Of a stretch of 64,000 nt of DNA, positions 1-64,000 are shown one piece after another. Location of the stretch: the sequence record OZ035759.1; one strand, written 5' to 3'. This DNA is from Mosigvirus mar005p1. A program made the translations under genes and the position numbers. The first letter of the stretch is position 1. Each line of letters starts with the position of its first letter. Under the pieces are notes generated by a model, which saw nothing but the letters and a program-made list of their open reading frames with translations, did not search any database and was not told where the DNA came from.

Positions 1-123
1 TTATCGAATGATTTTGTTTTCTTAACACTAATGCCAAATTGTTCCGCATATTCAAACAGTTTAGCTTTGGCTTCCTTTTTATCAGAAAGAGCACGTAACT
101 CTTCAATATAGTCTTTATCGATC
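1..123 (-). CDS. 5' part of a minus-strand gene (N-terminal 41 codons, MIDKDYIEELRALSDKKEAKAKLFEYAEQFGISVKK...); continues beyond window start; position matches T4 inh/hoc region
   Basis: ATG at 123..121 on minus strand, open frame to window edge; synteny upstream of segD/uvsW. Confidence 0.4.
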
Positions 124-174
124 ATGATATTTCCTCATTATAAATATAACTATATTTATTACATGGAAAAGAGT

Positions 175-906
175 ATGTATCACTTTGTTTATGAGACCGT
201 AAATTTAATTAATGGTAAAAAGTACATTGGCAAACATTCTACAGAAAATTTAAATGATTCGTATCTAGGGTCAGGTGTTGCCTTAAATCGCGCTATCAAA
301 AAATACGGAGAAGAATCATTTAAACGTTCAATAATTAAACAATTTGAAACTTCCGCTGAAGCTTTAGAATACGAAGCTCAGTTAGTAACAGAGGATTTGG
401 TCAAATCTAATGAGTATTATAATATGCGCCAAGGCGGTGAAGGTGGAAGGTATAAGTACACCGAAGCTGATAAGACTAAAATGTCTAATAGTGCTAAAGA
501 ACGAATAAAGAGGCTTGGTCATAATCTTTTAGGAAAACACAGATCGGAAGAAACAAAAAGAAAACTATCTGAAACAAATAAACGTCGATACTCTGAAGAC
601 CCAACATGCCACGGGCGGTATGGTACAGGAAAGCCAAAGATTGATAAAATTAAAGGTCCTAAAAATCCTACAACTCTAAATAAAATTTGTGTTAACAACG
701 GTAAAGAAAACAGATTTATATCAGCCGAGGACCCGATGCCTGAAGGATTTGTAAAAGGAATGGTCCAACTTAATAGAAAATCTAGAAAGGGCTGTGAAGT
801 AAAACCTACGACCACCGGCAGAATATGGGTAAATAACGGGGCTATAAATAAATTAGTAAATCCGTTATCCATCCCAGATGGATATGTTAAAGGCCGTTTA
901 AGGTAA
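175..906 (+). CDS. segD: GIY-YIG homing endonuclease, SegD-like (track ORF 124..906; start at 163 or 175 more likely)
   Basis: N-terminal YHFVYE...KKYIGKHS GIY-YIG-type motif, basic NUMOD-like repeats (GKHRSEETKRKLSE); located between inh-like gene and uvsW as in T4. Confidence 0.6.
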   Translation: MYHFVYETVNLINGKKYIGKHSTENLNDSYLGSGVALNRAIKKYGEESFKRSIIKQFETSAEALEYEAQLVTEDLVKSNEYYNMRQGGEGGRYKYTEADKTKMSNSAKERIKRLGHNLLGKHRSEETKRKLSETNKRRYSEDPTCHGRYGTGKPKIDKIKGPKNPTTLNKICVNNGKENRFISAEDPMPEGFVKGMVQLNRKSRKGCEVKPTTTGRIWVNNGAINKLVNPLSIPDGYVKGRLR

Positions 907-911
907 TTATT

Positions 912-2426
912 ATGACAGATATTAAAGTACATTTTCATGATTTTAGCCATGTAAGAATTGAATGCGACGAAAGCGTGTTCTATGAATTACGCGACTTTTT
1001 TAGCTTTGAAGCCGATGGGTACAAATTCAACCCGCGTTACAAATATGGGAACTGGGATGGTAGAATTCGACTTTTAGATTACAGTCGTTTGTTACCATAT
1101 GGACTTGTAGGACAAATAAAAAAGTTCTGTAACAATATGAGTTATTCTGTATGGATTGACCCTAAAATCTTTGAGACCGAAGACCTTACCAGGGAAGATT
1201 TTGACACATGGCTTTCTAAACAAGAAATTTATTCCGGCAATGCCAAAATCGAACCACATTGGTATCAAAAAGATGCAGTATATGAAGGACTAGTTAATCG
1301 TCGTCGAATTTTAAACCTTCCGACATCAGCAGGTAAATCACTAATCCAAGCACTTTTAGCTCGGTATTATCTAGAGAACTATGAAGGTAAAATTCTCATT
1401 ATCGTCCCTACAACAGCATTGACAACCCAGATGGCTAATGATTTTGTTGATTATCGATTGTTTAGTCATTCGATGATTAAGAAAATTGGCGGTGGTGCCG
1501 ATAAAGCGGACAAATCTAAAAACGACGCTCCAATTATTGTTGGCACATGGCAAACAGTAGTTAAGCAGCCTAAAGAATGGTTCTCTCAGTTCGGTATGAT
1601 GATGAACGATGAATGCCACTTAGCAACAGGCAAAAGTATTTCTTCAATCATTGCAGGATTAAATAATTGCATGTTTAAATTCGGTTTATCCGGCTCATTA
1701 AGAGACGGAAAAGCCAATGTAATGCAGTACGTAGGTATGTTCGGCGAAATCTTCCGTCCTGTTAGCACGTCTAAATTAATGGAAGACGGTCAGGTAACTG
1801 AGCTTAAGATTAATAGTATTTTCCTTCGTTATCCAGACGAATTCGCCACCAAATTAAAAGGTAAAACATACCAAGAAGAAGTTAAAATTATTACCGGACT
1901 AAAACGACGTACAAAGTGGATTGCTCAACTTTCAGTAAAATTGGCTAAGAAAGACGAGAACGCCTTTGTAATGTTTAAACACGTTACACACGGTAAAGAA
2001 ATATTTGAAGCTATTAAAGAGCTTGGATACGAAAAAGTTTATTACGTATCAGGTGAAGTTGATACTGAAACACGTAATGCGCTTAAAGTCATGGCAGAAA
2101 ATGGTAAAGGCATTATTATTGTTGCATCATATGGAGTATTCTCTACTGGTATTTCAGTCAAGAATCTTCATCATGTTATTTTTGCCCATGGTGTTAAATC
2201 AAAAATTATCGTACTTCAAACCGTAGGTCGCGTGCTTCGTAAGCATGGTTCTAAAGCTGTTGCTACAGTTTGGGATCTCATCGACGATGCAGGTGTAAAA
2301 CCTAAATCATTAAATACTAAAAAGAAGTATACTCATCTTAATTACTTGTTAAAACACGGTATTGATCGTATCCAACGTTACGCTGATGAGAAATTTAACT
2401 ATGTAATGAAAACAATTAATTTATAA
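912..2426 (+). CDS. uvsW: UvsW DNA/RNA helicase (SF2)
   Basis: 504 aa; near-identical to recalled T4 UvsW; Walker A PTSAGKS and DECH box. Confidence 0.95.
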   Translation: MTDIKVHFHDFSHVRIECDESVFYELRDFFSFEADGYKFNPRYKYGNWDGRIRLLDYSRLLPYGLVGQIKKFCNNMSYSVWIDPKIFETEDLTREDFDTWLSKQEIYSGNAKIEPHWYQKDAVYEGLVNRRRILNLPTSAGKSLIQALLARYYLENYEGKILIIVPTTALTTQMANDFVDYRLFSHSMIKKIGGGADKADKSKNDAPIIVGTWQTVVKQPKEWFSQFGMMMNDECHLATGKSISSIIAGLNNCMFKFGLSGSLRDGKANVMQYVGMFGEIFRPVSTSKLMEDGQVTELKINSIFLRYPDEFATKLKGKTYQEEVKIITGLKRRTKWIAQLSVKLAKKDENAFVMFKHVTHGKEIFEAIKELGYEKVYYVSGEVDTETRNALKVMAENGKGIIIVASYGVFSTGISVKNLHHVIFAHGVKSKIIVLQTVGRVLRKHGSKAVATVWDLIDDAGVKPKSLNTKKKYTHLNYLLKHGIDRIQRYADEKFNYVMKTINL

Positions 2427-2440
2427 GGGCTTCGGCCCTT
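2425..2440 (+). terminator. GC stem with TTCG tetraloop (AAGGGC TTCG GCCCTT) overlapping uvsW stop; no T-tract, so possibly an RNA stability element rather than a terminator
   Basis: perfect 6-bp stem plus tetraloop seen in sequence. Confidence 0.4.
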
Positions 2441-2451
2441 AGGAGATAAAA

Positions 2452-2685
2452 ATGGTACTTGAATTTAAACAATTTTTATACGAAGCATCTATTGACGAAT
2501 TCATGGGTAAAATTGCTAGTTGTCATACCCTAGAAGGGCTTGAAGAATTGGAAGCTTATTATAAGAAACGTATAAAAGAAACGGAATTAAAAGATACAGA
2601 TGATATTTCTGTCAGGGATGCCTTAGCAGGTAAGCGTGCCGAACTTGAAGGCGACGATGATGAGGATGTGGAAGAAGACTTCTAA
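2452..2685 (+). CDS. uvsW.1: UvsW.1 small acidic protein
   Basis: 77 aa ORF immediately after uvsW with AGGAG RBS; T4 synteny. Confidence 0.8.
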   Translation: MVLEFKQFLYEASIDEFMGKIASCHTLEGLEELEAYYKKRIKETELKDTDDISVRDALAGKRAELEGDDDEDVEEDF

Positions 2686-2696
2686 TTAAAAAAAAA

Positions 2697-2720
2697 GGCC
2701 CGACCTTTTTGGAAGGGCCA
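2697..2720 (-). terminator. putative rho-independent terminator for minus-strand uvsY operon (GGCCC...GGGCC stem, followed by T9 on minus strand)
   Basis: inverted repeat flanked by A9 on plus strand = U-tract on minus transcript. Confidence 0.4.
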
Positions 2721-2745
2721 AAAACCATAGGCAAAAAAGGTAACA

Positions 2746-2913
2746 CTATAGTAAAAGTTGGGTTTCGTTCAATTGCTCTTCTGAACTTTCTGAAACCGGC
2801 AATTGTTGGACATAGTTATAACAAGGACCAGGATGTGCTGGGCCTTTGTCTGTTTCAACAACCAATGCAGAATCGATTGGAGTTTTACAGACAACACAAA
2901 TCTTATCTGACAT
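2746..2913 (-). CDS. uvsY.-2: small Cys-containing protein, 55 aa (MSDKICVVCKTPIDSALVVETDKGPAHPGPCYNY...), uvsY.-2 position
   Basis: ATG at 2913, stop at 2746; below the 60-aa track cutoff; CxxC motif; replaces the implausible plus-strand track ORF 2709..2915. Confidence 0.5.
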   Translation of the reverse strand: MSDKICVVCKTPIDSALVVETDKGPAHPGPCYNYVQQLPVSESSEEQLNETQLLL

Positions 2914-2942
2914 GATTGCCTCCTAAGTTGAAATTACATATC

Positions 2943-2950
2943 TATTTATA
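2943..2950 (-). promoter_or_regulatory. T4 late promoter box TATAAATA (minus strand) upstream of uvsY.-2
   Basis: plus-strand tatttata = TATAAATA on minus strand, about 30 nt upstream of ATG 2913. Confidence 0.45.
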
Positions 2951-3170
2951 CAACTCTCATATGCATATCAATGCCCATATCTTTAGAATAAAAATATTCA
3001 TCAAGATATCCGGCAAATTTTCCTTTAATATAAAGGACATCTTCGCCACAAGGATGGTCTGCCAGGATACGAATATCCTGACGACGTAGACGATACTTTT
3101 CCATTAAGAATTTAATTTCAGTTTCAAATTCTTCATCATTATTAAAGGCATCTTCAATTGAATAACGCAT
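2946..3170 (-). CDS. uvsY.-1: UvsY.-1 hypothetical protein
   Basis: 74 aa ORF; T4 synteny directly downstream of uvsY. Confidence 0.75.
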   Translation of the reverse strand: MRYSIEDAFNNDEEFETEIKFLMEKYRLRRQDIRILADHPCGEDVLYIKGKFAGYLDEYFYSKDMGIDMHMRVV

Positions 3171-3583
3171 TATTGCCCCGCTTCAAATTCTCGCATATCC
3201 TGGATATGTTTAAGTGCAAAACTACGAGATTTAACTGCGTCAAGTGCACCACTACAGAACTCAAGTAAAATTCCCCAGTATTGTAAAGTAGTCTCTATTT
3301 TAAGCACATCTTTATCTGCAGCCAGGACAGTTTTCATTTCAGATTTCTCGTATCGGTCCATACTGAATTCATCACCGTCACCTCGTCCCGAGTAGTAGTC
3401 TAATCTTGCTTTTAGAGCAGTTTTCTTCTGAGTCTCTATACGCAACATTTCTTTACGAATAAATGAGTGCTTACGTAGCCATTTGCTGTATAACTTAACA
3501 TTATTCGCTGTCTCATATTGCAACTTTGTCGTATCAATAGCTAAGTCTGCGTCTAACTCTTCCTGTAAATCTTCCAGCTTCAT
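3170..3583 (-). CDS. uvsY: UvsY recombination mediator protein (track ORF extended to 3664; true start at internal Met MKLEDLQEEL)
   Basis: 137 aa from ATG 3583; near-identical to recalled T4 UvsY. Confidence 0.9.
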   Translation of the reverse strand: MKLEDLQEELDADLAIDTTKLQYETANNVKLYSKWLRKHSFIRKEMLRIETQKKTALKARLDYYSGRGDGDEFSMDRYEKSEMKTVLAADKDVLKIETTLQYWGILLEFCSGALDAVKSRSFALKHIQDMREFEAGQ

Positions 3584-3638
3584 AATTTTCTCTCTTTTAA
3601 CTAATAATCTCCCGGCTGTATCGGAAGGACCTAAAACC

Positions 3639-3663
3639 ATTATACATAGGTTGCCTTGAAGCA
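3639..3663 (-). promoter_or_regulatory. middle promoter: MotA box ATGCTTCA, 12-nt spacer, TATAAT (minus strand) upstream of uvsY
   Basis: plus tgaagca at 3657..3663 and attata at 3639..3644; matches T4 middle promoter architecture. Confidence 0.55.
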
Positions 3664-4062
3664 TTACACTCTATTGCTTGATGCTAACTGAAGTTTGATT
3701 TGTTCGATATCATCAGGGTTATCTACGACCGAAAATCTAATCTCTACTATAACTGTATAGTCATCATATACTGGCGTTACACTTACAGAAAGTTTGTCGA
3801 TGCGTGGCTCATAGTTACGAACAGCTGCCTGGATATTACGCTCAATCGTATCGGCTGTAAGTGGTGTCATGTTCTCGAAAAGTTCATCAACCAAATCGCA
3901 TCCAAATTCAGGATCGAAGGGGCGTGAGCCTTTTCTAGTTGTCACTATGCCAAGAAGACTATTTTTAATAGAACGAAGTCCTACAGAACGAGCAACGTCC
4001 TTGTTCCAATCCATACGCATTTCTGGGTCGATATCTGAATAAAGTTTATTGATATTAGACAT
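3664..4062 (-). CDS. 25: baseplate wedge protein gp25
   Basis: 132 aa; near-identical to recalled T4 gp25. Confidence 0.95.
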   Translation of the reverse strand: MSNINKLYSDIDPEMRMDWNKDVARSVGLRSIKNSLLGIVTTRKGSRPFDPEFGCDLVDELFENMTPLTADTIERNIQAAVRNYEPRIDKLSVSVTPVYDDYTVIVEIRFSVVDNPDDIEQIKLQLASSNRV

Positions 4063-4688
4063 TATAGTAACTCAAAGAATTCTTTGAGGCCTCGTATTGT
4101 GTGAACGTGTGACGCCCCACATTTGGGACATTTAATAGGGGTTGCCAGATAAATTGATGGCGATACCAAAAGATTTTTAATATTGATCATGTCATCTTCT
4201 GTTATAAGGCCGTAAAGGTCGTTTATTTCTGCTTCAGTTAAATCTTCAACAGGGATGGACTCTCCATTGACAAAAACGGCCTCAATACATGAAGCAATCA
4301 TTAATGCGATATTTTTATCGTCAAATAATTTAGGTTGACGGAACTTAATTTTAATACCACTAAACGAATACCAGGGATCGGCCTGTTCATCTAATTGAGT
4401 GTGCAATAAATTCATATAGACTTGAAATGAATGCCCACAGGAACAATTCCAGGTGTGTTCTTGATTCACTTCACCTAATGAATGTGCCCACAGATTTACC
4501 AACAATAGCTCGGCTTCTTGTTTAGTCAAGTTTTTAGCGTTAGAGCAATTAGTGATAATATTGTTCACTGCTGATTCAATAGTACCGGTAGCCCGCGCAC
4601 CTATGAGTCCTAAATATTCTTTTAAAGTAAAGGCTCTACAATTCACTTCTTTATCGCCTAAACGTACGGTAAACGTATATTTGTACAT
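4062..4688 (-). CDS. 26: baseplate hub protein gp26
   Basis: 208 aa; T4 synteny and size. Confidence 0.9.
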   Translation of the reverse strand: MYKYTFTVRLGDKEVNCRAFTLKEYLGLIGARATGTIESAVNNIITNCSNAKNLTKQEAELLLVNLWAHSLGEVNQEHTWNCSCGHSFQVYMNLLHTQLDEQADPWYSFSGIKIKFRQPKLFDDKNIALMIASCIEAVFVNGESIPVEDLTEAEINDLYGLITEDDMINIKNLLVSPSIYLATPIKCPKCGASHVHTIRGLKEFFELL

Positions 4689-4706
4689 GTTAACTCCTTT
4701 ATTGTG

Positions 4707-4718
4707 TATTTATAAATA
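4707..4718. promoter_or_regulatory. overlapping divergent late promoters: TATAAATA on plus (4711..4718) for gene 51 and TATAAATA on minus (4707..4714) for gene 26
   Basis: sequence tatttataaata is the overlap of the two boxes; lies between divergent ATGs at 4688 and 4736. Confidence 0.6.
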
Positions 4719-4735
4719 ATAGAAAAGGAGTAATT

Positions 4736-5488
4736 ATGGCTAATATAATTCGTTGTAAATTACCGGATGGTGTTCATCGTTTTAAGCCGTTCACTGTGGC
4801 GGATTATAGAGACTTTTTACTAGTTAGAAATGATATCGAACATCGTTCGCCGCAAGAACAAAAAGAAATAATTGCCGATCTGATTGATGATTATTTTGGC
4901 GAGTACCCTAAAACATGGCAACCATTTATATTCCTGCAAGTTTTTGCAGGCTCTATAGGCAAAACAAAAGTTCCCGTTATTTTCACTTGCCCTAAATGCT
5001 CTAAAGAAAAAACTGCACCATTTGAGATATATCAAAAAGAACTAGTCGAACCTGAACTTGATGTTGCTGGTATAAAAATACGTTTTTCTTTCCCTGAAAA
5101 GTTTTATGACAACAAGGCATTAATGATAAGTGAAAACATAAAAGAAATATATTATAATGACAAATGGTACCCATGGAATGATTTGACTGAAGAGAACCAA
5201 ATCCAAGTAATAGAAGCAATAGACATTGACTCGCTCGAGAAGGTTATTGCTTCTATGAACCCTATTAATTTGACCCTTAGATTAGGCTGTTGTGAACGAC
5301 ATGTTAAAACATATACTGATATCTTAGAGGTTTTTAAATTGTTAGTTAACCCTGATGAGATTTTTACATTCTATCAGATAAACCATTCACTGGTAAAGAG
5401 TCAATACACATTGGATTCTATTATGCAAATGATTCCTGTTGAACGTGGTATTGCTTTAACATTAGTAGAAAAGGACCATAAAAAATGA
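4736..5488 (+). CDS. 51: baseplate hub assembly protein gp51
   Basis: 250 aa; AAGGAG RBS; T4 synteny. Confidence 0.9.
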
Positions 5489-6657
5489 AAGTATTCCAAC
5501 GTCCAGGATATCCTAACTTAAGCGTTAAATTATACCAAGATTATTCGGCTTGGCAAGAAAATAGATACGTTGAACTCGCGGCAACAATAACAACTTTAAC
5601 CATGCGAGATTCGCTATATGGAAGAAATGAAGGGATTCTTCAATTTTATGACACTAAAAACATCCACACTAAAATGGACGGTAGACAGATAGTCCAAATC
5701 TCTGTTTCAAATTCAAACACACCTCTCCAAGTTAGAACTCGAATTTACGGATGTAGACATTATTCTGTGTCTGTGGACTCAAAAGGTGACAATATTATTG
5801 CAATTGAGCTTGGAACAATACATTCTATAGAGAACCTTAAATTTGGCCGACCATTCTTCCCGGACGCAGGCGAATCTATACGTGAAATGTTAGGTGTCAT
5901 ATACAAAGACCGTGCGTTAATTACTCCGCCAATAAACACTATTAATGCTTATGTTCCTGATATCCCTTGGACAAGCACATTTGATGATTATTTGGCATAT
6001 GTCAGAGAATTAGGACTTGCTACAGCGAGTGATAAGTTCGTATTCGTATGGCAAGATATTTTAGGCGTAAACATGATTGACTACGATACTCTTATTGGTC
6101 AGGAAGGCATTAAGATGGTTGTAGGCGAGCCAAATACCGTAGGTCAGTATATTCAAGAGCTTGAGTATCCATTAGTATGGGATTTTACCTGGATGACTAA
6201 AGCCAACCAATTTACAAGAGACCCTATTAAAAACGCCACGATATTCGCCCATTCATTTTTAGATACATCTATTCCGGTTATTGTTACAGGCGATGGTGAT
6301 AATGCTATTGTTGTGTCAAGATCCGGTGGATATTCCGAAATGACCTATCGTAATGGATTTGAAGAAGCAAGTCGTCTTCAGACAATGGCTCAATATGACG
6401 GATATGCTAAATGCACTACTACAGGCAATTTTAACATAACTCCTGCTACTAAAATTATATTTGTTGACCAAAAGAACCAATTCAAATCCGAATTTTACGT
6501 CGATGAAGTTATTCATGAGTTATCAAATAACAACTCACAAACTCATCTGTACATGTTTACCAACTCAATGGTGTTAGAACCTGTTAACCCAGTTAAGGTT
6601 AAAAATGAACTTAAATCTGATTCTACCTCTAAAGAAAATAATTCTACCACAGTCTAA
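5485..6657 (+). CDS. 27: baseplate hub protein gp27
   Basis: 390 aa; T4 synteny and size. Confidence 0.9.
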
Positions 6658-7138
6658 TAAAAAGGTAATGATTCCTAAATTAGGGCTCAAACATTATAAT
6701 CTTTTAAAGGACGTTAAAGGTCCTGATGAAAACATGAAAATCTTAGCTGATTCTATTTGTAAAAATATGAGTCCTGCAGATTTTGATTTTGCATGTCTAC
6801 ACATATTGGAATTTAATAACAAACTTAAGTCTGAAGTTGAAAAAGACGGATTCACATATAAACTAGATGACGTCTATGTATGCCAACGAACAGAATTCCA
6901 ATTCCAAGGCAATACCTTTTATTTTAGACCTCCAGGCAAATTTGAACAATTCGCTACAATCAGTGAAATGCTATCAAATTGCTTAATAAAAGTTAATGAC
7001 GAAGAGAAAGAAATTTCTTTCCTTGAGATGCCTGCTTTTGTAATCAAATGGGCAGAAGACCTTTCGACAACTATTGCTATTCCAGGCCCTAATGGCCCTA
7101 TTAAGGGTATAGCAGAAATTATTGGATTGCTTGAATGA
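6605..7138 (+). CDS. 28: baseplate hub distal subunit gp28 (overlaps 3' end of gene 27 in another frame)
   Basis: 177 aa; T4 synteny and size. Confidence 0.85.
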
Positions 7139-8907
7139 AACCTGAAGAAATGAAATCCATGCGTAGAAATAAGGTCATTGCCGATAATAAACCACAAAAA
7201 GTAGCTGCAACAGCAGCTACCGATTCATTAGAAGCATTGAATAACATTTCATCAAAACTAGACGATGTCCAAGCCGCGTCTGAACTCACATCACAAAGTG
7301 TAGAAGATAAAGGCAATGGAATTATTGAATCAATTGGAGACTTAAAGAATTCGACAGATAATACTGCTGAAGGCACAGAGCTTATCGCAGAAGTTATTGA
7401 AAAACAAACTGAAGTCACTAAAAGTATAAACGAAGTTTCTAGTGCAATAAGCTCTAAGTTAGACCGATTAGCTACATTATTAGAGCAAAAATTACAAACA
7501 TCTACCGCTATTCAAAATACAGGAAGCACCTCTCTTGAAGTAATTGAGAACGCTATACCTGTTAAAGTGGTTGAGAACGAAACTTCTGATGAGTTGTTTA
7601 AAGCATTACCTACACCTGAAAAGATTGATAATAAGCCAGACGAAGATTTCTTCCCAGTCCCGGTTCAAGAAAGTGCTAATTCTACTTCCGATTCTAAAGG
7701 TGGAATTAACTTTAAATTGAGCGATAAAATTGCAATGCTCACCAAAACAGTTCAAACCGGGTTTAATAAATCAATATCAATTTCAGACAGAATTGCTGGA
7801 ATGCTTTTCAAATACACTATAACGGCTGCTATTGAAGCAGCAAAAATGGCCGCACTTATTCTTGGTATTGTTATCGGTATTGATTTATTGATAGTCCATT
7901 TCAAATATTGGACAGACAAGTTCACTTCTGCCTGGGATTTATTTGATGAAAACTTTACTAAATTCTCCGATGAAGCTAAAGAGTGGGGTAAATTCTTAAG
8001 TGATATATTCACTTCTATTGACTCGATAAAACAAATGTGGGAAGCTGGAGACTGGGGTGGTTTAACCGTTGCTATCGTCAAAGGTGTAGGAACAGCATTA
8101 ATGAACTTAGGTGAACTAATTCAATTAGGAATGGCTAAACTCTCTGCGTCTATATTGCGTGCTATAGGTTTTGGCGATACCGCGGACGAAATAGAAGGAC
8201 GTGCTTTGGAAGGATTCCAAGAAACTACTGGGAATAAATTAAAGAAAGAAGACCAAGAGAAAGTCGCTAAATATCAAATGAAGCGTGACGATGGGGAATT
8301 AGGAACCGTTTCTAAAGGTCTTGATATGTTACAACGCGGCAAAACATTCGTTACTAACTGGGTTCGTGGTAATGACAATAAAGAAGAGTTTAGTACAAGC
8401 GATGAGCGTGCTGCGGAATCAGCAAAATTAAAAGAGTTACCTGAAGAGGAGCGTAAAGAGGCGTATATAAAAGCTAATGAAACTCGTGCGGCACTGGTTA
8501 GATTTGAGGATTATATCGATAAAATCGATATGACTAATCCGGAAAATGCTAAAAACGTCGAGAAGTCTTATGCTGATTTAAGTAAACTTATTAAAGACCC
8601 TGAACTTAATAAAACTCCTGTTGTTAAAAAGGAATTAGATGCTAGATTTGAAAAGCTAAATAATAAAATGGCTGAAGCCAAAAAGGCTCAGACAACAGTT
8701 AAGCCTGAATCTTCGTCTAAATCTCCGGAAGCAAAACAAGTTCAGTCAATAGAGAAAGGACGTGCTTCTGAATCTAAACAACAGCAACCGGTAGCGGCGA
8801 TTAGTAACACAAATAATGTCGTCAAAAAGAATACCGTAGTCCAGAATATGACCCCTGTAACAAGTACAACGGCTCCTGGAATTTTCCATGCCACCGGTGT
8901 TAATTAA
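7135..8907 (+). CDS. 29: baseplate hub / tail length determinant gp29
   Basis: 590 aa; T4 synteny and size. Confidence 0.9.
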   Translation: MKPEEMKSMRRNKVIADNKPQKVAATAATDSLEALNNISSKLDDVQAASELTSQSVEDKGNGIIESIGDLKNSTDNTAEGTELIAEVIEKQTEVTKSINEVSSAISSKLDRLATLLEQKLQTSTAIQNTGSTSLEVIENAIPVKVVENETSDELFKALPTPEKIDNKPDEDFFPVPVQESANSTSDSKGGINFKLSDKIAMLTKTVQTGFNKSISISDRIAGMLFKYTITAAIEAAKMAALILGIVIGIDLLIVHFKYWTDKFTSAWDLFDENFTKFSDEAKEWGKFLSDIFTSIDSIKQMWEAGDWGGLTVAIVKGVGTALMNLGELIQLGMAKLSASILRAIGFGDTADEIEGRALEGFQETTGNKLKKEDQEKVAKYQMKRDDGELGTVSKGLDMLQRGKTFVTNWVRGNDNKEEFSTSDERAAESAKLKELPEEERKEAYIKANETRAALVRFEDYIDKIDMTNPENAKNVEKSYADLSKLIKDPELNKTPVVKKELDARFEKLNNKMAEAKKAQTTVKPESSSKSPEAKQVQSIEKGRASESKQQQPVAAISNTNNVVKKNTVVQNMTPVTSTTAPGIFHATGVN

Positions 8908-8915
8908 GGATTATT

Positions 8916-10025
8916 ATGATTAGTGTAAAAGAAATAGTAGTAGATGCAAAGGATTTAAATAAAGCAATCCCGGTCTCAGAAAGTGCTGGGCAAAGCACTA
9001 AAACCGAAACAACTACTAAAACTTATGTTGCTCAATTTCCTACAGGAAGAGCAGCCGGAAATGACTCCACAGGAGACTTCCAGGTAACAGACCTTTATAA
9101 GAACGGATTATTATTTACCGCGTACAATATGTCTGCACGCGATTCAGGATCCCTCAGGAATTTACGTCCGGCATACGCCGGGACTTCATCTAATGGTATC
9201 ATATCGGATTTAACTGATAATGTGAAAGATGCGGTGACTAAATTCTCAAATGGATTGCTTCCTGCCGGAGCTAATAAGTCTACTATAAATAAAACTCCTG
9301 TTGCTAATATCCTTTTGCCACGTTCCAAATCTGACGTTGATACAACTTCACATCGTTTTAATGATATCGGTGATAGTCTTATTACTAAAGGTGGAGGTAC
9401 TGCTACAGGTGTTTTAAGTAACATTGCTTCTACTGCAGTCTTTGGTGCATTAGATTCTATTACTCAAGGGCTTATGGCTGATAACAACGAACAGATTTAT
9501 ACGACTTCTCGTAGTATGTATGGCGGTGCTGAGAACCGTACTAAAGTCTTTACATGGGATTTAACTCCACGTTCGACTGAAGACCTTATGGCTATTATAA
9601 ACATTTACCAGTATTTTAACTATTTCTCTTATGGTGAGACTGGTAAATCACAGTATGCCCAAGAGATTAAAAGTTATTTAGACGAATGGTACCGTTCAAC
9701 GTTTATTGAGCCTATGACGCCAGATGATGCAGTAAAAAATAAGACATTGTTTGAAAAGATTACTGCGTCATTAACAAACGTATTAGTTGTAAGCAACCCT
9801 ACAATTTGGATGGTTAAAAACTTTGGTTATACATCTAAATTTGATGGATTAACTGACGTATTTGGCCCATGTCAAATTCAAAGCGTACGTTTTGATAAAA
9901 CTCCAAATGGACAATTTAATGGTCTCGCTGTTGCTCCTAACTTACCATCAACATTTACGTTAGAGATAACAATGCGAGAAATTATTACATTAAACCGTTC
10001 TTCACTTTATGCGGGGACTTTCTAA
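8916..10025 (+). CDS. 48: baseplate-tail tube junction protein gp48
   Basis: 369 aa; T4 synteny. Confidence 0.9.
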   Translation: MISVKEIVVDAKDLNKAIPVSESAGQSTKTETTTKTYVAQFPTGRAAGNDSTGDFQVTDLYKNGLLFTAYNMSARDSGSLRNLRPAYAGTSSNGIISDLTDNVKDAVTKFSNGLLPAGANKSTINKTPVANILLPRSKSDVDTTSHRFNDIGDSLITKGGGTATGVLSNIASTAVFGALDSITQGLMADNNEQIYTTSRSMYGGAENRTKVFTWDLTPRSTEDLMAIINIYQYFNYFSYGETGKSQYAQEIKSYLDEWYRSTFIEPMTPDDAVKNKTLFEKITASLTNVLVVSNPTIWMVKNFGYTSKFDGLTDVFGPCQIQSVRFDKTPNGQFNGLAVAPNLPSTFTLEITMREIITLNRSSLYAGTF

Positions 10026-10987
10026 TGTACTCTTTAGAAGAATTTAATAACCACGCTATAAATGCGGATTTCCAACGAAACAATATGTTTAGTTGTGTAT
10101 TTGCTACTACCCCATCGACCAAATCATCTTCACTAATTTCGTCAATTGGTAGTTTTGCTTATAATAACTTAGGGTTGGATTCAGATTGGCTAGGATTGTC
10201 TCAAGGTGATATCAATCAGGGCGTAACAACCCTGATTACAGCAGGAACACAGAAATTAGTTCGAAAATCAGGTGCAAGTAAATATCTGATTGGAGCAATG
10301 AGTCAACGTACGGTACAAAGCTTGTTAGGTGAGTTCACAGTAGGAACTTATCTGATAGACTTCTTCAATATGGCATATAATAATACAGGTTTAATGATTT
10401 ATTCTGTAAAAATGCCTGAGAACCGATTATCTTATGAAACGGATTTCAACTATAACTCCCCGAACATCCGAATTACCGGTCGTGAAATGGACCCGTTAGT
10501 AATAAGCTTTAGAATGGATTCCGAAGCATCTAACTTTAGAGCAATGCAAGACTGGGTAAACTCAGTCCAAGACCCTGTAACAGGTCTTCGTGCTTTACCA
10601 CAAGACGTCGAAGCAGATATTCAGGTTAATTTACACGCACGAAATGGTTTACCACATACCGCTGTCATGTTCACAGGATGTATTCCTGTTAGTGTCTCTT
10701 CTCCTGAGTTAACGTATGATGGTGATAATCAGATAACAGTTTTTGATGTAACATTTGCTTATCGCGTTATGCAATCAGGTGCTGTAAATAGACAGGCTGC
10801 TTTAGAATGGCTGGAATCAGGACTTATTAGTAGTGTTTCAGGAATGTTTGGAAATAATCAGAATGATTCTGGACTAGGAAGTGCAGTATCAAGACTTTCT
10901 AGATTAGGTGGGACTGCTGGAGGTGTGTCTAATATAAACACATTGACAGGTGTGGTGAATTCTGCGTCAAGAGTTTTAGGACTATAA
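10025..10987 (+). CDS. 54: baseplate-tail tube initiator gp54
   Basis: 320 aa; T4 synteny and size. Confidence 0.9.
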   Translation: MYSLEEFNNHAINADFQRNNMFSCVFATTPSTKSSSLISSIGSFAYNNLGLDSDWLGLSQGDINQGVTTLITAGTQKLVRKSGASKYLIGAMSQRTVQSLLGEFTVGTYLIDFFNMAYNNTGLMIYSVKMPENRLSYETDFNYNSPNIRITGREMDPLVISFRMDSEASNFRAMQDWVNSVQDPVTGLRALPQDVEADIQVNLHARNGLPHTAVMFTGCIPVSVSSPELTYDGDNQITVFDVTFAYRVMQSGAVNRQAALEWLESGLISSVSGMFGNNQNDSGLGSAVSRLSRLGGTAGGVSNINTLTGVVNSASRVLGL

Positions 10988-10992
10988 GAAAA

Positions 10993-11009
10993 GGGAGACG
11001 TTGTCTCCC
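10993..11009. terminator. bidirectional hairpin (GGGAGAC gtt GTCTCCC) between convergent genes 54 (+) and alt.-1-like ORF (-); T-rich on both sides
   Basis: perfect 7-bp inverted repeat seen in sequence. Confidence 0.55.
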
Positions 11010-11018
11010 TTTAGGGGT

Positions 11019-11305
11019 TTATTTACGGAATGAAATGAATGCTGGTGCTCGGAATGGAGTATCATCTTTAGAGTATTTAACTAATACGACCATTGGTACC
11101 TCTGTTTCTAAATGACCTGTCACTACACCGATAAAAATTTGATCAGTGTGCTCAGGGTCACGAAAGTTTTTAAGAGGTTCCATAGCAATATGGAATGCAC
11201 CTGGGAATAATCGATTCAATTCGTCAATCACAGCTTCGTTAAAAGCATCATCCGCTGGGATAGCATCTTCAACTACTAGTTCTTGACCATTAAAGCGAAG
11301 CATAG
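11019..11305 (-). CDS. hypothetical protein, alt.-1 position (track ORF started at 11384; start moved to internal Met MKSMLRF with GAGGAAA RBS)
   Basis: 95 aa; the early promoter at 11344..11370 lies upstream of this start. Confidence 0.5.
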
Positions 11306-11343
11306 ATTTCATAACGTTTTCCTCATGTTGTTGATGGGATGAT

Positions 11344-11370
11344 AGTATCACACATCCATGTGTTTGTAAA
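11344..11370 (-). promoter_or_regulatory. T4 early promoter (GTTTACA N18 TACTAT on minus strand)
   Basis: plus tgtaaac 11364..11370 and atagta 11344..11349. Confidence 0.55.
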
Positions 11371-13458
11371 CTATCCTTGGACAAATTTAAACGGAACTGA
11401 TTCTAAATCCATTAAAGACGCTAACAATTTCAAACCTTTAGGTGCACTAGTTTTTTCTACAAATGAGGAGAACGATACCGGCTCATCTGATTCGATTTCA
11501 CCCGTCATAGCAACCACCTCGCCTGTTTCCATGAGAACATCACCATCGTAAATGACAGCTTCGTCCAACTGGTCCGAGGACATAACTTCAGCTTGAATAA
11601 ATTTAAGGTTGGATTCTAAACCTGCACCAGTGTCAGATGACGCATCTGTAATTTTATTTATCTGCAAGAGAATGCCTCTAGGCAAAATAATTTCTTGCTC
11701 ATTAGGGTGATTACTCAACTGTCCTGGATAAATCACGTTAACTTTATGAGCGCCATCAATAGCCCATCCAACGTTAACACGGATTTGTTCTGGCGCATGC
11801 ATAGCTGTTCTTACTTGACTAGGAGAAATAGTAACACCTTCGTCATTATTGTCAATGTTAAGCTCTTTGCGAACTTCTTCAGGAGCAAGTCCAAGGGCAA
11901 CGTTCTCTTTAAACCCGCCGAAAATAATAGGAGCTAGTGAAGTGGAAACATAGTTTCTGAAGTAGAATACCTTATTTTTAACCATTGCTTCGTAAATAGG
12001 CATTCTGATAGACTGAGCTCTATATAATGTTAGTCCTTCAGGTAAACGGTCTCCGTTTAAAAACGCTGAATCAAGACCATCAATAGCGCGTTTAACTTCA
12101 TCTTCATCTGCAACATCGTAAAAATCTGGTTTATAGCGACCTAACAACATATTATTAATATCGGTATACGCAGAAGAGGCATATTCACGAATAGCTCGTT
12201 TTTCAACAACAGAGTATTGTTTAGGGTCCCGATTCATTGTTATATTAAAGGTGCCTCTAGCCGATTCTCGTGCATAAGTATACATCACATTAGACAAGAA
12301 CGCTGATTTACGTTGTTTCCAAGTTCTTTCAGATACTTCAGCTAAAACGTCGTCGGGCAGTTGGAAATTATCACGTCTAAAATCTTCAAACCATTCGTCT
12401 CTAATAGAGTCTGCAATTTCGTTTGCAGCTTCAACAAAAGCAGCTAATGCTTTAACAGATGTTGTTTTTTCAGTTTTAATTTTCTTAGCAAACTTTTCTA
12501 AAGCCGGCTTAATAACACTACCATAAGAAACTTCATCAGCAAATCTAAAGGATTCATCAATACGATTATAAATCTTATTTTCGATATCAGCAACTAAAGT
12601 GCCTTTTGCTGTGGATGATGCTTGGGCTAGTACGATTTCATATGCTTCAGGAAGTAATTCGGCTGTAGCCGGGCCACTAACTTCTTTAGCAGAATTTTCG
12701 TATTTCTGGAATAACTCACCTTCTTGGCGGTCAGCTTCTAAAGATTGACTTGCTGCAATAGCACGACGAGAAATTTTAGTACGAGCAATAACAGGCTTAT
12801 CTTTACGTTTTTCTTCTACAGCAGCAATAGAACCAGCGATAGCCGTTTCTTTGGTGACTTTTTCGCCGGTCTTTTTACTCACATAAACTTCGCCAACATC
12901 AGAATCTACTTTCGCGTACAACTCTGTGTTAATGTTAGGGATGCCTTTAATATCTTCAATGTTGGCATTTTTACGAACCATCATCACATAGGTGTGTTTA
13001 CCTGTGAATTGATACATTGCCGACAATACTTTAAAACGACCACCTGTTTTAGTAGAAACTAGACGAGCAAGAAGAGTTTGAAGTTGTTGTCCACGTCCTT
13101 TCAATTTCTTGGTAGGGAATCGGAACAGAACTGCATCCATACGAAGAGCTTTAACCTGTTCATACACTGTATTGAAAATGGTGTTGATTGCATCAATAGG
13201 AGCAGGACCAAGGCCATTTTTCAATTCAGCGAGATTACCCTTTTCAGACAGACTCATAATAACAACATGAGCGTATTTATCGCCAAGTTTAACTTGTTTT
13301 ACAGCATCGCCTTCAGAAAGGTAAGAGAATAAGCGAACTACAATATTTGTATCAACATCACCAATTTTCCAGACTTGTGGAACTTTAGCTTTAGGGTTCA
13401 AATTGACGACAGGAAGACTGCCTTCAGATTCAAACACTTCATTTAATTGTTCAGACAT
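11371..13458 (-). CDS. alt: Alt ADP-ribosyltransferase (packaged into virion)
   Basis: 695 aa; T4 synteny and size; ART-like C-terminal region. Confidence 0.9.
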   Translation of the reverse strand: MSEQLNEVFESEGSLPVVNLNPKAKVPQVWKIGDVDTNIVVRLFSYLSEGDAVKQVKLGDKYAHVVIMSLSEKGNLAELKNGLGPAPIDAINTIFNTVYEQVKALRMDAVLFRFPTKKLKGRGQQLQTLLARLVSTKTGGRFKVLSAMYQFTGKHTYVMMVRKNANIEDIKGIPNINTELYAKVDSDVGEVYVSKKTGEKVTKETAIAGSIAAVEEKRKDKPVIARTKISRRAIAASQSLEADRQEGELFQKYENSAKEVSGPATAELLPEAYEIVLAQASSTAKGTLVADIENKIYNRIDESFRFADEVSYGSVIKPALEKFAKKIKTEKTTSVKALAAFVEAANEIADSIRDEWFEDFRRDNFQLPDDVLAEVSERTWKQRKSAFLSNVMYTYARESARGTFNITMNRDPKQYSVVEKRAIREYASSAYTDINNMLLGRYKPDFYDVADEDEVKRAIDGLDSAFLNGDRLPEGLTLYRAQSIRMPIYEAMVKNKVFYFRNYVSTSLAPIIFGGFKENVALGLAPEEVRKELNIDNNDEGVTISPSQVRTAMHAPEQIRVNVGWAIDGAHKVNVIYPGQLSNHPNEQEIILPRGILLQINKITDASSDTGAGLESNLKFIQAEVMSSDQLDEAVIYDGDVLMETGEVVAMTGEIESDEPVSFSSFVEKTSAPKGLKLLASLMDLESVPFKFVQG

Positions 13459-13499
13459 AGTGTTTTCCTTTTAGTAATATCTAATATTTATGCCAGAAA

Positions 13500-13515
13500 A
13501 GAGCCCGAAGGCTCT
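13500..13515 (-). terminator. UUCG-tetraloop hairpin (plus agagcc cgaa ggctct) downstream of ORF 13515..13703
   Basis: perfect stem plus tetraloop. Confidence 0.45.
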
Positions 13516-13703
13516 TAATCCACAATCGGGAGCAAAGTACGATAAACTTCAAAATTAGGGCCTTTTTCGTACTTATCAAAATTGTCCATAAAAATATGAT
13601 AGGAATCGTTATTAGGAAAATCTAATATAATCTGAGAGCAAGAGGTGGAAACATCTCCACCATCCTTCTTAGCTACAATAACTGTTTCTAAATAAGCTTT
13701 CAT
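13515..13703 (-). CDS. hypothetical small protein (start at internal Met MKAYLETV; ATG overlaps gene 30 stop as TAATG)
   Basis: 62 aa; translational coupling to gene 30. Confidence 0.45.
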   Translation of the reverse strand: MKAYLETVIVAKKDGGDVSTSCSQIILDFPNNDSYHIFMDNFDKYEKGPNFEVYRTLLPIVD

Positions 13704-15196
13704 TATAAACCTGTCTGGGACCACGGTCCAAATACGTCTTCAAACGAATCCGCTTCTGTTTTATCAAAACGGAACCCTTTAATAATTGGAAGGAAAATAC
13801 CTACAGTACCTTCACGGCCTTTAGAATGAACCCAACCATTACATTCACAATCAGCGATACGTCCAATCAATTTACCTTCACGTGCTTCCTTCATTAGTTT
13901 TTCACGGTCTAAATCATGACGCTCGTCTAAAGGAATAAGAACCTTTACATCATCAACTGTTTTATGAGTTGTATCTTTAAACCCTGAACCGCAATCGGTT
14001 GTAATACGACGACAACGTGATACGAGTTCGACACCACCTAATTTGTTAGGGTCTTTAGAGTGTTCATAGTATCCTACAACTTCTAAAGCAATATCAATAA
14101 CTTCTTTAAATTTAATTAGGTTCTTAGAGCGTTTGTTTTCCCAATACGAATCACGGTTTTTAAGGATAATACCTTCAAGACCTTGGTCAACATATTTTTT
14201 ATAAACCACTTTAGCTTCGTCAAGATTATGAACTAACTGATTTTCAATTGGCTCAATTCGCTTAAAGCCTTCGGCCATATTTTCAAGAGCAGCAAAACGA
14301 ACATCGTATTTCTGACCTTTAATTTTGCCATCAGAATAGACTTCATCTAAAGGAACATAGTCCCAGGCTTGAAGAACCATACCTTCCGCTTCTTTAGGAG
14401 AAATAGTCCCTTGAAGAGATTTATTTGCTAAACCATTTGAAGTGCTACGGTCCGCAACTTGTACTTCTTCGGATTCTTCATTATCACCAAATAAGAACGA
14501 CAGGTCATTTCCTGAGCTCACAGCCTTTTTAATATCGAATGAATGATAAACTAATTCACCGTCGATTAAAACCCCATTAGGGTGTCTTTCACGAGCTTCT
14601 TTAGTCATTTCCATTAGTTCATCCGCTAATAGAGTAAGACCATGGTATTCGTTACCGGCACGAGAAAAGAATTGAACACCATCATCGCGAACTTCAGCGA
14701 AACAACGAGCACCATCTGCTTTTAATTGGGCAAATGCAGGCCATTTAATATTTTTAGTAATCAATTTCTCATCATATGCAGATGCTAACATCTGTGGTTG
14801 CAATTGAATAAGTCCAGGCCACACCTTATTCGCGATAGACACTGAAGCACCTACTTCAAGGTCGCGCATCATTACACGACGAAGGACTTCTACATCATCG
14901 GGTTTACCATCAGCGATATAACCCATGAGCTCTTTAATTGCAGCATTACCAGTGAGTTTACGAGTGGCTAATGTGAACTCAATAAAATCCAACATGTCAT
15001 CTAATTCAAGAAGTCCATACGCTTGAGACCTTTCACCCGGTCCTGGCCATTTCTTAATATAATACTGGATACCACGTGCATATGTTAAACGATACACACG
15101 TTCAAGTAATTTGTTGTCCTTATTTTTCTTAAGGATTTCTTGTTTTGTTTTAGTAGAACCGATCGCAGCTATTTGGTTTAAAATATCTAAAATCAT
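13703..15196 (-). CDS. 30: ATP-dependent DNA ligase gp30
   Basis: 497 aa; near-identical to recalled T4 DNA ligase; KADG adenylation motif. Confidence 0.95.
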   Translation of the reverse strand: MILDILNQIAAIGSTKTKQEILKKNKDNKLLERVYRLTYARGIQYYIKKWPGPGERSQAYGLLELDDMLDFIEFTLATRKLTGNAAIKELMGYIADGKPDDVEVLRRVMMRDLEVGASVSIANKVWPGLIQLQPQMLASAYDEKLITKNIKWPAFAQLKADGARCFAEVRDDGVQFFSRAGNEYHGLTLLADELMEMTKEARERHPNGVLIDGELVYHSFDIKKAVSSGNDLSFLFGDNEESEEVQVADRSTSNGLANKSLQGTISPKEAEGMVLQAWDYVPLDEVYSDGKIKGQKYDVRFAALENMAEGFKRIEPIENQLVHNLDEAKVVYKKYVDQGLEGIILKNRDSYWENKRSKNLIKFKEVIDIALEVVGYYEHSKDPNKLGGVELVSRCRRITTDCGSGFKDTTHKTVDDVKVLIPLDERHDLDREKLMKEAREGKLIGRIADCECNGWVHSKGREGTVGIFLPIIKGFRFDKTEADSFEDVFGPWSQTGL

Positions 15197-15378
15197 TTGA
15201 TATCCTCGATTTTGGTTACGGTTCTATTATAAGCCACTTCATCTAGAAGCGATTTCAGCGTTTTCTGATAAGTGGTAATCCATTTACCGAGTCCTTCAAC
15301 ATAATATTCTGAAATGTAGATGAACCCTTGTTCAACACACTCTTTAAATATTTCTGCGTCTTTTACTGAACGAAACAC
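15193..15378 (-). CDS. 30.1: 30.1 hypothetical protein
   Basis: 61 aa ORF coupled to gene 30; T4 synteny. Confidence 0.55.
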   Translation of the reverse strand: MFRSVKDAEIFKECVEQGFIYISEYYVEGLGKWITTYQKTLKSLLDEVAYNRTVTKIEDIK

Positions 15379-15471
15379 CGGTCAGTCTCGAAAGAACATG
15401 TTAACATGACCGTAGTCACGTGTGCTGGTTTTGCCATCTGTAATATCATGAACTACAAACATAATTAGCCC

Positions 15472-16287
15472 TTAACAATTTATAGACCAAGTCCATTTAG
15501 ACGAATCTAAAGGAAAGTTTTGAATCGTCCACCATGGCTGCATATCGGTTGGTCCTGGAGTTCGCCAAGTATACGGATTCGACGGAGTGCCAATTTGATT
15601 AGGCCATGCACCTGGACTTGTTGCACCAGATTCTTTAAGCAAATCTGCCAATCGTTTTAAAAGGTCTTCACGATCTGAATCTGAATTATGCTCTGGCGGA
15701 ACCAATCGAGATTCAATATCATCCCACGTGTGTACACGTTGTGCAGTACGAGGAATGGCATCACGTTCACCACGAGCCAACCAATAAATCGGTACATTAA
15801 GAATTTCTGCCGCATGGTCACAGTGATGAGCTAAATCGTCAACGTAACAAATCACGTTATATTTTGTTTTAGCTAGTTCAAATAATTGTTCCTTTGAAGA
15901 ATCATGACCACACATCATTACTTCGGAGAAAGCGCCTGGGAACAAAGCATTCAAATTAAATTGTCTATTCAATCGAGCATCAATTGAATCACCTAGCGCC
16001 GTCACGGCTACAAAATTATAGTCTTCTTTTAGTTTATTGATAACTCGAAGAGCATCCGAATAAGGCGCTAAGTAACGAATAAAATCAGAGCGATTATATT
16101 TTTCTATTAATTGTTTACCAAGGTTATCGTCGGTATTGAACAGTTTACCAGGAGAAATAAATTTTTCGTCCTGAATCATTTTTAAAATATGTTCTAATGG
16201 AAGATTATATTTTTGGGCAAAATAAGGAAGTCCAGATTGCCAACTTAAACATACACCATCAATATCGGTCAAAATAGTAGGCTTCAT
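15472..16287 (-). CDS. 30.2: 30.2 HAD-superfamily phosphatase-like protein with Trp/Pro-rich C-terminal tail
   Basis: 271 aa; N-terminal DIDGV (DxDG) HAD motif I. Confidence 0.65.
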   Translation of the reverse strand: MKPTILTDIDGVCLSWQSGLPYFAQKYNLPLEHILKMIQDEKFISPGKLFNTDDNLGKQLIEKYNRSDFIRYLAPYSDALRVINKLKEDYNFVAVTALGDSIDARLNRQFNLNALFPGAFSEVMMCGHDSSKEQLFELAKTKYNVICYVDDLAHHCDHAAEILNVPIYWLARGERDAIPRTAQRVHTWDDIESRLVPPEHNSDSDREDLLKRLADLLKESGATSPGAWPNQIGTPSNPYTWRTPGPTDMQPWWTIQNFPLDSSKWTWSINC

Positions 16288-16751
16288 AGAGAGTCTCTTA
16301 ATAGGTTTAACACATCAATAAATTCAGCTTCGGTTAGTATTGTATCATCTTTTGTTAGACCACTAGCCATGCTGTGCTTCAAAATTTTTCCTTTAGAGGC
16401 TTGTAAGGCATCACGAAACCCCTTGTTTTGGATCGCAGCTTCAAAATATGCATTTGTGTATAATTCTTTCCACGCTGGAGAGTATCTTGAAAACGGAACT
16501 CCAATCCAGAAGAGGGTCCCACGGTCCTGAGCTCTAGCATAAGCTCGTCCAGCTTGTTGGGCGGCAAGCCCGGATAACCCAAATATACGTCTTTGCTGTT
16601 CAACATTTTTCACCTTACATCCTTGGAGAAATCCTTCAAGACCTCCGAATTGAATACCATCCATAACAAAAGGCCATTGAGCAAAGTTACTTAATGCACA
16701 TGACGGCCACTTGAAATTACTTCTTATTTCTAATTCAGACATCTTTAACAC
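16284..16751 (-). CDS. 30.3: 30.3 NADAR (YbiA/DUF1768)-like protein
   Basis: 155 aa; LSNFAQWPFVMDGIQF resembles the YbiA core FSNFAAWPIKVDGKTW (recalled). Confidence 0.65.
   Translation of the reverse strand: MLKMSELEIRSNFKWPSCALSNFAQWPFVMDGIQFGGLEGFLQGCKVKNVEQQRRIFGLSGLAAQQAGRAYARAQDRGTLFWIGVPFSRYSPAWKELYTNAYFEAAIQNKGFRDALQASKGKILKHSMASGLTKDDTILTEAEFIDVLNLLRDSL
16379..16606 (-). CDS. possible nested ORF within 30.3 in an alternative frame (T4 30.3'-like); may be spurious
   Basis: 75 aa ORF fully inside 30.3. Confidence 0.2.
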   Translation of the reverse strand: MLNSKDVYLGYPGLPPNKLDELMLELRTVGPSSGLEFRFQDTLQRGKNYTQMHILKLRSKTRGFVMPYKPLKEKF

Positions 16752-16953
16752 TTATAATTTCAACATCAGCCCAATGACCGTATCCAGGTATACGGTCTTC
16801 GATAGATAAATTTCTGTCATTTTTAGGCATTTTAATTGACGTAACGTATGGTTCTAAACGGTTTTCCGCGTAATATGGAAAAACGTCGGTTACACGATAA
16901 GTAACTTCAATCATTTCCGTACCAAACAATTTCTGGATTAATTTATTCAACAT
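16735..16953 (-). CDS. 30.4: 30.4 hypothetical protein
   Basis: 72 aa; T4 synteny. Confidence 0.55.
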   Translation of the reverse strand: MLNKLIQKLFGTEMIEVTYRVTDVFPYYAENRLEPYVTSIKMPKNDRNLSIEDRIPGYGHWADVEIISVKDV

Positions 16954-17140
16954 GTTTCAACCCTTTAATAGGAGATAACTCTTTACCCATACGTATGTCA
17001 GAAGTCCCATCAACCCATTGAACAGCATACGCTTCATTGATAATTCCAGCGGCAGTTTTAAATTCGTTGAGAACTTTAAAAATCATCCCAGGGATTCCAA
17101 CACCTTTTAATTGGACTGTTTGTGCTATTAAAAATTTCAT
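16943..17140 (-). CDS. 30.5: 30.5 hypothetical protein
   Basis: 65 aa; T4 synteny; early promoter upstream. Confidence 0.55.
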   Translation of the reverse strand: MKFLIAQTVQLKGVGIPGMIFKVLNEFKTAAGIINEAYAVQWVDGTSDIRMGKELSPIKGLKHVE

Positions 17141-17164
17141 ATTTTTCCACTTACTAAAGAAATC

Positions 17165-17195
17165 ATTATACTCTAATCCGTCCTTGGATGTACAC
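17165..17195 (-). promoter_or_regulatory. T4 early promoter (TGTACA N17 TATAAT, minus strand) upstream of 30.5
   Basis: plus attata 17165..17170, tgtacac 17189..17195. Confidence 0.5.
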
Positions 17196-17809
17196 TACTT
17201 AATGAAATTAATTTCTACCGGATGAACAACAGGTTGAGCAGTGATATATTGAGTAATTGCTTTCATGACTAGAGCTTCAGAACCAGGATTTTTCTCAACG
17301 AATTCACGTGCTAGGTTATGAGCTTCGAGTTCACTCAATAAACCGGAACGCTGGCATCCACGGTCTTGAGTACCCTGTTCAGATAAAAGGACTACTACAT
17401 ATTTTTCATCGTCGTAGGGCTTAGCCAGTTGAGCAAATGTTCCTTTACTTCCAAAAGGAGAGTTATGTCGCCACATCACGCCGTGAGGAGTTTCAACCTT
17501 CGTATATTCGTGCGGTCCATTTTTCTTAGTTTCTTGATGTGGAACTTCATAGACCTTAGGGTTAGGACATTCAATAAAATGCTCATCTAAATCGGTCGAG
17601 AATATTAAAGTAAAACAATTACTGAATTTACCAACACCGGCCTGATAAATTTTACCTTCAGAAGTTCTAATTTCACAAACTGAGCCGGCATCAGTAACTT
17701 CTAAAACTTCAAAAGGCTCGATAAGGTCATATGAGAACATGTTTTTAAGGCGTGGAGTAATATCCCCATTTTTAAAATTCATTTTATAAAAAGTATTAAC
17801 TTTAAACAT
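17195..17809 (-). CDS. 30.6: 30.6 hypothetical protein (track ORF used a TTG start inside a hairpin; ATG at 17809 with GAGGAAATT spacer preferred)
   Basis: 204 aa; strong RBS. Confidence 0.55.
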   Translation of the reverse strand: MFKVNTFYKMNFKNGDITPRLKNMFSYDLIEPFEVLEVTDAGSVCEIRTSEGKIYQAGVGKFSNCFTLIFSTDLDEHFIECPNPKVYEVPHQETKKNGPHEYTKVETPHGVMWRHNSPFGSKGTFAQLAKPYDDEKYVVVLLSEQGTQDRGCQRSGLLSELEAHNLAREFVEKNPGSEALVMKAITQYITAQPVVHPVEINFIK

Positions 17810-17821
17810 AATTTCCTCAGT

Positions 17822-17837
17822 GGGAGCCGAAGCTCCC
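17822..17837 (-). terminator. UUCG-tetraloop hairpin (GGGAGC UUCG GCUCCC) downstream of 30.7
   Basis: perfect 6-bp stem plus tetraloop. Confidence 0.5.
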
Positions 17838-17844
17838 AATTAAT

Positions 17845-18210
17845 TTAGATATCAAATTCGTTAAGAACTACATCAAAGATTGCTTCGAGATGTTCAGGTT
17901 TAGCTCGGTTACTCAGGATATGACGAATCCAAGTTTTAACCAGAAGTTTACGATTAACACCATTCCAGCAAGGATGAGTACCTAAATCACGCTGACGGAA
18001 ATCATCATCTAATGCAATTTTAAAATTTGAACCTTCCATCGTGATTGAAACCGTGATGCCATTTTCAAATCGCATATAAACGTAATTAGGAGTCATGCAC
18101 TGTTCGATTTCACAAACTGTACCGTTTTCGTGTTTCCATAAGCAAATAACTTCAGAAGAACCAGCGATACCGTTAGAAACATATTTACGTTCGAAGTTGA
18201 TGTAGTTCAT
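17845..18210 (-). CDS. 30.7: 30.7 hypothetical protein
   Basis: 121 aa; T4 synteny. Confidence 0.55.
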   Translation of the reverse strand: MNYINFERKYVSNGIAGSSEVICLWKHENGTVCEIEQCMTPNYVYMRFENGITVSITMEGSNFKIALDDDFRQRDLGTHPCWNGVNRKLLVKTWIRHILSNRAKPEHLEAIFDVVLNEFDI

Positions 18211-18252
18211 TTTATTCTCCAGATGTTTAAGTTGTTTGTTGGTACAGGTCTA

Positions 18253-18280
18253 TAATAACATAACCTGTACCAAAGTAAAC
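18253..18280 (-). promoter_or_regulatory. T4 early promoter (GTTTAC N17 TATTAT, minus strand) upstream of 30.7
   Basis: plus ataata 18253..18258, gtaaac 18275..18280. Confidence 0.5.
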
Positions 18281-18284
18281 TGTT

Positions 18285-18653
18285 TTATGCAACTTTAATC
18301 CAATTGTCTAAATTTAAAACACCTTTGGCTTTCATTTTTTCGATCAGGTTATCTGCTGTAATGCGTCCATTTTGATACCATGTAACATCTTCAGAGTAAC
18401 CAGTTTCTTCGTCAACATATGTTTCTGAACGAATTTTACCGGTAATAATAGTTTTTAATTCGTATGTGTCACCTGTGAAAAAGTTTGCTAACACAATTTT
18501 CCAAGAGAAATCATCTGAAGGACCTTCAGGGGTCATACAACCTACGAACTCAAATTGCTCTTTGTATAACATCCACTGGAATTCTTTAATTTCGATAGCT
18601 TTATAACCGTCGTGGTCTTTACATTTGATGTATGAGTTCAGATTGATTTTCAT
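18285..18653 (-). CDS. 30.8: 30.8 hypothetical protein
   Basis: 122 aa; T4 synteny. Confidence 0.55.
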   Translation of the reverse strand: MKINLNSYIKCKDHDGYKAIEIKEFQWMLYKEQFEFVGCMTPEGPSDDFSWKIVLANFFTGDTYELKTIITGKIRSETYVDEETGYSEDVTWYQNGRITADNLIEKMKAKGVLNLDNWIKVA

Positions 18654-18695
18654 TTTGTTCTCCGGTTTGTTTTATCGATTAGGTGGTACAAGTCT

Positions 18696-18724
18696 ATAGT
18701 AACACATCCTACAGGAGAGTAAAC
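18696..18724 (-). promoter_or_regulatory. T4 early promoter (GTTTAC N17 TACTAT, minus strand) upstream of 30.8
   Basis: plus atagta 18696..18701, gtaaac 18719..18724. Confidence 0.5.
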
Positions 18725-18760
18725 ATCTTTTTAAACTTTTTCTGCCCTAAACGCACAAAA

Positions 18761-18778
18761 GGGAGACCGAAGTCTCCC
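18761..18778 (-). terminator. rho-independent terminator (GGGAGAC UUCG GUCUCCC then UUUU) after the 59-aa basic ORF
   Basis: perfect 7-bp stem, UUCG loop, U4 tract. Confidence 0.6.
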
Positions 18779-18783
18779 TAAAA

Positions 18784-18963
18784 TTATGCAATAACCTTTC
18801 CAAAACGAGAAGCATCATCTCGAAGAACTGCACGTGCTCTGCGCATGATCTTCTCAACTGTTTGATTAATACGAGAGTTCGACCCACGCTTGTAGCCAGC
18901 GCGTTTAGAGGTACCATCAACTTTCTTTTCAACTGCTTTCTTTGCTTTAGCTTGTTTTGCCAT
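18784..18963 (-). CDS. 30.9: small basic protein, 59 aa (MAKQAKAKKAVEKKVDGTSKRAGYKRG...), 30.9 position
   Basis: ATG 18963 to TAA 18784, ends just before the terminator hairpin; preferred over track ORF 18747..18932, which reads through the hairpin. Confidence 0.5.
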   Translation of the reverse strand: MAKQAKAKKAVEKKVDGTSKRAGYKRGSNSRINQTVEKIMRRARAVLRDDASRFGKVIA

Positions 18964-19258
18964 TATAAATTCTCTTTAAATGAAAATGCAGGACTTATTG
19001 GCATTGCCTGCGCAAGCCCTCAAGGGGAACATAGGTTTTGGATATTTAACGACAGGATAACCATAAACCTCGTCATCATACCAACCACGACTTAGACAGA
19101 TAACCTTTTTCTGACGCGTGATAGTACAAAATACATTCAAGAGGTACACCGTAAAACTGCCGGGGTCTTAAAACTATAATGATTCGCAAATCATTAATCA
19201 GACAGTTCGACGGCTCCTCGATTTTCTAGCCGCACTAAGGTAGCGAATCACCTAAAAC

Positions 19259-19507
19259 TTATTTAAGGGTAATAACAAAATGACGTACTGCTTTACGAGC
19301 TGCAGAAGCCAAAGGCTTAGCATATTTCAGTTCATCTTTTGCTTCCAGTTCAGAGGCCAAAGCTGCCTGTACCGGGTTCAGATGTTTGAAATATCGCAGG
19401 ATTTCAAGAGCTTCGGCTTCAACATCAATAGATGCGCCATAGTTTTCATGACCATTATTCCATGCGTTTCGTTGCAGTTCAAGAGCGTGTTGTAATTGTT
19501 TAATCAT
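19259..19507 (-). CDS. rIII: RIII lysis-inhibition accessory protein
   Basis: 82 aa; near-identical to recalled T4 RIII. Confidence 0.9.
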   Translation of the reverse strand: MIKQLQHALELQRNAWNNGHENYGASIDVEAEALEILRYFKHLNPVQAALASELEAKDELKYAKPLASAARKAVRHFVITLK

Positions 19508-19623
19508 TTTAAATTCTCAATTCGAGATAATATTTAGTAGCCACGTTCGTCTGAATTTCACTTCCTTTCGACAAGTCTCTCAGTTGTAGGCTACCGCTTA
19601 GAAGAGTGTTCTCTTCATATAGT

Positions 19624-19631
19624 TATTTATA
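19624..19631 (-). promoter_or_regulatory. late promoter box TATAAATA (minus strand) between gene 31 stop and rIII
   Basis: plus tatttata. Confidence 0.45.
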
Positions 19632-19964
19632 TCACTTATAAAGACACGGAATAGCTTTATAGTGGCATGTTACGAATTTCTGTTTAATTTCTTTAGGTTG
19701 TTTAAGTCCCAAAGCCACAAATGGATGCGGAACATTTCGAATTTGTCCAACTGGTAGTGGAGTCAAATCACCGACTTCAACAAAACCTTCAGGAACATCA
19801 GGACCTACAGAATGAACTACACATAGTTCAGGAACTTCACCTTGAACACGTTTACCAATCACAAGTCCTGATTCGGTAACTTCTTCATCACCTGCTTGAG
19901 CGGGTTCAGAAACCAGAATGACGTATTCACCAACAGCACGAATTGGGAGTTGTACTTCAGACAT
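19632..19964 (-). CDS. 31: gp31 co-chaperonin (GroES analogue)
   Basis: 110 aa; near-identical to recalled T4 gp31. Confidence 0.9.
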
Positions 19965-19994
19965 CTTATTTCCTTGTTGTTTGACGATAGATTA

Positions 19995-20019
19995 ATAATA
20001 CCATACTATTCGTAAAGCA
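19995..20019 (-). promoter_or_regulatory. middle promoter (MotA box TGCTTTA, 12 nt, TATTAT; minus strand) upstream of gene 31
   Basis: plus taaagca 20013..20019 and ataata 19995..20000. Confidence 0.5.
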
Positions 20020-20021
20020 TA

Positions 20022-20330
20022 TTACATAAGAAGCAAACGTTCTACCGGAGTACCATCAACCGAAATTACTTTATCAAGGCGGAAAGAACGCCACTGACCT
20101 AACTCGGTATCGAATGCTCGAACTGATTCACGAGGTTCAGAACGAACTTCTGTTGCTGGATTTCTATTTTCATATTTGACTTCAAGTTCATCACGGGAGG
20201 CAAACATCGTACGAACATCACCGTTAGCCTTTTCAAATACAACACAATGAACGCCTACAGACAGAATAGTTTTAATACGTTCACGAAGAACCATAGTTTC
20301 TTGTTCAGTTAAAATCATATTATTCACCAC
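20022..20330 (-). CDS. 31.1: 31.1 hypothetical protein
   Basis: 102 aa; T4 synteny. Confidence 0.55.
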   Translation of the reverse strand: MVNNMILTEQETMVLRERIKTILSVGVHCVVFEKANGDVRTMFASRDELEVKYENRNPATEVRSEPRESVRAFDTELGQWRSFRLDKVISVDGTPVERLLLM

Positions 20331-20901
20331 AAAAGTTTCGAATTTGTTCCCAATTCAGAGAACGAAGATTATTACGAGAGTACTGAATTACTTCAATACC
20401 AGCTTGTTTAAGAATGTCTGTCCAATTTTCAGGAGACCGGTCATATAATTCTGCATATACAACCTTTTTAATGCCTGACTGTGTGATAGCTTTAGTGCAA
20501 TCAGGACACGGAGAAAGCGTAGTATATAACGTAGCACCTTCAATAGAATTACCTTTACGAGCAGCAAACAAAATTGCATTCAATTCCGCATGGATTTCGT
20601 TATTAGCAGACCATGCACTATGAGCGGCCCGATGTTCTTTAGCCAAAACAAAATTATCTGCCCGTCCAAATGCTGTAGTGCCTTCTTTATGCCCAGCAAC
20701 GATGACCGGGCTTGGTTTATTCTTCAACCAACCTTGTTCGGTAGCATGGTCACAACAGTTTGTACCACCTGAAGGAGACCCATTATAACCCGTAGAGATA
20801 ATGCGCCCATCTTTTTCAATGACGGCACCAACTTTCCATGAACAACATTTTGATTCTTGAGAAATCAGATATGCAATCTGAAGGTATGTGCTAGCTTTCA
20901 T
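20320..20901 (-). CDS. cd: dCMP deaminase
   Basis: 193 aa; HAELNA and PCxxC zinc-binding deaminase motifs. Confidence 0.9.
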   Translation of the reverse strand: MKASTYLQIAYLISQESKCCSWKVGAVIEKDGRIISTGYNGSPSGGTNCCDHATEQGWLKNKPSPVIVAGHKEGTTAFGRADNFVLAKEHRAAHSAWSANNEIHAELNAILFAARKGNSIEGATLYTTLSPCPDCTKAITQSGIKKVVYAELYDRSPENWTDILKQAGIEVIQYSRNNLRSLNWEQIRNFCGE

Positions 20902-21893
20902 TATTGAACCTTATTAATATAAGTTAACAGCTCTTTAGTTTGTTCCCAACTGATGCACGCATCGGTAACGGAAACGCCATAGGACATATTATCAGAAATT
21001 TTTTGATTTCCTTCATGTAGGAATGATTCTATCATAATTCCTTTGACCAAATCATTAGCTGCTAAATTTTTACCAATACCAATTTGATTGCTATAATGCC
21101 CAGCAGCGTTTGCATGGCTACAGTCAACCATTACATAATGATTCAGACCTACTGCACTTGCTTTGTTAGAAGCTTCTTGAATATCAGAAGAATGATAGTT
21201 CGGGCCGTTGGTCCCGCCACGCAATACGATATGCGTATTCTGATTACCTTCAGCTTCAACAATGCCTACAGTACCATCGACGTCCATACCCATATACCGA
21301 TGAGGCCAGGCGGCACTATACATCGCGTCTGTAGCTACTTTAATAGAACCATTGGTTGCGTTCTTGAAGCCTACGCACATCGGTAGACCTGAAGCAATTT
21401 CACGATGTGTCTGACTTTCAGTCGTACGGGCGCCAATAGCAACCCATGAGAAAATACCAGAAAGATACTTAATCGTGAATGGGTCTAATACTTCAGTTGC
21501 TAATGGAAGTCCCATACGTAGAAGTTTACGACACAATGTTCGTGCAACTATAAGACCGTGGTTCATATCAAAACTTCCGTCAAGATATGGATCATTTACA
21601 AGACCTTTCCAACCTACGGTAGTTCGAGGCTTTTCAAAATAAACGCGCATCACTAACAGAACATTAGGAAGACGAGTTTGAAGTTCAGCCAGACGTTTGC
21701 CGTATTCAACAGCAGCAATAGGGTCATGAATTGAACAAGGACCTACAACAATAAGTTTGCGTGGGTCTTCACCGTTCATAATCGAATTAACTTGTTCGCG
21801 ATGAGAAGCCACTTGTGATGCGTAAGCTTCCGACAAAGGAATAATCTCAGCCAGTTCTTTTGGAGAAATAAGTTTTCCGACGACAGGTAACAT
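20901..21893 (-). CDS. class I 3-deoxy-7-phosphoheptulonate (DAHP) synthase, AroG-like; not present in T4
   Basis: 330 aa; GPCSIHDP, VYFEKPRTTVGWKGLVNDP, GARTTESQ motifs, near-identical to E. coli AroG motifs recalled from memory; ATG overlaps cd stop. Confidence 0.85.
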   Translation of the reverse strand: MLPVVGKLISPKELAEIIPLSEAYASQVASHREQVNSIMNGEDPRKLIVVGPCSIHDPIAAVEYGKRLAELQTRLPNVLLVMRVYFEKPRTTVGWKGLVNDPYLDGSFDMNHGLIVARTLCRKLLRMGLPLATEVLDPFTIKYLSGIFSWVAIGARTTESQTHREIASGLPMCVGFKNATNGSIKVATDAMYSAAWPHRYMGMDVDGTVGIVEAEGNQNTHIVLRGGTNGPNYHSSDIQEASNKASAVGLNHYVMVDCSHANAAGHYSNQIGIGKNLAANDLVKGIMIESFLHEGNQKISDNMSYGVSVTDACISWEQTKELLTYINKVQ

Positions 21894-22013
21894 AACAATC
21901 CTTAGGAGATATAAACAGATTCTGATTCAACAATACCTTTAACCGGATTAGACAGGCTAAGTTGGTAGTGCTCAGATTTATGACCATTCTCGATAGTAAT
22001 GAGATAGCTCTCA

Positions 22014-22250
22014 TTATAGTGTTCCATATACTCGAGTTGCTTCAACTAAACCGTCACTGCCTAATTTAAGGCTAGTAATCTGGTCACCATCTTTAGGATT
22101 AACGATTATGAGAAAAGAACGTGGAGATTCTTGAATAACTCGTAATGTTGCATCCTGGAAACGTTCAGACACTTTATTGATGAGTGCTTGAGCAAATTCT
22201 TTTACTTTAATCTGAAATTCGTGTACTGTAATTGGATTTTCACTTAGCAT
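22014..22250 (-). CDS. hypothetical small protein (cd.x region)
   Basis: 78 aa ORF preceded by an early promoter. Confidence 0.45.
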   Translation of the reverse strand: MLSENPITVHEFQIKVKEFAQALINKVSERFQDATLRVIQESPRSFLIIVNPKDGDQITSLKLGSDGLVEATRVYGTL

Positions 22251-22278
22251 TTCGATTTCCTCATTTGTTGGTAGAGTT

Positions 22279-22309
22279 ATAGTATCACAACTCCACCATG
22301 TTGTAAACC
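22279..22309 (-). promoter_or_regulatory. T4 early promoter (GTTTACA N18 TACTAT, minus strand)
   Basis: plus atagta 22279..22284, tgtaaac 22303..22309. Confidence 0.5.
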
Positions 22310-22310
22310 A

Positions 22311-22586
22311 TTAAATTGCTTTGCATTCAATTTTTTGTGTACCGAAATTGATATCACATTGGATAACTAAATCGCCGTCAAGATCAAATACCACTATGAC
22401 GTGTGCAGACCCAGGGAGAAGAGTAATAGCAATAGAATCTACTTGGTCTGGGAGCAAAGCATTGAGTACATGAGTTAGTTGAGCATGAACTCTGAGTTCG
22501 GCTGCATTATCAAGCACTTCAAACATATTATTAGCAATAATCTGACTGAAGACTACCTTTACAATTTCAGAATAAGTTGGGAACAT
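22311..22586 (-). CDS. hypothetical small protein (cd.x region)
   Basis: 91 aa ORF. Confidence 0.45.
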   Translation of the reverse strand: MFPTYSEIVKVVFSQIIANNMFEVLDNAAELRVHAQLTHVLNALLPDQVDSIAITLLPGSAHVIVVFDLDGDLVIQCDINFGTQKIECKAI

Positions 22587-22593
22587 AATTACC

Positions 22594-22818
22594 TCAGTGT
22601 ACAGTATTTACTTTAACTCGAACAACAAATCGCTCGGTCGGTTCACCTACAGGAACAAACTCTACATGATATTCACCTTTGTAACGAGTATTCAGATCAT
22701 TACGAATTCCTGCGAGTTTGTTGATTAATGTAGGACTCATATTAAGTCCCACTAGTTTACGAAGCATTTTGTATGCTTCATCTTCGATTTCATGATGTTT
22801 ATCGTACATAGTTTTCAT
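22594..22818 (-). CDS. hypothetical small protein (cd.x region)
   Basis: 74 aa ORF. Confidence 0.45.
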   Translation of the reverse strand: MKTMYDKHHEIEDEAYKMLRKLVGLNMSPTLINKLAGIRNDLNTRYKGEYHVEFVPVGEPTERFVVRVKVNTVH

Positions 22819-22989
22819 TTAACCATTCAATTGCTTGGTCGACGTTATCAAATATACCACCGTCCAAACGTTCTTCATGCTCATAGTCCAGCACATCAAT
22901 ACCGAACTGTCCATTTACTAAAGGCCAGGCTACAAACAAATATTCTTTATGCTGTTCGATGGCCTCAATCACTTCATATAATCGTTTCA

Positions 22990-22990
<1 letters not shown>
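22799..22990 (-). CDS. hypothetical small protein (cd.x region)
   Basis: 63 aa ORF coupled to pseT. Confidence 0.45.
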
Positions 22991-24076
<1,086 letters not shown>

Positions 24077-24077
<1 letters not shown>

Positions 24078-24376
24078 TATTTTATTCCTAAGAAAGTTTC
24101 AAGAATACGAATGTTATGCTCGCGCCGGTCTTTATTAATTTCAGCAACGTTTTTATTAATTGACGTACTTCTAACGTTTGAAGAAATAAATTTAATCATA
24201 TGACTTTTGAGTTGTTGCAAATCCAACCCTTTTTCTTTAGCAGCTTTACGAAGAGCTTTACCTGCTTCATCTAGTGCTTTTGCCGCATCTTTATCATAAT
24301 TGCCAAGTGACATTCCGCGGCAGATATCAATATACTCATCAGACCGTTTGACGTAATTCTCTAGTAATGTTTTCAT
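24077..24376 (-). CDS. pseT.2 hypothetical protein
   Basis: 99 aa; early promoter upstream. Confidence 0.5.
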
Positions 24377-24404
24377 TTAGATTTCCTCAATTATCCATAG
24401 GAGC

Positions 24405-24435
24405 ATTATACTCTGCTCCCGAGAGTTTGTAAACT
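24405..24435 (-). promoter_or_regulatory. T4 early promoter (GTTTACA N18 TATAAT, minus strand)
   Basis: plus attata 24405..24410, tgtaaac 24429..24435. Confidence 0.55.
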
Positions 24436-24658
24436 ATTTTACTAAAGATTCAATATACTCATGAAGAGCTTTAGTCGCTACTGCCCACTTATTCTGATAT
24501 TCATTTTTCAGATTAGCACGAGACTGAACTAACAAGCGGTCATTAGTCGGAGGCAAAGATTCTAATCGTTGAATCTGGCGCCCATAAATCATAGCCGCCA
24601 TTTCAGATTCATAGATAAGCCCTTTAATGTATTCATGCTGTTCTTTAGTCATTGGCAT
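24434..24658 (-). CDS. pseT.3 hypothetical protein
   Basis: 74 aa. Confidence 0.45.
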   Translation of the reverse strand: MPMTKEQHEYIKGLIYESEMAAMIYGRQIQRLESLPPTNDRLLVQSRANLKNEYQNKWAVATKALHEYIESLVK

Positions 24659-24939
24659 TTTTCCTCTTTTAAACCACTACGATAATAACATAACATAGTC
24701 TTCTGGTCATGTATATATCTTTTTACGTCGTTTAACCAGATACGAAATTCTTGAGAGTCTTCAAATGGCATTCCAACCCACGGATTACCATCAATAACCT
24801 TTACTTGCCATTTCTGGTTGTATTCGGAAATAGGCGTAGGCCATGAAGGATGTAAAGTTTCTTTAGGGCTTACTGGCACATCCTGAGTACATCCAACTAG
24901 GAGACCAATAGATAATACAACTGCGGTTAATTTAATCAT
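24649..24939 (-). CDS. predicted small lipoprotein
   Basis: 96 aa; N-terminal MIKLTAVVLSIGLLVGC signal peptide with lipobox. Confidence 0.5.
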   Translation of the reverse strand: MIKLTAVVLSIGLLVGCTQDVPVSPKETLHPSWPTPISEYNQKWQVKVIDGNPWVGMPFEDSQEFRIWLNDVKRYIHDQKTMLCYYRSGLKEEKCQ

Positions 24940-25292
24940 TCCGAGAGCTTCCTGAGGTCTTCTGCAAAGGAATCGAAGGACCTGTTGATTTGTTTTTCGA
25001 CCAATCCTGGCTTACTTGCCACCACGTTCTTCTTCTTCGAATCCTTACGGAGCTTTTCATTTTCAGCCTTAAGTTGGTCAACTAAAACACGGTTCTTATA
25101 AGTCATTTCTTCGATTGACTGATATTGAATCTTGAAGTCGTCTAATACTTTAGCATTGTTTTTAGCAGTCTCTTTAACAGAAGCCAATTCAGTATTCAGC
25201 GAATCGACTTTATGGTTCAGAAATGCTATTGTTACAGTAGCAACAACTGCAAAAGCTGCCACTACAATATATGATGCATTTACTTTAAGCAT
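24936..25292 (-). CDS. predicted membrane-anchored coiled-coil protein
   Basis: 118 aa; N-terminal hydrophobic helix followed by charged heptad-like region. Confidence 0.45.
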   Translation of the reverse strand: MLKVNASYIVVAAFAVVATVTIAFLNHKVDSLNTELASVKETAKNNAKVLDDFKIQYQSIEEMTYKNRVLVDQLKAENEKLRKDSKKKNVVASKPGLVEKQINRSFDSFAEDLRKLSE

Positions 25293-25780
25293 GTTTGAAT
25301 AATCTCAATGATTTCGTCTCGGGATAATCCATTGATAAGAACTGTTTTAGGCCCGTCAGTTTGGATTTTGTATGATTCAAACAATACACACAACTCTTCT
25401 GCTGTATGATATGGGCTTGAGATTCCGAGACGGTTGAATTTGTCGGTAAGAGGGTCGCAAATAATATAGAATTTGATACCTGCGATATGTACGTTTGGTT
25501 GACTAATATTAATGAACACATTAGCGTCATATTTAGTCAAATTGTTTTGAAGAAATTCTACCATAGCATTAACTGCTTCTGGCATCGCTTCGCGTTTCTC
25601 TTCAGCGTATCGGGTTGAATACTCTTTTTGTTTTACTTTCTTTTTAAGATTTTTGGCCAGTGTAACACGTAGGTCAGTAAGATAACCAACTGGACGTCCT
25701 TTCTTAAAGACCCGGATTCCGTCAGTTGTGTCTCCAAAAGCGTTTACGACCATATCGTTAGTAATCAATTGCATATTCAT
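25280..25780 (-). CDS. alc: Alc (transcription termination on cytosine DNA); start at internal Met with GAGGAGAAAATT spacer, track ORF began at 25822
   Basis: 166 aa; T4 synteny between pseT.x and rnlA. Confidence 0.55.
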   Translation of the reverse strand: MNMQLITNDMVVNAFGDTTDGIRVFKKGRPVGYLTDLRVTLAKNLKKKVKQKEYSTRYAEEKREAMPEAVNAMVEFLQNNLTKYDANVFINISQPNVHIAGIKFYIICDPLTDKFNRLGISSPYHTAEELCVLFESYKIQTDGPKTVLINGLSRDEIIEIIQTCLK

Positions 25781-25809
25781 AATTTTCTCCTCGTGTTGTT
25801 GATAAACCC

Positions 25810-25840
25810 ATAGTATCACCATCCTTGGTGTTTGTAAACC
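25810..25840 (-). promoter_or_regulatory. T4 early promoter (GTTTACA N18 TACTAT, minus strand) upstream of alc
   Basis: plus atagta 25810..25815, tgtaaac 25834..25840. Confidence 0.5.
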
Positions 25841-25841
25841 G

Positions 25842-26975
<1,134 letters not shown>

Positions 26976-26982
26976 TCAGTTA

Positions 26983-27013
26983 GTTTTTTTAAATTGTACC
27001 ACAATCCTTGTGG
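26983..27013 (-). promoter_or_regulatory. T4 early promoter (GTTTACA N18 TACAAT, minus strand) upstream of rnlA
   Basis: plus attgta 26983..26988, tgtaaac 27007..27013. Confidence 0.5.
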
Positions 27014-27021
27014 CGTGTAAA

Positions 27022-27432
27022 CTACTTTTTCTTATGTTGGATATTCCAAGGCGGGTTGAACTTTTTGATAAAAAGCGGTTCTTCAAGGTCCATTGTTGCG
27101 ATGGTCATTGAACCAAGTTCGTTGGTGACTGAAAGGTCAAAACATTGGCGGGCCCAGAATTCAACCTTTTTGCCTTGCATTAAGGCATCCAAAATCATAA
27201 GTGATTTTCTTGAATCTGAAGTCTGGTCTTTTCGATTTATGGCTGTTCGATAATAGTTAATGCGTTTCTTTAAATTCTTGGTTTTACCAATATACACAAG
27301 TTCGTCATCTATAGCAATAGCATATATGACATTTTTCTTATTAGGGACATCAACTGTTTTAATTGTTGCATCTTCTAATAGCTCCAATTCTGTATATTTA
27401 ATAAAGGAATATTCGGCGGCGATATCTTTCAT
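27022..27432 (-). CDS. denA: endonuclease II (GIY-YIG family)
   Basis: 136 aa; near-identical to recalled T4 DenA. Confidence 0.9.
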   Translation of the reverse strand: MKDIAAEYSFIKYTELELLEDATIKTVDVPNKKNVIYAIAIDDELVYIGKTKNLKKRINYYRTAINRKDQTSDSRKSLMILDALMQGKKVEFWARQCFDLSVTNELGSMTIATMDLEEPLFIKKFNPPWNIQHKKK

Positions 27433-27440
27433 AATAAAGT

Positions 27441-27454
27441 GGGACCGAAGTCCC
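27441..27454 (-). promoter_or_regulatory. UUCG-tetraloop hairpin (GGGAC UUCG GUCCC) immediately 5' of the denA start codon
   Basis: perfect 5-bp GC stem about 8 nt upstream of ATG 27432. Confidence 0.4.
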
Positions 27455-27458
27455 GTCC

Positions 27459-28637
27459 TTAGAAATATTTTTTGTATGAATTGATTACATTTTGGTCTAC
27501 ATCATTATCAATTTGTGCGACAAGATAAGAACTGATTTCAACTTCCTGAGGAGCTGCTTGAACTAAATCAGAGTTCAGATATTCACGAATCCAAGGATAC
27601 GGATGCTTGGTCGGAGCATCAGTGATTGGGCATGGCAAACCACACTGTTTCATACGAGACACAGTCAAGTAATCAACAAAAGCGCACATACTCTGCGTAT
27701 TGATACCTGGACATGTACCATCTTTAAAGAGGTGTGCAGCCCATTCCTTCTCTTGACTATTTACTTCCATAAAAATGTCAACTGCTTCTTGTTCACATTC
27801 TTTAGCAATTTGAACCCACTCATCACCGTCAGTACCAGATTGAAGTTGACGGATAATGTACTGAGTACCCTTGAGATGGAGTTGTTCGTCACGAGCAATG
27901 AACTTCATAATCTTTGCATTACCTTCCATAATTTCCATATTTTTATGGAAGTTGAAAGTACATGCAAATGATACATAAAAACGAATAGCTTCTAAGGCGT
28001 TAATAACGTGTAAGCAGAGATAAAGAGACTTCATTAATGCACGTTTACATTCTTCCACATGCATAAGACTATTTGAATATGCATCCAAATCATATTCATT
28101 TTCGGAAAAACATTTAAAAATTTCTTTAGCATTTTCCCATTCACGTGTTTTAACTAGAACATCATCATAATATTTGCCGATTGATTCCGCACGTTTCATA
28201 ATTGCTTCATCTAATACAATCTCATCAAATACCTTCGATGGATCAGTATAAAGATTTCGCATGATATGAGTATATGAACGAGAGTGAATGGTTTCACTGA
28301 ATGTCCATGTAGCAACCCATGTATCTAATGAAGGGTCGGAAAGCAATGCCATAAGTACCGCAGATGGTGCCCTGCCTTGGATAGAATCCAATAATGATTG
28401 ATACTTAAGGTTGTTCGTAAAGATGTTCTGTTGGAACTGTGGAAGCTTATTGAACTGCGCAGAGTCCAACATCAAGTTTACCTCTTCAGGGCGCCAAAAA
28501 AATGACAATTGCTTTTCAATAAGCTCTTCAAAAACTTTATGGCGTTGAATATCGTAACGCGCCAGACCAAGACCGGAACCAAAGAACATTGGTTCATTCA
28601 AAACATCAACTTTTTGGGTATTAAAAACTGTACTCAT
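27459..28637 (-). CDS. nrdB: ribonucleotide reductase small (beta) subunit; uninterrupted (no intron)
   Basis: 392 aa; continuous ORF; T4 synteny. Confidence 0.95.
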   Translation of the reverse strand: MSTVFNTQKVDVLNEPMFFGSGLGLARYDIQRHKVFEELIEKQLSFFWRPEEVNLMLDSAQFNKLPQFQQNIFTNNLKYQSLLDSIQGRAPSAVLMALLSDPSLDTWVATWTFSETIHSRSYTHIMRNLYTDPSKVFDEIVLDEAIMKRAESIGKYYDDVLVKTREWENAKEIFKCFSENEYDLDAYSNSLMHVEECKRALMKSLYLCLHVINALEAIRFYVSFACTFNFHKNMEIMEGNAKIMKFIARDEQLHLKGTQYIIRQLQSGTDGDEWVQIAKECEQEAVDIFMEVNSQEKEWAAHLFKDGTCPGINTQSMCAFVDYLTVSRMKQCGLPCPITDAPTKHPYPWIREYLNSDLVQAAPQEVEISSYLVAQIDNDVDQNVINSYKKYF

Positions 28638-28687
28638 TATATTCTCTCAATAGTGACTCATCCATGAGTCAATTATAAACAAAATTC

Positions 28688-30943
28688 TTAAAGCTTACAA
28701 GCGGAGCAATCTTCAGCTTTAGGCGTTTCTAACTCATAGTCATCTGTACCAGAACCATCTCGAGTGTTATGATAGTAAAGGTTTTTACCACCAAAGTACC
28801 AGAAGTAAAGCAGATCGTCAAGCATTACAGACATTGGCACTTTGCCTTTCTCAAAGACTGAAGGGTCGTAGTATGTATTAGCAGAAGCAGATTGGCACAC
28901 CCATTTCAACATGATAGCAACTTGGGTCAAATAAGGTTTATTACCTTTCTTAGCAAGTTTCCACGCGTAGTCGTAAAGATTCATGTTATGTTCGATATTA
29001 GGAACAACCTGTCGGAAGTTGCCTTCTTTAGATTCTTTAATACTTACTGGACCACGTGGTGGCTCAATCCCGTTTGTAGAGTTTGATACTTGACTGCTTG
29101 ACTCACAAGGCATGAGTGCAGACAACGTTGAGTTACGAATTCCATGTTCTTTGAGTTCAGCTCGAAGTTCTTCCCAGTCACAGACGTAGTTCGGGGCTGC
29201 GATTTGGTCAATCTTTTTATTGTACCAGTCGATAGGTAATTCGCCTCTAGACCATTTAGTGTCTGAATAATACTCGCAACATCCTTTTTCTTTGGCGAGT
29301 TTGATTGAAGCTTTGATAAGGCCATATTGCAATCTCTCAAACAATTCATGAGTCAAATCGTTAGCGTCTTCATATGAAGCGAAGTTAGAAGCTAACCATG
29401 CAGCATAGTTCGTAACACCAACACCAAGATTACGTCGCTTTTTAGCTTTTAAAGCTTCTGGAACCGGATAATCTTGATAGTCTAACAGGTTATCAAGTGC
29501 ACGTACTTGTACTTCAGCCAGTTCATTAATTTTATCTTGGTCTTGCCAATCAAATTTATCTAATACAAAAGCGGATAACGTGCATAAACCAATTTCAGCG
29601 TCAGGACCATTCACATCATTAGTTGGAATAGCGATTTCACAACATAAGTTACTCTGACGAATTGGAGCTTTTTCACGAATAAATGGAGTGTAGTTGTTCG
29701 TGTTATCAACAAACTGTGGATAAATTCGAGCAGTACCAGAACGTTCAGTCATGAACAATTCAAAGAGTTCTAGTGCTTTGATTCTTTTCTTTCTGATTGT
29801 TGGGTCTTTTTCAGCTTTCTCATAAAGCTCACGGAATTTATCTTGATCTTCAAAGAACGAGTAATATAGTTCGCCTGACATTTCGTGAGGGCTAAATAAA
29901 GTAATATAATCATTTTTGCCAAGGCGTTCCATCATGAGGTCATTAATCTGAATTCCATAGTCCATATGTCGAATACGGTTTTCATCCACGCCTTTGTTAT
30001 TTTTCAGAACTAATAGGTTCTCTACTTCTAAGTGCCACATCGGATAATACGCTGTAGCAGCACCACCACGAATACCGCCTTGAGAACAAGATTTTACTGC
30101 AGTTTGGAAATGTTTCCAGAATGGAATAACACCCGTATGTCGAACTTCACCCATACCGATCTTAGAACCTTCTGCACGAAGCATACCAACGTTGATACCA
30201 ATACCAGCTCGTTTAGAAATATATTCAATAATTGATGCTGAAGTTTTGTTAATAGATTTTAACGAATCACCGGCTTCAATAACTACACAACTAGAGAACT
30301 GGCGAGTTGGAGTACGAGCACCTGCCATAATTGGAGTAGGCAATGAAACTTGATGAGTAGAAACGGCGTCATAAAAACGAATAATATGTTTCAAACGGTC
30401 ATGAGTTTCGTCTTGATGTAAGGCCATGCCAATAGCCATGATAGCAAACTGTGGAGTTTCATAAATCTTCCCAGTCGTTTTATCTTTAACTAGATATTTT
30501 TCTTTAAGCTGCATAGCACCAGCGTAAGTCAGGTCAAAGTCTCGTTCATGTTTAATCTGTGAATCGAGATAAATGATTTCTTCTGCTGAATATTGAGACA
30601 ACAGCTCAGGGTCATATTTGCCTTCATTAACACAGTAAGAAATATGGTCGATAAAAGCAGGCGGTTCAAACTGCCCATATACATCTTTACGAAGTGCAAA
30701 CATTAGCCCTTTAGCGGCGACATACTGATAATCAGGTTCTTCGACAGAAATCGAGTTAGCTGCAACTTTAATACAAATCTTCTGAATATCTTTGGTGCTC
30801 ATCCCATCGACAAGATGGGTCTTAATTTCTTCGTACAATTCATATGGGTCGATTTGTGTTCCTTCACATTGCCAAGTTAAGACTTGAATAATTTTCTGTG
30901 CATCAAAATTTTGGGATACACCACTGCTCTTAGTTACTTGCAT
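28688..30943 (-). CDS. nrdA: ribonucleotide reductase large (alpha) subunit
   Basis: 751 aa; catalytic-site motifs; T4 synteny. Confidence 0.95.
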   Translation of the reverse strand: MQVTKSSGVSQNFDAQKIIQVLTWQCEGTQIDPYELYEEIKTHLVDGMSTKDIQKICIKVAANSISVEEPDYQYVAAKGLMFALRKDVYGQFEPPAFIDHISYCVNEGKYDPELLSQYSAEEIIYLDSQIKHERDFDLTYAGAMQLKEKYLVKDKTTGKIYETPQFAIMAIGMALHQDETHDRLKHIIRFYDAVSTHQVSLPTPIMAGARTPTRQFSSCVVIEAGDSLKSINKTSASIIEYISKRAGIGINVGMLRAEGSKIGMGEVRHTGVIPFWKHFQTAVKSCSQGGIRGGAATAYYPMWHLEVENLLVLKNNKGVDENRIRHMDYGIQINDLMMERLGKNDYITLFSPHEMSGELYYSFFEDQDKFRELYEKAEKDPTIRKKRIKALELFELFMTERSGTARIYPQFVDNTNNYTPFIREKAPIRQSNLCCEIAIPTNDVNGPDAEIGLCTLSAFVLDKFDWQDQDKINELAEVQVRALDNLLDYQDYPVPEALKAKKRRNLGVGVTNYAAWLASNFASYEDANDLTHELFERLQYGLIKASIKLAKEKGCCEYYSDTKWSRGELPIDWYNKKIDQIAAPNYVCDWEELRAELKEHGIRNSTLSALMPCESSSQVSNSTNGIEPPRGPVSIKESKEGNFRQVVPNIEHNMNLYDYAWKLAKKGNKPYLTQVAIMLKWVCQSASANTYYDPSVFEKGKVPMSVMLDDLLYFWYFGGKNLYYHNTRDGSGTDDYELETPKAEDCSACKL

Positions 30944-31030
30944 ATATTCCTCAGTATAGGTTGATAGACATTACTCCAAACGGGATAGTATTTATCCCGT
31001 TAATTTATTATACACTTTTAAACTGAAGTG

Positions 31031-31285
31031 TTAATTATCCTTAGCAATAATTTCTTCATATTCTTTAGGTGTCAAGACCGTGATATTAAAATAAACCAAC
31101 GGTTCTTTTTCTATACCGAATCCACCACAGAATTCACGATATTCATAAATTCGTTCATGTGAATAACAAATGAATCGTTCACCTTTAACTGTGATTTCAC
31201 TATTCGGTGAAGGGATATCCAGTTCGGTAGGATTTTTCATTTCAAAAATTGTGGTGCCATATGAATTAATAAAACGTAAAATCAT
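31031..31285 (-). CDS. nrdA.1-position hypothetical protein
   Basis: 84 aa. Confidence 0.45.
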   Translation of the reverse strand: MILRFINSYGTTIFEMKNPTELDIPSPNSEITVKGERFICYSHERIYEYREFCGGFGIEKEPLVYFNITVLTPKEYEEIIAKDN

Positions 31286-32146
31286 TTATACCGCCATTTT
31301 AGCTTTGATAGTTGGATGAGATTCGTAATTTTTAAGAACGAAATCAGAATGTGTCATCGTTCCAGTAACCCAGTCCATTTGGATTTTTGTAGGCCAATTC
31401 TCAAAATTACTAGGCCAATTAATTTCAAGAGAACATAACTCTTTAGGTTCACGACTAAGAACTTCTTTGCATTGTTCTACATGATTGCTGTAGATATGAG
31501 TGTTGCCGCCTGAGAACACTAAATCACCTGGGATAAGGTTACACATCTTCGCTACAATATGCGCCAAGGCGGCGTACGAGGCAATGTTGAACGGCAGGCC
31601 CAAGAAAACATCTACACTGCGTTGATACCATTGTAAATCAAGATGTCCATTACGCACATTAAATTGATAGAACATATGACAAGGAGGAAGAGCCATTTGG
31701 TCAATTTCGGCTGGGTTCCATGCAGAAACTATTTGACGACGATCATTAGGAAGAGCTTTAATACGGTCGATAGTTTTGACCAATTGGTCTACACCACCAA
31801 AATCACGCCATTGCTTACCATAAATAGGACCAAGTTCACCACTATGATATCCAAGGTCTTTTGCCTGATTTTCATAGTTGTCGTCCCAAATAGTTTTACC
31901 TTGAATAAGACTACCATGAGTACGAATACGCAAATCATTAACATTGGTAGAACCAGACATGAACCACAGTAACTCGGCAATACAAGCTTTCCATGCTAAT
32001 TTCTTAGTTGTTACTGCAGGGAATCCTTTAGTCAGATCCCAACGTAATTTAGTTCCGAATAGAGCAATTGTTCCTGTGCCTGTACGGTCGTCAGTTTCAT
32101 AACCATTTTCTAGGATATCATTAATCAGGTATTGGTATTGTTTCAT
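31286..32146 (-). CDS. td: thymidylate synthase; uninterrupted (no group I intron)
   Basis: 286 aa; near-identical to recalled T4 Td exon protein; active-site PPCH motif. Confidence 0.95.
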   Translation of the reverse strand: MKQYQYLINDILENGYETDDRTGTGTIALFGTKLRWDLTKGFPAVTTKKLAWKACIAELLWFMSGSTNVNDLRIRTHGSLIQGKTIWDDNYENQAKDLGYHSGELGPIYGKQWRDFGGVDQLVKTIDRIKALPNDRRQIVSAWNPAEIDQMALPPCHMFYQFNVRNGHLDLQWYQRSVDVFLGLPFNIASYAALAHIVAKMCNLIPGDLVFSGGNTHIYSNHVEQCKEVLSREPKELCSLEINWPSNFENWPTKIQMDWVTGTMTHSDFVLKNYESHPTIKAKMAV

Positions 32147-32730
32147 TTATATACGCTCTCAGTAATTTCGGTGAGTTCATCGATTCTATAGTAATGAGAT
32201 TCTACCATAGAACGTTGAAGCATAATATCTTGGATGAAATCTTTATCAAGCTGAACGTCTGAATTAACACGACATTTCTTAATGATTTTAGTCATCACGA
32301 TTTCATCGGCATAAGGCAGTGCTTGTTTTAATAAAGCCGGGCCACCAATAACAGATACATCAACATGTTCAGTAGAAAGTTTAAACGGTACATCAGTTGC
32401 AGGGCTAAACAGGTTAATTTCACAACCTGTTACCAAGGTAATAAATTCAGATTGGGTGATATAGAACCGTGCAAGTTCATCAGTTTTAGTCCTAGGCAGT
32501 TTTCTGGCCATATCAGTGACAACCACATGAGTACGATCCGGGAGTAGACGAGGTAATGATGCAAAAGTCTTAGCACCCATAACCATTACAGTGTTTTTAG
32601 TGCGAGCAACAAAGTTACTCATATCTTGTTTGATATGCTTCCATGGAAGTCCATCACCTAATCCAAAAGCATATTCAAGTTTATCATCAACTGTTTTAGA
32701 CGGTGCGCATGCGAATACTAATTTAAGCAT
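32143..32730 (-). CDS. frd: dihydrofolate reductase
   Basis: 195 aa; T4 synteny. Confidence 0.9.
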   Translation of the reverse strand: MLKLVFACAPSKTVDDKLEYAFGLGDGLPWKHIKQDMSNFVARTKNTVMVMGAKTFASLPRLLPDRTHVVVTDMARKLPRTKTDELARFYITQSEFITLVTGCEINLFSPATDVPFKLSTEHVDVSVIGGPALLKQALPYADEIVMTKIIKKCRVNSDVQLDKDFIQDIMLQRSMVESHYYRIDELTEITESVYK

Positions 32731-32732
32731 TT

Positions 32733-32981
32733 TTATTTCCTCAGATTTTTCTTAACAACTTTCCAATCAGCTTTAAACGATTCAACATCAGAGTGGTGAA
32801 TCCAGAATCCTGCGCTTTCACCATCTTCGTAGAGTGGACATCCATCACATTCTTCGTTCCAACCAATTTCACGTAAAGCTTCTTCAGCTTGTTCAAGGAG
32901 TTTAGCGTCTTTACCAACGATGTTGAAGTACCATTTACCTTTAACTTCAGAATCGTTAATGCTTTGGCGTTGTAATCTCAT
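32733..32981 (-). CDS. frd.1-position hypothetical protein
   Basis: 82 aa; GAGGAGAA RBS; early promoter upstream. Confidence 0.5.
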   Translation of the reverse strand: MRLQRQSINDSEVKGKWYFNIVGKDAKLLEQAEEALREIGWNEECDGCPLYEDGESAGFWIHHSDVESFKADWKVVKKNLRK

Positions 32982-33007
32982 TTTATTCTCCTCTTGATGA
33001 TAGGACC

Positions 33008-33037
33008 ACTATAACATAGCCCTATCATGGTGTAAAC
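33008..33037 (-). promoter_or_regulatory. T4 early promoter (GTTTACA N17 TATAGT, minus strand)
   Basis: plus actata 33008..33013, tgtaaac 33031..33037. Confidence 0.5.
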
Positions 33038-33423
33038 TACTTTTTAAAAGTTTTTTGTAAAAGTTCAATGATTTCATCGACGTTGGTTTTATCTACAACA
33101 CAATGAATTTTTGTTACACCCAAATCTATACCTTCGTTAACCTGTTGAGGCTTTTCTAATGTTACCTCGGTAAAGTATTTGAATTCTTCAGAATAAATCT
33201 CAAAATACGTCTCAAGTGGTCCACCTGCGCTGTATTCAGTGCCATCTTCCATAGTTACACGTACCACACATTCACCGGCGCAATCGTCACTTTCTATTTC
33301 GTTGACAACAAAACTAGGTCCGTGCTTCTCTATTAATTTTAGCATCATTGCGTTGCAACGGCATTCGTTGGCAAAGTCATCTTTAAATAAAGGGTTAATG
33401 ATATAAGATTTTCCGATTTCCAT
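33037..33423 (-). CDS. frd.2-position hypothetical protein
   Basis: 128 aa. Confidence 0.5.
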   Translation of the reverse strand: MEIGKSYIINPLFKDDFANECRCNAMMLKLIEKHGPSFVVNEIESDDCAGECVVRVTMEDGTEYSAGGPLETYFEIYSEEFKYFTEVTLEKPQQVNEGIDLGVTKIHCVVDKTNVDEIIELLQKTFKK

Positions 33424-33452
33424 TTTGATTTCCTCATGTTGTTGATAGGTCT

Positions 33453-33482
33453 ATACTAACACATCCAGGGAAGAAGTAAACA
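33453..33482 (-). promoter_or_regulatory. T4 early promoter (GTTTAC N17 TAGTAT, minus strand)
   Basis: plus atacta 33453..33458, gtaaac 33476..33481. Confidence 0.5.
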
Positions 33483-33512
33483 ACTTTTTTGGCAATTTAC
33501 AGATACTCAAAA

Positions 33513-33530
33513 GGGAGACCGAAGTCTCCC
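33513..33530 (-). terminator. rho-independent terminator after gene 32 (GGGAGAC UUCG GUCUCCC then UUUU)
   Basis: perfect 7-bp stem, UUCG loop, U-tract; sits 6 nt after gene 32 stop. Confidence 0.7.
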
Positions 33531-33536
33531 AATTTA

Positions 33537-34436
33537 TTATAGACCAGCTAACAGGTCATCGAGGTCGCCATCGTCAGAAGACGAGGAACTCATGAAGTCA
33601 TCTTCAGTTTTTGCAGAACCAAAGGCTTCCATGTCTTTATCAAAATCATCAAGGTCAGAAGCAACTTTATCTGCAACAGAAGCTGCTGCGGCTGCTGCAC
33701 CACCAAGAGCGGCAGTACCAAGAACCTTAGCGAAAGATTCGTTTAATTTTTCAAAGGATTTGAACTGGTCTTTAGCCGTCAAAGTAGTAAGGTCTACCAT
33801 CTGGTCATATAGTTCTTTCTGGAATGCTTCGTCATTAATACGAGGAATTTCAGATTGACCCAAGAATTTAGATTCGTCATAGTTGCTAAAACCAGAAACC
33901 TGCTTAGCTTTCAGAACGAAGTTGGCACCTTCAAACGGACAAGTAACATCAACTGGAGTTTCACCCATTTCGGTATCAACAGCAATCATTGCATTGATTT
34001 TGTCCCAAATCTTTTTACCGAAACGATATTTAAATACTTTACCTTCGTTATCTGGAGCTTGAGGGTCTTTAACAACCAGAATATTAGCCCAATAAGAAGT
34101 TTTACGTTTCAGTTGAGAATATTCATTTTTGTTGGTATTGTACAGGTCATTTTTACTAATGTACTGACATACAGGACAAGAGTCGTAATCACCGTGTGTA
34201 GAAGAGCAATTTTCAATATACCATTTACCATTTTTCTTGAAACCGTGGTTAACAAGAATTGCAAATGGTAGTGCATCATCAGTTTTTGCTGGCAAGAAAC
34301 GAATTACCGCTTGACCATTACCTGATGCATCTAGCTTCAGCTTCCATTCGCCTTTATCTTCTGAAGAGAAACCTTTGTTACCGTTCAGTTTAGCCATTTG
34401 AGCAGCGAGGTCAGCAGTAGATTTACGTTTAAACAT
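33537..34436 (-). CDS. 32: single-stranded DNA-binding protein gp32
   Basis: 299 aa; near-identical to recalled T4 gp32. Confidence 0.95.
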
Positions 34437-34552
34437 TATATTTACCTTTATTTAGATTATTTAATTTATTTACAGTTGGTTGCTACGACACTTATACCTC
34501 GTAGCTGGTATGATTTATTTATAAAGTAATTTTAACACACAAGAAATAAAGC

Positions 34553-35206
34553 TTAATACTTACATGATTTGATTGTTTCTATGAACAATTTCTTAGCAGC
34601 ATTTCCATCGATTTGAAGTATTTTTCGATATGCCTTTAATTTGGTAGAATAATTTTGCCAGACTAAATTGTCGGTAAGTTCGTCATGCTTATCTATAATA
34701 TTCAAGAATGAATCCAACAATAAGAAAGTTTCAAATGAAATTATATTGCTTTGTAGCAATTTAAATATGTAGCTCGACTGAACTTTATTATTATAATCAA
34801 ATATCTCTTGAAGCGCACTAACTTCCACTTTCTTACTGAAATAGTAGATGTTACGTACGTCTTCAGCAAACGTCTCCTTGGCTTGTTTGAGACGTCCAAT
34901 ATATTCCCTATAGAAAACTAATGCATCAGCGTCTGATATCTCACCAATCCACGCATCTTGGTTAGCAACTAAGTTACTGATGAATATCAAGGTGAGTTCC
35001 TTTAACTTATATTTCTCTGCTAGTTTCTCAAAGAAATATTTATCTCGGCGTTTTTGATACGCATTATCCGAAACACGCATGCACCAGTTATATTTGATTA
35101 CGTCATACCGACCATTAAAATGTTGTTTGCACATCAAGTATAGTTTGTATACCGATTTTCCGTTAATATAACGTTCTCCATCAGGAGGCATGCGTATTTT
35201 AATCAT
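34553..35206 (-). CDS. 59: helicase loader gp59
   Basis: 217 aa; T4 synteny and size. Confidence 0.9.
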   Translation of the reverse strand: MIKIRMPPDGERYINGKSVYKLYLMCKQHFNGRYDVIKYNWCMRVSDNAYQKRRDKYFFEKLAEKYKLKELTLIFISNLVANQDAWIGEISDADALVFYREYIGRLKQAKETFAEDVRNIYYFSKKVEVSALQEIFDYNNKVQSSYIFKLLQSNIISFETFLLLDSFLNIIDKHDELTDNLVWQNYSTKLKAYRKILQIDGNAAKKLFIETIKSCKY

Positions 35207-35541
35207 AATAAGAAATCTAAAGTATTAGTTTTTTCACCACGAGCAACTGATGGGCGAAGCATGTTTTCGTCAATTGCTTCGCTTGTAATTTTTTCAACAA
35301 TTCCTGTAGGAATAAATTTAGCAAATTGTGTTTCTGGAATAGAATTTTCTTCCAAGAAAGCAGTTGTTGCTTCTAAATAAGACATACCAAATTGTTCAAC
35401 CATGGATTCGATAATGAATCCGTTTTCTTGTCGGTCAAGCAATTTAGCGATATCATCTTTATCGTGTTTTACTGCTAATTCTTGTTCAGATAAACCGGCC
35501 TCATCAACCGGTTTAATATCACTTAGTGAAAACTGTGTCAT
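35203..35541 (-). CDS. 33: late transcription co-activator gp33
   Basis: 112 aa; T4 synteny and size. Confidence 0.85.
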   Translation of the reverse strand: MTQFSLSDIKPVDEAGLSEQELAVKHDKDDIAKLLDRQENGFIIESMVEQFGMSYLEATTAFLEENSIPETQFAKFIPTGIVEKITSEAIDENMLRPSVARGEKTNTLDFLL

Positions 35542-35788
35542 AAAGCTCGACTACCTCTTCGTTTTCAGCTTCAAATTGATCACGAGCGTCTTTATGATAA
35601 AGAGCTAACAAACGATTAAACATTTTTCCATCAACGCCAAGCTCTTCTTTAGCACGAGTACGAATGTCTTTAATCAGTTCATTATAACCAGAAATTTTAA
35701 GTTTGTTATCGGAAGCTTCCTTGACTAGTTTAGCCAGTTCTTCACCATGCACATCTTGATTAAATTCAACTGCTTCTTTCTTAGCCAT
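35519..35788 (-). CDS. dsbA: DsbA double-stranded DNA-binding protein (start at internal Met MAKKEAV with GAGG RBS; track ORF began at 35806)
   Basis: 89 aa; T4 synteny and size. Confidence 0.75.
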   Translation of the reverse strand: MAKKEAVEFNQDVHGEELAKLVKEASDNKLKISGYNELIKDIRTRAKEELGVDGKMFNRLLALYHKDARDQFEAENEEVVELYDTVFTK

Positions 35789-35795
35789 GTTTACC

Positions 35796-36713
35796 TCAGA
35801 ATTCATTAATTACACTTGTTAATTTAGAAAGACCAGATTTTACAAAGTATGAATAAATCTTGCCTTTAGGTTGTGGTTTATATGAGTTATAATACTCTAT
35901 AATGGTTGAAGCAATATTATCAGGGATATAATCAAAATCAATGAGAACCAAATTTTCTTGATACCGTTTATATTCTTCTGCACTTAATAATACTTCAGCT
36001 TGAGAACGGTCGTTAGCAATTGCTTCAATAATTGATGTTTTCATGCTTGGAGTTCGTTCACCTTCAACTCGAGTAAACCAGAAGTCACCACGAACTCGAA
36101 CAGATGCAACACCATCCTTACGGTCGCCTTTAAGAATTTTAGTCATGCAATCAATTTCAGCAGAACCGTTCTTAATTTTAACCCATTTTTTCTGTGGTGG
36201 CGACCACTGTTTAACGTTAGGATATTTGTGTAATTGTGTAAAGTCACCATCTGATGCAACAATACATACCTTATGACCAGCTAATGACAAATATTTAGTT
36301 AATACACCGATATGGTCGTCAGCTTCATACTTGTCAATATCCATTACAACGTATGGCATATATTTCTTAATCTCATCAACAACTTGATGGAGTGCAGTAA
36401 AATATCCTTCCCAATCCCACTTTGAAGCTTCACGATCGGTTTTACGATTTTTCTTGTAATAGTAAGCAAAGTCACGACGCCAATAACCCGAAGTAGCATT
36501 ATCCATACACAACACAAATTTTGTATAGCCTTGCTTACGGAACATCACGACATTTTTACGAATTGAATTCAAGATTACATGGCGAACCATCGGAACAGTA
36601 ATTTTATCGCCGTCTTCAAAGTTGTTTAATGCGGCTGCCAATGCAATGTTACTAAAGTCGGCAAGTGCAATACCTTCTTTGTAATCTTCATCCAACATCA
36701 TTTCTAAATCCAT
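35796..36713 (-). CDS. rnh: RNase H (5'-3' exonuclease, FEN family)
   Basis: 305 aa; T4 synteny and size. Confidence 0.9.
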   Translation of the reverse strand: MDLEMMLDEDYKEGIALADFSNIALAAALNNFEDGDKITVPMVRHVILNSIRKNVVMFRKQGYTKFVLCMDNATSGYWRRDFAYYYKKNRKTDREASKWDWEGYFTALHQVVDEIKKYMPYVVMDIDKYEADDHIGVLTKYLSLAGHKVCIVASDGDFTQLHKYPNVKQWSPPQKKWVKIKNGSAEIDCMTKILKGDRKDGVASVRVRGDFWFTRVEGERTPSMKTSIIEAIANDRSQAEVLLSAEEYKRYQENLVLIDFDYIPDNIASTIIEYYNSYKPQPKGKIYSYFVKSGLSKLTSVINEF

Positions 36714-36744
36714 ATGAACCTCTTGTTCAGTTAGTCAACTTGTC

Positions 36745-36774
36745 TATAGTAACACACTCATTTGAAAGCGTAAA
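36745..36774 (-). promoter_or_regulatory. T4 early promoter (GTTTAC N17 TACTAT, minus strand) upstream of rnh
   Basis: plus atagta 36745..36750, gtaaac 36769..36774. Confidence 0.5.
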
Positions 36775-36777
36775 CTG

Positions 36778-36785
36778 GTATAAAT
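36778..36785 (+). promoter_or_regulatory. T4 late promoter TATAAATA upstream of gene 34
   Basis: exact TATAAATA 32 nt upstream of ATG 36817. Confidence 0.7.
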
Positions 36786-36816
36786 AAGTATTATTGAAAC
36801 AATAAAGGAAAAACGA

Positions 36817-39800
36817 ATGGCCGACATCAAACGTAAGTTCAGAGCCGAAGACGGTCTGGACGCCGGTGGCGACAAGATTGTTAACGTAGCATTAGCCGAC
36901 CGTACAGTAGGTACTGATGGCGTAAACGTTGACTTCCTGGTACAAGAAAACACCGTTCAAGTATATGATTCTACGCGTGGATATAACAAAGGATTTGTTG
37001 TTCTTTATGACAACCGTTTATATCAAGCAATAAATGATATCGTGTCTCCTTCCGGGGCATTTAACCTTTTACAATGGCGTGCAGTTCGTACCGATGCACA
37101 ATGGATAACTGTAGCTTCTGGGACTTATCAACTTTCTTCAGGTGAATCGATTTCGGTTAACACTGGTGCCGGCAATGATATGGTTTTCACGTTGCCAAAT
37201 GCGCCGGTTGATGGTGACACTATTGTTTTGGCTGATATTGGTGGAAGAACCGGGGCAGTTAAAGTACAGATTAACGCGTCTGTGCAGAGTATTTTAAACT
37301 TTAGAGGCGAACAAGTTCGTACAGTTTTAATGACGCGTCCGCGTTCACAACTAGTGTTTGTGTTTAGTAATCGTTTGTGGCAGATGTATATCATTGATTA
37401 CGGTAAAGAATCAATCACTGTTACACCTGCTACACCATATCAAGCGCAAGCAAACGATTTTATTGTTCTTCGTTTTACTAGTGCAGCACCAATCAACATT
37501 ACACTTCCACGTAATGCTAACAATGGTGATATAATCAGCCTAGTTGATTTAGATAAATTAAACCCACTGTATCATACGATTATTAAAACATTTGATGATA
37601 CAACGTCTATTGGCGAAGTCGGGACTCATATCGTCGAAGGTAGAACTTCTTCTGACGCGTTTTTTGTTTTTGATGCTGCAAATAGTTTATGGCGTATATG
37701 GGAAGGCGACCAGAAATCACGTCTTCGTATTATCCGTACAGATTCAAATATTCGCCCAAATGAAGAAGTTCTTATTTTTGGTACAAATAACGCTACAGCA
37801 GAAACTATTAACCTTACGCTTCCTACAGGAATTTTGACCGGTGACACTGTTAAAATTTCAATGAACTACATGCGTAAAGGCCAAACAGTAAAAATTAAAG
37901 CTGCCGAAGGTGATACAATTGCTTCTTCTGTTGCATTACTTCAGTTCCCTAAACGTTCTGAATATCCACCTGATGCTCAATGGGTCTCTGTTACTGAACT
38001 AGAATTCAATGGCACTACTTCATATGTTCCTGTATTAGAATTAGCATATGTTGAAGACACCGATTCTGACACTCGTTATTGGGTTGTGCAACAGAATGTC
38101 CCTACAGTAGAACGTGTTGATGCCGGAACTGATGCTACACGAGCTCGTTTAGGTGTTATTGCTCTTGCTACTCAAGCGCAAGCAAATGCTGATTTAGAGA
38201 ATACTCCAGCTAAAGAAGTGGCTATTACTCCTGAAACGTTGGCAAATCGTACAGCAACTGAAGCTCGACGTGGTATCGCTAAAATTGCTACAACAGCACA
38301 GGTTAATCAGAATTCCACTGCAGCATTTGTGGATGATACTATTATTACGCCTAAAAAATTAAATGAGCGTACAGCAACCGAAACTCGTCGTGGTCTTGCT
38401 GAAATTGCTACTCAGGCTGAAACTGATGCCGGTCTTGATGACACAACGATTATTACACCTAAGAAATTGCAGGCACGTCAGGGTTCTGAAACACTATCTG
38501 GTATAGTTAAATATGTATCAACTACTTCTGCTACACCTGCCGCGACTCGTGGAGCTGCAGGCACTAACGTTTATAATAAAACCGTAAATAATTTAACTAT
38601 TTCTCCTAAAGCCCTTGACCAATATAAAGCAACTTATGCTCAACAAGGTGCAGTAATTTTAGCTGTTGATAGTGAAGTAATTGCTGGACAATCTCAAGCA
38701 GGTTATTCTCACGCTGTAGTAACTCCTGAAACACTACATAAGAAAACTTCTACTGATGGACGTATTGGTTTAATTGAAATTGCTACGCAAGCAGAAACTA
38801 ATGCTGGGACTGATTATACACGTGCAGTAACGCCTAAGACATTAAATGATAGGAGAGCGACGGAAGGATTATCCGGCATAGCCGAACTTGCTACGCAAGT
38901 TGAATTTGATACTGGAACTGATGATACTCGTATCTCGACTCCACTGAAAATTAAAACTCATTTTGATTCTTCTGACCGTACCAGTGTTAATTCTGATTCC
39001 GGACTTATTGAAGAAGGAACCTTGTGGAACCATTATACTCTTGATATTTCTAAAGCAAATGAAACACAACGTGGTACACTTCGCGTAGCGACCCAGGCAG
39101 AATCTAATGCAGGAACTTTAGATGATGTTCTTATTACTCCTAAAAAGCTTTTAGGGACTAAGTCCACTGAAACGTCTGAAGGCGTAATTAAGGTTGCTAC
39201 TCGTGATGAAACTGTAACAGGAACATCAGCAAATACTGCTGTATCTCCAAAAAATTTAAAATGGATTGTGCAGAGTGAACCTACCTGGGCAGCTACTACT
39301 GCGATAAGGGGATTTGTTAAAACTTCATCTGGTTCAATTACGTTCGTTGGTAATGATACAGCCGGTTCAACACAACCTTTAGAATCATATGAAAAAAATA
39401 GCTATGCGGTATCACCATATGAATTAAACCGTGTATTAGCAAATTATTTGCCATTGAAAGCTAAAGCCGTAGATAGTAATTTATTAGATGGTCTAGATTC
39501 ATCTCAGTTCATTCGTAGGGACATTGCACAGACGGTTAATGGTTCACTAACCTTAACCCAACAAACTAATCTGAGTGCCCCTCTTGTATCATCTAGTACT
39601 GCTACGTTTGGTGGTTCGGTATCTGCTAATAGTACACTGACTATTTCTAATACTGGAACGGCAACTCGTCTGATTTTTGAGAAAGGACCTCAGACTGGAA
39701 CTAACCCAGCACAGACGATGTCTATCAGAGTTTGGGGAAATGAATTTGGTGATGGTTCAGATACAACACGTTCTACTGTATTTGAAGTTGGTGATGAAAC

Positions 39801-40692
39801 ATCTAATCACTTTTATTCTCAACGTAATAAAGCTGGGAATATAACGTTTAGCATTAATGGTACTGTGATGCCAATAAATGTTAACGCTTCAGGCACGTTA
39901 AATGCGAATGGTGTAGCAACATTTGGTCGTTCAGTTACAGCCAATGGTGAATTCATTAGCAAGTCTGCAAATGCTTTCAGAGCAATTAGTGGTGATTACG
40001 GATTCTTTATTCGCAATGATGGCAGTAGCACCTATTTTTTGCTCACCGCAGCCGGTGACCAAACTGGTGGTTTTAATGGATTACGCCCATTATTAATTAA
40101 TAATCAATCCGGTCAGATTACAATTGGTGAAGGCTTAATCATTGCCAAAGGTGTTACTATAAATTCAGGTGGTTTATCTGTTTACTCGAGAATTCGTTCT
40201 CAGGGTAATAAAACATCTGATTTATATACCCGTGCGCCAACATCTGATACTGTAGGATTCTGGTCAATTGATATTAACGATTCAGCCACTTATAACCAGT
40301 TCCCGGGTTATTTTAAAATGGATGAAAAAACTAATGAAGTGACTGGACTTCCATACTTAGAGCGCGGTGAAGAAGTTAAATCTCCTGGTACATTGACTCA
40401 GTTTGGTAATACGCTTGATTCTCTTTACCAAGATTGGATTACTTATCCAACGACACCAGAAGCACGTACCACTCGCTGGACACGTACATGGCAGAAAACT
40501 AAAAATTCTTGGTCAAGTTTTGTTCAGGTATTTGATGGTGGAAACCCTCCTCAACCTTCTGATATTGGTGCTTTACCTTCTGATAATGCAACAATCGGAA
40601 ACTTGACAATAAGGGATTTCTTAAGGATTGGTAATGTCCGCATTATTCCAGACCCTGTGAATAAATCTGTTAAATTCGAGTGGATTGAATAA
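36817..40692 (+). CDS. 34: long tail fibre proximal subunit gp34
   Basis: 1291 aa; N-terminus near-identical to recalled T4 gp34; internal roughly 40-aa repeats. Confidence 0.95.
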   Translation: MADIKRKFRAEDGLDAGGDKIVNVALADRTVGTDGVNVDFLVQENTVQVYDSTRGYNKGFVVLYDNRLYQAINDIVSPSGAFNLLQWRAVRTDAQWITVASGTYQLSSGESISVNTGAGNDMVFTLPNAPVDGDTIVLADIGGRTGAVKVQINASVQSILNFRGEQVRTVLMTRPRSQLVFVFSNRLWQMYIIDYGKESITVTPATPYQAQANDFIVLRFTSAAPINITLPRNANNGDIISLVDLDKLNPLYHTIIKTFDDTTSIGEVGTHIVEGRTSSDAFFVFDAANSLWRIWEGDQKSRLRIIRTDSNIRPNEEVLIFGTNNATAETINLTLPTGILTGDTVKISMNYMRKGQTVKIKAAEGDTIASSVALLQFPKRSEYPPDAQWVSVTELEFNGTTSYVPVLELAYVEDTDSDTRYWVVQQNVPTVERVDAGTDATRARLGVIALATQAQANADLENTPAKEVAITPETLANRTATEARRGIAKIATTAQVNQNSTAAFVDDTIITPKKLNERTATETRRGLAEIATQAETDAGLDDTTIITPKKLQARQGSETLSGIVKYVSTTSATPAATRGAAGTNVYNKTVNNLTISPKALDQYKATYAQQGAVILAVDSEVIAGQSQAGYSHAVVTPETLHKKTSTDGRIGLIEIATQAETNAGTDYTRAVTPKTLNDRRATEGLSGIAELATQVEFDTGTDDTRISTPLKIKTHFDSSDRTSVNSDSGLIEEGTLWNHYTLDISKANETQRGTLRVATQAESNAGTLDDVLITPKKLLGTKSTETSEGVIKVATRDETVTGTSANTAVSPKNLKWIVQSEPTWAATTAIRGFVKTSSGSITFVGNDTAGSTQPLESYEKNSYAVSPYELNRVLANYLPLKAKAVDSNLLDGLDSSQFIRRDIAQTVNGSLTLTQQTNLSAPLVSSSTATFGGSVSANSTLTISNTGTATRLIFEKGPQTGTNPAQTMSIRVWGNEFGDGSDTTRSTVFEVGDETSNHFYSQRNKAGNITFSINGTVMPINVNASGTLNANGVATFGRSVTANGEFISKSANAFRAISGDYGFFIRNDGSSTYFLLTAAGDQTGGFNGLRPLLINNQSGQITIGEGLIIAKGVTINSGGLSVYSRIRSQGNKTSDLYTRAPTSDTVGFWSIDINDSATYNQFPGYFKMDEKTNEVTGLPYLERGEEVKSPGTLTQFGNTLDSLYQDWITYPTTPEARTTRWTRTWQKTKNSWSSFVQVFDGGNPPQPSDIGALPSDNATIGNLTIRDFLRIGNVRIIPDPVNKSVKFEWIE

Positions 40693-40700
40693 GAGGTATT

Positions 40701-41828
40701 ATGGAAAAATTTATGGCTAAGTTTGGACAAGGATACGTCCAAACGCCATTTTTATCGGAAAGCAATTCAGTACGATTTAAATTAAGCATAGCGGGCTCTT
40801 GTCCGCTATCAACATCTCCTACTTATATTAAGTTCCAAGATAATCCACTTGGGTCCCAGGTTTTTTCTGTTGGATTAAACGTTCGTGTAATAAATCCTAC
40901 AACAGGTGCAGTAGTTGAATCTAAGTCATATAATTTCTCTACTGAAAACGACGCCACGTCAAGTGCATTTGTTACTTTCATGGACACATATGCTTCAAAT
41001 TTTATATTTGCTCTTGTTACTAACGCTAAAACAAACTTTCCACCCGAAGTTCTTACATGGTTTAATAAAGCCGGGAGTTCTGCTATTCCATTAGCTCAAC
41101 AAGTTTTAAATATAGTGGACATTTCTTATTCTGCGTTTTATATTTCTGGTAAGAATGCTATAGCACTAGAACATATTAAGTATAGTAATAAGAAAACTTC
41201 AACCGACTATAGTACACCACTTGATGTTGTGTACGACACGATCGATGATATTGGTGCTACCGGCTTCCCTAGACGTACGTACGAATCGACAGACACATTT
41301 TTATCTGCTGTTGGAGGTGCTAATAATGAAATTAAAAGGATGCCTACAACATCCATTATTACACCTCTCGCTGGGTATAAATTGAAGCCTGGAGATTTCC
41401 TTTATATGAAATTCCAACTAATGGCCGATGCTGATTTGTTAGCACAAGGGACGACACGACTTTCTATTCGTTTCTTTAAATCTCCTTCTACTTCACCTAT
41501 TTCATTTAAGGATATAAACTTTGATGGGGCTGCAGGCGAATGGAAGATATATGAAGACTACATAGAAATTCCTGCTGGTGCTGACGGGTTCACGATTTAT
41601 TGTTATCGTACAGCTCCAGTCGGGCAAGGTGGATTAAGAAACGTTATATTCACTGAAGTATCATGTAATGGAAGCGTTTCAAAACCTGCCGAGTTTGGTA
41701 TAAATGGTATTCGTGTAAATTATGTTTCAGAATCTTTAAGTGCCCCAGACATAATGACATTACCTACTCAATCTTCAACCGATACTGGTAAGGTATTTGG
41801 TCAAGAATTTAAAGAAGCATCAGAATAA
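40701..41828 (+). CDS. 35: long tail fibre hinge connector gp35
   Basis: 375 aa; T4 synteny. Confidence 0.9.
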   Translation: MEKFMAKFGQGYVQTPFLSESNSVRFKLSIAGSCPLSTSPTYIKFQDNPLGSQVFSVGLNVRVINPTTGAVVESKSYNFSTENDATSSAFVTFMDTYASNFIFALVTNAKTNFPPEVLTWFNKAGSSAIPLAQQVLNIVDISYSAFYISGKNAIALEHIKYSNKKTSTDYSTPLDVVYDTIDDIGATGFPRRTYESTDTFLSAVGGANNEIKRMPTTSIITPLAGYKLKPGDFLYMKFQLMADADLLAQGTTRLSIRFFKSPSTSPISFKDINFDGAAGEWKIYEDYIEIPAGADGFTIYCYRTAPVGQGGLRNVIFTEVSCNGSVSKPAEFGINGIRVNYVSESLSAPDIMTLPTQSSTDTGKVFGQEFKEASE

Positions 41829-41833
41829 ATTTA

Positions 41834-41856
41834 GGGAGACTTCGGTCTCCCATTTT
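41834..41856 (+). terminator. rho-independent terminator after gene 35 (GGGAGAC UUCG GUCUCCC then CAUUUUU)
   Basis: perfect 7-bp stem, UUCG loop, T-tract. Confidence 0.7.
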
Positions 41857-41858
41857 TG

Positions 41859-41866
41859 TATAAATA
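41859..41866 (+). promoter_or_regulatory. T4 late promoter TATAAATA upstream of gene 36
   Basis: exact box 25 nt upstream of ATG 41891, followed by AAGGAG RBS. Confidence 0.7.
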
Positions 41867-41890
41867 TGGTATACATATAAGGAGACAACT

Positions 41891-42556
41891 ATGGCCGATT
41901 TAAAAGCTGGTAGTACAACTGGCGGTGCTGTCATATGGCATCAAGGTAATTTCCCTTTAATGCCAGCAGGTGATGACGTCCTGTATAAAACGTTTAAACT
42001 CTATTCAGAATATAATAAACCACAAGCTGCTGATAACGATTTCGTTTCTAAAGCTAATGGTGGTACGTATGCCGCTCGAGTAACATTTAATAATGGTGTG
42101 CAAGTACCTTATGCCGTAAATAACACGAATCAAAGTGGTATTTATCCTGGCAATGGCGATGCTGCTACTTTTGATACAGCAAATATTGATATTGTTTCAT
42201 GGTATGGCATTGGTTTTAAATCATCACAAGGATCTGCAGGTAGAACTGTTGTTGTTAACACTCGTACTGGTGATATCAGCACTAAAGGTGGTATTTATGC
42301 AACTGGTCCTGTCCGTTCTAACGCTACTGCTCCGGTTGCAGCAAATGATCTCACAAGAAAAGATTATGTTGATGGACGAATAAATATTGTTACGGATAAC
42401 GCAAATTCCCGTGTATTGCGTAAAGGCGATACCATGACTGGTACTTTAACAGCACCAAACTTTTTCTCACAGAATCCGGCGTCTGAGGCTAATCATGTTC
42501 CTCGTTTCGACCAGATTGTAATTAAAGATTCTGTTCAAGATTTCGGCTATTATTAA
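41891..42556 (+). CDS. 36: long tail fibre distal connector gp36
   Basis: 221 aa; T4 synteny and size. Confidence 0.9.
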
Positions 42557-42564
42557 GAGGACTT

Positions 42565-45500
42565 ATGGCTACATTAAAACAGATACAATTTAAAAGAAGC
42601 AAAGTAGCAGGAGTTAATCCTACTGCAGCACAATTAGCCGAAGGCGAATTAGCGATAAACTTAAAAGATCGAACTCTTTTTACTAAAGATGACCTCGGTA
42701 ATATTATTAGCCTAGGCTTTGCTAAGGGTGGGGATATTAACGGTAATGTAACTCAAACTGGTGATTATTTACAAAACGGCACATATAATCTCAATGGAAA
42801 TCAGTTTGTTTATGCAGGAAAATACATTGAATTTTTACCTAAAACCACTGGAAATGGCGCTTGGGCTAACCAACATTCGAATAAAGCCCCTATCTTTACA
42901 GATTTAAGTTCAACTACTTCTGTTTCAGAATACCACCCTTTGATTAAGCAACGTTATAAAGACGGTACTTTTTCAGTAGGTACACTAGTAAGCGAAGGCT
43001 CATTTAGAGTTCATTATATTGATTCTACAGCTCCAGACAATTCTAAACACTGGGTCTTTAACCGTAATGGTAATTTTATTGTAGATTCTGGTAGTATTGA
43101 GGTCCGCGCAGGTAATATTTCTGCATCAGGCAATATTAACTCTGCCAATGGTATAGTTTCTGCTCCACAAGTTAATACGAAAACCATTGTTTTGGACACA
43201 AAAGCATTCGGACAATATGATTCACAATCATTAGTTCAATATGTTTATCCTGGAACAGGCGAAGAAAATGGTGTAAACTATCTTCGTAAAGTTCGCGCTA
43301 AATCAGGCGGAACTATTTACCATGAAATCGCTTCAGCTCAAACCGGTAAAAATGATGAAATTTCTTGGTGGACCGGAAATACACTTACTACTAAATTAAT
43401 GGGTCTTCGTAATGATGGCGCAATGGTATTACGTCGTTCACTTGCTATTGGCACAATTACCACTGACGAAAATACTAACAACTATGGTTCTCCTACTCCA
43501 ATGGGAGAAAGATATATTGCTTTGGGTGATGCTGCCACTGGTTTAAAATACATTAAGCAGGGTGTTTATGATTTAGTAGGTAATTGGAATTCTGTTGCTT
43601 CTATTACTCCTGACAGTTTCCGCAGTACTCGTAAAGGATTATTTGGACGTTCCGAGGACCAAGGCGGAACGTGGATTATGCCTGGAACCAACGCTGCTCT
43701 CTTGTCTGTTCAAACCCAGGCAGATGTGAATAACGCAGGTGATGGACAAACTCATATCGGTTATAACTCCGGTGGGAAAATGTCCCACTATTTCCGCGGT
43801 AAAGGCCAAACCAACATTAATACTCAAGAAGGCATGGAAATTAACCCGGGTATTTTAAAATTGGTAACTGGCTCTAATAACGTACAGTTTTATGCTAACG
43901 GAACAGTATCTTCAATACAAAGAATTAAATTTGATAACGGATTAGTTCTTACTGGTGCTAGACCTGACGGTATTCAACTTGACGCTCCTACAGCAGTAAA
44001 TGGCACTAAAACTATACTGTGGGCTGGTGGTACTCGCGAAGGCCAGAATAAAAGTTATGTATCTATTAAAGCGTGGGGTAACTCATTTAACGCATCTGGC
44101 GATCGTACTCGTGAAACGGTTTTTGAAGTAGCTGATGGACATGGTTATTATTTCTACGCTCAACGTACTAATCCTGCGTCAGGTCAAACAGCAGGTCCGG
44201 TTAACTTTAAATTTAACGGAACTATCGAAACAGGCCATATCATAGGCCTTGGTAATATAAGTGCCTCCGGTACAGGTTCTTTTGGTGGCAATGTTACCAT
44301 GACTAATGGCCTGTTTGTCCAAGGTGGTTCTTCTATTACAGGCCAAGTTAAAATTGGTGGAACAGCTGATGCATTAAGAATTTGGAATGCTGAATACGGT
44401 GCTATTTTCCGTCGTTCTGAAGATAAGCTTTATATTATTCCAACCCCGCAGAATGCTGGCGAATCAGGTGGTATTTCTAATTTACGTCCGTTCTATATTG
44501 CATTAAGTAACGGTAAAGTTTCCATGGACCATGATGTAGATATCGGAGGCGGTAGATTTAAAGTAGAAGCGGCTGGAACTACTTCTAATCAACGTATAAC
44601 AATAAATATGGCATCAGATGCTATTAGAATAAATGCTCCAACACAAGAGTCTTCTAACTTTATCCAAGGACGTAAAGCAGATGTTACAAAATGGTATTTA
44701 GGTATTGGCGATGGCGGCAACGTCGTTCGTATGCATAGTTACACCTATTCACATGGTATTGCACTGAATTCTGATACTGTCGATATTACTAAACCATTAA
44801 AAGTTGGTAATGCTCAATTCGGTACTGATGGTAATATCACTGGTGGTTCTGGTAATTTTGCTAACTTGAATACCACAATAAATAACCTTAAGACAGATAT
44901 TGTCTCAAGTTATCCAATTGGTGCTCCGATTCCTTGGCCTACTGATACACCTCCTGAAGGTTATGCCATAATGGAAGGCCAGACGTTTGATACTGACTTG
45001 TATCCTAAGTTAGCTGCGGTGTATCCTTCCGGCGCTCTGCCTGATATGCGGGGTCAAACTATCAAGGGTAAACCATCTGGGCGTGATGTATTAAGTACAG
45101 AAGCAGACGGTGTTAAGTCACATAGCCATAGTGCAAGTGCGTCAAGCACGGATTTAGGTACTAAGACCACTTCTAGTTTTGATTACGGTAGCAAAACGAC
45201 TTCAAGCTTTGATTATGGTACTAAAACCAGTAATACTACTGGTAACCATAACCATACAGTGAGTGGTAATACTAGTGCCGCTGGTAACCACCAGCACTCA
45301 CAGACAGGCCCAAGAGGACCTAGTAACCAACCGACCGGGATATTTCCTAATGGGGCTACTCTAATTAGTGGGTCTCAGGTTGTTGGTTTTGGCCTAAGCA
45401 ACGGTGTCGTGCCTGGTACAAGCCAATATATTGCAAAGTCGTCAACAGAAGGTAATCATACTCATACTTGGTCTGGTACTACTAGCTCTACGGGTAACCA

Positions 45501-45669
45501 TGCTCACACGGTAGGTATCGGTGCTCACACTCACACGGTAGGTATCGGTGCTCACTCGCATTCAGTAGCAATTGGTTCACACGGCCATACCATCACTGTA
45601 AATAGTACAGGTAATACAGAAAACACGGTTAAAAACATTGCTTTTAACTATATCGTTCGTTTAGCATAA
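42565..45669 (+). CDS. 37: long tail fibre distal subunit / receptor-binding protein gp37
   Basis: 1034 aa; C-terminal His-rich GxHxH boxes; T4 synteny. Confidence 0.95.
45151..45238 (+). repeat. tandem direct repeat inside gene 37 encoding [11 protein letters not shown] / [10 protein letters not shown] / TKTS (about 27-30 bp unit, 2.5 copies)
   Basis: seen at DNA and protein level. Confidence 0.6.
45505..45560 (+). repeat. tandem direct repeat inside gene 37 encoding the His boxes (cacggtaggtatcggtgctcac twice; [16 protein letters not shown])
   Basis: near-perfect duplication of a 27-bp unit. Confidence 0.65.
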
Positions 45670-45674
45670 GGAGA

Positions 45675-45693
45675 AGGGACTTCGGTCCCTTTT
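45675..45693 (+). terminator. rho-independent terminator after gene 37 (GGGAC UUCG GUCCC then UUUUU)
   Basis: perfect 5-bp stem, UUCG loop, T5. Confidence 0.65.
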
Positions 45694-45699
45694 TATAAT

Positions 45700-46251
45700 A
45701 TGAAACTCTATCATTATTATTTTGACACTAAAGAATTTTACAAAGAAGAAAATTATAAACCATTAAAAGGCGTAGGATTTCCAGCTCATTCGACACCAAA
45801 AAAACCTTTAGACCCTAAAGAAGGCTATGCTGTTGTATTTGATGAACGCAAACAAGAATGGGTATATGTTGAAGACCATCGTGGAAAAACAGTATGGACT
45901 TATGATAAACAAAAAATTGTTATTGACACTCCAGGTGCTCTTCAAAATGTTACTACAGAAGAACCTGGTGAATTTGACGTTTGGACCGACGACGGGTGGA
46001 AGGAAGACGAAGCATATAAACGCGTAGTTCAACGTGATAAGAAAATTCATGAACTCTATAAATTATTCAGTGTTTTAAGTTCTCTTATTGACGCAGAGGT
46101 TGCTAATAGAGAAGAAAAACGAAAATTTAAAGAGCTCAAAAAATTCTTTGCCCTTTTAGAAAAACATGAACATCTCGGCGGTGAATTCCCTAAATTCCCT
46201 GACCTTGAAAAAAAATCTATTGTCAAAGCGATTATAAATATCTTTAAGTAA
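45700..46251 (+). CDS. 38: gp38 tail fibre assembly chaperone (T4-type)
   Basis: 183 aa; N-terminus near-identical to recalled T4 gp38. Confidence 0.9.
   Translation: MKLYHYYFDTKEFYKEENYKPLKGVGFPAHSTPKKPLDPKEGYAVVFDERKQEWVYVEDHRGKTVWTYDKQKIVIDTPGALQNVTTEEPGEFDVWTDDGWKEDEAYKRVVQRDKKIHELYKLFSVLSSLIDAEVANREEKRKFKELKKFFALLEKHEHLGGEFPKFPDLEKKSIVKAIINIFK
46233..46240 (+). promoter_or_regulatory. late promoter TATAAATA inside the 3' end of gene 38, upstream of holin gene t
   Basis: exact box 21 nt upstream of ATG 46261; GGAGG RBS follows. Confidence 0.6.
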
Positions 46252-46260
46252 GGAGGTATT

Positions 46261-46920
46261 ATGGCAACACCAAAAGTGTCATTTTCGCCTAGTGATATTC
46301 TATTTGGGTTGCTAGATCGTATTTTCAAAGATAACGCTACTGGAAAGGTTTTAATGTCCCGAGTAGCGGTAATTATTCTTTTGTTCCTAATGGCACTAAT
46401 ATGGTACAAAGGAAGTATTTTGCTGGATTATTATGTAAGAGCTAAGTATGATACTTATACCGAAATAATCCAAAAAGAACGAGCTTTACGTTTTGAATCT
46501 GCGGCTCTAGAACAACTGCAAATAGTTCATATCTCATCTGGTGCAGATTTTAGTGCTGTGTATTCTTTCAGACCTAAAAACTTAAATTATTTTGTCGACC
46601 TTATAGCTTATGAAGGCAAACTACCTAGCACAATTTCTGAAAAGTCCCTCGGCGGATTCCCAGTGGATAAAACGGCCAATGAATATATAATTCATTTAAG
46701 TGGCCGTCATTTCTCATCTAAAACAGAATTTGCATTTTTGCCTACAAAATCTAAGACTGCCGAACTTTCTTATATGTATAGTTGTCCATACTTTAATTTG
46801 GATAACATCTATGCTGGAACTGTGACGATGTATTGGTATAAGGGGAATAATATACTTGAGGAAGATCGCTTAGCGGCTATATGCAACCAAGCGGTCCGAA
46901 TACTAGGAAGGGCTAAATAA
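46261..46920 (+). CDS. t: holin T
   Basis: 219 aa; single N-terminal TM helix; near-identical to recalled T4 holin. Confidence 0.95.
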   Translation: MATPKVSFSPSDILFGLLDRIFKDNATGKVLMSRVAVIILLFLMALIWYKGSILLDYYVRAKYDTYTEIIQKERALRFESAALEQLQIVHISSGADFSAVYSFRPKNLNYFVDLIAYEGKLPSTISEKSLGGFPVDKTANEYIIHLSGRHFSSKTEFAFLPTKSKTAELSYMYSCPYFNLDNIYAGTVTMYWYKGNNILEEDRLAAICNQAVRILGRAK

Positions 46921-47193
46921 TTAGTTGTTAGAATACATCGCTAAATGACGATAAATATTTTCAAAACCTTCATTGAATTCACTAATCAGTGTTTTCTTTT
47001 CTTCGGCAGTTAAATTTGTAATTAGTTTTCTGAACGAATTCTGATTTAGCTGCCGACCATCTTTTTTAATTCCAATCTCATTCAAGAATCCGATGAAACT
47101 TGCTCGGTCTTCAACAATATCTTCCCTAGAGAATTTAATCAAAATAGAAGCAATAGTAATAATTTCACGTACGATTTCAATGTCTTTATTCAT
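46921..47193 (-). CDS. asiA: AsiA anti-sigma70 factor
   Basis: 90 aa; near-identical to recalled T4 AsiA; convergent with t. Confidence 0.9.
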   Translation of the reverse strand: MNKDIEIVREIITIASILIKFSREDIVEDRASFIGFLNEIGIKKDGRQLNQNSFRKLITNLTAEEKKTLISEFNEGFENIYRHLAMYSNN

Positions 47194-47239
47194 AACGTTT
47201 TATTCATTCCACTTAGTTGATATGGATATAGTACCATTA

Positions 47240-47401
47240 TCAGTGTTGATTGTAAACGGCTTTTTCTACGCTTTTAACGTAATCAATGTAGTCTTCCTGT
47301 TCATACGAGTGTAAGGCTAAGAACAGAGCTAATAATTCATTATAGACTAAGGCCTCACGCTCACGTTCGGCCTCTACTACGTTCTGAAGATTATGACTCA
47401 T
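47240..47401 (-). CDS. hypothetical small acidic protein (start at internal Met MSHNLQ)
   Basis: 53 aa; overlaps upstream ORF stop. Confidence 0.35.
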   Translation of the reverse strand: MSHNLQNVVEAEREREALVYNELLALFLALHSYEQEDYIDYVKSVEKAVYNQH

Positions 47402-47690
47402 ATCGTTCCTTATAACTATCAATGTAATCCTGTATGTCAAAGAATGACATTTCATATTCTAGGACATTAAGAGCCCGTTCTTCAGTATAGTCAGAACCAA
47501 AGACGATAGTGATTTCACCAGGCTTCATGTGATTGAAATCGACACTAAAAGGAATACGAGAACATACTTCGTCTGCCATATCTACGATAACACTACGACA
47601 CACTTCTCGGTTAACCTGATAAAGCTCTGCAAGTTCTTCACATCGAATAACAAGTTCAGTGGCAGGATTTTCTTTGATTTTAGTAAGCAT
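47391..47690 (-). CDS. arn: small acidic protein, possibly Arn anti-restriction (anti-McrBC) protein; start at internal Met MLTKIKEN
   Basis: 99 aa, acidic; position between asiA and motA; assignment by synteny only. Confidence 0.4.
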   Translation of the reverse strand: MLTKIKENPATELVIRCEELAELYQVNREVCRSVIVDMADEVCSRIPFSVDFNHMKPGEITIVFGSDYTEERALNVLEYEMSFFDIQDYIDSYKERYES

Positions 47691-47773
47691 AGTCTTTACC
47701 CTTATGTTTTTGTTTACGTTTAGATTGAAGTTCTGATTTCTTCTTGTCCTTATGGATAGAAGCCTTATTGAAA

Positions 47774-47992
47774 TCATGTTTTGCTACAAGATTGTTCATA
47801 ATGATTTATAACCTCGTTTAAACATTTGTCTGTGAAAGAAAACTTTTTAGCCACAGAACATTCTATAATGTGCTCTTTCAAATCTTTAGAGTCAGTATAA
47901 CCCATCTCAGTAATAAAGTGGCGAATTAAAGCTTTATTCTTATCATTAACAGAATTAAAATAATCTGCTTTAGAATCAATTATTCTCATCAT
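47774..47992 (-). CDS. hypothetical protein (arn.x region)
   Basis: 72 aa. Confidence 0.45.
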   Translation of the reverse strand: MMRIIDSKADYFNSVNDKNKALIRHFITEMGYTDSKDLKEHIIECSVAKKFSFTDKCLNEVINHYEQSCSKT

Positions 47993-48257
47993 CTAATTTC
48001 CTTAATTGATATTGCAACGAGTCAATAATTTCTTCGTTCATTTTAATATACATGTCGCGCAAGAAAGGTTTTAACCCATCACGAATAATTGCTAACGTAT
48101 CACCTTTACATAAATTAACCAAATAAGGATGGTCTAAAGCATCCCAACCAGGCTGATTAGCATACATACCATAATTTTCTTCCATCATAGCATTCAGGCG
48201 TTTGATATGATTAATGTGAGCTTCAATAGCATCAATCTGGAGTTGTTTAAGATTCAT
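47976..48257 (-). CDS. hypothetical protein (arn.x region)
   Basis: 93 aa. Confidence 0.45.
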   Translation of the reverse strand: MNLKQLQIDAIEAHINHIKRLNAMMEENYGMYANQPGWDALDHPYLVNLCKGDTLAIIRDGLKPFLRDMYIKMNEEIIDSLQYQLRKLDDENN

Positions 48258-48718
48258 TAGTAAAGGTCCTCAGAGTAAAGTTCTTTTTCATTACCACCAC
48301 GTTCAATACGTACTTGTCCAGCATAAGTTGCAATAATCATTGCTTCTTCACGTGTCCAATAATTACTATATTGGTCAATAAACCCTTGGTCATCATCACA
48401 AACTTGTTGAGTAACTAATTGAGGTTTAACTACATCTAAAACTTCTGCCATATCTTTAGAATAATGACGAGCACCTGGAATAATAAGAGTTCGTCCATCT
48501 TTTAATTTAAACCGGTTGGCTGCGCAGACAATTCGTCGTTGATACTTTTGGTTTTCATCCCAATACAGAGTCTGCCAACAGATTTCAGGAACTTCATCTA
48601 AAACATTTTGTTCTGTATATTCACCGCCGTAAGAAGCTAATTTAGCAGCCAGACTTTCCGGAGTCTCACGCGTCAAAGCTTTATCTAACAGAGCTAAACG
48701 TTCTTTAAAAGTTTTCAT
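48257..48718 (-). CDS. hypothetical protein (arn.x region)
   Basis: 153 aa; start/stop overlaps with neighbours. Confidence 0.5.
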
Positions 48719-49044
48719 TTAAACCATCCTTTAATACGTTGCCAAATAGATTTTTGTGCTTGTTTATTTACACCAATCGAACGAATAACCGGTTGTGACT
48801 GCTGATATTCTTTATAATCTTCTTTATAGATTTCGTAAGCTGCATCAACAAATGAACTGATCGCTGCCATGTAGTTTTTACGAAGGCCAAATGGCGCGTC
48901 ATTATTTTCACGAATAACCGTATATTGGCCTGCTTTAATCTTTACAATTGTCCCTAAATAAGCCCCGTGGTACCAAATATCCCATCCTTCCTGAGTAGGT
49001 TCTGCACATTTACGAAGTTCGTTAATAATATTCAGCTTATTCAT
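48715..49044 (-). CDS. hypothetical protein (motA.1 position)
   Basis: 109 aa. Confidence 0.5.
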
Positions 49045-49054
49045 TATGTATTCC

Positions 49055-49687
49055 TCACAGTACGTTAGTTACAAGGGTAATGATTTCTTTGGACACATTA
49101 GGGAAGTCAATGTAAGTATATTTACCACCGATCTTAATCTTAACATCATTTTCAAGAGAAGTAAACAGCTTTGATTCAGTTTCTGACATGTTGTATGCAA
49201 AGATTCTAAGAGAACCATCTCGACGAATTTCGATCTGACGAATACCTAGAACTCGTTTTGCAAATCGAACTTCCAAATTACTACGGTTTTCACCAATTTC
49301 TTTAACTTCAACTTTATCTTTAATATTTTCAAAAACAAAGTTTGCTAGTTCATGCATTTCAGGAGTAACTCCACGGGCTTTTCTGGTGTTACGTTTCTGA
49401 AGAAGTTCTGGAGTATTTTCTTGGGCAAAGAGGTCTGCAGCTTTTTGGATAATATCCATTGCTTCGCCTGTTGCTACAAGTCCATCACCGGATTTTTCGA
49501 CTAAACCTTTCTTAATCAATACACCAATGTTAGAGTTAACAACTGATGCATTGTATTCTGCTTCCAGAGCTTCACGGACATTGGCAGCAGTGGTGAAGTT
49601 GTTCTTAATGATATAAACCATTATTGTGGCAGTTTTTTCATTCAGAGCGTTTTCAGAAGCTTTGATGATGTAAGTAACTTTAGACAT
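49055..49687 (-). CDS. motA: MotA middle-transcription activator
   Basis: 210 aa; near-identical to recalled T4 MotA. Confidence 0.9.
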   Translation of the reverse strand: MSKVTYIIKASENALNEKTATIMVYIIKNNFTTAANVREALEAEYNASVVNSNIGVLIKKGLVEKSGDGLVATGEAMDIIQKAADLFAQENTPELLQKRNTRKARGVTPEMHELANFVFENIKDKVEVKEIGENRSNLEVRFAKRVLGIRQIEIRRDGSLRIFAYNMSETESKLFTSLENDVKIKIGGKYTYIDFPNVSKEIITLVTNVL

Positions 49688-49726
49688 TTTATTTCTCCAA
49701 TTTGGTTGTTTTGTTTTGATAGGTCT

Positions 49727-49755
49727 ATAATATCATGTTTGAAGCATGTGTAAAC
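49727..49755 (-). promoter_or_regulatory. T4 early promoter (GTTTACA N16 TATTAT, minus strand) upstream of motA
   Basis: plus ataata 49727..49732, tgtaaac 49749..49755. Confidence 0.55.
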
Positions 49756-49780
49756 TGTTTTGTGAGAAAAATGCACAAAA

Positions 49781-49796
49781 GGGAGCCGAAGCTCCC
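49781..49796 (-). terminator. rho-independent terminator after gene 52 (GGGAGC UUCG GCUCCC then UUUU)
   Basis: perfect 6-bp stem, UUCG loop, U-tract. Confidence 0.6.
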
Positions 49797-49872
49797 TAAT
49801 CATGTTTGTCCAACCAATACAGCCAAATCACTAGTGCAGCTATTGCACCGAGAAATCCTAAGGCTAGGGCAC

Positions 49873-51198
49873 TCAAAGTGCCTCCAAGTCTTTAGTGTAC
49901 TCTGTCACAACATCAGTAGACTTCCAATACTCATTTTCTTCTTTCTTAGCTTTAGCTTCTTCTGCTAGTTTACGTGCTTCATCGGAAGTGATATGGAAGA
50001 TGTTAAGACCTACCAGTTTATCGACATGTTCTTTATACATTTCGATTTGTGCTAGCTCTTCAGTCAAAGCTTTACGAGTCTTGCCTTGAATCACAATTTC
50101 ACCGTTGATAACTTTTTTGATGAAGTGTGCCTTAGCAAAAGCAAGTTTAAATGCTTTTTCAGATTCAAGGATTTTGTTGTCAATACGTTTCTGAACGTAA
50201 GTCTTACGGACTTCAACAAAATCTTTGATTAAGTCCACTACGTTATCGTAGACAGCTAATTTACCCTTTTCATTAATCACTGTGATGTTTTGTGAACGAC
50301 GTTCGATGAGACTAAAATCTTTCATGATTTTTTCATGACGTAGCTCTTCATCATCAGGAAGCGAGTACTCTTTACGGAACTTCACCTTAAACCCAAAGCC
50401 GTGTTCACCACAATCATCTTCCCATGAGATTAGACCTTTATCTTCCAACGGGTCGAGAACCTTACTCACATACGTTTCACGGTCGAATTTATATGGGATT
50501 TCAGTTATCTGCATTTGAGTGCGAGATGTGAACTTATATGTTCCGTGAATCTCATAACGCCCATCAACTTCATGTACTTCACCACGGAATTCCGGGAATT
50601 CAACTTTTGGCTTAGTGACATTTTTACCTTGAAGAGCTTGTAATACGGCCTTTTTGACTGATTTAAAACTATGAGGCAGAATATTTGTTGCGTAACCGGT
50701 TGCAATACCAGATACACCATTCAAAAGAACTGTCGGAATAATAGGAAGATAGAATTTTGGTGGAATGTGTTCTTTATCTTCATGAGCTGGAGCATATTCA
50801 GTATCTTTATATACGTTATAGAAATTTTTACTTACACGAGCAAAAATATAACGAGATGCTGCAGCTTTTTGGACTGTTCTAGAACCAAAGTTGCCTTGGC
50901 CATCTAACAGTGGATAGTTGTTGTTCCATGTGTTAGCCATCAATGCACCTGCATCTTGTGCAGAAGATTCACCATGGTGATAACCTAAATCTGCAACACC
51001 GCCTGCAATTGACGCAAGTTTATGAAATTTTTCTTTATTACCACGAGCCAAATCTAACGCACGATGAACCACAAAACGTTGAACCGGCTTAAATCCATCA
51101 ATCATGTTTGGGATTGCACGGTTTTCAACGGTGTACATCGCATATGCTAAGGCTTCGTTATCAATAATACTTTTTAGATTACGAGAATTCAATTGCAT
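49873..51198 (-). CDS. 52: DNA topoisomerase II medium subunit gp52
   Basis: 441 aa; GyrA-like PxQRF motif region; T4 synteny. Confidence 0.95.
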   Translation of the reverse strand: MQLNSRNLKSIIDNEALAYAMYTVENRAIPNMIDGFKPVQRFVVHRALDLARGNKEKFHKLASIAGGVADLGYHHGESSAQDAGALMANTWNNNYPLLDGQGNFGSRTVQKAAASRYIFARVSKNFYNVYKDTEYAPAHEDKEHIPPKFYLPIIPTVLLNGVSGIATGYATNILPHSFKSVKKAVLQALQGKNVTKPKVEFPEFRGEVHEVDGRYEIHGTYKFTSRTQMQITEIPYKFDRETYVSKVLDPLEDKGLISWEDDCGEHGFGFKVKFRKEYSLPDDEELRHEKIMKDFSLIERRSQNITVINEKGKLAVYDNVVDLIKDFVEVRKTYVQKRIDNKILESEKAFKLAFAKAHFIKKVINGEIVIQGKTRKALTEELAQIEMYKEHVDKLVGLNIFHITSDEARKLAEEAKAKKEENEYWKSTDVVTEYTKDLEAL

Positions 51199-51202
51199 AT
51201 TT

Positions 51203-51343
51203 TCACCATATTAATGAACGAATAACCATTATAACATCTGAAATGAAAAGCACTACTTGGATTAGCCCAAACATCACACCGTAGTACAGAACCGTAAGCA
51301 ACAACAAGAGCCCGAAGGCTCCTGCTAAGATTTTCTTAATCAT
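51203..51343 (-). CDS. tiny hydrophobic peptide, 46 aa (MIKKILAGAFGLLLLLTVLYYGV...); possible ac-like membrane peptide
   Basis: ATG overlaps upstream stop (TAATG); ends 4 nt before gene 52 start; below track cutoff. Confidence 0.3.
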   Translation of the reverse strand: MIKKILAGAFGLLLLLTVLYYGVMFGLIQVVLFISDVIMVIRSLIW

Positions 51344-51489
51344 TACTCGCCTTTTAACACGTTAAGAAGAGCTAAGACCGCTAAGGTACCTTGTGATACG
51401 GCCTGTTGAAATACTGTTGTTTCGCCTGTAACTAAAGTGTTAACGAATAAAAACGACCAACATAGCAATGCAATAATCCATGCTACCAT
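51343..51489 (-). CDS. tiny hydrophobic peptide, 48 aa (MVAWIIALLCWSFLFVNTLV...)
   Basis: below track cutoff; translationally coupled to the next ORF. Confidence 0.3.
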   Translation of the reverse strand: MVAWIIALLCWSFLFVNTLVTGETTVFQQAVSQGTLAVLALLNVLKGE

Positions 51490-51541
51490 TTTAATTACCT
51501 CAAAAATAAATTAAAGGCCTAACTTAATAGGCCTATATAAA

Positions 51542-51988
51542 TTAGTAACTCTGCAGAATGAATTTGAAATTATCAGCCAGAAGACGGTTCATTTCAGTGA
51601 GTGTTTGATATTCTGATGTATGGTTGCGAGTGAATGCTAGAGCCAATTGACCTTTACCATAACCGGTTGTCAGTGGTTTCATGTTCTTAGCTGCAACAAA
51701 GATTACATCATATTCAATATTGTTAGTGCCCATGGTACGGGCTAGTTGCGAACGGCCTTGACGAATGTGAGAAAGAATTGCATCCAACCCCTGTTTAGAA
51801 CGTTGACGTCCTACAAAGAATCGTGCTGCTACTTGTCGCCAATCAGACGAACCTTTAACGAAGAAGTAAAAACCTTCACGAGAACGAAACTCTTTAGAAA
51901 CTTCAGAACCGTATTCGCCATTACGAACTACTGCAACAACTTCACCGCCAACTGCCAGAAGGTCTTTACGAGTTAAATATTTGGACAT
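51542..51988 (-). CDS. ndd: Ndd nucleoid disruption protein
   Basis: 148 aa; C-terminus ...[12 protein letters not shown] matches recalled T4 Ndd. Confidence 0.8.
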
Positions 51989-52033
51989 GCTAATTTCCTC
52001 AATTGATTAATGTTTTTGTAATCCATGAGAGCA

Positions 52034-52062
52034 TTATACTCTGCTCTCAAGAGTTTGTACAA
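52034..52062 (-). promoter_or_regulatory. T4 early promoter (TTGTACA N16 TATAAT, minus strand) upstream of ndd
   Basis: plus attata 52034..52039, tgtacaa 52056..52062. Confidence 0.5.
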
Positions 52063-52064
52063 TT

Positions 52065-52265
52065 TTATTCGGCCATATCAGAACGTTCAAAAAGCTCTTC
52101 AACAGTTAAACATTCAGTGTCATCTTCAATAAAGAATCGAGTCCAACACGTTGGGGCGATACAGTTATGAGTTTGTCCGGCGATAGAAGCTACACGAATA
52201 AGCTGCTGACCATTATTCAGAACAAATTTTTCGCCAATTTCAACGTCTTTAAAAAGCTTAGCCAT
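52065..52265 (-). CDS. ndd.1-position hypothetical protein
   Basis: 66 aa. Confidence 0.45.
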   Translation of the reverse strand: MAKLFKDVEIGEKFVLNNGQQLIRVASIAGQTHNCIAPTCWTRFFIEDDTECLTVEELFERSDMAE

Positions 52266-52293
52266 TTTGTGTTCCTCATGTTTCAGTAGGACT

Positions 52294-52323
52294 ACTATAC
52301 CATAATCCTACCGTGATGTAAAC
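52294..52323 (-). promoter_or_regulatory. T4 early promoter (GTTTACA N17 TATAGT, minus strand)
   Basis: plus actata 52294..52299, tgtaaac 52317..52323. Confidence 0.5.
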
Positions 52324-52325
52324 AA

Positions 52326-52436
52326 TTAAATTACATTAAAATATGTTAAAGCCAACCATGTTCCAGTGAACGAACATGCAATGTAAAAACCCGTATCACA
52401 AATTGTTCTTAGTACAATAAGAAGTGCATTTTTCAT
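52326..52436 (-). CDS. tiny hydrophobic peptide, 36 aa (MKNALLIVLRTICDTGFYIACSFTGTWLALTYFNVI)
   Basis: ATGA start/stop overlap with upstream peptide. Confidence 0.25.
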   Translation of the reverse strand: MKNALLIVLRTICDTGFYIACSFTGTWLALTYFNVI

Positions 52437-52519
52437 AAGTACCTCAACACAATTGAAAATATTATACAAATCATTGGGATACTAAGCAACCATATTCCTA
52501 TCCACATTTTAGAGCTCAT
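52433..52519 (-). CDS. tiny hydrophobic peptide, 28 aa (MSSKMWIGIWLLSIPMICIIFSIVLRYL)
   Basis: ATGA overlap with stop of ORF 52516..52779. Confidence 0.25.
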   Translation of the reverse strand: MSSKMWIGIWLLSIPMICIIFSIVLRYL

Positions 52520-52779
52520 ATCTCAACTTCCGCGAGTTCCATATATCCTTTGTTGATAACCTCTTTAAGGTCTTTAGAAAGAATAACACTAAAATGGTCG
52601 TTCATATGTCCATTAACTAAACGAGTTATTTCGGCTTCAGATGACATATAAGGCACGTCTGAGTCCCAATGAGATAGACCCAAATGGGTATAAATCATCC
52701 CTTCGTCATCTGCGGTGTTGTACATTGAAACAAATTCGCCTGTTACTTTATGTTTTGCGTAGAAAAATTTAAATTTCAT
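52516..52779 (-). CDS. hypothetical protein (ndd.x region)
   Basis: 87 aa; early promoter upstream. Confidence 0.45.
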   Translation of the reverse strand: MKFKFFYAKHKVTGEFVSMYNTADDEGMIYTHLGLSHWDSDVPYMSSEAEITRLVNGHMNDHFSVILSKDLKEVINKGYMELAEVEI

Positions 52780-52805
52780 GATGTTATCCTCTTTTAGATA
52801 GGACT

Positions 52806-52835
52806 ACTATATCATAGTCCTACTTAGTTGTAAAC
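52806..52835 (-). promoter_or_regulatory. T4 early promoter (GTTTACA N17 TATAGT, minus strand)
   Basis: plus actata 52806..52811, tgtaaac 52829..52835. Confidence 0.5.
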
Positions 52836-52847
52836 ACTTTTGTGAAA

Positions 52848-53405
52848 TTAAAGATGAAGATACCACCCGTTGTAGTTGCTCTTGCGGACGATTTTCTTTA
52901 GGTCTTCATGGTCTCCCACGAACTTTATAGAATAAGAGAAGACGTCAGGTGAGGTTTCTTTGACATCTAATATAATAATGCAATCTGCGACTCGATGATT
53001 CAAGAAGGGCCCTATATTGATTCCATTACCACCTGGGTAATCACCGCTGTATCCTGTGGTAACGGAAATCCATTTAGAATCTATCTGGTGCGTCTTGACT
53101 TCTACACGAATTCCACAATACTTGGGATGGGCTAACACGTCCCATGCATACGTGTACGGGTCTTCTACATCTTCAATACCTTTATTAACATATCCGTCTA
53201 GCCAATTTGCTACTACATACTCTGCAAAGACCGCAACCTTACAACGTCGAACAACGTCTTCTTTTATTTGTCCTGGATCTTGTTTCAACGAGTACCGAGC
53301 AGTATCAGCGATCTTAACCTTCATTTCGCTAGTCAAAAACTCATTCGACAGGATAAATGTCGGAAGACTCTTCAGCCTCAACAGCCCCAAGTTCGTCTTT
53401 ACCAT
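52848..53405 (-). CDS. denB: probable endonuclease IV (DenB); start at Met22 of track ORF with AGAGG RBS
   Basis: 185 aa from this start, matching T4 DenB length; position between rIIB and ndd. Confidence 0.55.
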   Translation of the reverse strand: MVKTNLGLLRLKSLPTFILSNEFLTSEMKVKIADTARYSLKQDPGQIKEDVVRRCKVAVFAEYVVANWLDGYVNKGIEDVEDPYTYAWDVLAHPKYCGIRVEVKTHQIDSKWISVTTGYSGDYPGGNGINIGPFLNHRVADCIIILDVKETSPDVFSYSIKFVGDHEDLKKIVRKSNYNGWYLHL

Positions 53406-53628
53406 AGATACCTCTGATGTGTAGTTCGCCAAAATAAATGCGGTCTCCTTCTTCAAGATATTCTGCATCTACCGGTGGGATTTCAATAACAACTTCGTCG
53501 CATTCTAACCAGCCGTAGTGTGCATCGCCAGGATGTTTTACCAATTTAGCACAATAAACTGATTTACACTTATGATGACCACGAAGATTAGCAATTTTGG
53601 ATTCTGATACGTCAAATGGATGAATCAT
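53341..53628 (-). CDS. hypothetical protein (denB.1 position); overlaps denB start region
   Basis: 95 aa. Confidence 0.35.
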   Translation of the reverse strand: MIHPFDVSESKIANLRGHHKCKSVYCAKLVKHPGDAHYGWLECDEVVIEIPPVDAEYLEEGDRIYFGELHIRGIYGKDELGAVEAEESSDIYPVE

Positions 53629-53648
53629 AATTACCCCTAAAGAAAAAA

Positions 53649-53664
53649 GGGGACCGAAGTCCCC
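53649..53664 (-). terminator. rho-independent terminator after rIIB (GGGGAC UUCG GUCCCC then UUUUUU)
   Basis: perfect 6-bp stem, UUCG loop, U6. Confidence 0.65.
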
Positions 53665-53669
53665 AATTA

Positions 53670-54617
53670 TTATTCTGCAAATAATTCAGTAACGTCTGAA
53701 ATTACTTCATAACGACAAGTACGCATCTTGGCATCACCATAGTCAACCGGGATGGATACAACATCACGTGGATGAACTTTAACCTTAACAACTTTATCTG
53801 AGCTAGAACCAAAGTAACGAATATATGATTTAGCACAAACATGTAGACCACGGGAGCAGGTTTGAGTATCATCATCGTTAACACGAGTACGAGGCATTGA
53901 AACAACTTTACCAGGCGAGTTATCAAATGTACCGCTATAACAATCTAAATAGTCTTTACGAACTACTTTCCACGCGTAGAAATGCCCATCTTCAGTGATT
54001 TCAATATCATTTGCAACCAAGAAGTCGAATAAACGTTGTACAGCTTTTTCGCTTGGGTTTTCTAACAGGTTTTCAAGGAATGGCAGATAGAATTTAAAGT
54101 CTTCACCTTTTTCCATGGAATCAATAATACGGTTAACCAGCCCTGAACGAATCTCTATACCTTGATAAAATAAACTACCGCCTTCAATAGTAACATTACC
54201 ATCAACAAACTTAGTAATAGCTTTCTTGACGTTAATAAGTTCGACAGCTTTACTAAGGTTTCCTGCGACCAGATTAGCTTTAATTTCTTCAAAATTTGCA
54301 TGACTTGATGGAGTCGCATTGTATGCTACGCGTCCTTCAATAATTGAAATAAATTTAGATGACGCATTCCATACGATTTCAGGACGATGTCCGCCGATAA
54401 TAGGTTCATCATTTTCTGGAACTTCTTCGATTACATAAGAGGCATCGTTTGCTTCAGGGACAACGCCTTCTGCTTTAAAATTCTTAACAATCTTACGAAG
54501 AGTATCTGTTGAAATGTCGAAGTAATCGGCAATTTCTTTACGAGTCCATTTGCCTGATTCAACCAGGCCGTAAGCTTCTAACTGTTCTTCTTGGGACAAG
54601 CATTTAATATTGTACAT
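53670..54617 (-). CDS. rIIB: RIIB membrane-associated protein
   Basis: 315 aa; near-identical to recalled T4 RIIB. Confidence 0.9.
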   Translation of the reverse strand: MYNIKCLSQEEQLEAYGLVESGKWTRKEIADYFDISTDTLRKIVKNFKAEGVVPEANDASYVIEEVPENDEPIIGGHRPEIVWNASSKFISIIEGRVAYNATPSSHANFEEIKANLVAGNLSKAVELINVKKAITKFVDGNVTIEGGSLFYQGIEIRSGLVNRIIDSMEKGEDFKFYLPFLENLLENPSEKAVQRLFDFLVANDIEITEDGHFYAWKVVRKDYLDCYSGTFDNSPGKVVSMPRTRVNDDDTQTCSRGLHVCAKSYIRYFGSSSDKVVKVKVHPRDVVSIPVDYGDAKMRTCRYEVISDVTELFAE

Positions 54618-54626
54618 AATGTTTCC

Positions 54627-56840
54627 TTATTTGGCCGCTTCCACGGCCTTCATGAATTTAACGATTTGAGCGACCTGTTCTTTGGAAAGAGTACCACGTC
54701 GTCCCATGTATTCTGACACAATATGATAATTGGTTTCGAATTCAATAACCATTTTATCATCATTATCGTAAGCATTATCTTTAAGCTTATCGAAAATTTT
54801 AGCACACAATTCTAACTTCTTATTCAGGTCTGTATTAGTAGCACCTGCGAATCGATTCCATCCCCAGCGATTATTTACTGTTGAGAGTTTTGCAAAATCT
54901 TTACTGATTTCTTTGTTTTTAGAGCTAAAATACTTACTAAGGAAGTTAAGCTCTTCATTACGAGTAATATGATTCAAATAAGGCTGTGCTCTACGACTTG
55001 GTGATACATACTCATCATAATCTACTTTATCGATTAGCATAATATAGTCATTAATTGATTTTTCGAACAAGCATTCTACTTCACCAAGTTTACGAACTTT
55101 CTTAGCAATCTGTGGACGAACTACAGTGAACTCTTTAATATCTGACAAATCAGCAATACGGGTCAAGAAATTAGAGTCATAGTTCAACCAACCTTTATCT
55201 GCGTCAAGACATTCAGCATTAGAACGATTACGAACTATAGCATAACCTTGGATTTCATCAGCTTCACTCGCTGGAATAAAGAGATCTTCTGATACCCAAA
55301 CATCGTTTTCATTCTTAAAGAACCGATGAGCACTTGGCGATTTAGGACGAGGCTCATTAGTCCGTTTCCTGACTTCAATCCATGGCTTAACGATTTGTAA
55401 AAGCTCTGAAGTCTTGTACATGTTAATGTTGTCGCCATCAAAGATAACTTTAAGGCGTTCCAGAAGTTTCATTGCATCTTCGTCTGTAGGGTCAACGAAT
55501 AGTACGCTTTTACCAAAACCGCGTGGAACTTTACCAGTTAATTTAACCTCGTCTTTAGACATTTCAATTGAATTAAGAGCTCGCATTAATGGAACGCGTC
55601 CCTTAACGTCGTCAATAACAATTTCAACGTTTTTAATGTTAATGCCAATCAGGCTGTTAATTGAAATGGTTGTTGATGAGCTACCGCTTTCACGAATACG
55701 ACGAAGACGAGGGGATTCAACGATATCGTATACGACGCCAAGATTACACCATTCGGGTCCCATTTTAAAACGTTTGTACAACTCAGAATAAGTTAGTTGT
55801 TCTTTAGAGTATTTCAGTGATTCAATATTAGACCCGGCCTTTTCCATGTATTTACGAGCGGTATAGCCAAGAGAATCAATTTCACGGAACACATGACGTG
55901 GGTATTTACAATCAATCCATTTCTTAGAATCTTCAGCGAACAATTTAGCATCGATTTCTGCAACGCGTTTATGGATATTTGCTACTGTACGTTTATCAAA
56001 TGACAATGCTTCACGAGACGGGGCTACATCTAGTTCACCCATAGGGAATTTAATATAAGCTGTAGTACATCGCGTCATCATCCATGTTTGTTCTTTAATA
56101 ACACTTCCGATTGGATATACAATACCACCATAAACAGCCATGATATTACCACGTTCACCCCATGGAGCTTCCTTGGCCAAATATACATCGTCAAATTCTG
56201 GGAAGTATTTAATATCTTTAACACCGCGAACTTCTGCAATATCACCTAGAGGACGCATAACATATGCAATTTCGGATGCGAACTTTTCAAAATCTTCCGG
56301 GTTAACCGGTACAACTACTTCTACACCCGTACGGTCATTAGGACCCATCTTATCTACGAAGGTCGGCTTAATCTGTGGACCACTGTCATCTTGATAAATT
56401 ACATAACCACGAACTTCACCGTTGTGATAAGACGTAAGGTTAAACGTATCAGTATATGCTAGCGGAGCTTTAGAACCGAGTCCGAATCCACCAATGAAAT
56501 CGTTACTCGATGTTTTAGTTGAAGCAAAATATGAGTTATAAATTCCTGGTTCTTCATCATTACCACGAATAGTGAAATCACTCATACCAGGACCAAAGTC
56601 TCGAACTACAAAGCGTGGGTCCAAACGACCTGGAGCCTGAACAATAAACTTATCAGTGCAACCGTTAAGAATTTGTCCATCGATACAGTTTGTGATTAAT
56701 TCACGTACACAAGCCAATTCTTTGTTTGTATAAAGGTCATTAGACAAAATCTTATAAACTTTGCTATTGCCTTGAATAGTGAATGCTGTGCTCTTACCGC
56801 CTGAACCAATAATCGTTTCTTTAGCCGTTTCAATAATCAT
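54627..56840 (-). CDS. rIIA: RIIA protein (GHKL ATPase-like N-terminal domain)
   Basis: 737 aa; near-identical to recalled T4 RIIA N-terminus. Confidence 0.9.
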   Translation of the reverse strand: MIIETAKETIIGSGGKSTAFTIQGNSKVYKILSNDLYTNKELACVRELITNCIDGQILNGCTDKFIVQAPGRLDPRFVVRDFGPGMSDFTIRGNDEEPGIYNSYFASTKTSSNDFIGGFGLGSKAPLAYTDTFNLTSYHNGEVRGYVIYQDDSGPQIKPTFVDKMGPNDRTGVEVVVPVNPEDFEKFASEIAYVMRPLGDIAEVRGVKDIKYFPEFDDVYLAKEAPWGERGNIMAVYGGIVYPIGSVIKEQTWMMTRCTTAYIKFPMGELDVAPSREALSFDKRTVANIHKRVAEIDAKLFAEDSKKWIDCKYPRHVFREIDSLGYTARKYMEKAGSNIESLKYSKEQLTYSELYKRFKMGPEWCNLGVVYDIVESPRLRRIRESGSSSTTISINSLIGINIKNVEIVIDDVKGRVPLMRALNSIEMSKDEVKLTGKVPRGFGKSVLFVDPTDEDAMKLLERLKVIFDGDNINMYKTSELLQIVKPWIEVRKRTNEPRPKSPSAHRFFKNENDVWVSEDLFIPASEADEIQGYAIVRNRSNAECLDADKGWLNYDSNFLTRIADLSDIKEFTVVRPQIAKKVRKLGEVECLFEKSINDYIMLIDKVDYDEYVSPSRRAQPYLNHITRNEELNFLSKYFSSKNKEISKDFAKLSTVNNRWGWNRFAGATNTDLNKKLELCAKIFDKLKDNAYDNDDKMVIEFETNYHIVSEYMGRRGTLSKEQVAQIVKFMKAVEAAK

Positions 56841-56852
56841 ATTTTTCTCTCA

Positions 56853-57053
56853 TCACAAGTTACGTTTAAAAATTTCTGCTACTTCAAGAAGTTCTTCTTT
56901 AGTAGCTGTATCGGTTTGTATTTTATATCGAATTTCTTTAAAGCGTTCTTTAAAGGACTCTGCTGACTCGATATCAAAAAATCTTTGGATAAGCCGGAAT
57001 TCCCGGAGCACCGCTTTATCAAAAAGTTCCAAGTCCACGTTATATGTTCTCAT
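56853..57053 (-). CDS. rIIA.1-position hypothetical protein
   Basis: 66 aa. Confidence 0.5.
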   Translation of the reverse strand: MRTYNVDLELFDKAVLREFRLIQRFFDIESAESFKERFKEIRYKIQTDTATKEELLEVAEIFKRNL

Positions 57054-57079
57054 AATATTCTCTTCAGTAGATTCCTAGG

Positions 57080-57130
57080 GCACTATTACTAAAGACCATA
57101 TAATCTATCATCTTATGTGTAATAGTGCCT
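57080..57130. repeat. perfect 11-bp inverted repeat GGCACTATTAC / GTAATAGTGCC separated by 29 bp, between the glycosyltransferase-like gene and rIIA.1
   Basis: arms at 57080..57090 and 57120..57130. Confidence 0.8.
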
Positions 57131-57145
57131 CAGGCTATTCAGGAT

Positions 57146-58246
57146 TTACGCTGTGAAGATTTTATCCCACATCGCAACAACTGCATCTCGATTATACTTC
57201 TTCCATACTGCTTCAGCACGTTTAACTCGAGCTTCGTATGTGTCAGTGAATTCTAATACAGCTTTTGTGTAAAGCGCAACTACTTCTTTCTTAGGAGTAG
57301 AGGAATCAATTTCTACACGCACAGTATCTGGGTCGTATTCGAATGTCGCATGAGGATAATCCTTAAAAACTAACTGGATTACAGGGACACCTTTAGAGAT
57401 GGCTTCAATAGAACTATTCTCTACCGTACCTGTGTCAGGACACGTATTAATAAGTGCTTTAGCTGTTTTAAGACGTTCCATGATTTCACTGTGTGGAGCA
57501 TCAATAATAACAGGATACTTAGCCGGTGGTGCCCATTTACTAGGACAGTATCCTACACCATTTTCGCCTAGTGCTTTAATTGCTTCAAGAGCAACATCAG
57601 TACGACGCATTTTAGTGTCATAACGTTGTGCACTAATAATCAGATCAGTCGCCGGAAGAACTTCAGGTTTCTCATTCAAACAAATAACCGGATAATCTTC
57701 GGCTTCAAACAACGGATTTGCTCGCCAATAATCATAATCAATTTTGTCAGTCAAACCTGAAGTCATATAACAATATTTACGTTCAAATTCACGGAAGGCT
57801 TTAGTAGGAGCATAACTCTTACCACCATTCTTATGAATTTGAATAGTCTGGTCCCAAATTTGAACAATGCCACGAGATACCGGTTCAAATGGTGTTGCCA
57901 TAAAATTCTTATGAACTTTAGAGAGACCTGCGTCTTTAATTGCCTGAACGGTTAGTTTAGTCGGTTCCATAGTAACAACAAAATCGTATTCATGGATGCC
58001 GGCTAGTTCAACAATCTTACGAGCCATAGTATAACTCATACCTAGACTGAATTTTGTCAGATGACCAACAGGATGATGATTAACTTTCCAATCACCAAAC
58101 GTGTCATTATCAAAGCCGATATAATCAATATCAGCACCGATGGACACAAGATATTTCAACACGTTCAAATGAACTGCTTCAAGACCACCTTGTACACGTT
58201 CTGGGTTAAATGGGACTGCGCGCGATGGGATAAACATAACTTTCAT
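57146..58246 (-). CDS. GT-B fold glycosyltransferase-like protein (GT4-like motifs); occupies the position of T4 gene 60/mobA
   Basis: 366 aa; N-terminal MKVMFIP...GG.E.V...L segment and C-terminal ENSSIEAISKGVPVI resembling the EX7E region of GT4 enzymes; motif-level inference only. Confidence 0.45.
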   Translation of the reverse strand: MKVMFIPSRAVPFNPERVQGGLEAVHLNVLKYLVSIGADIDYIGFDNDTFGDWKVNHHPVGHLTKFSLGMSYTMARKIVELAGIHEYDFVVTMEPTKLTVQAIKDAGLSKVHKNFMATPFEPVSRGIVQIWDQTIQIHKNGGKSYAPTKAFREFERKYCYMTSGLTDKIDYDYWRANPLFEAEDYPVICLNEKPEVLPATDLIISAQRYDTKMRRTDVALEAIKALGENGVGYCPSKWAPPAKYPVIIDAPHSEIMERLKTAKALINTCPDTGTVENSSIEAISKGVPVIQLVFKDYPHATFEYDPDTVRVEIDSSTPKKEVVALYTKAVLEFTDTYEARVKRAEAVWKKYNRDAVVAMWDKIFTA

Positions 58247-58271
58247 AATTAAGCCTTATTAAAATTAAAAT

Positions 58272-58289
58272 GAAGCTCCCGAAGGAGCT
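58272..58289 (-). terminator. UUCG-tetraloop hairpin (AAGCUCC UUCG GGAGCUU) immediately after gene 39 stop, followed by AU-rich tract
   Basis: perfect 7-bp stem. Confidence 0.5.
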
Positions 58290-60106
58290 TAGGACATCCA
58301 TTCTTTACGAAGTTCTGAATCATCACCCATCAACATTTCAAAAAGTTCTTTCCAATTTTCAGGAAGTTTAACTACGTCGTACACAGGGTTCTGAATCATT
58401 TCACGATATTCTGACTTTTCAAGGGAGCCTAATCCCTTGATGTATCGAATACTATGCTTAGGCAGTGTATCTTTAACTTCTTCATACTCAGCTACAGTAT
58501 AAAACCATTTTTGAGTTTTGCCAATTTGTGCAATAATTACAGGCGTTTTAACAAAGCGAATACGTCCTTGTTCAAACAATTCAGGCCAATTACTAAAGAA
58601 AGCAAGCAAAGCCGGATAGATACTTCCAAGACCGTCGTGATCTGCATCAGTCATAATTGCAATATTACGATAGTTCGTATTCTCTGCCTTTTCACCAAGA
58701 ATAAGACCTGTGATAGCACAGATATCAAAGAGCTCTTTGTTCTTCATCATATCAGCATATGACATACCCCAGCTATTCATCACCTTACCACGTAATGGGA
58801 ATCCGCCGTGTAGTTCACGGTCACGAACATCAATGAGATAACCAATTGCCGAATCACCTTCTGTTAAGAACAATGTCGTATCTGCATCTTTACCACATTG
58901 GTTAGCTTTAATATGCTTATGAACCTTAGCTTTAGTTGCCTTTTTAGCTGCTTTAGTTTCTGCAGCCTTTTCTGCTGCCAATTTACGAGCTAATGCTGCT
59001 TCAACAATAGGCATAATCAAGGCTTCGTTTTTAAGAAGCGCCTGAGCAATTTTCTTAGCATCTAATTGGATATGATTACGAATATCACCATACGTTGACG
59101 TTAAACGTTCTTTAGTCTGAGAATCAAAACGCATGTTGCTCATGTCTCTAATAAACATCAACATTGTGAGGCATTCTTTAACACGAGCTTTAGTGACTTC
59201 AATACCCTTATATTTCTTTTTAATACCCGGCAAAAGATGTTCGCAGATATCATCCATTACACATTCAACATGATGACCACCATTTTTAGTATGGATGTTA
59301 TTCACATAAGTTAAATGACGGAAGCCATCTGGTGATGTTGTGAATGCTATAGAGACTTTATCATTTTCTTGAATGATGTTATCTTCACCAAATTGTTTAG
59401 CAAATCGTTTAAAATTACCATCAACCTTTTTACCATTAAATGTGAACTTGATATCAGGATAAACGACTGCCAATGTTTGAAGTCGGTCTAAAGTAATATC
59501 TAAATAAATTTGAGATAAATTATGCTCTTCAAATGAAGCGAAATCAGGAGTGAAGATTACTTTAGTGCCTTTACCTTTAGATTTCTTAGAAGACCATGAT
59601 TTATTTTCCATTCCGTTTGAACAGTTAACAGTGATTTCATTTTCGCCATCTGACGTGATGCCTGTAAACAACGTAGAGAAGATATTAGTTAAACTACTCC
59701 CGACGCCGTTCATACCACCAGTCTTGCGTTCAGAGTCATCACCAAAGTTACCACCGGCCTTTGGAATAGTCCAGGCTGCTACAGGCCCAGGAATTTGTTC
59801 ACCTGTTTGGTCGGTAACTAAACCTTGAGGAATACCACGTCCGTTATCTTCCACCGAAACTTGATTATTTTTAATTTGCACATCAATTTTATTTGCAAAC
59901 TTAAACGATGTACGAATAGCTTCATCAACCGAGTTGTCAATAATCTCATCGATTAATTTAACCAGACCAGGAACATATTCAACTTGTTGATATTTACCAA
60001 ACAAAAAACGCTCGTGGGCTTCTTTAGCAGAAGAACCAATATACATACCACTACGTTTCTTAATATGTTCTACATCTGACAATACCTTAATTTCATTTTT
60101 AATCAT
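58289..60106 (-). CDS. 39: DNA topoisomerase II large subunit gp39, uninterrupted (covers T4 39 + 60)
   Basis: 605 aa; GyrB-like GHKL ATPase and TOPRIM segments in a single ORF. Confidence 0.9.
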   Translation of the reverse strand: MIKNEIKVLSDVEHIKKRSGMYIGSSAKEAHERFLFGKYQQVEYVPGLVKLIDEIIDNSVDEAIRTSFKFANKIDVQIKNNQVSVEDNGRGIPQGLVTDQTGEQIPGPVAAWTIPKAGGNFGDDSERKTGGMNGVGSSLTNIFSTLFTGITSDGENEITVNCSNGMENKSWSSKKSKGKGTKVIFTPDFASFEEHNLSQIYLDITLDRLQTLAVVYPDIKFTFNGKKVDGNFKRFAKQFGEDNIIQENDKVSIAFTTSPDGFRHLTYVNNIHTKNGGHHVECVMDDICEHLLPGIKKKYKGIEVTKARVKECLTMLMFIRDMSNMRFDSQTKERLTSTYGDIRNHIQLDAKKIAQALLKNEALIMPIVEAALARKLAAEKAAETKAAKKATKAKVHKHIKANQCGKDADTTLFLTEGDSAIGYLIDVRDRELHGGFPLRGKVMNSWGMSYADMMKNKELFDICAITGLILGEKAENTNYRNIAIMTDADHDGLGSIYPALLAFFSNWPELFEQGRIRFVKTPVIIAQIGKTQKWFYTVAEYEEVKDTLPKHSIRYIKGLGSLEKSEYREMIQNPVYDVVKLPENWKELFEMLMGDDSELRKEWMS

Positions 60107-60128
60107 GTTGTCTCCTCGTTATGAAGGT

Positions 60129-60153
60129 ATTCTATCATCCGAAATCTAAAGCA
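60129..60153 (-). promoter_or_regulatory. middle promoter (MotA box TGCTTTA, 12 nt, TAGAAT; minus strand) upstream of gene 39
   Basis: plus taaagca 60147..60153 and attcta 60129..60134. Confidence 0.45.
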
Positions 60154-60166
60154 AAAAGGGCCGAAG
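60151..60166 (-). terminator. rho-independent terminator (GGGC UUCG GCCC then UUUUUG) after ORF 60170..60595
   Basis: GC stem, UUCG loop, U-tract. Confidence 0.5.
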
Positions 60167-60169
60167 CCC

Positions 60170-60595
60170 TTATTTAAATTTAATTTTCTGAAGTGCATCA
60201 ATTGCAGCCAAACGCCCTTGTTCACTTTTAACTGTAATGACCACATCGCCTGATACGATCACCGAGCCATCAACAAATTCTATAGAGCCTTTTTTGAAAT
60301 CGACAGCTGTATCTGGTTCCTGAACTTCTTCAAAGAATTTAAATTCTGCACCATAAAGCAGAATATCACCTTGCATACTATGAATAGTTCGGCCATAATC
60401 GCCTACGGCTTCTACAGCAATAACCGAAACACCGTAACCAATCATCTCTTCCACAATAAAATCTTTGGACAATAAAGTAGTATGCAGATTAGTATTAAGA
60501 CGTTTACCAGTCGTATTAAGAATTCTCAAGAAATTATCTTCTTGACCTTTGATAATACGATATTTCTTACCAACTTCAAAACCTTTAAAAGCCAT
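60170..60595 (-). CDS. hypothetical protein (39.1 position)
   Basis: 141 aa. Confidence 0.5.
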   Translation of the reverse strand: MAFKGFEVGKKYRIIKGQEDNFLRILNTTGKRLNTNLHTTLLSKDFIVEEMIGYGVSVIAVEAVGDYGRTIHSMQGDILLYGAEFKFFEEVQEPDTAVDFKKGSIEFVDGSVIVSGDVVITVKSEQGRLAAIDALQKIKFK

Positions 60596-60597
60596 AA

Positions 60598-60777
60598 TTA
60601 ACCCTTTTTAAGTAAGTCGTAAAAACCACCGTTCACATGTTTAGGAGCAGAAACCCGACGAGTAGACAGACGATGACATTCAGGGCAAACATCGTTTTCT
60701 CGTTCAGAAATCCTTTTAATTTTTTCATATTCATGACCACAATCTTCAGATTGGCATTTATAGTCGTATAACGGCAT
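60598..60777 (-). CDS. zinc-ribbon protein, FmdB-like (MPLYDYKCQSEDCGHEYE...CPEC), 59 aa
   Basis: CxxxxC...CxxC pattern; below track cutoff; tightly packed between neighbours. Confidence 0.5.
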   Translation of the reverse strand: MPLYDYKCQSEDCGHEYEKIKRISERENDVCPECHRLSTRRVSAPKHVNGGFYDLLKKG

Positions 60778-60779
60778 TA

Positions 60780-61190
60780 TTATTCCTTAAAATGTGCTTT
60801 CAACATTTGATACAAAGACCATGCCTGGTCGTTATTTTTGATAGTAATCGTCATCACCGGAAATTCAGACAATTCATCAAGTTCTCCAGAGTCTTGCTCT
60901 TCAGACGCTTGATATGGATTTCCAACTTCGTCAAAGAACTCTGCTTCATTCGTGGAGAGCCAGATAAAGTTTTCATCAAGGATATCACCGCCTGCTGCGT
61001 ATCCAACCATGCCAGTAGATGTCACAATTTTAGTAGGACGACCAAGATGGTCAACATCTAATACTTTAAATGGTTCCATGCCAAGACGTCGTGCATAAAT
61101 CCCATTATCAGTGTGGTCTTTAATAAACTCTTCTTGGGCACGTTTATCTTTAAATTGGTACCATGAGTTAACGCGGAATTTATTAGCCAT
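60780..61190 (-). CDS. hypothetical acidic protein (start at MANKF, TAATG overlap with upstream stop)
   Basis: 136 aa. Confidence 0.5.
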
Positions 61191-61417
61191 TAGTAAGTTT
61201 CCTTCCAATAAGTTGTACCATTTTCAGTGATTTCACGGAAGATACCATAGATAGGCATTTCGTCACCGAGTTTTTCGTAAACGTAAACCACTTCGGTGTA
61301 GCATAAAAATCCGGTCCAGTTTTTCTGTACAACAACTAAATCAGGATTAAACAGAACATCTTCAAACTCATCGATGTTTGAATCAGTAGTTACATTTTTA
61401 ATGATTTGACGTTTCAT
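61190..61417 (-). CDS. hypothetical small protein (start moved to MKRQIIK with AAGAGGAGAA RBS; track start lay inside the promoter)
   Basis: 75 aa. Confidence 0.5.
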
Positions 61418-61445
61418 AATATTCTCCTCTTGTTTTGATAGGTCT

Positions 61446-61474
61446 ATAGTATCATAGACCATAGTTGTTGTACA
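61446..61474 (-). promoter_or_regulatory. T4 early promoter variant (TGTACA N17 TACTAT, minus strand)
   Basis: plus atagta 61446..61451, tgtaca 61469..61474. Confidence 0.45.
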
Positions 61475-61999
61475 TCATTTTAGCAAAATAAAATCAACTT
61501 GTTCTGCCAATGAACGTCTAAACATTAATTGACAACTTCCGAGGATGAAATCAGGTGCTTCATAGACCGCGATGTAGTATCCTTTAGCTTTCAAGAGTTC
61601 AACATCCACCTGGTCATCAAACCATGCATAAACCGCGTCAACACTTTCAAATCCAAAATAGAACCCTTGAGCCCAATCTTCACTCAATTCAAATGTGTGC
61701 TCAATTCTATGGTATCTTAAGATATTTTGTTCAAGGAGTTTGTCTTCATTTACTGTAGGACGATTAGGGACATTATAGTTGTCACCGTGATGGTAGAAGT
61801 TACCTGAGATTATTCCATGCTTATCAAGGAACTCCCATGTTTCTTCAGAGTTGTCGGTGCCCGACCAACCGTATGGCGAGCGAGGTTCTTTATTCCAAGA
61901 GGTTTCCCAAATTCTGACGGCTTTACCGTCTTCGATAGCAATTCCTGGTAATGATTCACGTTGAGTACAAAAACTACGTTCTACGCGGTAAACTAACAT
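61475..61999 (-). CDS. hypothetical protein
   Basis: 174 aa; GAGGAG RBS; early promoter upstream. Confidence 0.5.
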   Translation of the reverse strand: MLVYRVERSFCTQRESLPGIAIEDGKAVRIWETSWNKEPRSPYGWSGTDNSEETWEFLDKHGIISGNFYHHGDNYNVPNRPTVNEDKLLEQNILRYHRIEHTFELSEDWAQGFYFGFESVDAVYAWFDDQVDVELLKAKGYYIAVYEAPDFILGSCQLMFRRSLAEQVDFILLK

Positions 62000-62026
62000 A
62001 TTATTCTCCTCTGGTTGATATGGTTA

Positions 62027-62056
62027 TAATATCAAAACCAAAGGAGAAGTAAACAA
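62027..62056 (-). promoter_or_regulatory. T4 early promoter (GTTTAC N17 TATTAT, minus strand)
   Basis: plus ataata 62027..62032, gtaaaca 62050..62056. Confidence 0.5.
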
Positions 62057-62058
62057 CT

Positions 62059-62478
62059 TTATGCGAAAGCAGCTGGGCTATATTTTTTAATTTGGAATTC
62101 AGGAACTACCATGAACTGTCCAGCGAAAACGATGTTATAAAGCTTAACACCATCTTCTACCCAACGGTCGCTAATAAATCCGGCGATTTGCTTAGTTTTC
62201 CATGGCGTTCCATCAGTTGCCGCAGCAATAGTGAATTCATGGTCTTTTTCAACAGAAACTGATCTGCATAGTCCCCATTTGAACGCTTTTTCTTCTGGTT
62301 CAATGAACTGGCTTGAGACGTAGCCAATATTACCATTAGCATCACGAACTTTAACTTGGTTACGACCAAAAACCGGATCACTCACAGAAAGAACTTCAAC
62401 CAACTTCCCGGCAACTTTAGAGCGAGAAGCAACAGATACATATACGTAATCACCTGTAGAGAGATTTACAATATTCAT
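62059..62478 (-). CDS. paralog A of tandem family (C-terminal GFISDRWVEDGVKLYNIVFAGQFMVVP motif)
   Basis: 139 aa; AAGGA RBS. Confidence 0.55.
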   Translation of the reverse strand: MNIVNLSTGDYVYVSVASRSKVAGKLVEVLSVSDPVFGRNQVKVRDANGNIGYVSSQFIEPEEKAFKWGLCRSVSVEKDHEFTIAAATDGTPWKTKQIAGFISDRWVEDGVKLYNIVFAGQFMVVPEFQIKKYSPAAFA

Positions 62479-62487
62479 AATAATTCC

Positions 62488-62952
62488 TTAAGCTTTACGA
62501 GGAGACACATAGCGAGTGATTTCAGATTCTTTAACAACTCGGAAGTCACCTAAGAATACGATATTGTATAACTTTTCACCATCTTCAACCCATTGGTCAC
62601 TAATGAAGCCACACATAGTATCAGTTTTGCTTGGATAACCGTATTCATCGATGAAGTCAAATTCTTTATCAGTCTGGAATTCAACACCTTTACACAAGGC
62701 CCATTTGAACTGTGTAGTAGGCTCAACGATATCGCTTGAAGCAAAGTGGGCACTTACACGAGTTTCCAAGAATTTAGGACTTACATAGGCGAACTGAGTT
62801 TCAGTTTTTCCAGAACTAGGAATGATTCGAACTTTAACTTCTTTAATACGGCCCATGCCATTAGTACGAAGTCCTACTACTTCAACCAGCTTTCCTGCAG
62901 CTTTAGAACGAGACGCTGTCGATACACGTTTAATTTCACCAATATTAATCAT
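62488..62952 (-). CDS. paralog B of tandem family (start at MINIGEIK; track ORF began at 63015)
   Basis: 154 aa; N-terminal VSTASRSKAAGKLVEV and C-terminal GFISDQWVEDGEKLYNIVFLGDFRVV shared with paralog A. Confidence 0.55.
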   Translation of the reverse strand: MINIGEIKRVSTASRSKAAGKLVEVVGLRTNGMGRIKEVKVRIIPSSGKTETQFAYVSPKFLETRVSAHFASSDIVEPTTQFKWALCKGVEFQTDKEFDFIDEYGYPSKTDTMCGFISDQWVEDGEKLYNIVFLGDFRVVKESEITRYVSPRKA

Positions 62953-62983
62953 ATTTTTTCTCTCTTTGTTTAAATTGAATTCA

Positions 62984-63013
62984 TTATACTCCATCCATCC
63001 TTGGATGTACAAC
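62984..63013 (-). promoter_or_regulatory. T4 early promoter (TTGTACA N17 TATAAT, minus strand)
   Basis: plus attata 62984..62989, tgtacaa 63007..63013. Confidence 0.5.
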
Positions 63014-63014
63014 A

Positions 63015-63509
63015 TTAATTTAGAATATTAACTACTGCACTACGTGGAACAACGCTAAAATCACCGGCATGAACAACGTTCAGAAGTTCAACCCCATCTT
63101 CAATCCACTGATCAGTTACCCATCCACTCACTGGACCTGCGAACGGACGACGAATTGAAACAGCTTTACACAACAAATCAGTAGGCTCAATAGGCTTAAT
63201 CAGAGTACCGTACATACAAGCGATATCCATATCAATACAGATGTCTTTAACGGGTTCTACTTCTTCAACCAACAGTTCAAAGTCGGTGCTTGGAAGGGCG
63301 GTAGTAGAAATTGTACCGTATGAATTTTTAATTTCTAAGAATAACCAAGGGCCTTCAGCTTGTTTGATGAAGTTAACAATAGTGAAACTATTACCTTGAG
63401 TGGCACCTAAAATTTCACAAAACTTTTCATAAGCTCGCACTGAAGCACCGTACCAGTTGATTTGTTTTTCGTCTTTCAGGATGTAAGTAGCCGTAGTATT
63501 GATATTCAT
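63015..63509 (-). CDS. paralog C of tandem family (C-terminal WVTDQWIEDGVELLNVVHAGDFSVVP)
   Basis: 164 aa. Confidence 0.55.
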   Translation of the reverse strand: MNINTTATYILKDEKQINWYGASVRAYEKFCEILGATQGNSFTIVNFIKQAEGPWLFLEIKNSYGTISTTALPSTDFELLVEEVEPVKDICIDMDIACMYGTLIKPIEPTDLLCKAVSIRRPFAGPVSGWVTDQWIEDGVELLNVVHAGDFSVVPRSAVVNILN

Positions 63510-63542
63510 AATGTTTTTTCCTGTTTGGTTAAGATAGAAAGA

Positions 63543-63572
63543 TTATACTCCAACCATCCTTGGTTGTAAACT
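63543..63572 (-). promoter_or_regulatory. T4 early promoter (GTTTACA N17 TATAAT, minus strand)
   Basis: plus attata 63543..63548, tgtaaac 63566..63572. Confidence 0.5.
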
Positions 63573-63576
63573 GATT

Positions 63577-64000
63577 TTATCGCTGTTTTACACTTAACGG
63601 GTCAGGATTCTCAGGGACATCTTCAAGGCCAAGCGCATAACGCTGAGCATATTTTAACATCAAAATATCTTTAGCACAATCATGAATACTATCATGGGCA
63701 ACGAATCCTTTTAGCGTACCCATCGGTAATGGACACATACTTAATCCTCGTGTCAACGAGTAAGCTTCGATTGCCGTACGAATATCACGTTGAGCCCAGA
63801 ATTTAACCGGTTCTAATTTATCAGTATCAATATCTGGTTCAAGAACACCTTCATCACGATAGAGGTCACGAATCAAATCGACCAAGATCGGGAAGTCAAA
63901 GCTCATACCACGGCACCACATCTGTGATTTCCATTGGTCAACTTTATTAGCTCGGCAATAGTCTAAAAAGATTTTAATGCCTTCAAGCGTAGTGACATCG
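63577..64000 (-). CDS. dexA: exonuclease A (DEDDh 3'-5' exonuclease), C-terminal part; gene start lies beyond the window end
   Basis: open frame to window edge; HDSIHD exonuclease motif; T4 synteny. Confidence 0.75.
   Translation of the reverse strand, partial: DVTTLEGIKIFLDYCRANKVDQWKSQMWCRGMSFDFPILVDLIRDLYRDEGVLEPDIDTDKLEPVKFWAQRDIRTAIEAYSLTRGLSMCPLPMGTLKGFVAHDSIHDCAKDILMLKYAQRYALGLEDVPENPDPLSVKQR

Follow-up and report, generated by a model that had tools for sequence, protein, structure and literature searches.

The anti-DarTG1 function of gp30.3 has already been published and is experimentally established for phage T4, whose protein is a guanine-specific DNA ADP-ribosylglycohydrolase that is both required for DarTG1 resistance and sufficient to confer it. 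Recombination with RB69 identified gene 30.3 as the determinant of DarTG1 resistance in T2 and T4, and the gene was renamed adfN (Johannesman 2025, Nat Commun 16:1598, PMC11825919). According to that report, T4 or T2 phages deleted for adfN do not plaque on DarTG1 hosts, RB69 is rescued by ectopic adfN, and T4 AdfN is impaired by the E36A and K43A substitutions as well as by C-terminal truncation. The purified T4 protein strips ADP-ribose from DarT1-modified DNA and its E36A variant does not; the two-hybrid assays described there gave no AdfN-DarT1 interaction, and DarTG2 was not countered by AdfN (PMC11825919). In an independent study, T4 gp30.3 was found to be active in vitro on guanine-ADPr and inactive on thymine-ADPr (Toxins 2024, PMC11125620), and transposon sequencing (HIDEN-SEQ 2025) recorded the loss of 30.3/adfN insertions only on DarTG1 hosts (bioRxiv 10.1101/2025.11.20.689424). 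T4 AdfN is also reported to have no neutralising effect on DarT1 in uninfected E. coli and to be of barely any help to T5 and Bas25 (PMC11125620), so that the simple picture of a free-standing antitoxin is incomplete; AdfN of the T4 type may need a T-even-specific factor or context.

Several related systems have been described. AdfN(Bas32), AdfN(Bas60), AdfA (T4 61.2 family) and AdfM (T4 tk.4 macrodomain) are, like AdfN, presented as phage counter-measures to DarTG. The first two are likewise guanine-ADPr-specific NADARs, but they are assigned to other NADAR branches and are said to function without T-even infection, whereas AdfA binds DarT1 instead of repairing DNA and AdfM is a macrodomain directed at DarTG2. 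In DarTG1 itself, the antitoxin is the NADAR protein DarG1 (E. coli C7; Geobacter lovleyi PDB 8BAT), which is encoded beside DarT1 and is reported to neutralise it in uninfected cells, in contrast to the orphan AdfN of T4. The YbiA subfamily includes E. coli YbiA (PDB 2B3W) and a Phytophthora NADAR (PDB 8BAU), and YbiA has been linked to the hydrolysis of riboflavin intermediates (PMC11125620; PMC11543638). These groups are distinguished in the same sources by a residue of the last strand, which is His in phage NADARs, Glu in the YbiA subfamily and Asp in the DarT-linked BC4488 subfamily to which DarG1 belongs.

In the 64,000-nucleotide stretch of Mosigvirus mar005p1 DNA analysed here (sequence record OZ035759.1; hereafter the window), the initial annotation had reported an ORF with a YbiA/NADAR-type motif, and this ORF is indeed present. 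In its maximal form (16284..16751, minus strand) it encodes 155 amino acids, opens with a GTG codon and contains ALSNFAQWPFVMDGIQFGG. The T4 30.3 annotation, the identity to T4 gp30.3 and the match to Pfam family PF08010 delimit the adfN (gene 30.3) coding sequence to 16284..16742 on the minus strand, from ATG to TGA. The ATG at 16742 is most likely the real start of adfN, giving a 152-aa product, because T4 annotates 30.3 as 459 nt/152 aa and because no other start in the reading frame reproduces the published numbering of E36 and K43. The three additional codons of the maximal ORF (GTG-TTA-AAG; 16743..16751, minus strand) fall within the last part of gene 30.4 and probably do not contribute to the AdfN product, the GTG start being a mechanical choice of the ORF listing.

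As in T4, adfN is located in the ligase-rIII early/middle block, flanked by 30.4 and 30.2. Gene 30.4 (16735..16953, minus strand, 72 aa) overlaps the start of adfN with its final 8 nt (ATGTCTGA), and the ATG of gene 30.2 (15472..16287, minus strand, 271 aa, with a HAD-like N-terminus DIDGV) overlaps the adfN stop codon (ATGA). The same start/stop overlaps are present in T4, whose early/middle genes typically show such junctions where their translation is coupled. The minus-strand order is alt, alt.1, DNA ligase (gene 30, 13703..15196), 30.1, 30.2, adfN, 30.4 and 30.5, as in T4. The 3 kb around adfN share 97.8% identity with Escherichia phage vB_EcoM_G2469 and match 726 phage records, mainly from Escherichia and Shigella Tequatroviruses. 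Among the neighbouring genes, the 30.2 allele of the window is just ~71–75% identical to 30.2 of most Tequatroviruses, and 30.1 has an in-frame stop.

The comparison of the window protein with T4 gp30.3 (NP_049816) showed 147 identical residues out of 152 (97%). The five differences (K11R, A67S, I80L, I120V and M125I) are all conservative and none of them falls at E36, K43 or H123. The protein matches phrog_652 and, over model positions 1–138 of 138, Pfam PF08010 (Phage_30_3; E=3.1e-69; score 231 bits, cutoff 36); as sequence similarities, the PF08010 and T4 gp30.3 matches are far above chance level. The two alleles thus share the same gene, genomic position, length of 152 aa, E36/K43/H123 residues, C-terminal helix, nested ORF 30.3' and internal promoter sequence PM30.2, and differ by five conservative substitutions. 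RB69 gp30.3 is an orthologue from the related T-even clade, whose members in our set are ~85% identical. A T insertion at nt 411 in RB69 causes a frameshift that shortens the protein by its final 15 residues, with loss of the C-terminal helix (PMC11825919), and the sensitivity of RB69 to DarTG1 is explained by the removal of these final residues. In contrast, the window allele is full length (152 aa) and its C-terminal alpha-helix (residues 138–151; 16290..16331, minus strand), placed by the structural model and by the full-length alignment with T4, is intact.

To place the protein among the NADARs, 110 homologues were collected, 80 of which, all full-length, make up alignment A1. The N-terminal NADAR core motif LSNFAQWPFVMDGIQF corresponds to residues 17–32 (16647..16694, minus strand) and is the motif on which the initial annotation was based; A16, L17, S18, N19, F20 and F25 are invariant among the 80 family members of A1, and the motif stretch falls opposite YbiA residues 29–83 in the alignment made with the family profile. 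The codons of the catalytic Glu36 (GAA; 16635..16637, minus strand) and Lys43 (AAG; 16614..16616, minus strand) and of His123 (16374..16376, minus strand) specify residues that are likewise invariant in A1. The counterparts of E36 are E43 of PnNADAR and E88 of the E. coli C7 NADAR, and the Glu-Lys spacing is 7 in both proteins (E43/K50 and E88/K95, respectively; PMC11543638). The E36/K43 pair shows the same spacing of 7 and aligns with the E...K motif of YbiA. In the AlphaFold2 model built on A1 (pLDDT 93.4, pTM 0.88), H123 directly follows strand E120-122, and both its invariance and its position are those of the last-strand residue that marks the phage (gp30.3-type) NADARs.

Profile searches with the single protein gave a different picture. 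The check proposed in the initial annotation, an HMM search for NADAR/DUF1768, returned no direct match between the window protein and the NADAR model PF08719 at E<=1 in the Pfam search, and PF08010 was matched instead. Searches against the NCBIfam and PADLOC profiles, including the DarG1 models, gave no match at E<=1 either, and a single-sequence phmmer search against PDB retrieved only a chance match (E=1.1). The lack of a NADAR profile hit arises because Pfam treats gp30.3 as a family of its own; it reflects this family split and not non-homology. Without a direct NADAR match, membership rests on the fold, on transitive profile links and on conserved residues. The A1 family profile had a single match in PDB, E. 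coli YbiA (E=0.0055), over the SNF...E..FQ..K motif; PF08719 is matched in addition by 15 of the 80 sequences in A1 (best 1.5e-7), and for several metagenomic members the source itself gives the label 'YbiA (DUF1768 family)'. Together with the invariant E36, K43 and H123 and the modelled fold, these links bear out the NADAR/YbiA-like reading, and by sequence and model the window protein belongs to the NADAR superfamily and, within it, to the phage gp30.3 subgroup. A literal NADAR-HMM test would wrongly have discarded a correct call.

The position of the protein within the superfamily is also indicated by its differences from the other groups. The last strand has Asp in DarG1 and His in AdfN; a direct sequence-profile match between DarG1 and the window AdfN was not detected, the neighbours of the gene are 30.2 and 30.4 with no DarT, and the PADLOC search was empty. 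Judged from these features, the window protein is not a DarG1-type (BC4488) member. E. coli YbiA and the Phytophthora NADAR are 15–20% identical to it and have Glu in the last strand, versus His in AdfN.

For the window allele, hydrolase activity and a DarTG1 phenotype are deduced from its 97% identity to the T4 protein. In the proposed mechanism, DarT1 of a DarTG1 host would ADP-ribosylate guanine in the infecting phage DNA and block replication. AdfN would hold the ADP-ribose through Glu36, Lys43 (by a phosphate contact) and His123 and would hydrolyse the N-glycosidic link to guanine, leaving unmodified DNA from which the phage could replicate. It would work enzymatically on the DNA, not through toxin binding, and the thymine-ADPr produced by DarT2 would not be a substrate. 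We infer that the window allele is active, and we predict that adfN makes the phage carrying it resistant to DarTG1 and not to DarTG2. The initial annotation had put the protein forward as one that might counter defence systems of the DarT type; the literature on the T4 orthologue upholds this for DarTG1 (guanine-ADPr) and not for DarTG2 (thymine-ADPr).

In another reading, gp30.3 is a NADAR whose main role is other than anti-DarT1, either a YbiA-like control of metabolite damage (YbiA being an N-glycosidase of riboflavin intermediates) or, in view of the nearby alt, the reversal of ADP-ribosylation by the phage's own transferases Alt, ModA or ModB. The alt gene, encoding the packaged ADP-ribosyltransferase (11371..13458, minus strand; phrog_802, E=7.6e-260), is located ~2.8 kb downstream of adfN, with alt.1, the ligase gene, 30.1 and 30.2 in between. 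The proximity of 30.3 to alt pointed out earlier is therefore confirmed, but a search for a functional link between the two genes found only T4-like synteny. Against Alt reversal, Alt targets proteins, guanine-ADPr in DNA is the substrate of the NADARs tested, four genes intervene between adfN and alt, and the remote adfN homologues have differing neighbourhoods. The YbiA-like role is opposed by the last-strand His, which is not the Glu of the YbiA subfamily. Both variants are also at odds with the reported genetics, in which plaquing is lost completely and specifically on DarTG1 hosts after adfN deletion and growth on E. coli K-12 does not require the gene (PMC11825919; bioRxiv 10.1101/2025.11.20.689424). 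We consider a main role outside the defence against DarT1 highly improbable, and the anti-DarTG1 reading is the one retained here.

The 3' part of adfN also carries the T4 middle promoter sequence PM30.2 (16339..16364, minus strand; X53848 positions 553–578). All 26 nt are the same as in T4, the -10-like box GATACAAT is invariant in all relatives inspected, and adfN codons 133–135 are invariant in 15 of 15 relatives. By its identity to the T4 element, this sequence would drive gene 30.2. A promoter/terminator scan of positions 15000–20000 gave counts equal to the shuffled expectation (17 versus 15.4 promoters and 3 versus 3.3 terminators, respectively). The product of 30.2 shows weak similarity only, to HAD proteins or 5'(3')-deoxyribonucleotidases, including one weak and insignificant PDB match to a 5'(3')-deoxyribonucleotidase (E=0.52). 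The phage-wide distribution of 30.2 parallels that of adfN because both are Straboviridae genes. We also considered gp30.2 as an obligate partner of AdfN and rejected it, as 30.2 adjoins adfN in just 6 of 66 remote loci.

A second ORF of 75 aa, nested in another frame of adfN, had been noticed in the initial annotation, and it proved to be the annotated 30.3' of T4. It occupies 16379..16606 (minus strand), in the +1 frame relative to adfN, and matches all 75 positions of Pfam PF11097 (DUF2883; E=3.9e-42), a family that consists of the nested 30.3' ORF of T4-like phages. The T4 record tags 30.3' as 'internal translation, in a different reading frame', and X53848 annotates a ribosome-binding site. 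A Shine-Dalgarno-like AAGGTGA (16610..16616, minus strand) is located 3 nt before the 30.3' ATG and is formed by the K43 and V44 codons and the first base of K45. The T4 annotation of 30.3' reportedly rests on an expression study from 1994.

These features raise the question of whether 30.3' is a true translated overlapping gene with its own function, a young overprint confined to phages of the Tequatrovirus/Mosigvirus type. Besides the 75-codon ATG ORF with AAGGTGA upstream and the T4 annotation with its ribosome-binding site and internal translation remark, the frame is open in 14 of the 15 close relatives, and a diverged clade keeps a +1-frame ATG, one codon downstream, that derives from different AdfN codons. 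The AAG-GTG pair is invariant in 15 of 15 close relatives although both are minority codons (25% and 10% usage, respectively); this invariance is not unusual, since 32% of the degenerate codons are invariant in the same set. Most deposited annotations, on the other side, give a single feature under 30.3'.

The substitution patterns argue against selection on a second protein. The 30.3' product of the window is 83% identical to that of T4, with many radical changes, compared with 97% for AdfN. Such divergence is expected, because the wobble positions of AdfN are the second codon positions of 30.3'. Among the 15 close relatives, dN/dS is 0.98 in the 30.3' frame versus 0.09–0.14 for adfN. Synonymous constraint on adfN within the overlap was evaluated as a possible trace of the second frame and was discarded: dS is slightly lower inside (0.53 versus 0.72), but codon permutation gave p=0.34, and the invariant synonymous codons (16 of 51 inside the overlap and 18 of 55 outside) gave p=1.0 in Fisher's test. 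The start or frame of 30.3' is disrupted in three of the 15 relatives, where the ATG is changed to ACG (L002) or GTG (L009) or a premature stop is gained (L007). None of the 66 remote adfN homologues has a related 30.3' ORF. In a broader sample of ~729 phage records, the 30.3' frame falls mainly in the 60–90% identity bands, and AdfN is 95–99% identical in 600 of ~730 close phage records. In summary, a protein-coding signature, that is, purifying selection, a conserved start and suppressed synonymous change, was not found for 30.3' among the 15 relatives.

The length of the open frame was evaluated with 20,000 synonymous recodings of AdfN that followed the codon usage of the window phage. In 22% of them another frame contained an ATG-initiated ORF of 75 codons or more, and the 30.3' stretch was left stop-free in 29%, so that an equally long ORF is obtained in 22–29% of random synonymous recodings. 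A +1 stop can be created at just ~4–5 codon junctions within the 30.3' stretch. Taking both sides of the evidence, we regard a functional overlapping gene as very improbable; 30.3' is most likely, to judge from these comparisons, a by-product of the amino-acid composition of AdfN and does not encode a second functional protein, although some low-level translation of it may occur.

The T-even-infection requirement of AdfN suggests one further role for the neighbouring frames, namely that a young overprinted 30.3', translated from the conserved AAGGTGA-ATG, or the coupled HAD-like gp30.2 contributes to it. The adfN plasmids carry 30.3' too, so 30.3' cannot be the missing T-even-specific factor, and we consider a contribution of either product to be very improbable. 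The interpretation of 30.3' as a by-product is maintained, and it is very probable, taking the whole reading together, that the ORF represents adfN (30.3) in a T4-like phage, that it encodes a small single-domain enzyme of the NADAR fold with anti-DarTG1 function, and that the nested 30.3' is a by-product of it.

For the annotation of the window, these results provide the name adfN, a start at 16742, and an active site and a C-terminal helix that are both intact. The comparative evidence also indicates that the long-annotated 30.3'/DUF2883 is probably not a real protein family. AdfN is, as established for T4, a case in which a phage has co-opted an antitoxin-like enzyme to undo the action of a DNA-modifying immune system.

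Analysis of the loci of close relatives carrying adfN revealed that the nested ORF 30.3' (16379..16606, minus strand) is naturally broken in three of them, L007 (IMGVR_UViG_641509422_000001), L002 and L009, while AdfN is intact in each (adfN at 1501..1959 in the coordinates of all three loci). The sequence TTA/GAC in adfN of L007 gives a TAA in the +1 frame, that of 30.3'; a change of AAT to AAC in adfN of L002 results in the loss of the 30.3' ATG, and in L009 this ATG is replaced by GTG. The 3' part of adfN also contains the sequence annotated in T4 as the middle promoter PM30.2 (16339..16364, minus strand), with all 26 nt of the T4 version unchanged. Its -10-like GATACAAT shows no variation among the close and Mosigvirus-like relatives inspected, and overlaps the adfN codons D133-T134-I135, which are synonymously invariant.

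The ligase ORF (13703..15196, minus strand) and the Alt ORF (11371..13458, minus strand) are slightly longer than annotated in T4, with 497 versus 487 aa and 695 versus 682 aa, respectively, which may stem from start-codon choice or from indels. In gene 30.1 (15193..15462, minus strand), codon 27 is an in-frame stop (MFVVHDITDGKTSTRDYGHVNMFFRD*PVF...), a position that is open in T4 gp30.1 (89 aa, DUF3045), and the intact ORF comprises only the last 61 codons, with a GTG start; in this phage the gene may be split or have become a pseudogene. Between 30.5 and 30.7, a 214-aa ORF (17195..17839, minus strand) matches phrog_17531 (E=3e-146), a family whose function is labelled 'unknown', whereas the corresponding T4 position holds the unrelated gene 30.6 (95 aa). 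This ORF is present in only one of the 82 fetched loci, and the segment looks like a variable cassette flanked by 30.5 and 30.7.

Residues 8-12 of gp30.2 (gene at 15472..16287, minus strand) are DIDGV, a HAD motif-I signature, and the protein is weakly similar to HAD_2 and 5'(3')-deoxyribonucleotidase. Only about 148 phage records carry a version at least 95% identical to the allele here, and in 588 the identity is 60-80%, whereas the neighbouring AdfN has 95-99% identity in 600 phage records. This contrast in sequence identity suggests a recombination boundary close to the adfN/30.2 junction.

Follow-up and report, generated by a model that had tools for sequence, protein, structure and literature searches.

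A ToxI-like antitoxin unit within a conserved, modular non-coding spacer between rIII and 30.9 of T4-like phages

The gap between genes 30.9 and rIII of a T4-like phage (Mosigvirus) is a non-coding, conserved and modular stretch of DNA, and its first element on the gene strand, here called M1, is by its sequence an orphan and apparently structurally intact copy of the 36-nt ToxI antitoxin repeat of ToxIN, a bacterial type III toxin-antitoxin system that defends against phages by abortive infection. As this first element copies ToxI, the gap is probably a counter-defence locus rather than junk or a dead gene. The explanation that we favour, with modest confidence, is an accessory counter-defence RNA locus that is co-transcribed with rIII and in which M1 would act on ToxN as a decoy antitoxin. 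Its main competitors are an inert recombination scar and a leader/trailer with a purely cis-acting role.

The window analysed here comprises 64,000 nucleotides and has its closest match in phage a20 (99.3% identity over 901 nt). The 295-nt gap described in the initial annotation is real and its bounds are exact (18964..19258): it fills the space between two minus-strand genes, 30.9 (18784..18963; 59-aa product, PHROG 1427) and rIII (19259..19507), both identified from PHROG and Pfam context and from annotated relatives, with gene 31 on the same strand. Both palindromes pointed out earlier are present (GGCATTGCC at 19000..19008 and CCCTCAAGGGG at 19017..19027), as is the plus-strand ORF 18862..19095, while the description of the gap as relatively GC-rich is weakly borne out (40.7% compared to 37.8% for the window). 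In agreement with the reported lack of a promoter cassette, a simple scan found no sigma-70-like promoter pattern inside the gap; a simple terminator scan found no intrinsic-terminator pattern there either.

M1 (19220..19258, minus strand) was identified by blastn homology and by its pseudoknot stems. This single-copy ToxI-like unit, or pseudo-ToxI, comprises the 39 nt straight after the rIII stop, UUUU-AGGUGAUUCGCUACCUUAGUGCGGCUAGAA-AAUC (19258..19220), and ToxI positions A1 to A32 correspond to 19253..19224 in the window (base numbering as implied by Blower et al. 2012, PMC3475682). Its 5' tail UUUU adjoins the rIII stop codon and its 3' tail GAAAAUC bears a ToxN-type cleavage motif. In blastn searches a 47-nt M1 query matched 59 plasmids at 178 places, and thus the ToxI copies on these plasmids are tandem. 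Among 5,426 complete E. coli genomes M1 was the sole segment of the gap with any match, at 105 places in 40 genomes, all of them plasmid-borne. The non-phage matches are exclusively tandem arrays of 36-38 nt directly upstream of annotated toxN. All arrays that we inspected (P. atrosepticum pPA21A and E. coli pTA141-2, pU90-1 and pNMEC-O75B, the last reached via the M1 of another phage) precede, in the same orientation, a gene annotated as 'type III toxin-antitoxin system ToxN/AbiQ family toxin'. For pTA141-2, Tandem Repeats Finder returned AGGTGATTTGCTACCTTTAAGTGCAGCTAGAAATTT in 5.6 copies, which is the published ToxI repeat. The M1 of the window is 91% identical to ToxI units of the pPA21A type and 88% identical to those of the classic type. 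Searches of the whole gap against Rfam gave no relevant match even at E<=10, with no preQ1-I or other riboswitch family; as Rfam 15, which has no ToxI model, fails equally on a genuine ToxI array, this result is uninformative on M1.

The sequence elements by which ToxI folds and contacts its toxin are retained in M1. Stem 1 is kept with G2, G3 and U4 paired to A13, C14 and C15, and stem 2 (positions 9-11 with 23-25) is kept via the compensatory change U9C/A25G, such that the window unit forms all six ToxI pseudoknot pairs. In an alignment of 19 units from bacteria and phages, 94% of the stem cells are paired compared to 20–66% in slid controls, and none of 500 shuffles attained the observed value. 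For S2 alone the paired share in these units is 100%, with UA/CG/AU and GC/AU exchanges. M1 reads G26 C27 U28 A29 G30 (GCUAG) and therefore has the native C27 and U28, which are ToxN-contact bases in ToxI whose mutation abolishes antitoxicity (PMC3475682). The 3' tail contains AA/AU and a GAAAU-type ToxN site, with an additional A ahead of the cleavage site that yields GAAAAUC, as in the pPA21A-type repeats. Three features depart from the bacterial repeats. Compared to ToxI, the loop U16-A20 is shortened by 2 nt. On the 5' side, no AAAU occurs closer than the rIII stop region, which places this motif 7 nt farther from A1 than in natural arrays. M1, finally, occurs once in the 64-kb window with no tandem array, the GAGGAG that follows it being at most the decayed start of a second ToxI repeat. 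No toxN gene lies next to M1, the downstream gene being 30.9.

Compared with bacterial ToxI, M1 thus shares 88-91% identity, the stems G2G3U4/A13C14C15 and N9G10C11/G23C24N25, and the A-rich 3' tail with its ToxN site, while bacterial toxIN loci carry 3-6 tandem repeats, a terminator and toxN, where M1 has one repeat, no toxin and 30.9 downstream. A closer parallel is the pseudo-ToxI escape locus of Pectobacterium phage PhiTE (Blower et al. 2012, PMC3475682), which like M1 is intergenic, phage-encoded, non-coding and ToxI-homologous. Both have the U9C/A25G pair and an additional A in front of the cleavage site, and both are orphans lacking toxN. PhiTE, however, is an rv5-like and not a T4-like phage, and its wild-type locus has 1.5 repeats, no complete unit and GAC at positions 27-29, whereas M1 is one complete unit with C27 U28 A29. 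M1 further differs in its loop, which is 2 nt shorter, and in its setting within a spacer of several RNA modules immediately behind rIII. The wild-type 1.5-repeat locus of PhiTE gave no protection; expansion was required, and the expanded loci were functional (PMC3475682). Orphan mimicry of ToxI is therefore already known from PhiTE, and M1, judged by its similarity to ToxI, would be a further case, in T4-like phages.

M1 is accessory and allelic among T4-like phages. M1-like sequence is found in about 109 phage records, while RB69 has TAAGTAAATCGAGG in place of the window's TAAG-[32 nt of M1]-AAATCGAGG, a clean absence of 32 nt. As RB69 is without M1, the published RB69/TifA experiments do not bear on it. 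The alleles have different best matches among ToxI units: the allele of L016 matches the classic type (91%), those of L026 and L025 match E. cloacae ToxI (97% over 33 nt, E 7e-10, and 89–91%, respectively), and that of the window matches the pPA21A type best. The T4 and T2 alleles come closest to the Pantoea / E. coli pCV839 type (84–85% in a 33-nt global alignment), an assignment that is weak because it stems from global alignment only and a plasmid blastn search with the T2-type M1 gave no match. Distinct repeats are carried by the plasmid arrays named above and by the leaders of four divergent toxN genes, whose products share 37–42% identity with E. coli ToxN. T4 itself is restricted by classic E. 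coli ToxIN and needs TifA. Antitoxins are toxin-specific, which would explain why T4 is restricted despite its ToxI-like allele if the Pantoea-type assignment holds. Units related to ToxI also occur outside T4-like phages. The T5-like Klebsiella phage pzk-kv23 carries 1.8 near-perfect ToxI repeats right after tRNA-Ile, inside a tRNA cluster, and E. coli phage Bas88 has one perfect ToxI unit followed by an intrinsic terminator; both are settings of expressed RNA.

The presence, absence and variation of M1 also bear on the view that it is an inert scar and that the remaining gap is ordinary untranslated sequence whose hairpins have no specific function. A decaying scar should lose its stems and contacts, whereas several phage lineages preserve both pseudoknot stems through compensatory changes, and C27 and U28, the bases that contact ToxN, are still in place. 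Furthermore, different M1 alleles correspond to different bacterial ToxI clusters, ToxI units turn up again in RNA-gene contexts of phage families unrelated to this one, and the neighbouring modules are conserved above the silent sites of rIII. Although these observations make a scar unlikely in our judgement, it would account for the single copy, the shortened loop and displaced 5' cleavage site, the fact that RB69 manages without M1, the sensitivity of T4 to E. coli ToxIN, and the inactivity of the wild-type PhiTE locus with its 1.5 repeats (PMC3475682).

For M1 as a decoy antitoxin the following course of events can be proposed. The gap is very probably transcribed with rIII, since no terminator separates them and, in T4, promoters of the early, middle and late classes drive rIII (PMC9409239). 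Within the 3' portion of the rIII transcript, M1 would thus be made from the early into the late phase. In hosts with ToxIN, the shut-off imposed by the phage would stop the resupply of the short-lived ToxI and release the endoribonuclease ToxN. The M1 RNA may then adopt the ToxI pseudoknot and be cut by ToxN at its GAAAAU tail, and the cleaved RNA would remain bound to the toxin as a product-like inhibitor, allowing the phage to escape abortive infection. The same mechanism has been shown for the pseudo-ToxI of PhiTE (PMC3475682). Folding of M1 in vivo, its binding to and inhibition of ToxN, and the role of the other modules are our interpretation of these comparisons. In favour of a decoy we counted the homology of M1, the conservation of its stems and contact bases, its 3' cleavage motif, its allelic presence and absence, the ToxI units of unrelated phages, its place right after rIII, and the occurrence of a second pseudoknot, backed by covariation, in the same niche as ToxI units, between tRNA genes. 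Counted against it were the single unit, given that the wild-type PhiTE locus did not protect, the shortened loop, the displaced 5' AAAU, the weak assignment of the T4 and T2 alleles and the restriction of T4, with its ToxI-like allele, by E. coli ToxIN.

If this holds, a ToxI-type unit at a fixed locus, with alleles that track ToxI clusters, would provide many T4-like phages with a second, RNA-based layer of defence against ToxN. T4-like phages are the main model of the ToxIN arms race, in which only the protein inhibitor TifA has been discussed, and RNA mimicry of a type III antitoxin is so far experimentally documented in one phage, PhiTE. TifA, the product of T4 gene 61.4, and M1 have the same presumed target, ToxN, and belong to the same phage group (PMC9391042, PMC10853763). 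While the TifA protein works by sequestering ToxN on abundant RNAs, M1 would be an RNA mimic of the antitoxin, and the two would form independent anti-ToxN layers. A literature search covering T4 small RNAs, ToxI-like sequences in T4-like phages and papers on T4, toxIN and TifA, with subscription journals thinly covered, found no prior report of a ToxI-like unit in T4-like phages or in the rIII–30.9 spacer.

The gap as a whole belongs to a widespread spacer. DNA homologous to it occurs in 775 phage records, and alignment across T4-like genomes, as proposed in the initial annotation, placed a homologous spacer in T4, T2 and 30 other T4-like phages. The T4 spacer measures 244 nt and is unannotated (NC_000866 130541..130784); others measure 288 nt (T2), 398 nt (MN01), 163 nt (LF82-5), 120 nt (EcNP1), 204 nt (STML-198) and 146 nt (PM2). 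Phage records together with 25 IMG/VR loci yielded 33 distinct T4-like rIII–30.9 spacers of 120–416 nt at the same position, and as 33 distinct phages keep one, the long spacer is no accident of this genome. Aligned on the gene strand, the 33 spacers are mosaics of a limited set of modules, each of which is present, absent or reordered. RB69 lacks M1 and T4 lacks the hairpin module M3, the EcNP1 spacer consists of a 120-nt core alone, and the MN01 spacer contains an additional 136-nt module (module X) that is absent from this window. Parts of the spacer are conserved far better than the silent sites of the neighbouring rIII gene. The third codon positions of rIII are 70% identical between the window and T2 and 52% identical between the window and STML-198, while an 89-nt block of the hairpin module M2 is identical in the window, T2, RB69 and ATK47, and the block of the pseudoknot module described below is 91% identical between the window and STML-198. 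The suggestion of a recombination hot spot is thus borne out insofar as close relatives differ by gain, loss and reordering of modules.

We also considered whether the gap encodes, or once encoded, a small protein. Gene-strand ORFs of 37 and 57 codons exist in the gap, some GenBank records annotate ORFs of 37-42 aa here (G53_00216 and a20_46), and the frame through the pseudoknot module encodes Y-D-x-x-V-x-G-Y-P-x-V-K-x-P-K-P in several distant phages. However, 1-nt indels shift this frame among phages that are more than 90% identical (the window, ATK47 and T4), the frame has no start codon in the closest relatives (ATK47, G53, a20, T2 and LF82-5), and its stop positions differ between phages. 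The third codon positions are no more variable than the others (0.63 bits compared to 0.74 and 0.67 bits at the first and second positions), and the paired substitutions in the pseudoknot (GAC..GUC, GUG..CAC and GUC..GAC) are non-conservative for a protein while pairing is retained. With these indels, missing starts and absent codon periodicity, the 37–42-aa 'hypothetical proteins' of G53 and a20 are most likely miscalls. A coding gene or remnant is highly improbable and effectively excluded. The earlier idea of a degraded gene finds no support for the same reasons: the only frames open in the window are broken by 1-nt indels in near-identical relatives, start codons are missing and codon periodicity is lacking. 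The small structured RNA that had been offered as another option is instead recovered, on the gene strand throughout, as a ToxI-type pseudoknot unit, several hairpins and a second pseudoknot backed by covariation. Overall, of that first reading the structured RNA and the recombination hot spot stood and the degraded gene did not, while the likeness to ToxI had been overlooked.

Several other identities were tried and rejected. ARAGORN found no tRNA or tmRNA in the gap, as the initial annotation had said for tRNA, or in eight homologous loci. Kinship with T4 rnaC and rnaD found no support in blastn-short comparisons with the 33 spacers, including that of the window, which gave chance matches of 9-12 nt only, and an nhmmer profile search of module X as a relative of rnaC or rnaD likewise gave chance matches only. 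The PeSL elements of T4-like phages consist of an early sigma-70-type promoter joined to a stem-loop. A cassette of this type was rejected for the gap, inside which no promoter-like site was found.

The most widely conserved module is a second pseudoknot (PK; 19030..19081, minus strand), which was identified by covariation and a covariance model and occurs in each of the 33 spacers as the block GACGAGGUUUAUGGUUAUCCUGUCGUUAAAUAUCCAAAACC or a variant thereof. Its first helix, P1, pairs GAC(19074-19072)-G-AGG(19070-19068) with CCU(19056-19054)-GUC(19053-19051), and P2 joins the hairpin loop to the terminal part of the A-rich tail GUUAAAUAUCCAAAACC. In 24 distinct sequences, 82% of the P1 and P2 cells are paired compared to 20–50% in slid controls, and 8 of the 11 pairs change on both sides. 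Exchanges in P1 include GAC/GUC, GUG/CAC, GUC/GAC and GUU/AAC, and those in P2 include UGUGAG/CUCACA and GAUGG/CCAUC. In the clade of the window the covarying P2 register is down to two G-C pairs, and in the window a neighbouring register (UGGUUAU/AUAUCCA) has 6 of 7 positions paired and hardly covaries; the exact register of the pseudoknot in the window is therefore ambiguous. The covariance model finds one copy in the window (19027..19081, 73.8 bits). G-U and A-C counts (9 vs 8) do not discriminate between the strands, and thus the strand assignment of PK rests on context. The conserved GUAUGAUG before PK resembles, by eye, a -10 element, TATGAT; we rejected this reading, as a transcript started there would leave out the 5' strand of P1, which covaries, and some phages do not keep the hexamer.

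PK is also found away from rIII. In L049 it constitutes the entire 58-nt spacer between tRNA-Asp and tRNA-Pro of a 12-tRNA cluster, in L160 a copy adjoins tRNA-Pro and tRNA-Leu, in L184 one follows tRNA-Ile, and further copies lie in long non-coding stretches of related contigs. Sitting in tRNA clusters as well as in rIII–30.9 spacers, PK shares both kinds of genomic niche with ToxI units. In its architecture PK resembles CptI of the CptIN system of Eubacterium rectale (PMC4627078), compared here from the description of CptI only: PK is likewise about 45 nt long and would likewise form an H-type pseudoknot with a long adenine-rich loop across stem 1 that carries an AAAU-type stretch, UAAAU in the PK RNA. 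In contrast to CptI, PK is single-copy, has no toxin partner and is found only in phages. Bacterial counterparts of PK, M2 or M3 were found neither in plasmids, E. coli genomes and GTDB species representatives (a strict pattern scan with two chance hits) nor in eight toxIN loci, four of which were searched with the PK covariance model and four, the divergent leaders, with blastn-short; likewise, no homology of PK to repeats preceding a type III toxin was found in this set. PK and, from related phages, module X are candidates for new RNA families.

In another reading, the gap is mainly a cis-acting untranslated region that protects the 3' end of the rIII mRNA, supplies its processing signals and provides 30.9 with a structured leader governing its stability or translation, the similarity to ToxI being incidental; PK could then be the operator for a phage RNA-binding protein, e.g. 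the basic 59-aa gp30.9. In T4-like phages 30.9 is always preceded by PK and by a hairpin with a U-rich tract, T4 uses leader pseudoknots and hairpins in translational control (PMC3014915), and a RegB-type GGAG motif occurs at the junction of M1 and M2, adjoining rIII, whose product modulates RegB. A leader function is nevertheless difficult to reconcile with the wide variation in module order and in distance to the 30.9 start, with PK 30 to about 300 nt away and other modules inserted in between, and with PK copies in unrelated phages that have neither rIII nor 30.9 beside them and lie among tRNA genes or in islands of non-coding RNA. As it also leaves the ToxI homology unexplained, we consider a purely cis-acting role rather unlikely.

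Returning to a counter-defence locus with M1 as the ToxN decoy, PK, M2, M3 and two small hairpins would be autonomous RNA units, most likely further decoy or processing elements of the locus. A wider and more doubtful proposal, which we put forward tentatively, is that the rIII–30.9 spacer of T4-like phages, including T4, is an 'RNA counter-defence island' of small structured decoy RNAs that phages acquire, exchange and lose, each directed at a different defence. M1 alleles would then fit different ToxN clusters, PK, module X and the hairpins would neutralise other RNA-binding or RNA-cutting defences, and identical modules would move between this spacer and the tRNA clusters of unrelated phages. 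Against the counter-defence locus as a whole we also counted the lack of bacterial counterparts of PK, M2 and M3 in the databases searched and the unremarkable folding energy of the gap given below. According to a 2010 review, T4 had no characterised trans-acting regulatory RNA (PMC3014915); our analysis exposes a conserved pseudoknot and several structured RNAs in the unannotated 244-nt spacer of T4 itself.

The remaining modules are hairpins on the minus strand. The single-sequence folding energy of the whole gap (z = -0.63) is unexceptional, as it is on the opposite strand, and therefore the case for structure rests on covariation. M2 (19141..19219), which follows M1 and starts with GAGGAG, is a long irregular hairpin recognised from its minimum free energy fold and covariation, GAGG..CCGU..AACUGUC [inner hairpin 19178..19195] GGCAGUU..ACGG..CCUC. 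In L014 and L015 its helix CCGU/ACGG has become CCAU/AUGG, and L012 and L013 show single-step intermediates of this exchange. M3 (19086..19120), seen in the alignment, reads CACG-CGUCAGA[AAAAGGUUA]UCUG-..-CGUG; in LF82-5 it is CAUG..CAGC..GCUG..CAUG, with both stems altered on both sides. A mini hairpin, GU(U/A)CCCYUNGAGGGCUUG (19013..19030), which includes the palindrome CCCTCAAGGGG, occurs in most spacers at varying positions and stands right after the rIII stop in L020, L031, L032 and L035. Its stem covaries, with CCCU/AGGG replaced by CCUC/GAGG in L023. The last hairpin, ahead of the ribosome-binding site (18988..19011), is GCAGG[CAAUGCCAAUAAGU]CCUGC and includes the palindrome GGCATTGCC; in STML-198 CUGG..CCAG replaces CAGG..CCUG, and other phages have unrelated GC-rich hairpins at this site. 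It is followed by the end of the 30.9 leader (18964..18987, minus strand), read from the sequence, which opens with the U-rich tract AUUUUCAUUU (18978..18987). The terminator scan made no call at this tract, and hairpin and tract together may set the ratio of RNA modules to 30.9 mRNA. Next comes the Shine-Dalgarno-like AAAGAGA (18971..18977), followed by the spacer to the 30.9 start codon at 18963.

The spacer between rIII and 30.9 in T4, which is unannotated (positions 2042..2285 of locus L004, corresponding to NC_000866 130541..130784), contains a ToxI-like unit, UGGAGAUUCACUGCCUUAGUGUGAGCUAAAUC, together with the hairpin module M2, the conserved pseudoknot module PK and both small hairpins (mini and pre-RBS), and is without the hairpin module M3. 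Among ToxI types, i.e. the RNA antitoxins of ToxIN systems, the closest to the T4 unit is that of Pantoea and E. coli pCV839-15-p3 (84% in the alignment), with which it shares an unusual non-pair between A4 and G13. In the RB69 spacer (L233 7344..7606, NC_004928) the single ToxI-like unit that directly follows rIII, M1, is precisely missing (32 nt) and every other module is kept. RB69 is the reference Mosigvirus in studies of ToxIN and its phage inhibitor TifA.

Near-perfect ToxI repeats are also present in phages unrelated to the T4-like group. Klebsiella phage pzk-kv23 (OR231919.1) carries 1.8 copies (L234 1498..1575) within a tRNA cluster, directly after tRNA-Ile and followed by a partial tRNA-Ile duplicate. 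E. coli phage Bas88 (PQ850628.1) has a single unit followed by an intrinsic terminator (L235 ~1500..1545). Lower-grade matches were found in Vibrio JSF12, Salmonella T5-like phages and Pectobacterium DU_PP_I. Copies of PK are found outside T4-like synteny as well, in metagenomic phage contigs. In a cluster of 12 tRNAs, one copy (L049 6795..6851, minus strand) constitutes all of the 58-nt spacer that separates tRNA-Asp from tRNA-Pro; further copies adjoin tRNA-Pro/Leu (L160 9136..9191, minus strand) and follow tRNA-Ile (L184 1358..1412, plus strand).

Two additional modules of the rIII-30.9 spacer are absent from the window. One, module X, is a structured RNA of about 136 nt (ACGGCAAGUGCAUGCUACC...GCUAACGGUGUGCAACAGAUAAGAG) that many T4-like phages carry as an insertion in this spacer (L006 825..960 and L016 1252..1387; further loci L017, L018, L020, L021, L023, L025-L028, L030, L033, L035, L092 and L119). 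RNAalifold predicts 38 base pairs, 16 of which are changed on both sides; module X has no match in Rfam and no similarity to T4 rnaC/rnaD. The other shuffled module is a hairpin with a conserved UGUACG loop and the flanks CCCAC...(G/A)UAAC, which is located at the spacer start in L016, L017, L018, L028 and L010 (PM2) and directly before the 30.9 RBS in L026. Its stem covaries (CAUG/CAUG, CUCUG/CAGAG, CUUUG/CAAAG).

For close relatives, the GenBank annotation of the spacer includes short hypothetical proteins and, in ATK47, an 'ori type 2 repeat' (L001 1775..1784). As the ORFs G53_00216 (L002 1376..1489) and a20_46 (L003 1321..1449) are not conserved, they are probably miscalls. Directly 3' of the 30.9 stop, a canonical GC-rich hairpin with a U-run (GGGAGACUUCGGUCUCCCUUUU, window 18757..18781, minus strand) was not picked up by a simple terminator scan, although it is annotated as a terminator in relatives.

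Just downstream of rIII, the M1/M2 junction harbours a GGAG motif (AUCGAGGAGCC, window 19212..19220, minus strand), the recognition sequence of the T4 endoribonuclease RegB. Activation of RegB via ribosomal protein S1 is reportedly inhibited by the rIII product (PMC9409239). The location of the motif beside rIII may be a coincidence.

Follow-up and report, generated by a model that had tools for sequence, protein, structure and literature searches.

A DAHP synthase with a remodelled inhibitor site in Mosigvirus and related T4-like phages, and its possible role in prephenate supply

Why should a T4-like phage carry, beside its dCMP deaminase gene, an enzyme that feeds carbon into the shikimate pathway? 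The question is raised by the window analysed here, a stretch of 64,000 nucleotides from Mosigvirus mar005p1 (RB69-like; sequence record OZ035759.1), in which an ORF of 330 amino acid residues plus stop encodes a DAHP synthase (3-deoxy-7-phosphoheptulonate synthase, DAHPS). A preliminary description of this DNA had read it as a class I DAHP synthase of 330 residues, and both the exact coordinates (20901..21893, minus strand) and the signature, with VYFEKPRTTVGWKGLVNDP and GARTTESQ in the protein, were reproduced. In the profile search, PF00793 (DAHP_synth_1; E=7e-75, 251.8 bits, cutoff 25.5, residues 36-323) and NCBIfam TIGR00034 (aroFGH; 427 bits, cutoff 173.2) were both far above their cutoffs, NF009395 (the PRK12755 model) was passed with 454.8 bits (cutoff 343), and PHROG 5045 was matched in full length (E=9e-182, with residues 1-330 covering profile positions 8-337 of 341). 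The ORF clearly belongs to the type I-alpha DAHP synthases. Its best PDB match is E. coli AroF 6AGM (E=1.5e-104), and its identity is 51% to AroF, 47% to AroG and 44% to AroH. The former label 'AroG-like' is imprecise, because the equivalogs of AroG (NF006723, 364 bits against 568) and AroH (NF009396, 384.8 bits against 463) were failed, only the generic aroFGH and PRK12755 models were passed, and AroF is the nearest of the three. The traits of the AroF (Tyr-sensitive) type are themselves mixed, the Gly at the specificity position being kept and Gln152 and Ser181 being replaced by Lys and Pro, respectively. The intact KPRTT motif and the full set of erythrose-4-phosphate (E4P) and PEP ligands rule out both a KDO8P synthase and a change of sugar substrate. 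KDO8P synthases have a KANRS-type motif in place of KPRT, are ~280 residues long and lack the regulatory hairpin; the top profile and structure matches of the window protein are all DAH7PS and include no KDO8P synthase. The features of the locus are given in Table 1.

Table 1. Features of the DAHPS gene and its surroundings in the window
Feature	Coordinates	Strand	Basis or remark
Remodelled inhibitor-site loop DPFTIKYLSG, residues 137-146	21456..21485	minus	Alignment, clade statistics
Pro171 codon in place of the Ser that contacts the inhibitor (AroG S180 / AroF S181)	21381..21383	minus	Alignment
Shortened N-terminus, residues 1-10	21864..21893	minus	AroG residues 1-8 (including Asp6, Asp7) without equivalent
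KPRTT motif, residues 88-92	21618..21632	minus	Erythrose-4-P and PEP binding; sets DAHPS apart from KDO8P synthase
Retained beta6a/beta6b regulatory hairpin, residues 198-214	21252..21302	minus	AF2 strands 198-203, 209-214
Shine-Dalgarno AAGGA, 5 nt upstream of the DAHPS ATG	21899..21903	minus	Sequence read
TAATG stop/start overlap, DAHPS TAA with dCMP deaminase ATG (translational coupling)	20899..20903	minus	Sequence read
dCMP deaminase (cd), downstream coupled gene	20320..20901	minus	PF00383, E=2e-26
Small ORF upstream of DAHPS	21902..22045	minus	47 aa as listed, 41 aa in the APCEc01 annotation
Cassette of 1,094 bp, small ORF and DAHPS	20905..21998		In the window, missing from RB69
13-bp imperfect direct repeat, upstream copy ATAATGAGAGCTA	22005..22017	minus	Junction comparison
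13-bp repeat, downstream copy ATAATGAAAGCTA, the cd start	20892..20904	minus	Junction comparison; the single copy of RB69
Candidate sigma-70/T4-early-type promoter TTTACA-17-TACTAT, TG-extended	22279..22307	minus	Consensus scan only

The gene itself is not new. It is annotated in many GenBank/RefSeq records and forms PHROG 5045, so that the gene call as such is routine, and its product shares 98-100% identity with proteins annotated in the Escherichia phages p000y, moskry, APCEc01 and HX01 and in numerous others. Under the GenBank name 'phospho-2-dehydro-3-deoxyheptonate aldolase' or as PHROG 5045, the same gene is present in Mosigvirus, Kanagawavirus, Marfavirus, Winklervirus, Bragavirus and others, and these annotated homologues share its locus between pseT and cd. 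It has no counterpart in T4, which agrees with its first description as an auxiliary metabolic gene (AMG); phage DAHPS had also been listed earlier as an AMG, with a generic hypothesis only (PMC11845039). A search of the accessible literature found no experimental, biochemical or genetic work on any phage DAHPS.

The catalytic equipment is complete. All of the 14 catalytic or substrate residues scored in the alignment (C61, H268, E302, D326, R92, K97, P98, R99, T100, G163, A164, R165, K186 and R234 in AroG numbering) are intact in the window protein as well as in each of the 29 phage-type sequences. The metal ligands, invariant in 29/29 phage-type sequences, are C53, H260, E289 and D311 (AroG Cys61, His268, Glu302 and Asp326), the PEP- and E4P-binding residues are R83, K88-P89-R90-T91, G154-A155-R156, K177 and R225, and the KPRTT motif is the same in 29/29 phage-type and 98/98 cellular sequences. 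The AF2 model (pLDDT 92.3) contains the (beta/alpha)8 barrel with the beta6a/beta6b insertion, and in Foldseek it matches NmeDAH7PS, AroG and Aro4 with TM 0.94-0.96 and rmsd 1.5-1.8 A. The fold, the metal ligands, the PEP/E4P residues and KPRT are common to the phage enzyme and to AroF 6AGM, AroG, AroH, N. meningitidis DAH7PS and yeast Aro3/Aro4. The phage enzyme also has the hairpin and, at the position of AroG S211, the Gly of the Tyr-sensitive enzymes (G202; Y200 stands at AroG F209). With dN/dS of 0.15-0.22, the gene is shown to be under purifying selection, and the window protein is almost certainly an active DAHP synthase.

What is new is the regulatory site, and in the alignment its change is a feature of the whole monophyletic clade of T4-like phages. 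In the inhibitor-site loop, P150, Q151 and D155 of AroG are replaced by I141, K142 and G146, and together with P171 and Y200 they make a pocket that is non-canonical against P150, Q151, D155, S180 and F209 of AroG. The phage-type sequences show P150I in 28/29, Q151K/R in 29/29, D155G in 23/24 and S180P in 29/29 cases, and the cellular sequences keep P150 in 89/98, Q151 in 96/98, D155 in 95/98 and S180 in 95/98 (S or T in 96/98). A combination of the I141/K142/G146/P171/Y200 type was not found among the 98 cellular and ~55 other viral homologues (~150 in all), the latter of which, mostly from giant viruses, retain the canonical pocket. The roles of AroG Q151, D155 and P150 are given in PMC9529685; the side chains of Q151/Q152 and S180/S181 bind the main chain of the inhibitor and D155/D156 forms a stabilising salt bridge.

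The N-terminus is changed as well. Nothing in the window protein corresponds to the first 8-9 residues of AroG/AroF, and the AroG-Pro19 column is preceded by 8-12 residues in 29/29 phage-type sequences versus 16-53 in the 98 cellular proteins. Work by Shumilin and colleagues in 2002 reportedly placed the N-terminal Asp6 and Asp7 of AroG in contact with the inhibitor in the partner subunit. An annotation artefact was dismissed as the source of the short N-terminus, since there is no upstream in-frame start, the Shine-Dalgarno sequence is well placed and the MLPVV/MRPLV termini are conserved. The total deficit of about 20 residues against AroG stands as first described, but its supposed division between the two termini does not: 8 residues are missing at the N-terminus, 5 at the C-terminus and a net 7 internally (-1, +1, -5, -2). 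That the short N-terminus might deregulate the enzyme, another early proposal, is plausible and is backed further by the four replaced inhibitor-site residues. Compared with AroF/G/H, the phage enzyme is 20-26 residues shorter, is without the N-terminal inhibitor-capping residues and has I-K/G/P for P-Q/D/S; unlike these cellular enzymes, it is encoded by a virus and stands outside any aro/tyr operon context.

From these changes in sequence the phage enzyme is probably insensitive to the aromatic amino acids, with the reservation that single substitutions at the pocket positions destabilise cellular DAHPS, so that extrapolation to the phage pocket is imperfect. Engineered or selected feedback-resistant enzymes (AroG P150L, S180F, D146N and Q151 variants; C. 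glutamicum AroF P155L/I, Q159A and S188F) overlap with the phage enzyme in inhibitor-site positions (AroG 150, 151 and 180). However, the laboratory variants are single substitutions and often costly, Q159A being unstable, S188F weak and D163A not expressible, whereas the phage clade has a fixed, co-adapted change of several residues together with the N-terminal truncation, all under purifying selection. It is thus apparently a natural and stable multi-residue feedback-desensitised type I-alpha DAHPS, which could be useful for the metabolic engineering of aromatic compounds, in contrast to the single laboratory mutations at matching positions that are often unstable.

Alternatively, the allosteric site could have been retuned and not lost, the I-K...G...P...Y pocket binding a different effector, for instance an anionic metabolite of the shikimate pathway or of nucleotide metabolism that acts as a phage-relevant signal; this would fit any sink of the pathway. 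Within the phage clade the pocket columns vary less than the average column does (entropy 0.46 vs 0.99, P=0.006), and hence the site may bind another effector rather than be dead. The hairpin is retained, and the substitutions take out three acidic groups and add one Lys, which shifts the net charge of the pocket from -3/-2 to -1. Yet the same region is the dimer interface, where conservation could be purely structural, and we regard a retuned site as unlikely.

The phage sequences are a separate clade without a close cellular donor, as judged from the tree and the identities. The closest cellular relatives are at most 54% identical and come from mixed phyla, and the clade was monophyletic in 35/40 bootstraps with the signature columns removed. 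The GC3 of the window gene is 0.29, similar to that of the adjoining phage genes, compared with 0.50 in E. coli aroF. A recent capture of a host aroF, aroG or aroH is ruled out by the low identity, the mixed phyla, the monophyly and the phage-like GC3. The gene may have been taken up long ago by an ancestor of several T4-like genera, with the allosteric site rebuilt since then. Matches to DAHPS in 'Acinetobacter phage MD-2021a' were discarded as bacterial contigs with cob genes.

At the locus itself, small cd.x ORFs only are seen at this position in T4-type genomes (RB9) and in JS98, in agreement with what had been said of T4. The direct coupling to dCMP deaminase that was first described holds in the window, where the stop and start codons overlap, but not throughout the family: 1-2 ORFs intervene in Bragavirus and Winklervirus. 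The small ORF directly upstream of DAHPS (phrog_15876) carries an incomplete, C-terminal DUF7320/cd.2-like copy (PF24005, E=1e-6, covering profile positions 43-76 only). In blastn against the RB69 locus the flanks are 96-97% identical and the 1.1-kb cassette is absent; the RB69 annotation has cd.2 abutting cd. The absence of the cassette from RB69 means that the DAHPS gene is dispensable in the laboratory. A clean absence and a short direct repeat at the flanks are also what a neutral or decaying moron without current function would leave. Nevertheless, the low dN/dS, the invariance of the 14 catalytic residues down to 56% identity, the synteny across at least six genera and the fully phage-adapted composition make a functionless gene most improbable. 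The candidate promoter could drive the cd.2-like ORF, the small ORF, DAHPS and cd in this order, though the number of sigma-70-like sites in the scan was not above the shuffled expectation; between it and the gene there is neither a TATAAATA late promoter nor a predicted terminator. A MotA-box-like motif is absent immediately upstream of DAHPS and enriched window-wide.

A first idea for the purpose of the enzyme came from the preliminary description, in which extra chorismate would go into pABA and folate and so serve the phage thymidylate synthase and dihydrofolate reductase. Chorismate is the precursor of pABA, and td (31286-32146) and frd (32143-32730) share their strand and early gene block with DAHPS; they are, however, 9.4-10.8 kb away and not the immediate neighbours they had been taken for, and the adjacency of DAHPS to cd is an indel junction that is not conserved. 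Folate is a recycled cofactor, for which a flux-controlling enzyme is a poor fit. The cytosine modification enzyme of these phages is an FMN/O2-dependent ThyA homologue that takes its oxygen from O2 and is not a folate enzyme. Since this modification uses FMN/O2 and not methylene-THF, the folate demand should be lower than in T4, which has no DAHPS. In addition, the chorismate mutase (CM) of sister genera diverts chorismate from the pABA branch towards prephenate, and the 100 kb of annotated Mosigvirus genome contain no pab or fol gene. Given the FMN/O2 chemistry, the recycling of the cofactor and the mutase, the folate rationale is weak and this purpose very unlikely.

A different sink is suggested by the genes that accompany DAHPS elsewhere in the genome. 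These phages carry a peptidase-U32 gene within the cluster for arabinosyl-5-hydroxycytosine DNA modification, beside the gene for C5 hydroxylation of cytosine. Cellular members of the U32 family are RlhA (ho5C in 23S rRNA), TrhP (ho5U in tRNA) and UbiU/UbiV (anaerobic ubiquinone), whose O2-independent hydroxylations require prephenate; prephenate is the demonstrated oxygen donor for UbiU/V, with the authors of that work predicting the same in other U32 proteins, and the proposed one for RlhA, which makes 5-hydroxycytidine and needs prephenate and Fe-S. Hydroxylation of cytosine at C5, the chemistry of RlhA, is also required in the DAHPS phages with U32. Genetically, the cellular U32 systems require the shikimate pathway as far as prephenate, and the DAHPS phages usually add a CM; unlike the phages, cells obtain prephenate from housekeeping enzymes, with no dedicated DAHPS or CM attached. 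The phage U32 protein, a putative cytosine hydroxylase, is highly diverged from its cellular relatives, with a Cys motif that is incompletely conserved (~2/4 canonical Fe-S cysteines alignable). Its membership in the family rests on PF01136 (42 bits, cutoff 22.4) and a published fold match, and pairwise matches to RlhA, TrhP, UbiU and UbiV were not significant.

U32 was found in 221 phage records, none of them from phages of the strict aerobe Acinetobacter. By host genus, the records with U32 and with DAHPS number 137 and 125 for Escherichia, 26 and 25 for Klebsiella, 14 and 12 for Shigella, 7 and 7 for Proteus, 7 and 6 for Serratia, 4 and 4 for Enterobacter, and 3 and 3 for Edwardsiella. The U32 cluster was present in all of the 10 sampled lineages with DAHPS, and no T4-like phage with DAHPS or CM and without U32 was seen. 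The co-occurrence may reflect a single gain within one clade and is to that extent phylogenetically confounded. A CM gene (PF01817, E=1e-10 to 5e-12) was found in 51 records, always with U32 on one side and the ThyA homologue on the other; the phages that have it include Kanagawa-, Marfa-, Winkler-, Kagamiyama-, Teguna- and Mosugukvirus and Thanatos. No CM was detected in Mosigvirus, either in the 100 kb of 348Ecol098PP or in the 64-kb window, and an unrelated 53-aa ORF occupies the site. The association is also incomplete in other respects: ~14 Mosigvirus records have U32 without DAHPS (153 vs 139 at >=95% identity), RB69, the experimental model in which 5-hydroxycytosine is fully arabinosylated, has U32 with neither DAHPS nor CM, Tegunavirus and Mosugukvirus have U32 and CM and no DAHPS at the cd-pseT locus (that locus only), and Thanatos, with U32 and CM, is absent from the DAHPS tblastn tallies. 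DAHPS and the U32 cluster are ~60 kb or more apart; the three complete genomes in which both were located give distances of about 61-64 kb. U32 is not inside the 64-kb window, and its presence in this phage is inferred from genomes that are 98% identical (a20, APCEc01 and 348Ecol098PP). Aeromonas phage HJ05, considered as an independent replicate, has no U32 or CM nearby, and an IMG/VR scan found no DAHPS beside U32 within +/-10 kb in unrelated viruses.

The main rival to a supply of prephenate is a generic supply of aromatic amino acids, in which DAHPS, with CM in the sister genera, would raise Phe and Tyr (and Trp) for the large burst of virion proteins after host expression is shut off, and the link to U32 would be a coincidence. 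DAHPS is the flux-controlling step, CM leads to Phe and Tyr, and this hypothesis was put forward for Kanagawavirus KLB31 (PMC11845039). In one giant-virus contig in IMG/VR, DAHPS is accompanied by a stand-alone CM and U32 was not detected within 10 kb, and RB69 shows no obvious loss in the laboratory without the gene. But amino-acid supply leaves three things unexplained: the constant position of CM between U32 and the 5-hydroxy-dCMP synthase, the restriction of DAHPS and CM to phages that carry U32 in a set of more than 2,000 cd-encoding phage records, and the lack of both genes in T4, T2, T6 and other T-even relatives, whose demand for protein is equal. We consider this purpose somewhat unlikely. 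As a further option, DAHPS could serve to drain erythrose-4-P and PEP irreversibly, with no relation to any aromatic product, whereby the pentose-phosphate pathway, the source of ribulose-5-P for UDP-arabinose, would be reshaped. DAHPS does occur only in phages with the NDP-sugar cluster; nonetheless, the sugar genes are present and DAHPS is absent in 57 Acinetobacter and ~45 Dhakavirus-type records, which also excludes DAHPS as a part of the arabinose branch. As such a sink would waste PEP and four carbons and leave CM without a role, it is highly improbable.

Taken as a whole, the locus is best explained by a deregulated DAHPS that would feed prephenate to U32-linked hydroxylation, to which we assign a probability of roughly 0.45. 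The enzyme, presumably expressed alongside the early/middle nucleotide-metabolism genes and translationally coupled to cd, would condense PEP and erythrose-4-P to DAHP and Pi as a metal-dependent type I-alpha DAHPS. The N-terminal cap over the partner subunit's inhibitor site is gone, and the residues that hold the main chain of the inhibitor (Q151, S180), stabilise the site (D155) or confer feedback resistance on mutation (P150) are fixed as K, G, P and I in the order Q151, D155, S180 and P150; with the cap lost and the pocket so changed, the enzyme should ignore Phe, Tyr and Trp and sustain the flow of carbon through the shikimate pathway. In the infected cell the host aro genes would no longer be inducible and the host DAHPS isozymes would be feedback-inhibited, and the other six steps to chorismate could be left to host enzymes already present. 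The most likely sink would be prephenate, in phages where every cytosine is replaced by arabosyl-5-hydroxycytosine, and DAHPS would secure it in stoichiometric amounts for an oxygen-independent formation of 5-hydroxycytosine, for instance in the gut, which is anoxic and rich in amino acids. By analogy with cellular U32 proteins, it is possible, at a little less than even odds, that prephenate for U32 is the main purpose of the enzyme. DAHPS and the stand-alone CM of the sister genera may, equally tentatively, form a dedicated prephenate supply line. It is likewise conceivable, with similar caution, that there are two routes of hydroxylation, one by the O2/FMN-dependent ThyA-type 5-hydroxy-dCMP synthase and one by a putatively O2-independent U32 with prephenate, a scheme that perhaps mirrors the TrhO/TrhP duality of E. 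coli. A purpose in prephenate supply appears not to have been described before: no published link between DAHPS, CM and U32 was found in the searchable part of the literature.

If true, this reading would account for the hydroxylation of every cytosine by gut phages in the absence of O2 and would give a function to the orphan gene for RB69 gp50, the phage U32 to which the accessible pathway papers assign no function beyond 'sugar or heterocycle reductase'. It would also move a 'metabolic' AMG into an anti-restriction pathway of DNA hypermodification, away from a protein- or folate-oriented role, and provide a high-flux and genetically tractable system for the prephenate-dependent U32 hydroxylases, whose activity has so far not been reconstituted in vitro. 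The expected demand is considerable: with ~6.4e4 cytosines per genome and an assumed burst size, prephenate would be needed in the order of 1e7 molecules per burst, which, judged from the composition of E. coli, would be a sizeable fraction of the total prephenate flux of a cell generation.

The open reading frame (ORF) of 330 amino acids between pseT and cd (the dCMP deaminase gene) was described from the sequence as a DAHP synthase, which is confirmed here: the coordinates are exact, the motifs VYFEKPRTTVGWKGLVNDP and GARTTESQ are present in the translation, and the profile matches are far over the cutoffs (Pfam DAHP_synth_1, E=7e-75; NCBIfam aroFGH, 427 bits with a cutoff of 173, and PRK12755, 455 bits with a cutoff of 343). 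The closest solved structure is E. coli AroF (6AGM, E=1.5e-104), and in PHROGs the protein belongs to phrog_5045 ('moron, auxiliary metabolic gene and host takeover', E=9e-182). An AAGGA Shine-Dalgarno sequence lies 5 nt 5' of the ATG, and the TAA stop shares a TAATG overlap with the ATG of cd. The genes on both flanks are those common in T-even phages: gp31, a WYL_2 protein gene and cd on one flank, cd.2/cd.3-like DUFs and pseT on the opposite one, and farther on rnlA, denA, nrdB, nrdA, td and frd. Across 4.4 kb the region matches many Escherichia and Shigella Mosigvirus phages (RB69-like Tevenvirinae) at 98% identity. Moreover, tblastn found the protein (DAHPS hereafter) in 212 phage records, with identities of at least 95% in 139 records (Mosigvirus), 77% in Kanagawavirus, 66–69% in Winklervirus, Erwinia phages, Marfavirus and Kagamiyamavirus, and 58% in Bragavirus, and the pseT-DAHPS-cd placement is constant in every genus examined. 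T4 was said to have only small cd.x ORFs here, and the same is seen in T4-type RB9 and Dhakavirus JS98, where the cd-pseT interval has no DAHPS. The gene is already known and widely annotated, commonly as phospho-2-dehydro-3-deoxyheptonate aldolase, DAHP synthase or aroF; the Kanagawavirus copy appears in one paper among the auxiliary metabolic genes, with a generic hypothesis (PMC11845039), and no experimental study of a phage DAHPS was found in the literature searched.

Coordinates of the features discussed (positions in the window unless another record or locus is named; those in RB69, Entb_45, PEi26, EcS1, HJ05 and the giant-virus contig count within each extracted stretch)
Feature	Position	Strand	Remark
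DAHPS CDS, 330 aa (ORF reading)	20901..21893	minus	
cd, 193 aa	20320-20901		
Cassette, small ORF and DAHPS, 1,094 bp	20905-21998		absent from RB69
Imperfect 13-bp direct repeat, ATAATGArAGCTA	22005-22017 and 20892-20904		flanks the cassette
Small ORF adjoining DAHPS upstream	21902-22045	minus	DUF7320 (cd.2 family) match, C-terminal half only
Full-length DUF7320-family ORF	22014-22250		
MotA-box-like sites (examples)	23273-23297, 19995-20019, 25266-25291		
Cassette-free junction, RB69	locus ~8237-8255		single copy
cd, RB69	locus 7743-8252		annotated 169 aa
U32 gene, Escherichia phage 348Ecol098PP	OR062947.1 88352-89512		outside the window
Chorismate mutase (CM), Entb_45	locus 5658-5897		
CM, PEi26	locus 11748-11987		
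CM, EcS1	locus 7174-7518		
Features cited, Aeromonas phage HJ05	OQ594355.1 locus 3899-5062 and 5196-5546		
DAHPS and CM, giant-virus contig IMGVR_UViG_3300035698_025071	9884-10939 and 18723-18962		~8 kb apart

Aligned with AroG, AroF and AroH from the E. coli K-12 genome, the window DAHPS is 47, 51 and 44% identical, respectively, and no catalytic residue is lost. The metal ligands C61, H268, E302 and D326 of AroG are kept as C53, H260, E289 and D311, as are the PEP/E4P residues R92, K97-P98-R99-T100, G163-A164-R165, K186 and R234 (AroG numbering), and the catalytic and substrate residues are invariant in 29 phage-type DAHPS with identities down to 56%. An AlphaFold2 model (pLDDT 92.3, pTM 0.92) gives TM values of 0.94–0.96 with solved type I-alpha enzymes. 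In addition, dN/dS with the orthologues is 0.15–0.22, and GC3 is 0.29, with 0.27–0.34 in neighbouring phage genes and 0.50 in E. coli aroF. The window protein is almost certainly an active DAHP synthase, and we infer that it has long been established in the phage lineage.

A homologue search across 5.8 billion proteins separated phage-type sequences (at least 55% identical, 319–343 aa) by a clean gap from cellular ones (at most 54% identical, 341–388 aa, of mixed phyla). In a neighbour-joining tree with the signature columns removed, the phage clade appeared in 35 of 40 bootstraps and had no specific cellular sister. The label 'AroG-like' used in the preliminary description is inaccurate: the protein scores under both the AroG and the AroH equivalog cutoffs, and at the AroG-S211 position it shares a Gly with E. 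coli AroF.

The same description placed the 20-aa shortfall relative to AroG at the two termini, which is only partly right because 8 aa are N-terminal and 5 aa C-terminal, while a net 7 aa are internal. The counterparts of AroG residues 1–8 are absent, including Asp6 and Asp7, through which the partner subunit touches the inhibitor. The pocket changes count for more than protein length: AroG P150-Q151 is replaced by I141-K142, D155 by G146, S180 by P171 and F209 by Y200. Comparison of 24–29 phage-type clusters with 98 cellular sequences showed the same pattern (AroG numbering): I at position 150 in 28/29 phage-type and P in 89/98 cellular sequences; K or R at 151 in 29/29, and Q in 96/98; G at 155 in 23/24, and D in 95/98; P at 180 in 29/29, and S in 95/98; and Y at 209 in 29/29, and F in 95/98. 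Ahead of the AroG-P19 column there are 8–12 residues in phage-type and 16–53 in cellular sequences. A review on engineering feedback-resistant enzymes states that the side chains of Q151/Q152 and S180/S181 hold the main chain of the inhibitor, that D155/D156 forms a stabilising salt bridge, that P150L, S180F and changes of Q151 give feedback-resistant variants, and that single changes at inhibitor-site positions can destabilise the enzyme (PMC9529685). The pocket columns have an entropy of 0.46 in the phage clade, compared with 0.99 for random non-catalytic columns (P=0.006), and the beta6a/beta6b hairpin is kept in the model; the inhibitor site is a rebuilt one under selection, not a decaying one. 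The suspected deregulation is therefore likely, on the replaced pocket residues as well as the short N-terminus, and the enzyme is probably insensitive to Phe, Tyr and Trp; that the pocket now binds some other effector is a minority possibility. Within type I-alpha DAHPS, the clade of T4-like phages is a regulatory variant of its own. The canonical pocket is kept in about 55 other viral DAHPS from IMG/VR, most of them from giant-virus MAGs.

RB69, the type Mosigvirus, lacks the cassette formed by the small ORF and DAHPS and has a precise junction with a single copy of the 13-bp repeat, which duplicates the start of cd; variants with and without DAHPS therefore occur in nature. The small ORF overlaps the full-length DUF7320-family ORF; insertion of the cassette may have left it behind as a partial duplicate. 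DAHPS and cd are separated by other ORFs in Bragavirus and Winklervirus, and adjacency to cd is not informative on the role. The RB69 cd is shorter than that of the window and the C-termini diverge (…ILKPSWY*); the old RB69 record, in which other split ORFs are known, could have a frameshift or a sequencing error here.

A boost of chorismate for folate, on which td and frd depend, was suggested earlier on the ground of this neighbourhood, and it is not borne out. Adjacency to cd says nothing on the point, td and frd are 9–11 kb distant from DAHPS, and folate is a catalytic, recycled cofactor. T4 depends on methylene-THF twice, for dTMP and for hm-dCMP, and despite this double need it has no DAHPS. 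CM commits chorismate to prephenate, away from folate, tryptophan and quinones. In RB69-type phages, 5-hydroxy-dCMP is the product of a ThyA homologue that uses FMN and O2, and is then arabinosylated (PMC13326640), so that cytosine modification is independent of folate. The folate role is thus very improbable.

The distribution of DAHPS points to another part of the genome. Between gp43 and the ThyA homologue, an annotated Mosigvirus genome encodes an arabinose-5-P isomerase, a bifunctional kinase/nucleotidyltransferase, a HAD phosphatase and a peptidase-U32 family protein (U32), given in RB69 (gp50) as a putative 'sugar or heterocycle reductase' (PMC13326640). Cellular U32 proteins are required for O2-independent hydroxylations: 5-hydroxycytidine of 23S rRNA needs RlhA, Fe-S clusters and prephenate, and UbiU/UbiV demonstrably take their oxygen from prephenate, as the authors predicted for other U32 proteins. 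TrhP produces 5-hydroxyuridine in tRNA. There are 221 records with the phage U32, each with at least 80% aa identity; Shewanella phage Thanatos is among them, and none is from Acinetobacter phages. No other gene of the arabinosyl-5-hydroxycytosine cluster comes near this conservation, and the neighbouring nucleotidyltransferase falls to 28–72%. The host-genus profiles of U32 and DAHPS records are nearly the same (Escherichia, 137 and 125; Klebsiella, 26 and 25; Shigella, 14 and 12; Proteus, 7 and 7; Serratia, 7 and 6; Enterobacter, 4 and 4; Edwardsiella, 3 and 3).

Furthermore, a stand-alone CM of 75–114 aa (PF01817, E=1e-10 to 5e-12), labelled hypothetical in most records, is located between U32 and the ThyA homologue in 51/51 records, and its gene overlaps both the U32 and the 5-hydroxy-dCMP synthase genes. 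It is found in Kanagawa-, Marfa-, Winkler-, Kagamiyama-, Teguna- and Mosugukvirus, in Providencia and Morganella phages and in Thanatos, and in Mosigvirus an unrelated 53-aa ORF has this position. The constant position of CM next to U32 links prephenate with the DNA-modification module. U32, CM and DAHPS are together in Kanagawa-, Marfa- and Winklervirus, Erwinia Virsaitis27, EcS1 and Providencia phages; U32 and CM in Teguna- and Mosugukvirus (cd-pseT locus without DAHPS) and in Thanatos (absent from the DAHPS tallies); and U32 and DAHPS in most Mosigviruses, including the lineage of the window, and in Bragavirus. Neither DAHPS nor CM without U32 was seen in T4-like phages among the matches listed, and Acinetobacter phages and Dhakavirus have the sugar cluster with none of the three. 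In Dhakavirus phages, JS98 included, a 'phosphoheptose isomerase' takes the place of the arabinose-5-P isomerase beside the kinase/nucleotidyltransferase homologue (42%), and their DNA may bear a different sugar.

That DAHPS is confined to phages which carry U32 and hydroxylate their cytosine suggests a specific role in DNA hypermodification, although the association may come from a single gain in one clade. We propose that U32 would catalyse an oxygen-independent route to 5-hydroxycytosine with prephenate as stoichiometric oxygen donor, parallel to the O2/FMN route as TrhP is to TrhO in E. coli, and that this prephenate would be assured by DAHPS, together with CM in those phages that have one, in the anoxic, amino-acid-rich gut, where the host aromatic pathway is repressed and feedback-inhibited. 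From the gene distribution and the analogy with cellular U32 proteins, we give such a role a probability of about 0.4. With ~6.4e4 cytosines per genome (GC 0.378, ~169 kb), a burst of 100–200 would need prephenate of the order of 1e7, between one tenth and one quarter of the total prephenate flux of an E. coli cell generation, so the demand is plausible by scale; a flux-controlling, feedback-insensitive entry enzyme fits it far better than the need for a cofactor such as folate.

Several facts weigh against prephenate supply. RB69 has U32 and lacks both DAHPS and CM, and its DNA is fully modified in aerobic culture (PMC13326640). Likewise, ~14 Mosigvirus records have U32 and no DAHPS. DAHPS is dispensable at least in the laboratory, and phages with U32 alone do occur. 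DAHPS and the U32 cluster are roughly 60 kb or more apart. The phage U32 is too diverged for a significant pairwise match to RlhA, TrhP, UbiU or UbiV; about 2/4 canonical cysteines align, and its 13 Cys include a C-terminal CxxxxC...CxxC cluster. A generic supply of aromatic amino acids is the main rival reading and the less likely of the two. The giant-virus contig fits it equally well, with DAHPS and a stand-alone CM and no U32 detectable within 10 kb; an NCLDV major capsid protein gene immediately adjoins, and the contig also encodes Hsp70, photolyase and an Elp3-like radical-SAM/GNAT protein.

Dozens of further GVMAG contigs carry DAHPS with the canonical regulatory pocket. The unrelated 79-kb phage HJ05 has independently acquired a DAHPS (38% identity) whose pocket diverges in its own way (A-H...P...P); it adjoins an Acb2/Tad1-type anti-defence sponge gene and a methyltransferase gene, with no U32 or CM nearby, which likewise weighs against prephenate supply. 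The 'Acinetobacter phage MD-2021a' contigs (CAKLQH020000056.1) were rejected as phage DAHPS, with aroF beside cobS, cobT and cobU in a bacterial-looking setting; filed as phage, they inflate the apparent phage spread of DAHPS. In the window, MotA-box-like sites (TGCTTNA-N10-14-TANNNT) number 18, with 6.0 expected and 18 reached in 0/100 shuffles; 16 of them are on the minus strand and one lies within pseT, upstream of the DAHPS operon, which is consistent with T4-type middle transcription of this early-gene block.

Follow-up and report, generated by a model that had tools for sequence, protein, structure and literature searches.

A run of minus-strand genes occupies the final 4 kb of the analysed stretch, 64,000 nt of Mosigvirus mar005p1 (OZ035759.1) that we refer to as the window. 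In the direction of transcription, the order is dexA, motB.1, motB, motB', motB.2, cef, goF, 39.2, 39.1 and 39. Three adjacent ORFs of this run code for proteins of 164, 154 and 139 residues. Using Pfam, PHROG and BLASTP comparisons with the T4 proteins, we assigned them to motB.1, motB and a second motB paralogue, called motB' here (Table 1). They are real, conserved genes; a sequence-only reading of this DNA had singled them out as a tandem triplet of paralogues. NCBIfam provided a model for none of the proteins. The 174-aa ORF downstream of motB' codes for MotB.2 (34% identity to T4 MotB.2, E=3e-15, BLASTP), and a 141-aa ORF sits between 39.2 and the topoisomerase gene 39. An Rfam scan of positions 58000-64000 at E<=1 yielded a sole match, to Y_RNA inside the 164-aa coding sequence. 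Its score of 26.8 bits is below the gathering score of 38, and we took it as a chance match.

Table 1. Features of the motB cluster, in order of transcription (positions in the window)
Feature	Position	Strand	Remarks
dexA, 3' part	to 63577	-	directly before motB.1
Early-type (sigma-70) promoter-like site before motB.1	63542..63570	-	TTTACA-17 nt-TATAAT; 11/12 consensus matches
motB.1 homologue, 164 aa	63015..63509	-	phrog_2333, E=1.3e-82, full length; Pfam PF17613, 36.2 bits, aa 83-159
Shared C-terminal domain segment, motB.1	63018..63188	-	alignment A5
Early-type promoter-like site before motB	62983..63011	-	TGTACA-17 nt-TATAAT; 10/12 consensus matches
motB orthologue, 154 aa	62488..62952	-	PF17613, E=1.4e-40, 139.3 bits, profile positions 2-157 of 162; phrog_1671, E=9.4e-66
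Shared C-terminal domain segment, motB	62491..62715	-	alignment A5; AF2 pLDDT >90 for aa 80-150
motB', second motB paralogue, 139 aa	62059..62478	-	PF17613, E=5.3e-21, 75.6 bits; phrog_1671, E=6.6e-51
Shared C-terminal domain segment, motB'	62062..62289	-	alignment A5

The window belongs to a Mosigvirus, an RB69-like T-even phage. Megablast showed 98.9% identity to phage moskry, whose gene order is identical to that of the window, and retrieved more than 140 records with at least 80% query coverage of the motB region. In the matching records, the three ORFs are labelled ‘transcriptional regulator’, ‘modifier of transcription’ or ‘MotB-like protein’, and the RB69 annotation has motB.1, motB and a MotB-like gene at the same positions. 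The location of the window genes, between dexA and cef in the early part of a Tevenvirinae genome, is the one that characterizes the MotB family. This early region is dispensable, the cluster being flanked by dexA on one side and by motB.2 and cef on the other. The order differs between lineages, with dexA-motB.2-motB.1-motB(-motB') in T4 and RB51 and dexA-motB.1-motB-motB'-motB.2 in the window and RB69. We consider it likely, with a probability of about 85%, that the whole observation is explained by the three ORFs being the motB.1-motB-motB' cluster of an RB69-like T-even phage, with roles in early host takeover.

Both the gene family and its arrangement are already known. MotB and MotB.1 have been described as sharing a conserved C-terminal domain and having different N-terminal domains (Patterson-West et al. 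[quoted passage not shown] More than one copy is present in several phages, and RB69 was reported to have two motB genes, one motB.1 gene and a 29-aa peptide (PMC7827196, section 3.2). Given the published MotB/MotB.1 family and RB69 arrangement (PMC7827196, PMC12152347), the sequence-only reading correctly re-discovered an annotated, published cluster. As such it carries little weight, and it is the side results described below that have practical value for work on T4 early genes.

Two promoter-like sites precede genes of the cluster, one before motB.1 and one before motB. They are the two best sigma-70-like sites of positions 58000-64000, with the motB.1 site ranking first. Both follow the sequence pattern of T-even early promoters, a (G)TTTAC-type -35 box, a spacer of ~17 nt and a TATAAT -10 box, these being consensus matches only. 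The 22 nt that make up the spacer and the -10 core differ by a single base between the two sites, and this element occurs twice in the 64 kb versus 0 expected. Compared in register from the -35 box to the leader and start codon, the two cassettes share 76% of their 55 nt. The pair of near-identical promoter-leader cassettes noted from the letters is thus genuine. The additional claim that each gene has its own early promoter holds for two genes of the three, since no promoter-like site was found upstream of motB'. RB69 bears the same promoter pair, and the annotation of phage SA79RD lists the motB.1 site as a promoter. In T4 and RB51, motB is preceded by a promoter-like site at the corresponding position, but its spacer is different.

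The motB' gene begins 9 nt past the motB stop codon, behind a Shine-Dalgarno-like AAGGA. With this short distance and no promoter-like site of its own, co-transcription with motB is most likely. Host RNA polymerase would thus probably transcribe the cluster from the two promoter-like sites, with motB' riding on the motB transcript.

The mechanical ORF of the 154-aa gene is longer, with 175 residues from a start at 63015, and many records annotate this alternative start. We rejected the 175-aa ORF as the true motB product and preferred the 154-aa start for two reasons: the alignment with T4 MotB sets in at the internal ATG, i.e. at residue 1 of the 154-aa protein, and the -10 box of the promoter-like site is located downstream of the ATG at 63015.

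A C-terminal domain common to the three proteins

The block G(F/W)(I/V)(S/T)D(Q/R)W(V/I)EDGx(K/E)L(Y/L)N(I/V)V is found close to the C terminus of all three proteins, and its W, D, E, G, L, N and V residues are invariant. BLASTP aligned the 139- and 154-aa proteins over nearly their full lengths (43% identity over 148 columns, E=9e-33). With the 164-aa protein, only the last ~40-57 residues aligned, at E=5e-11 for the 139-aa protein and E=2e-10 for the 154-aa protein. Setting the cut-off for the MotB family at the curated gathering score of Pfam PF17613 (motB), 25 bits, all three proteins passed it, the 164-aa protein with its C-terminal part only. Together with the E values, which range from 9e-33 to 2e-10 and are thus significant for every pair, these scores indicate that the motifs reflect homology and not chance, as had been supposed from the C-terminal block. 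When the C-terminal domains of the three proteins are aligned (A5), 16 columns are invariant. By contrast with this common block, the N-terminal block VSxASRSKxAGKLVEV is restricted to the 139- and 154-aa proteins, the two in which it had been noticed. A profile-profile comparison between alignments A2 and A3 (E=6.7e-30) was set aside as evidence, because the hybrid proteins P0058 and P0074 occur in both alignments and inflate the score.

The 154- and 139-aa genes are full-length MotB paralogues that arose from an old tandem duplication, and both proteins have the complete two-domain MotB plan with the VSxxSRSKAAGKLVEV block. The motB.1 gene is the product of domain shuffling and not of whole-gene duplication: it joins an unrelated N-terminal domain to the C-terminal domain of ~55 residues through a disordered linker. 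The idea of a tandem triplet of paralogues therefore holds over the full length for the 154- and 139-aa proteins, whereas the 164-aa protein is paralogous to them over its C-terminal ~55 residues only and has an N-terminal domain unrelated in sequence. Instead of a simple, diversified tandem triplication, the locus contains two MotB paralogues and a domain-shuffled MotB.1.

Structure prediction, which had been recommended as a check, gave AF2 models of the 164- and 154-aa proteins with two confident beta domains separated by a disordered linker of low pLDDT. In the 164-aa protein (mean pLDDT 79.5, ~90 in the C-terminal domain), a beta-rich N-terminal domain (aa 1-82) is followed by the low-confidence linker (aa 86-106) and the MotB-type C-terminal domain (aa ~108-164). 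The 154-aa protein (mean pLDDT 82.2) consists of a basic KOW/SH3-like N-terminal domain (aa 1-62), the linker, also of low confidence (aa 66-79), and the C-terminal domain (aa 80-154). The shared C-terminal domain models as an SH3-like barrel. A PDB sequence search with the 154-aa protein gave no meaningful match, the best having E=0.52.

The shared module is always C-terminal, and its partners are several different N-terminal domains, namely the T4 type (proteins of 143-145 aa), the Mosigvirus/RB51 type (164-169 aa), forms of ~180 and ~250 aa, and the KOW type. Across MotB.1-type proteins bearing different N-terminal domains, the C-terminal region is 76-88% conserved. A profile built from the three C-terminal domains collected only 29 clusters from a representative library of 1.84 billion proteins. 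Every credible match was a small protein of the MotB family, and the module is thus narrow and confined to phages. This search revealed no distant relative hinting at a function. Three long hits with 6-7 matching stretches look like repeat noise and were discarded.

Comparison of copy numbers across phages, another proposed check, was performed using tblastn in the phage collection. MotB was found in 771 records, the MotB.1-type C-terminal domain in 740, and the motB' type, at >=80% identity, in 207 of 777.

Features of MotB, MotB' and MotB.1

The 154-aa protein is 49% identical to T4 MotB (E=2.7e-45), with an alignment that runs from residue 1, end to end. It resembles T4 MotB (NP_049626; PF17613) in its KOW-like N-terminal and C-terminal domains, its location in the early region and the promoter-like site at the same place upstream. 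It differs in being eight residues shorter and in the charge of its C-terminal domain, with a pI of 4.7 compared with 7.9 in T4 MotB. Its N-terminal domain is strongly basic (pI 10.7, net charge +8).

The 139-aa protein has the two domains of MotB and shares 43% identity with the 154-aa protein and 37% with T4 MotB. It is near neutral overall, with a near-neutral N-terminal domain and a C-terminal domain of pI 8.8. Its orthologues are RB69 NP_861700 and RB51 ORF010c, both described as ‘MotB-like’. They match it in length and likewise come immediately after motB, with 86-100% identity within the class; the motB.1-motB-motB' run is thus present in RB51, a Tequatrovirus, too. About a quarter of the MotB-bearing phages carry motB', those being Mosigvirus and part of Tequatrovirus (RB51). 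No record showed between 60 and 80% identity to it. With this gap and the 207 records at or above 80%, motB' is therefore a discrete, maintained paralogue. Some features might suggest a decaying, functionless duplicate, as motB' is shorter than motB, is not preceded by a promoter-like site and encodes an N-terminal domain from which much of the basic charge has disappeared. Nevertheless, practically all of the 207 records, which span two genera with 84-100% identity, retain an intact ORF of 139 aa, and the C-terminal motif has kept its invariant residues, making decay very unlikely.

The 164-aa protein and T4 MotB.1 are 38% identical (E=3e-27, BLASTP). It belongs to the MotB.1 group (phrog_2333), ‘category 2’ of Patterson-West 2021. 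Its N-terminal domain differs from the KOW-like domain of the full-length MotB plan; the C-terminal core PTDLLCKAV...GWVTDQWIEDGVELLNVVHAG is joined to a non-KOW N-terminal domain, as is characteristic of the group. All 22 invariant columns of alignment A2 are kept. The similarities to T4 MotB.1 (UniProt P39415; phrog_2333) include the type of N-terminal domain, the C-terminal motif and the place directly upstream of motB. However, the window gene bears a linker insert of ~21 residues (ICIDMDIACMYGTLIKP). It also has its own promoter-like site and directly follows dexA, whereas T4 motB.1 follows motB.2 without a promoter. Both domains of the window protein are acidic, with a pI of ~4.5.

The N-terminal domain of MotB.1 was described as a five-stranded, bent beta-sheet common to GoF and Frd.2, with an LSm-like fold (Kim et al. 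2025, PMC12152347). In the window, goF and a goF paralogue of this GoF/Frd.2/MotB.1 LSm-like family are 2-3 kb away. Unlike MotB.1, GoF and Frd.2 have no MotB-type C-terminal domain. The hhalign comparison of the MotB.1 family profile with the GoF of the window was not significant (probability 1.4%), and the LSm-like/GoF link is thus taken from the literature alone. Alternatively, MotB.1 and perhaps the MotB copies might act on RNA through their LSm-like and KOW-like barrels, e.g. on mRNA stability or transcription-translation coupling. We find this improbable, given the acidic character of MotB.1, the non-significant match with GoF and the small effect of MotB.1 in an RNA reporter assay (PMC12152347), although that assay apparently used the truncated protein of 13.8 kDa.

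Putative roles of the cluster

T4 MotB is an abundant early protein that is toxic in Escherichia coli on expression and whose presence doubles the burst size (PMC6070864, PMC7827196). Its binding to DNA is tight and sequence-independent, for host DNA as well as for modified T4 DNA. [quoted passage not shown] It up-regulates 75 host genes, approximately one third of which are regulated by H-NS (PMC6070864, PMC7827196). The knock-down of motB barely changed the T4 transcriptome, and the T4 authors could not show a DNA-independent contact between MotB and H-NS (PMC7827196, PMC6070864). MotB resembles the phage H-NS antagonists T7 gp5.5 and T4 Arn in its proposed target, the relief or re-patterning of H-NS on DNA (PMC7827196). 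Nevertheless, T7 gp5.5 and T4 Arn bind H-NS directly, whereas MotB was seen with H-NS only when DNA was present, and neither of them is related to MotB in sequence or fold.

From orthology with the 49%-identical T4 protein, we infer that the 154-aa protein has the activity of T4 MotB. It would thus be abundant early in infection and coat DNA irrespective of sequence. The DNA-bound protein might then re-pattern H-NS and StpA, de-repress part of the H-NS regulon and improve the phage yield. Accordingly qualified, the part of the sequence-only reading that invoked host takeover agrees with the early-region location of the genes and with T4 MotB being a host-takeover-type factor. As for its other suggestion, anti-defence, T4 motB.1 amber and deletion mutants had no phenotype in laboratory conditions (PMC12152347).

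In a broader version of the anti-defence hypothesis, each paralogue would neutralize a different variant of a host defence or xenogeneic-silencing protein. The cluster has features that fit, as it is in a dispensable early region, its copy number is two or three depending on the phage, its N-terminal domains are swapped and chimeric motB genes point to ongoing recombination; in addition, H-NS is seen as a defence against foreign DNA (PMC7827196). However, no defence system is known to be countered, contact between MotB and H-NS was not found without DNA (PMC7827196), and the motB.1 mutants are silent (PMC12152347). Moreover, members of any one paralogue class are >=80% identical, and this good conservation contrasts with the hypervariability of typical arms-race loci. 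An anti-defence locus is thus quite unlikely, and we retain the motB.1-motB-motB' cluster with host-takeover roles.

Which domain of MotB contacts DNA can be approached from charge. The N-terminal domain of the 154-aa protein is basic and its C-terminal domain acidic, which leads us to place DNA binding in the former and protein contact in the latter. Judging by charge only, the affinity for DNA would reside mainly in the strongly basic KOW-like N-terminal domain. The C-terminal SH3-like barrel is more likely a common protein-contact or oligomerization module for different N-terminal domains. The shared domain is acidic in two of the three proteins, MotB and MotB.1; nevertheless, the C-terminal domains of the 139-aa copy (pI 8.8) and of T4 MotB (pI 7.9) are not, which goes against the argument of an acidic module. 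The T4 authors regarded the C-terminal domain of MotB as an OB-fold that might itself bind DNA (PMC7827196, PMC6070864). Along that line, the shared domain could be a nucleic-acid-binding module with a cold-shock-type OB-fold, in which case all three proteins would be DNA binders that differ only in accessory N-terminal domains. We regard this reading as possible, if doubtful. The charge split between the domains yields a simple, testable proposal for the DNA-binding half of MotB.

The N-terminal domain of the 139-aa copy is near neutral and MotB.1 is acidic throughout; their affinity for nucleic acids is therefore expected to differ from that of MotB, and both are expected to have functionally diverged from MotB rather than to be redundant with it. 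A more ambitious scheme, speculative and rather unlikely to hold as a whole, is that the ~55-residue barrel is a docking or hetero-oligomerization module, not a DNA-binding one. Through it, basic KOW-like, LSm-like and at least two other N-terminal effectors would meet at a single shared partner or combine in mixed assemblies. The products of the cluster would then act together on the nucleoid as a set of three, and the published negative results on MotB.1 would come partly from the use of a reference form devoid of the last three strands of the module.

Frameshifted records, chimeric genes and a hairpin

The motB.1 gene of the T4 reference (NC_000866.4 / AF158101.6) contains one extra G, ATTGGAAGATGG versus ATTGAAGATGG, which is absent from other T4 genome records. 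This insertion ends the protein at 119 aa within the conserved motif (GWVTDQWI, then GRWR and a stop), and the downstream frame still encodes EDGVELLNVVHAGEYSVVPRSAVVAILN. A query of 211 nt from the T4 reference was matched over 210 nt by thirteen other records, eleven of them labelled T4 or T4T, plus RB55 and RB59. We checked three of the thirteen directly (KJ477684, HM137666 and MT984581). In T4 ‘wild’ (KJ477684), the motB.1 ORF translates to 143 aa and was left unannotated, whereas a MotB.1 of 143 aa is annotated in T4T (HM137666) and MT984581. The 143-aa protein (P0011) is present on 256 contigs. The 119-aa motB.1 of T4 is a frameshift specific to the reference.

UniProt P39415 corresponds to the 119-aa, 13.8-kDa form, and the reference entry for T4 MotB.1 thus stops within the best-conserved motif. 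The genome cited by Kim et al. is NC_000866.4, and they give 13.8 kDa for the MotB.1 monomer, with no mention of a frameshift (PMC12152347). Experiments on MotB.1 and models of its structure should use the 143-aa protein.

A similar situation was found in RB69. Two single-base insertions relative to the window detach the C-terminal tail of its motB.1 from the rest of the gene, and this tail is the 29-aa ‘category 3’ peptide. The separate class of 29-aa peptides is therefore an artefact of frameshifts in the RB69 record.

Three proteins of the collection, P0148, P0149 and P0151, are chimeras composed of a MotB N-terminal domain and a motB'-type C-terminal domain. On contig L009, the chimeric gene is the only motB. 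Such chimeras fit with recombination between tandem copies.

Lastly, the spacer between motB' and motB.2 harbours a strong hairpin (-22.4 kcal/mol, z=-4.85). It pairs the Shine-Dalgarno sequence of motB.2 and has a promoter-like -10 box in its loop.

Frameshifts and start sites in the motB.1–motB region

The T4 reference sequence (NC_000866.4, locus L003) was set against three other phage loci (L004, L007 and L008). This revealed a single extra G in its motB.1 gene, at about 3805-3806 of the locus (record position ~7304-7305), which ends MotB.1 after 119 aa, within the conserved GWVTDQWIEDG motif. The extra G is absent from 13 other records, namely 11 of T4/T4T, RB55 and RB59, and the three of these that were directly inspected all encode a 143-aa MotB.1 with a complete C-terminal domain. 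The truncated, 13.8-kDa protein is apparently the form found in UniProt P39415 and in the 2025 MotB.1 study.

Compared with the window, motB.1 of RB69 (L005, NC_004928, 3877-4373) has two single-base insertions, which break it into ORFs of 132 and 29 aa. The peptide of 29 aa that Patterson-West 2021 placed in 'category 3' is therefore simply the tail of motB.1. The insertions are due either to errors in sequencing or to the gene being a pseudogene in this isolate.

In many database records, motB is given a length of 172-175 aa, with its start at an ATG that overlaps the stop codon of motB.1 (TAATG; window 62953-63015, minus strand). The 21 additional codons are simply promoter and leader sequence in translation (MLYIQGWMEYNEFNLNKERKN).

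Chimeric MotB proteins and a possibly mobile motif

Three proteins collected from phage contigs (P0148, P0149 and P0151) are chimeras, combining a MotB-type N-terminal domain with a motB'-type C-terminal domain. The sole motB gene of phage locus L009 (1373-1894) is such a chimera, which suggests a deletion by recombination between tandem motB paralogues.

The disordered linker of the 164-aa MotB.1 protein contains a short, conserved sequence motif, (I/V)D(M/F/T)D(I/V)(A/E)x(M/T)Y(G/L)T(L/P)IKP. Among its relatives (P0029-P0057 and P0260-P0269), it is located at the extreme N-terminus of those of ~180 and ~250 aa, and in the linker of those of the KOW type. It is absent from T4 MotB.1 and from both MotB copies. 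It has the look of a short linear motif that is mobile.

Features of the window discussed in the text
Feature	Position in window	Strand	Remarks
MotB.1 linker motif	63189-63239		aa 91-107
Promoter-like site TTTACT-16-TATTAT	62026-62053	-	overlaps the hairpin
Hairpin between motB' and motB.2	62004-62048	-	-22.4 kcal/mol, z=-4.85
motB.2 homologue	61475-61999		174 aa; compared with L003 (T4) 4162-4662 and L006 2685-3188
goF	60780-61208	-	phrog_622, E=2e-38
141-aa gene at the 39.1 position	60170-60595	-	phrog_622, E=9e-22
Early-type promoter-like site TTTACAAACTCTCGGGAGCAGAGTATAAT	24405-24433	-	similar in sequence to the T4 pre-motB site

Position and possible control of motB.2

The motB.2 gene lies downstream of the motB genes in the window and in RB69, and upstream of motB.1 in T4 and RB51. 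In T4 as in the window, it is preceded by a similar promoter-like site and leader, as though promoter and gene had moved together as a cassette. In the window, motB' and motB.2 are separated by a strong hairpin. Its 3' arm pairs with the motB.2 ribosome-binding site, GAGGAG, and the -10 box of the overlapping promoter-like site sits in the hairpin loop. The ribosome-binding site would be masked in read-through transcripts and unmasked in those initiated at the promoter. One phage record annotates this hairpin as a terminator.

Related features elsewhere in the window

Both goF and the 141-aa gene match phrog_622, and they make up a second paralogue pair within the same early block as the motB genes. 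The 141-aa protein also weakly matches the N-terminal part of the MotB.1 family, phrog_2333 (E=5.9e-4). Lastly, the early-type promoter-like site at 24405-24433 closely resembles that preceding motB in T4 (GTTTACAAACTCTTGGGACCAGAGTATAAT), and its spacer contains a short inverted repeat.
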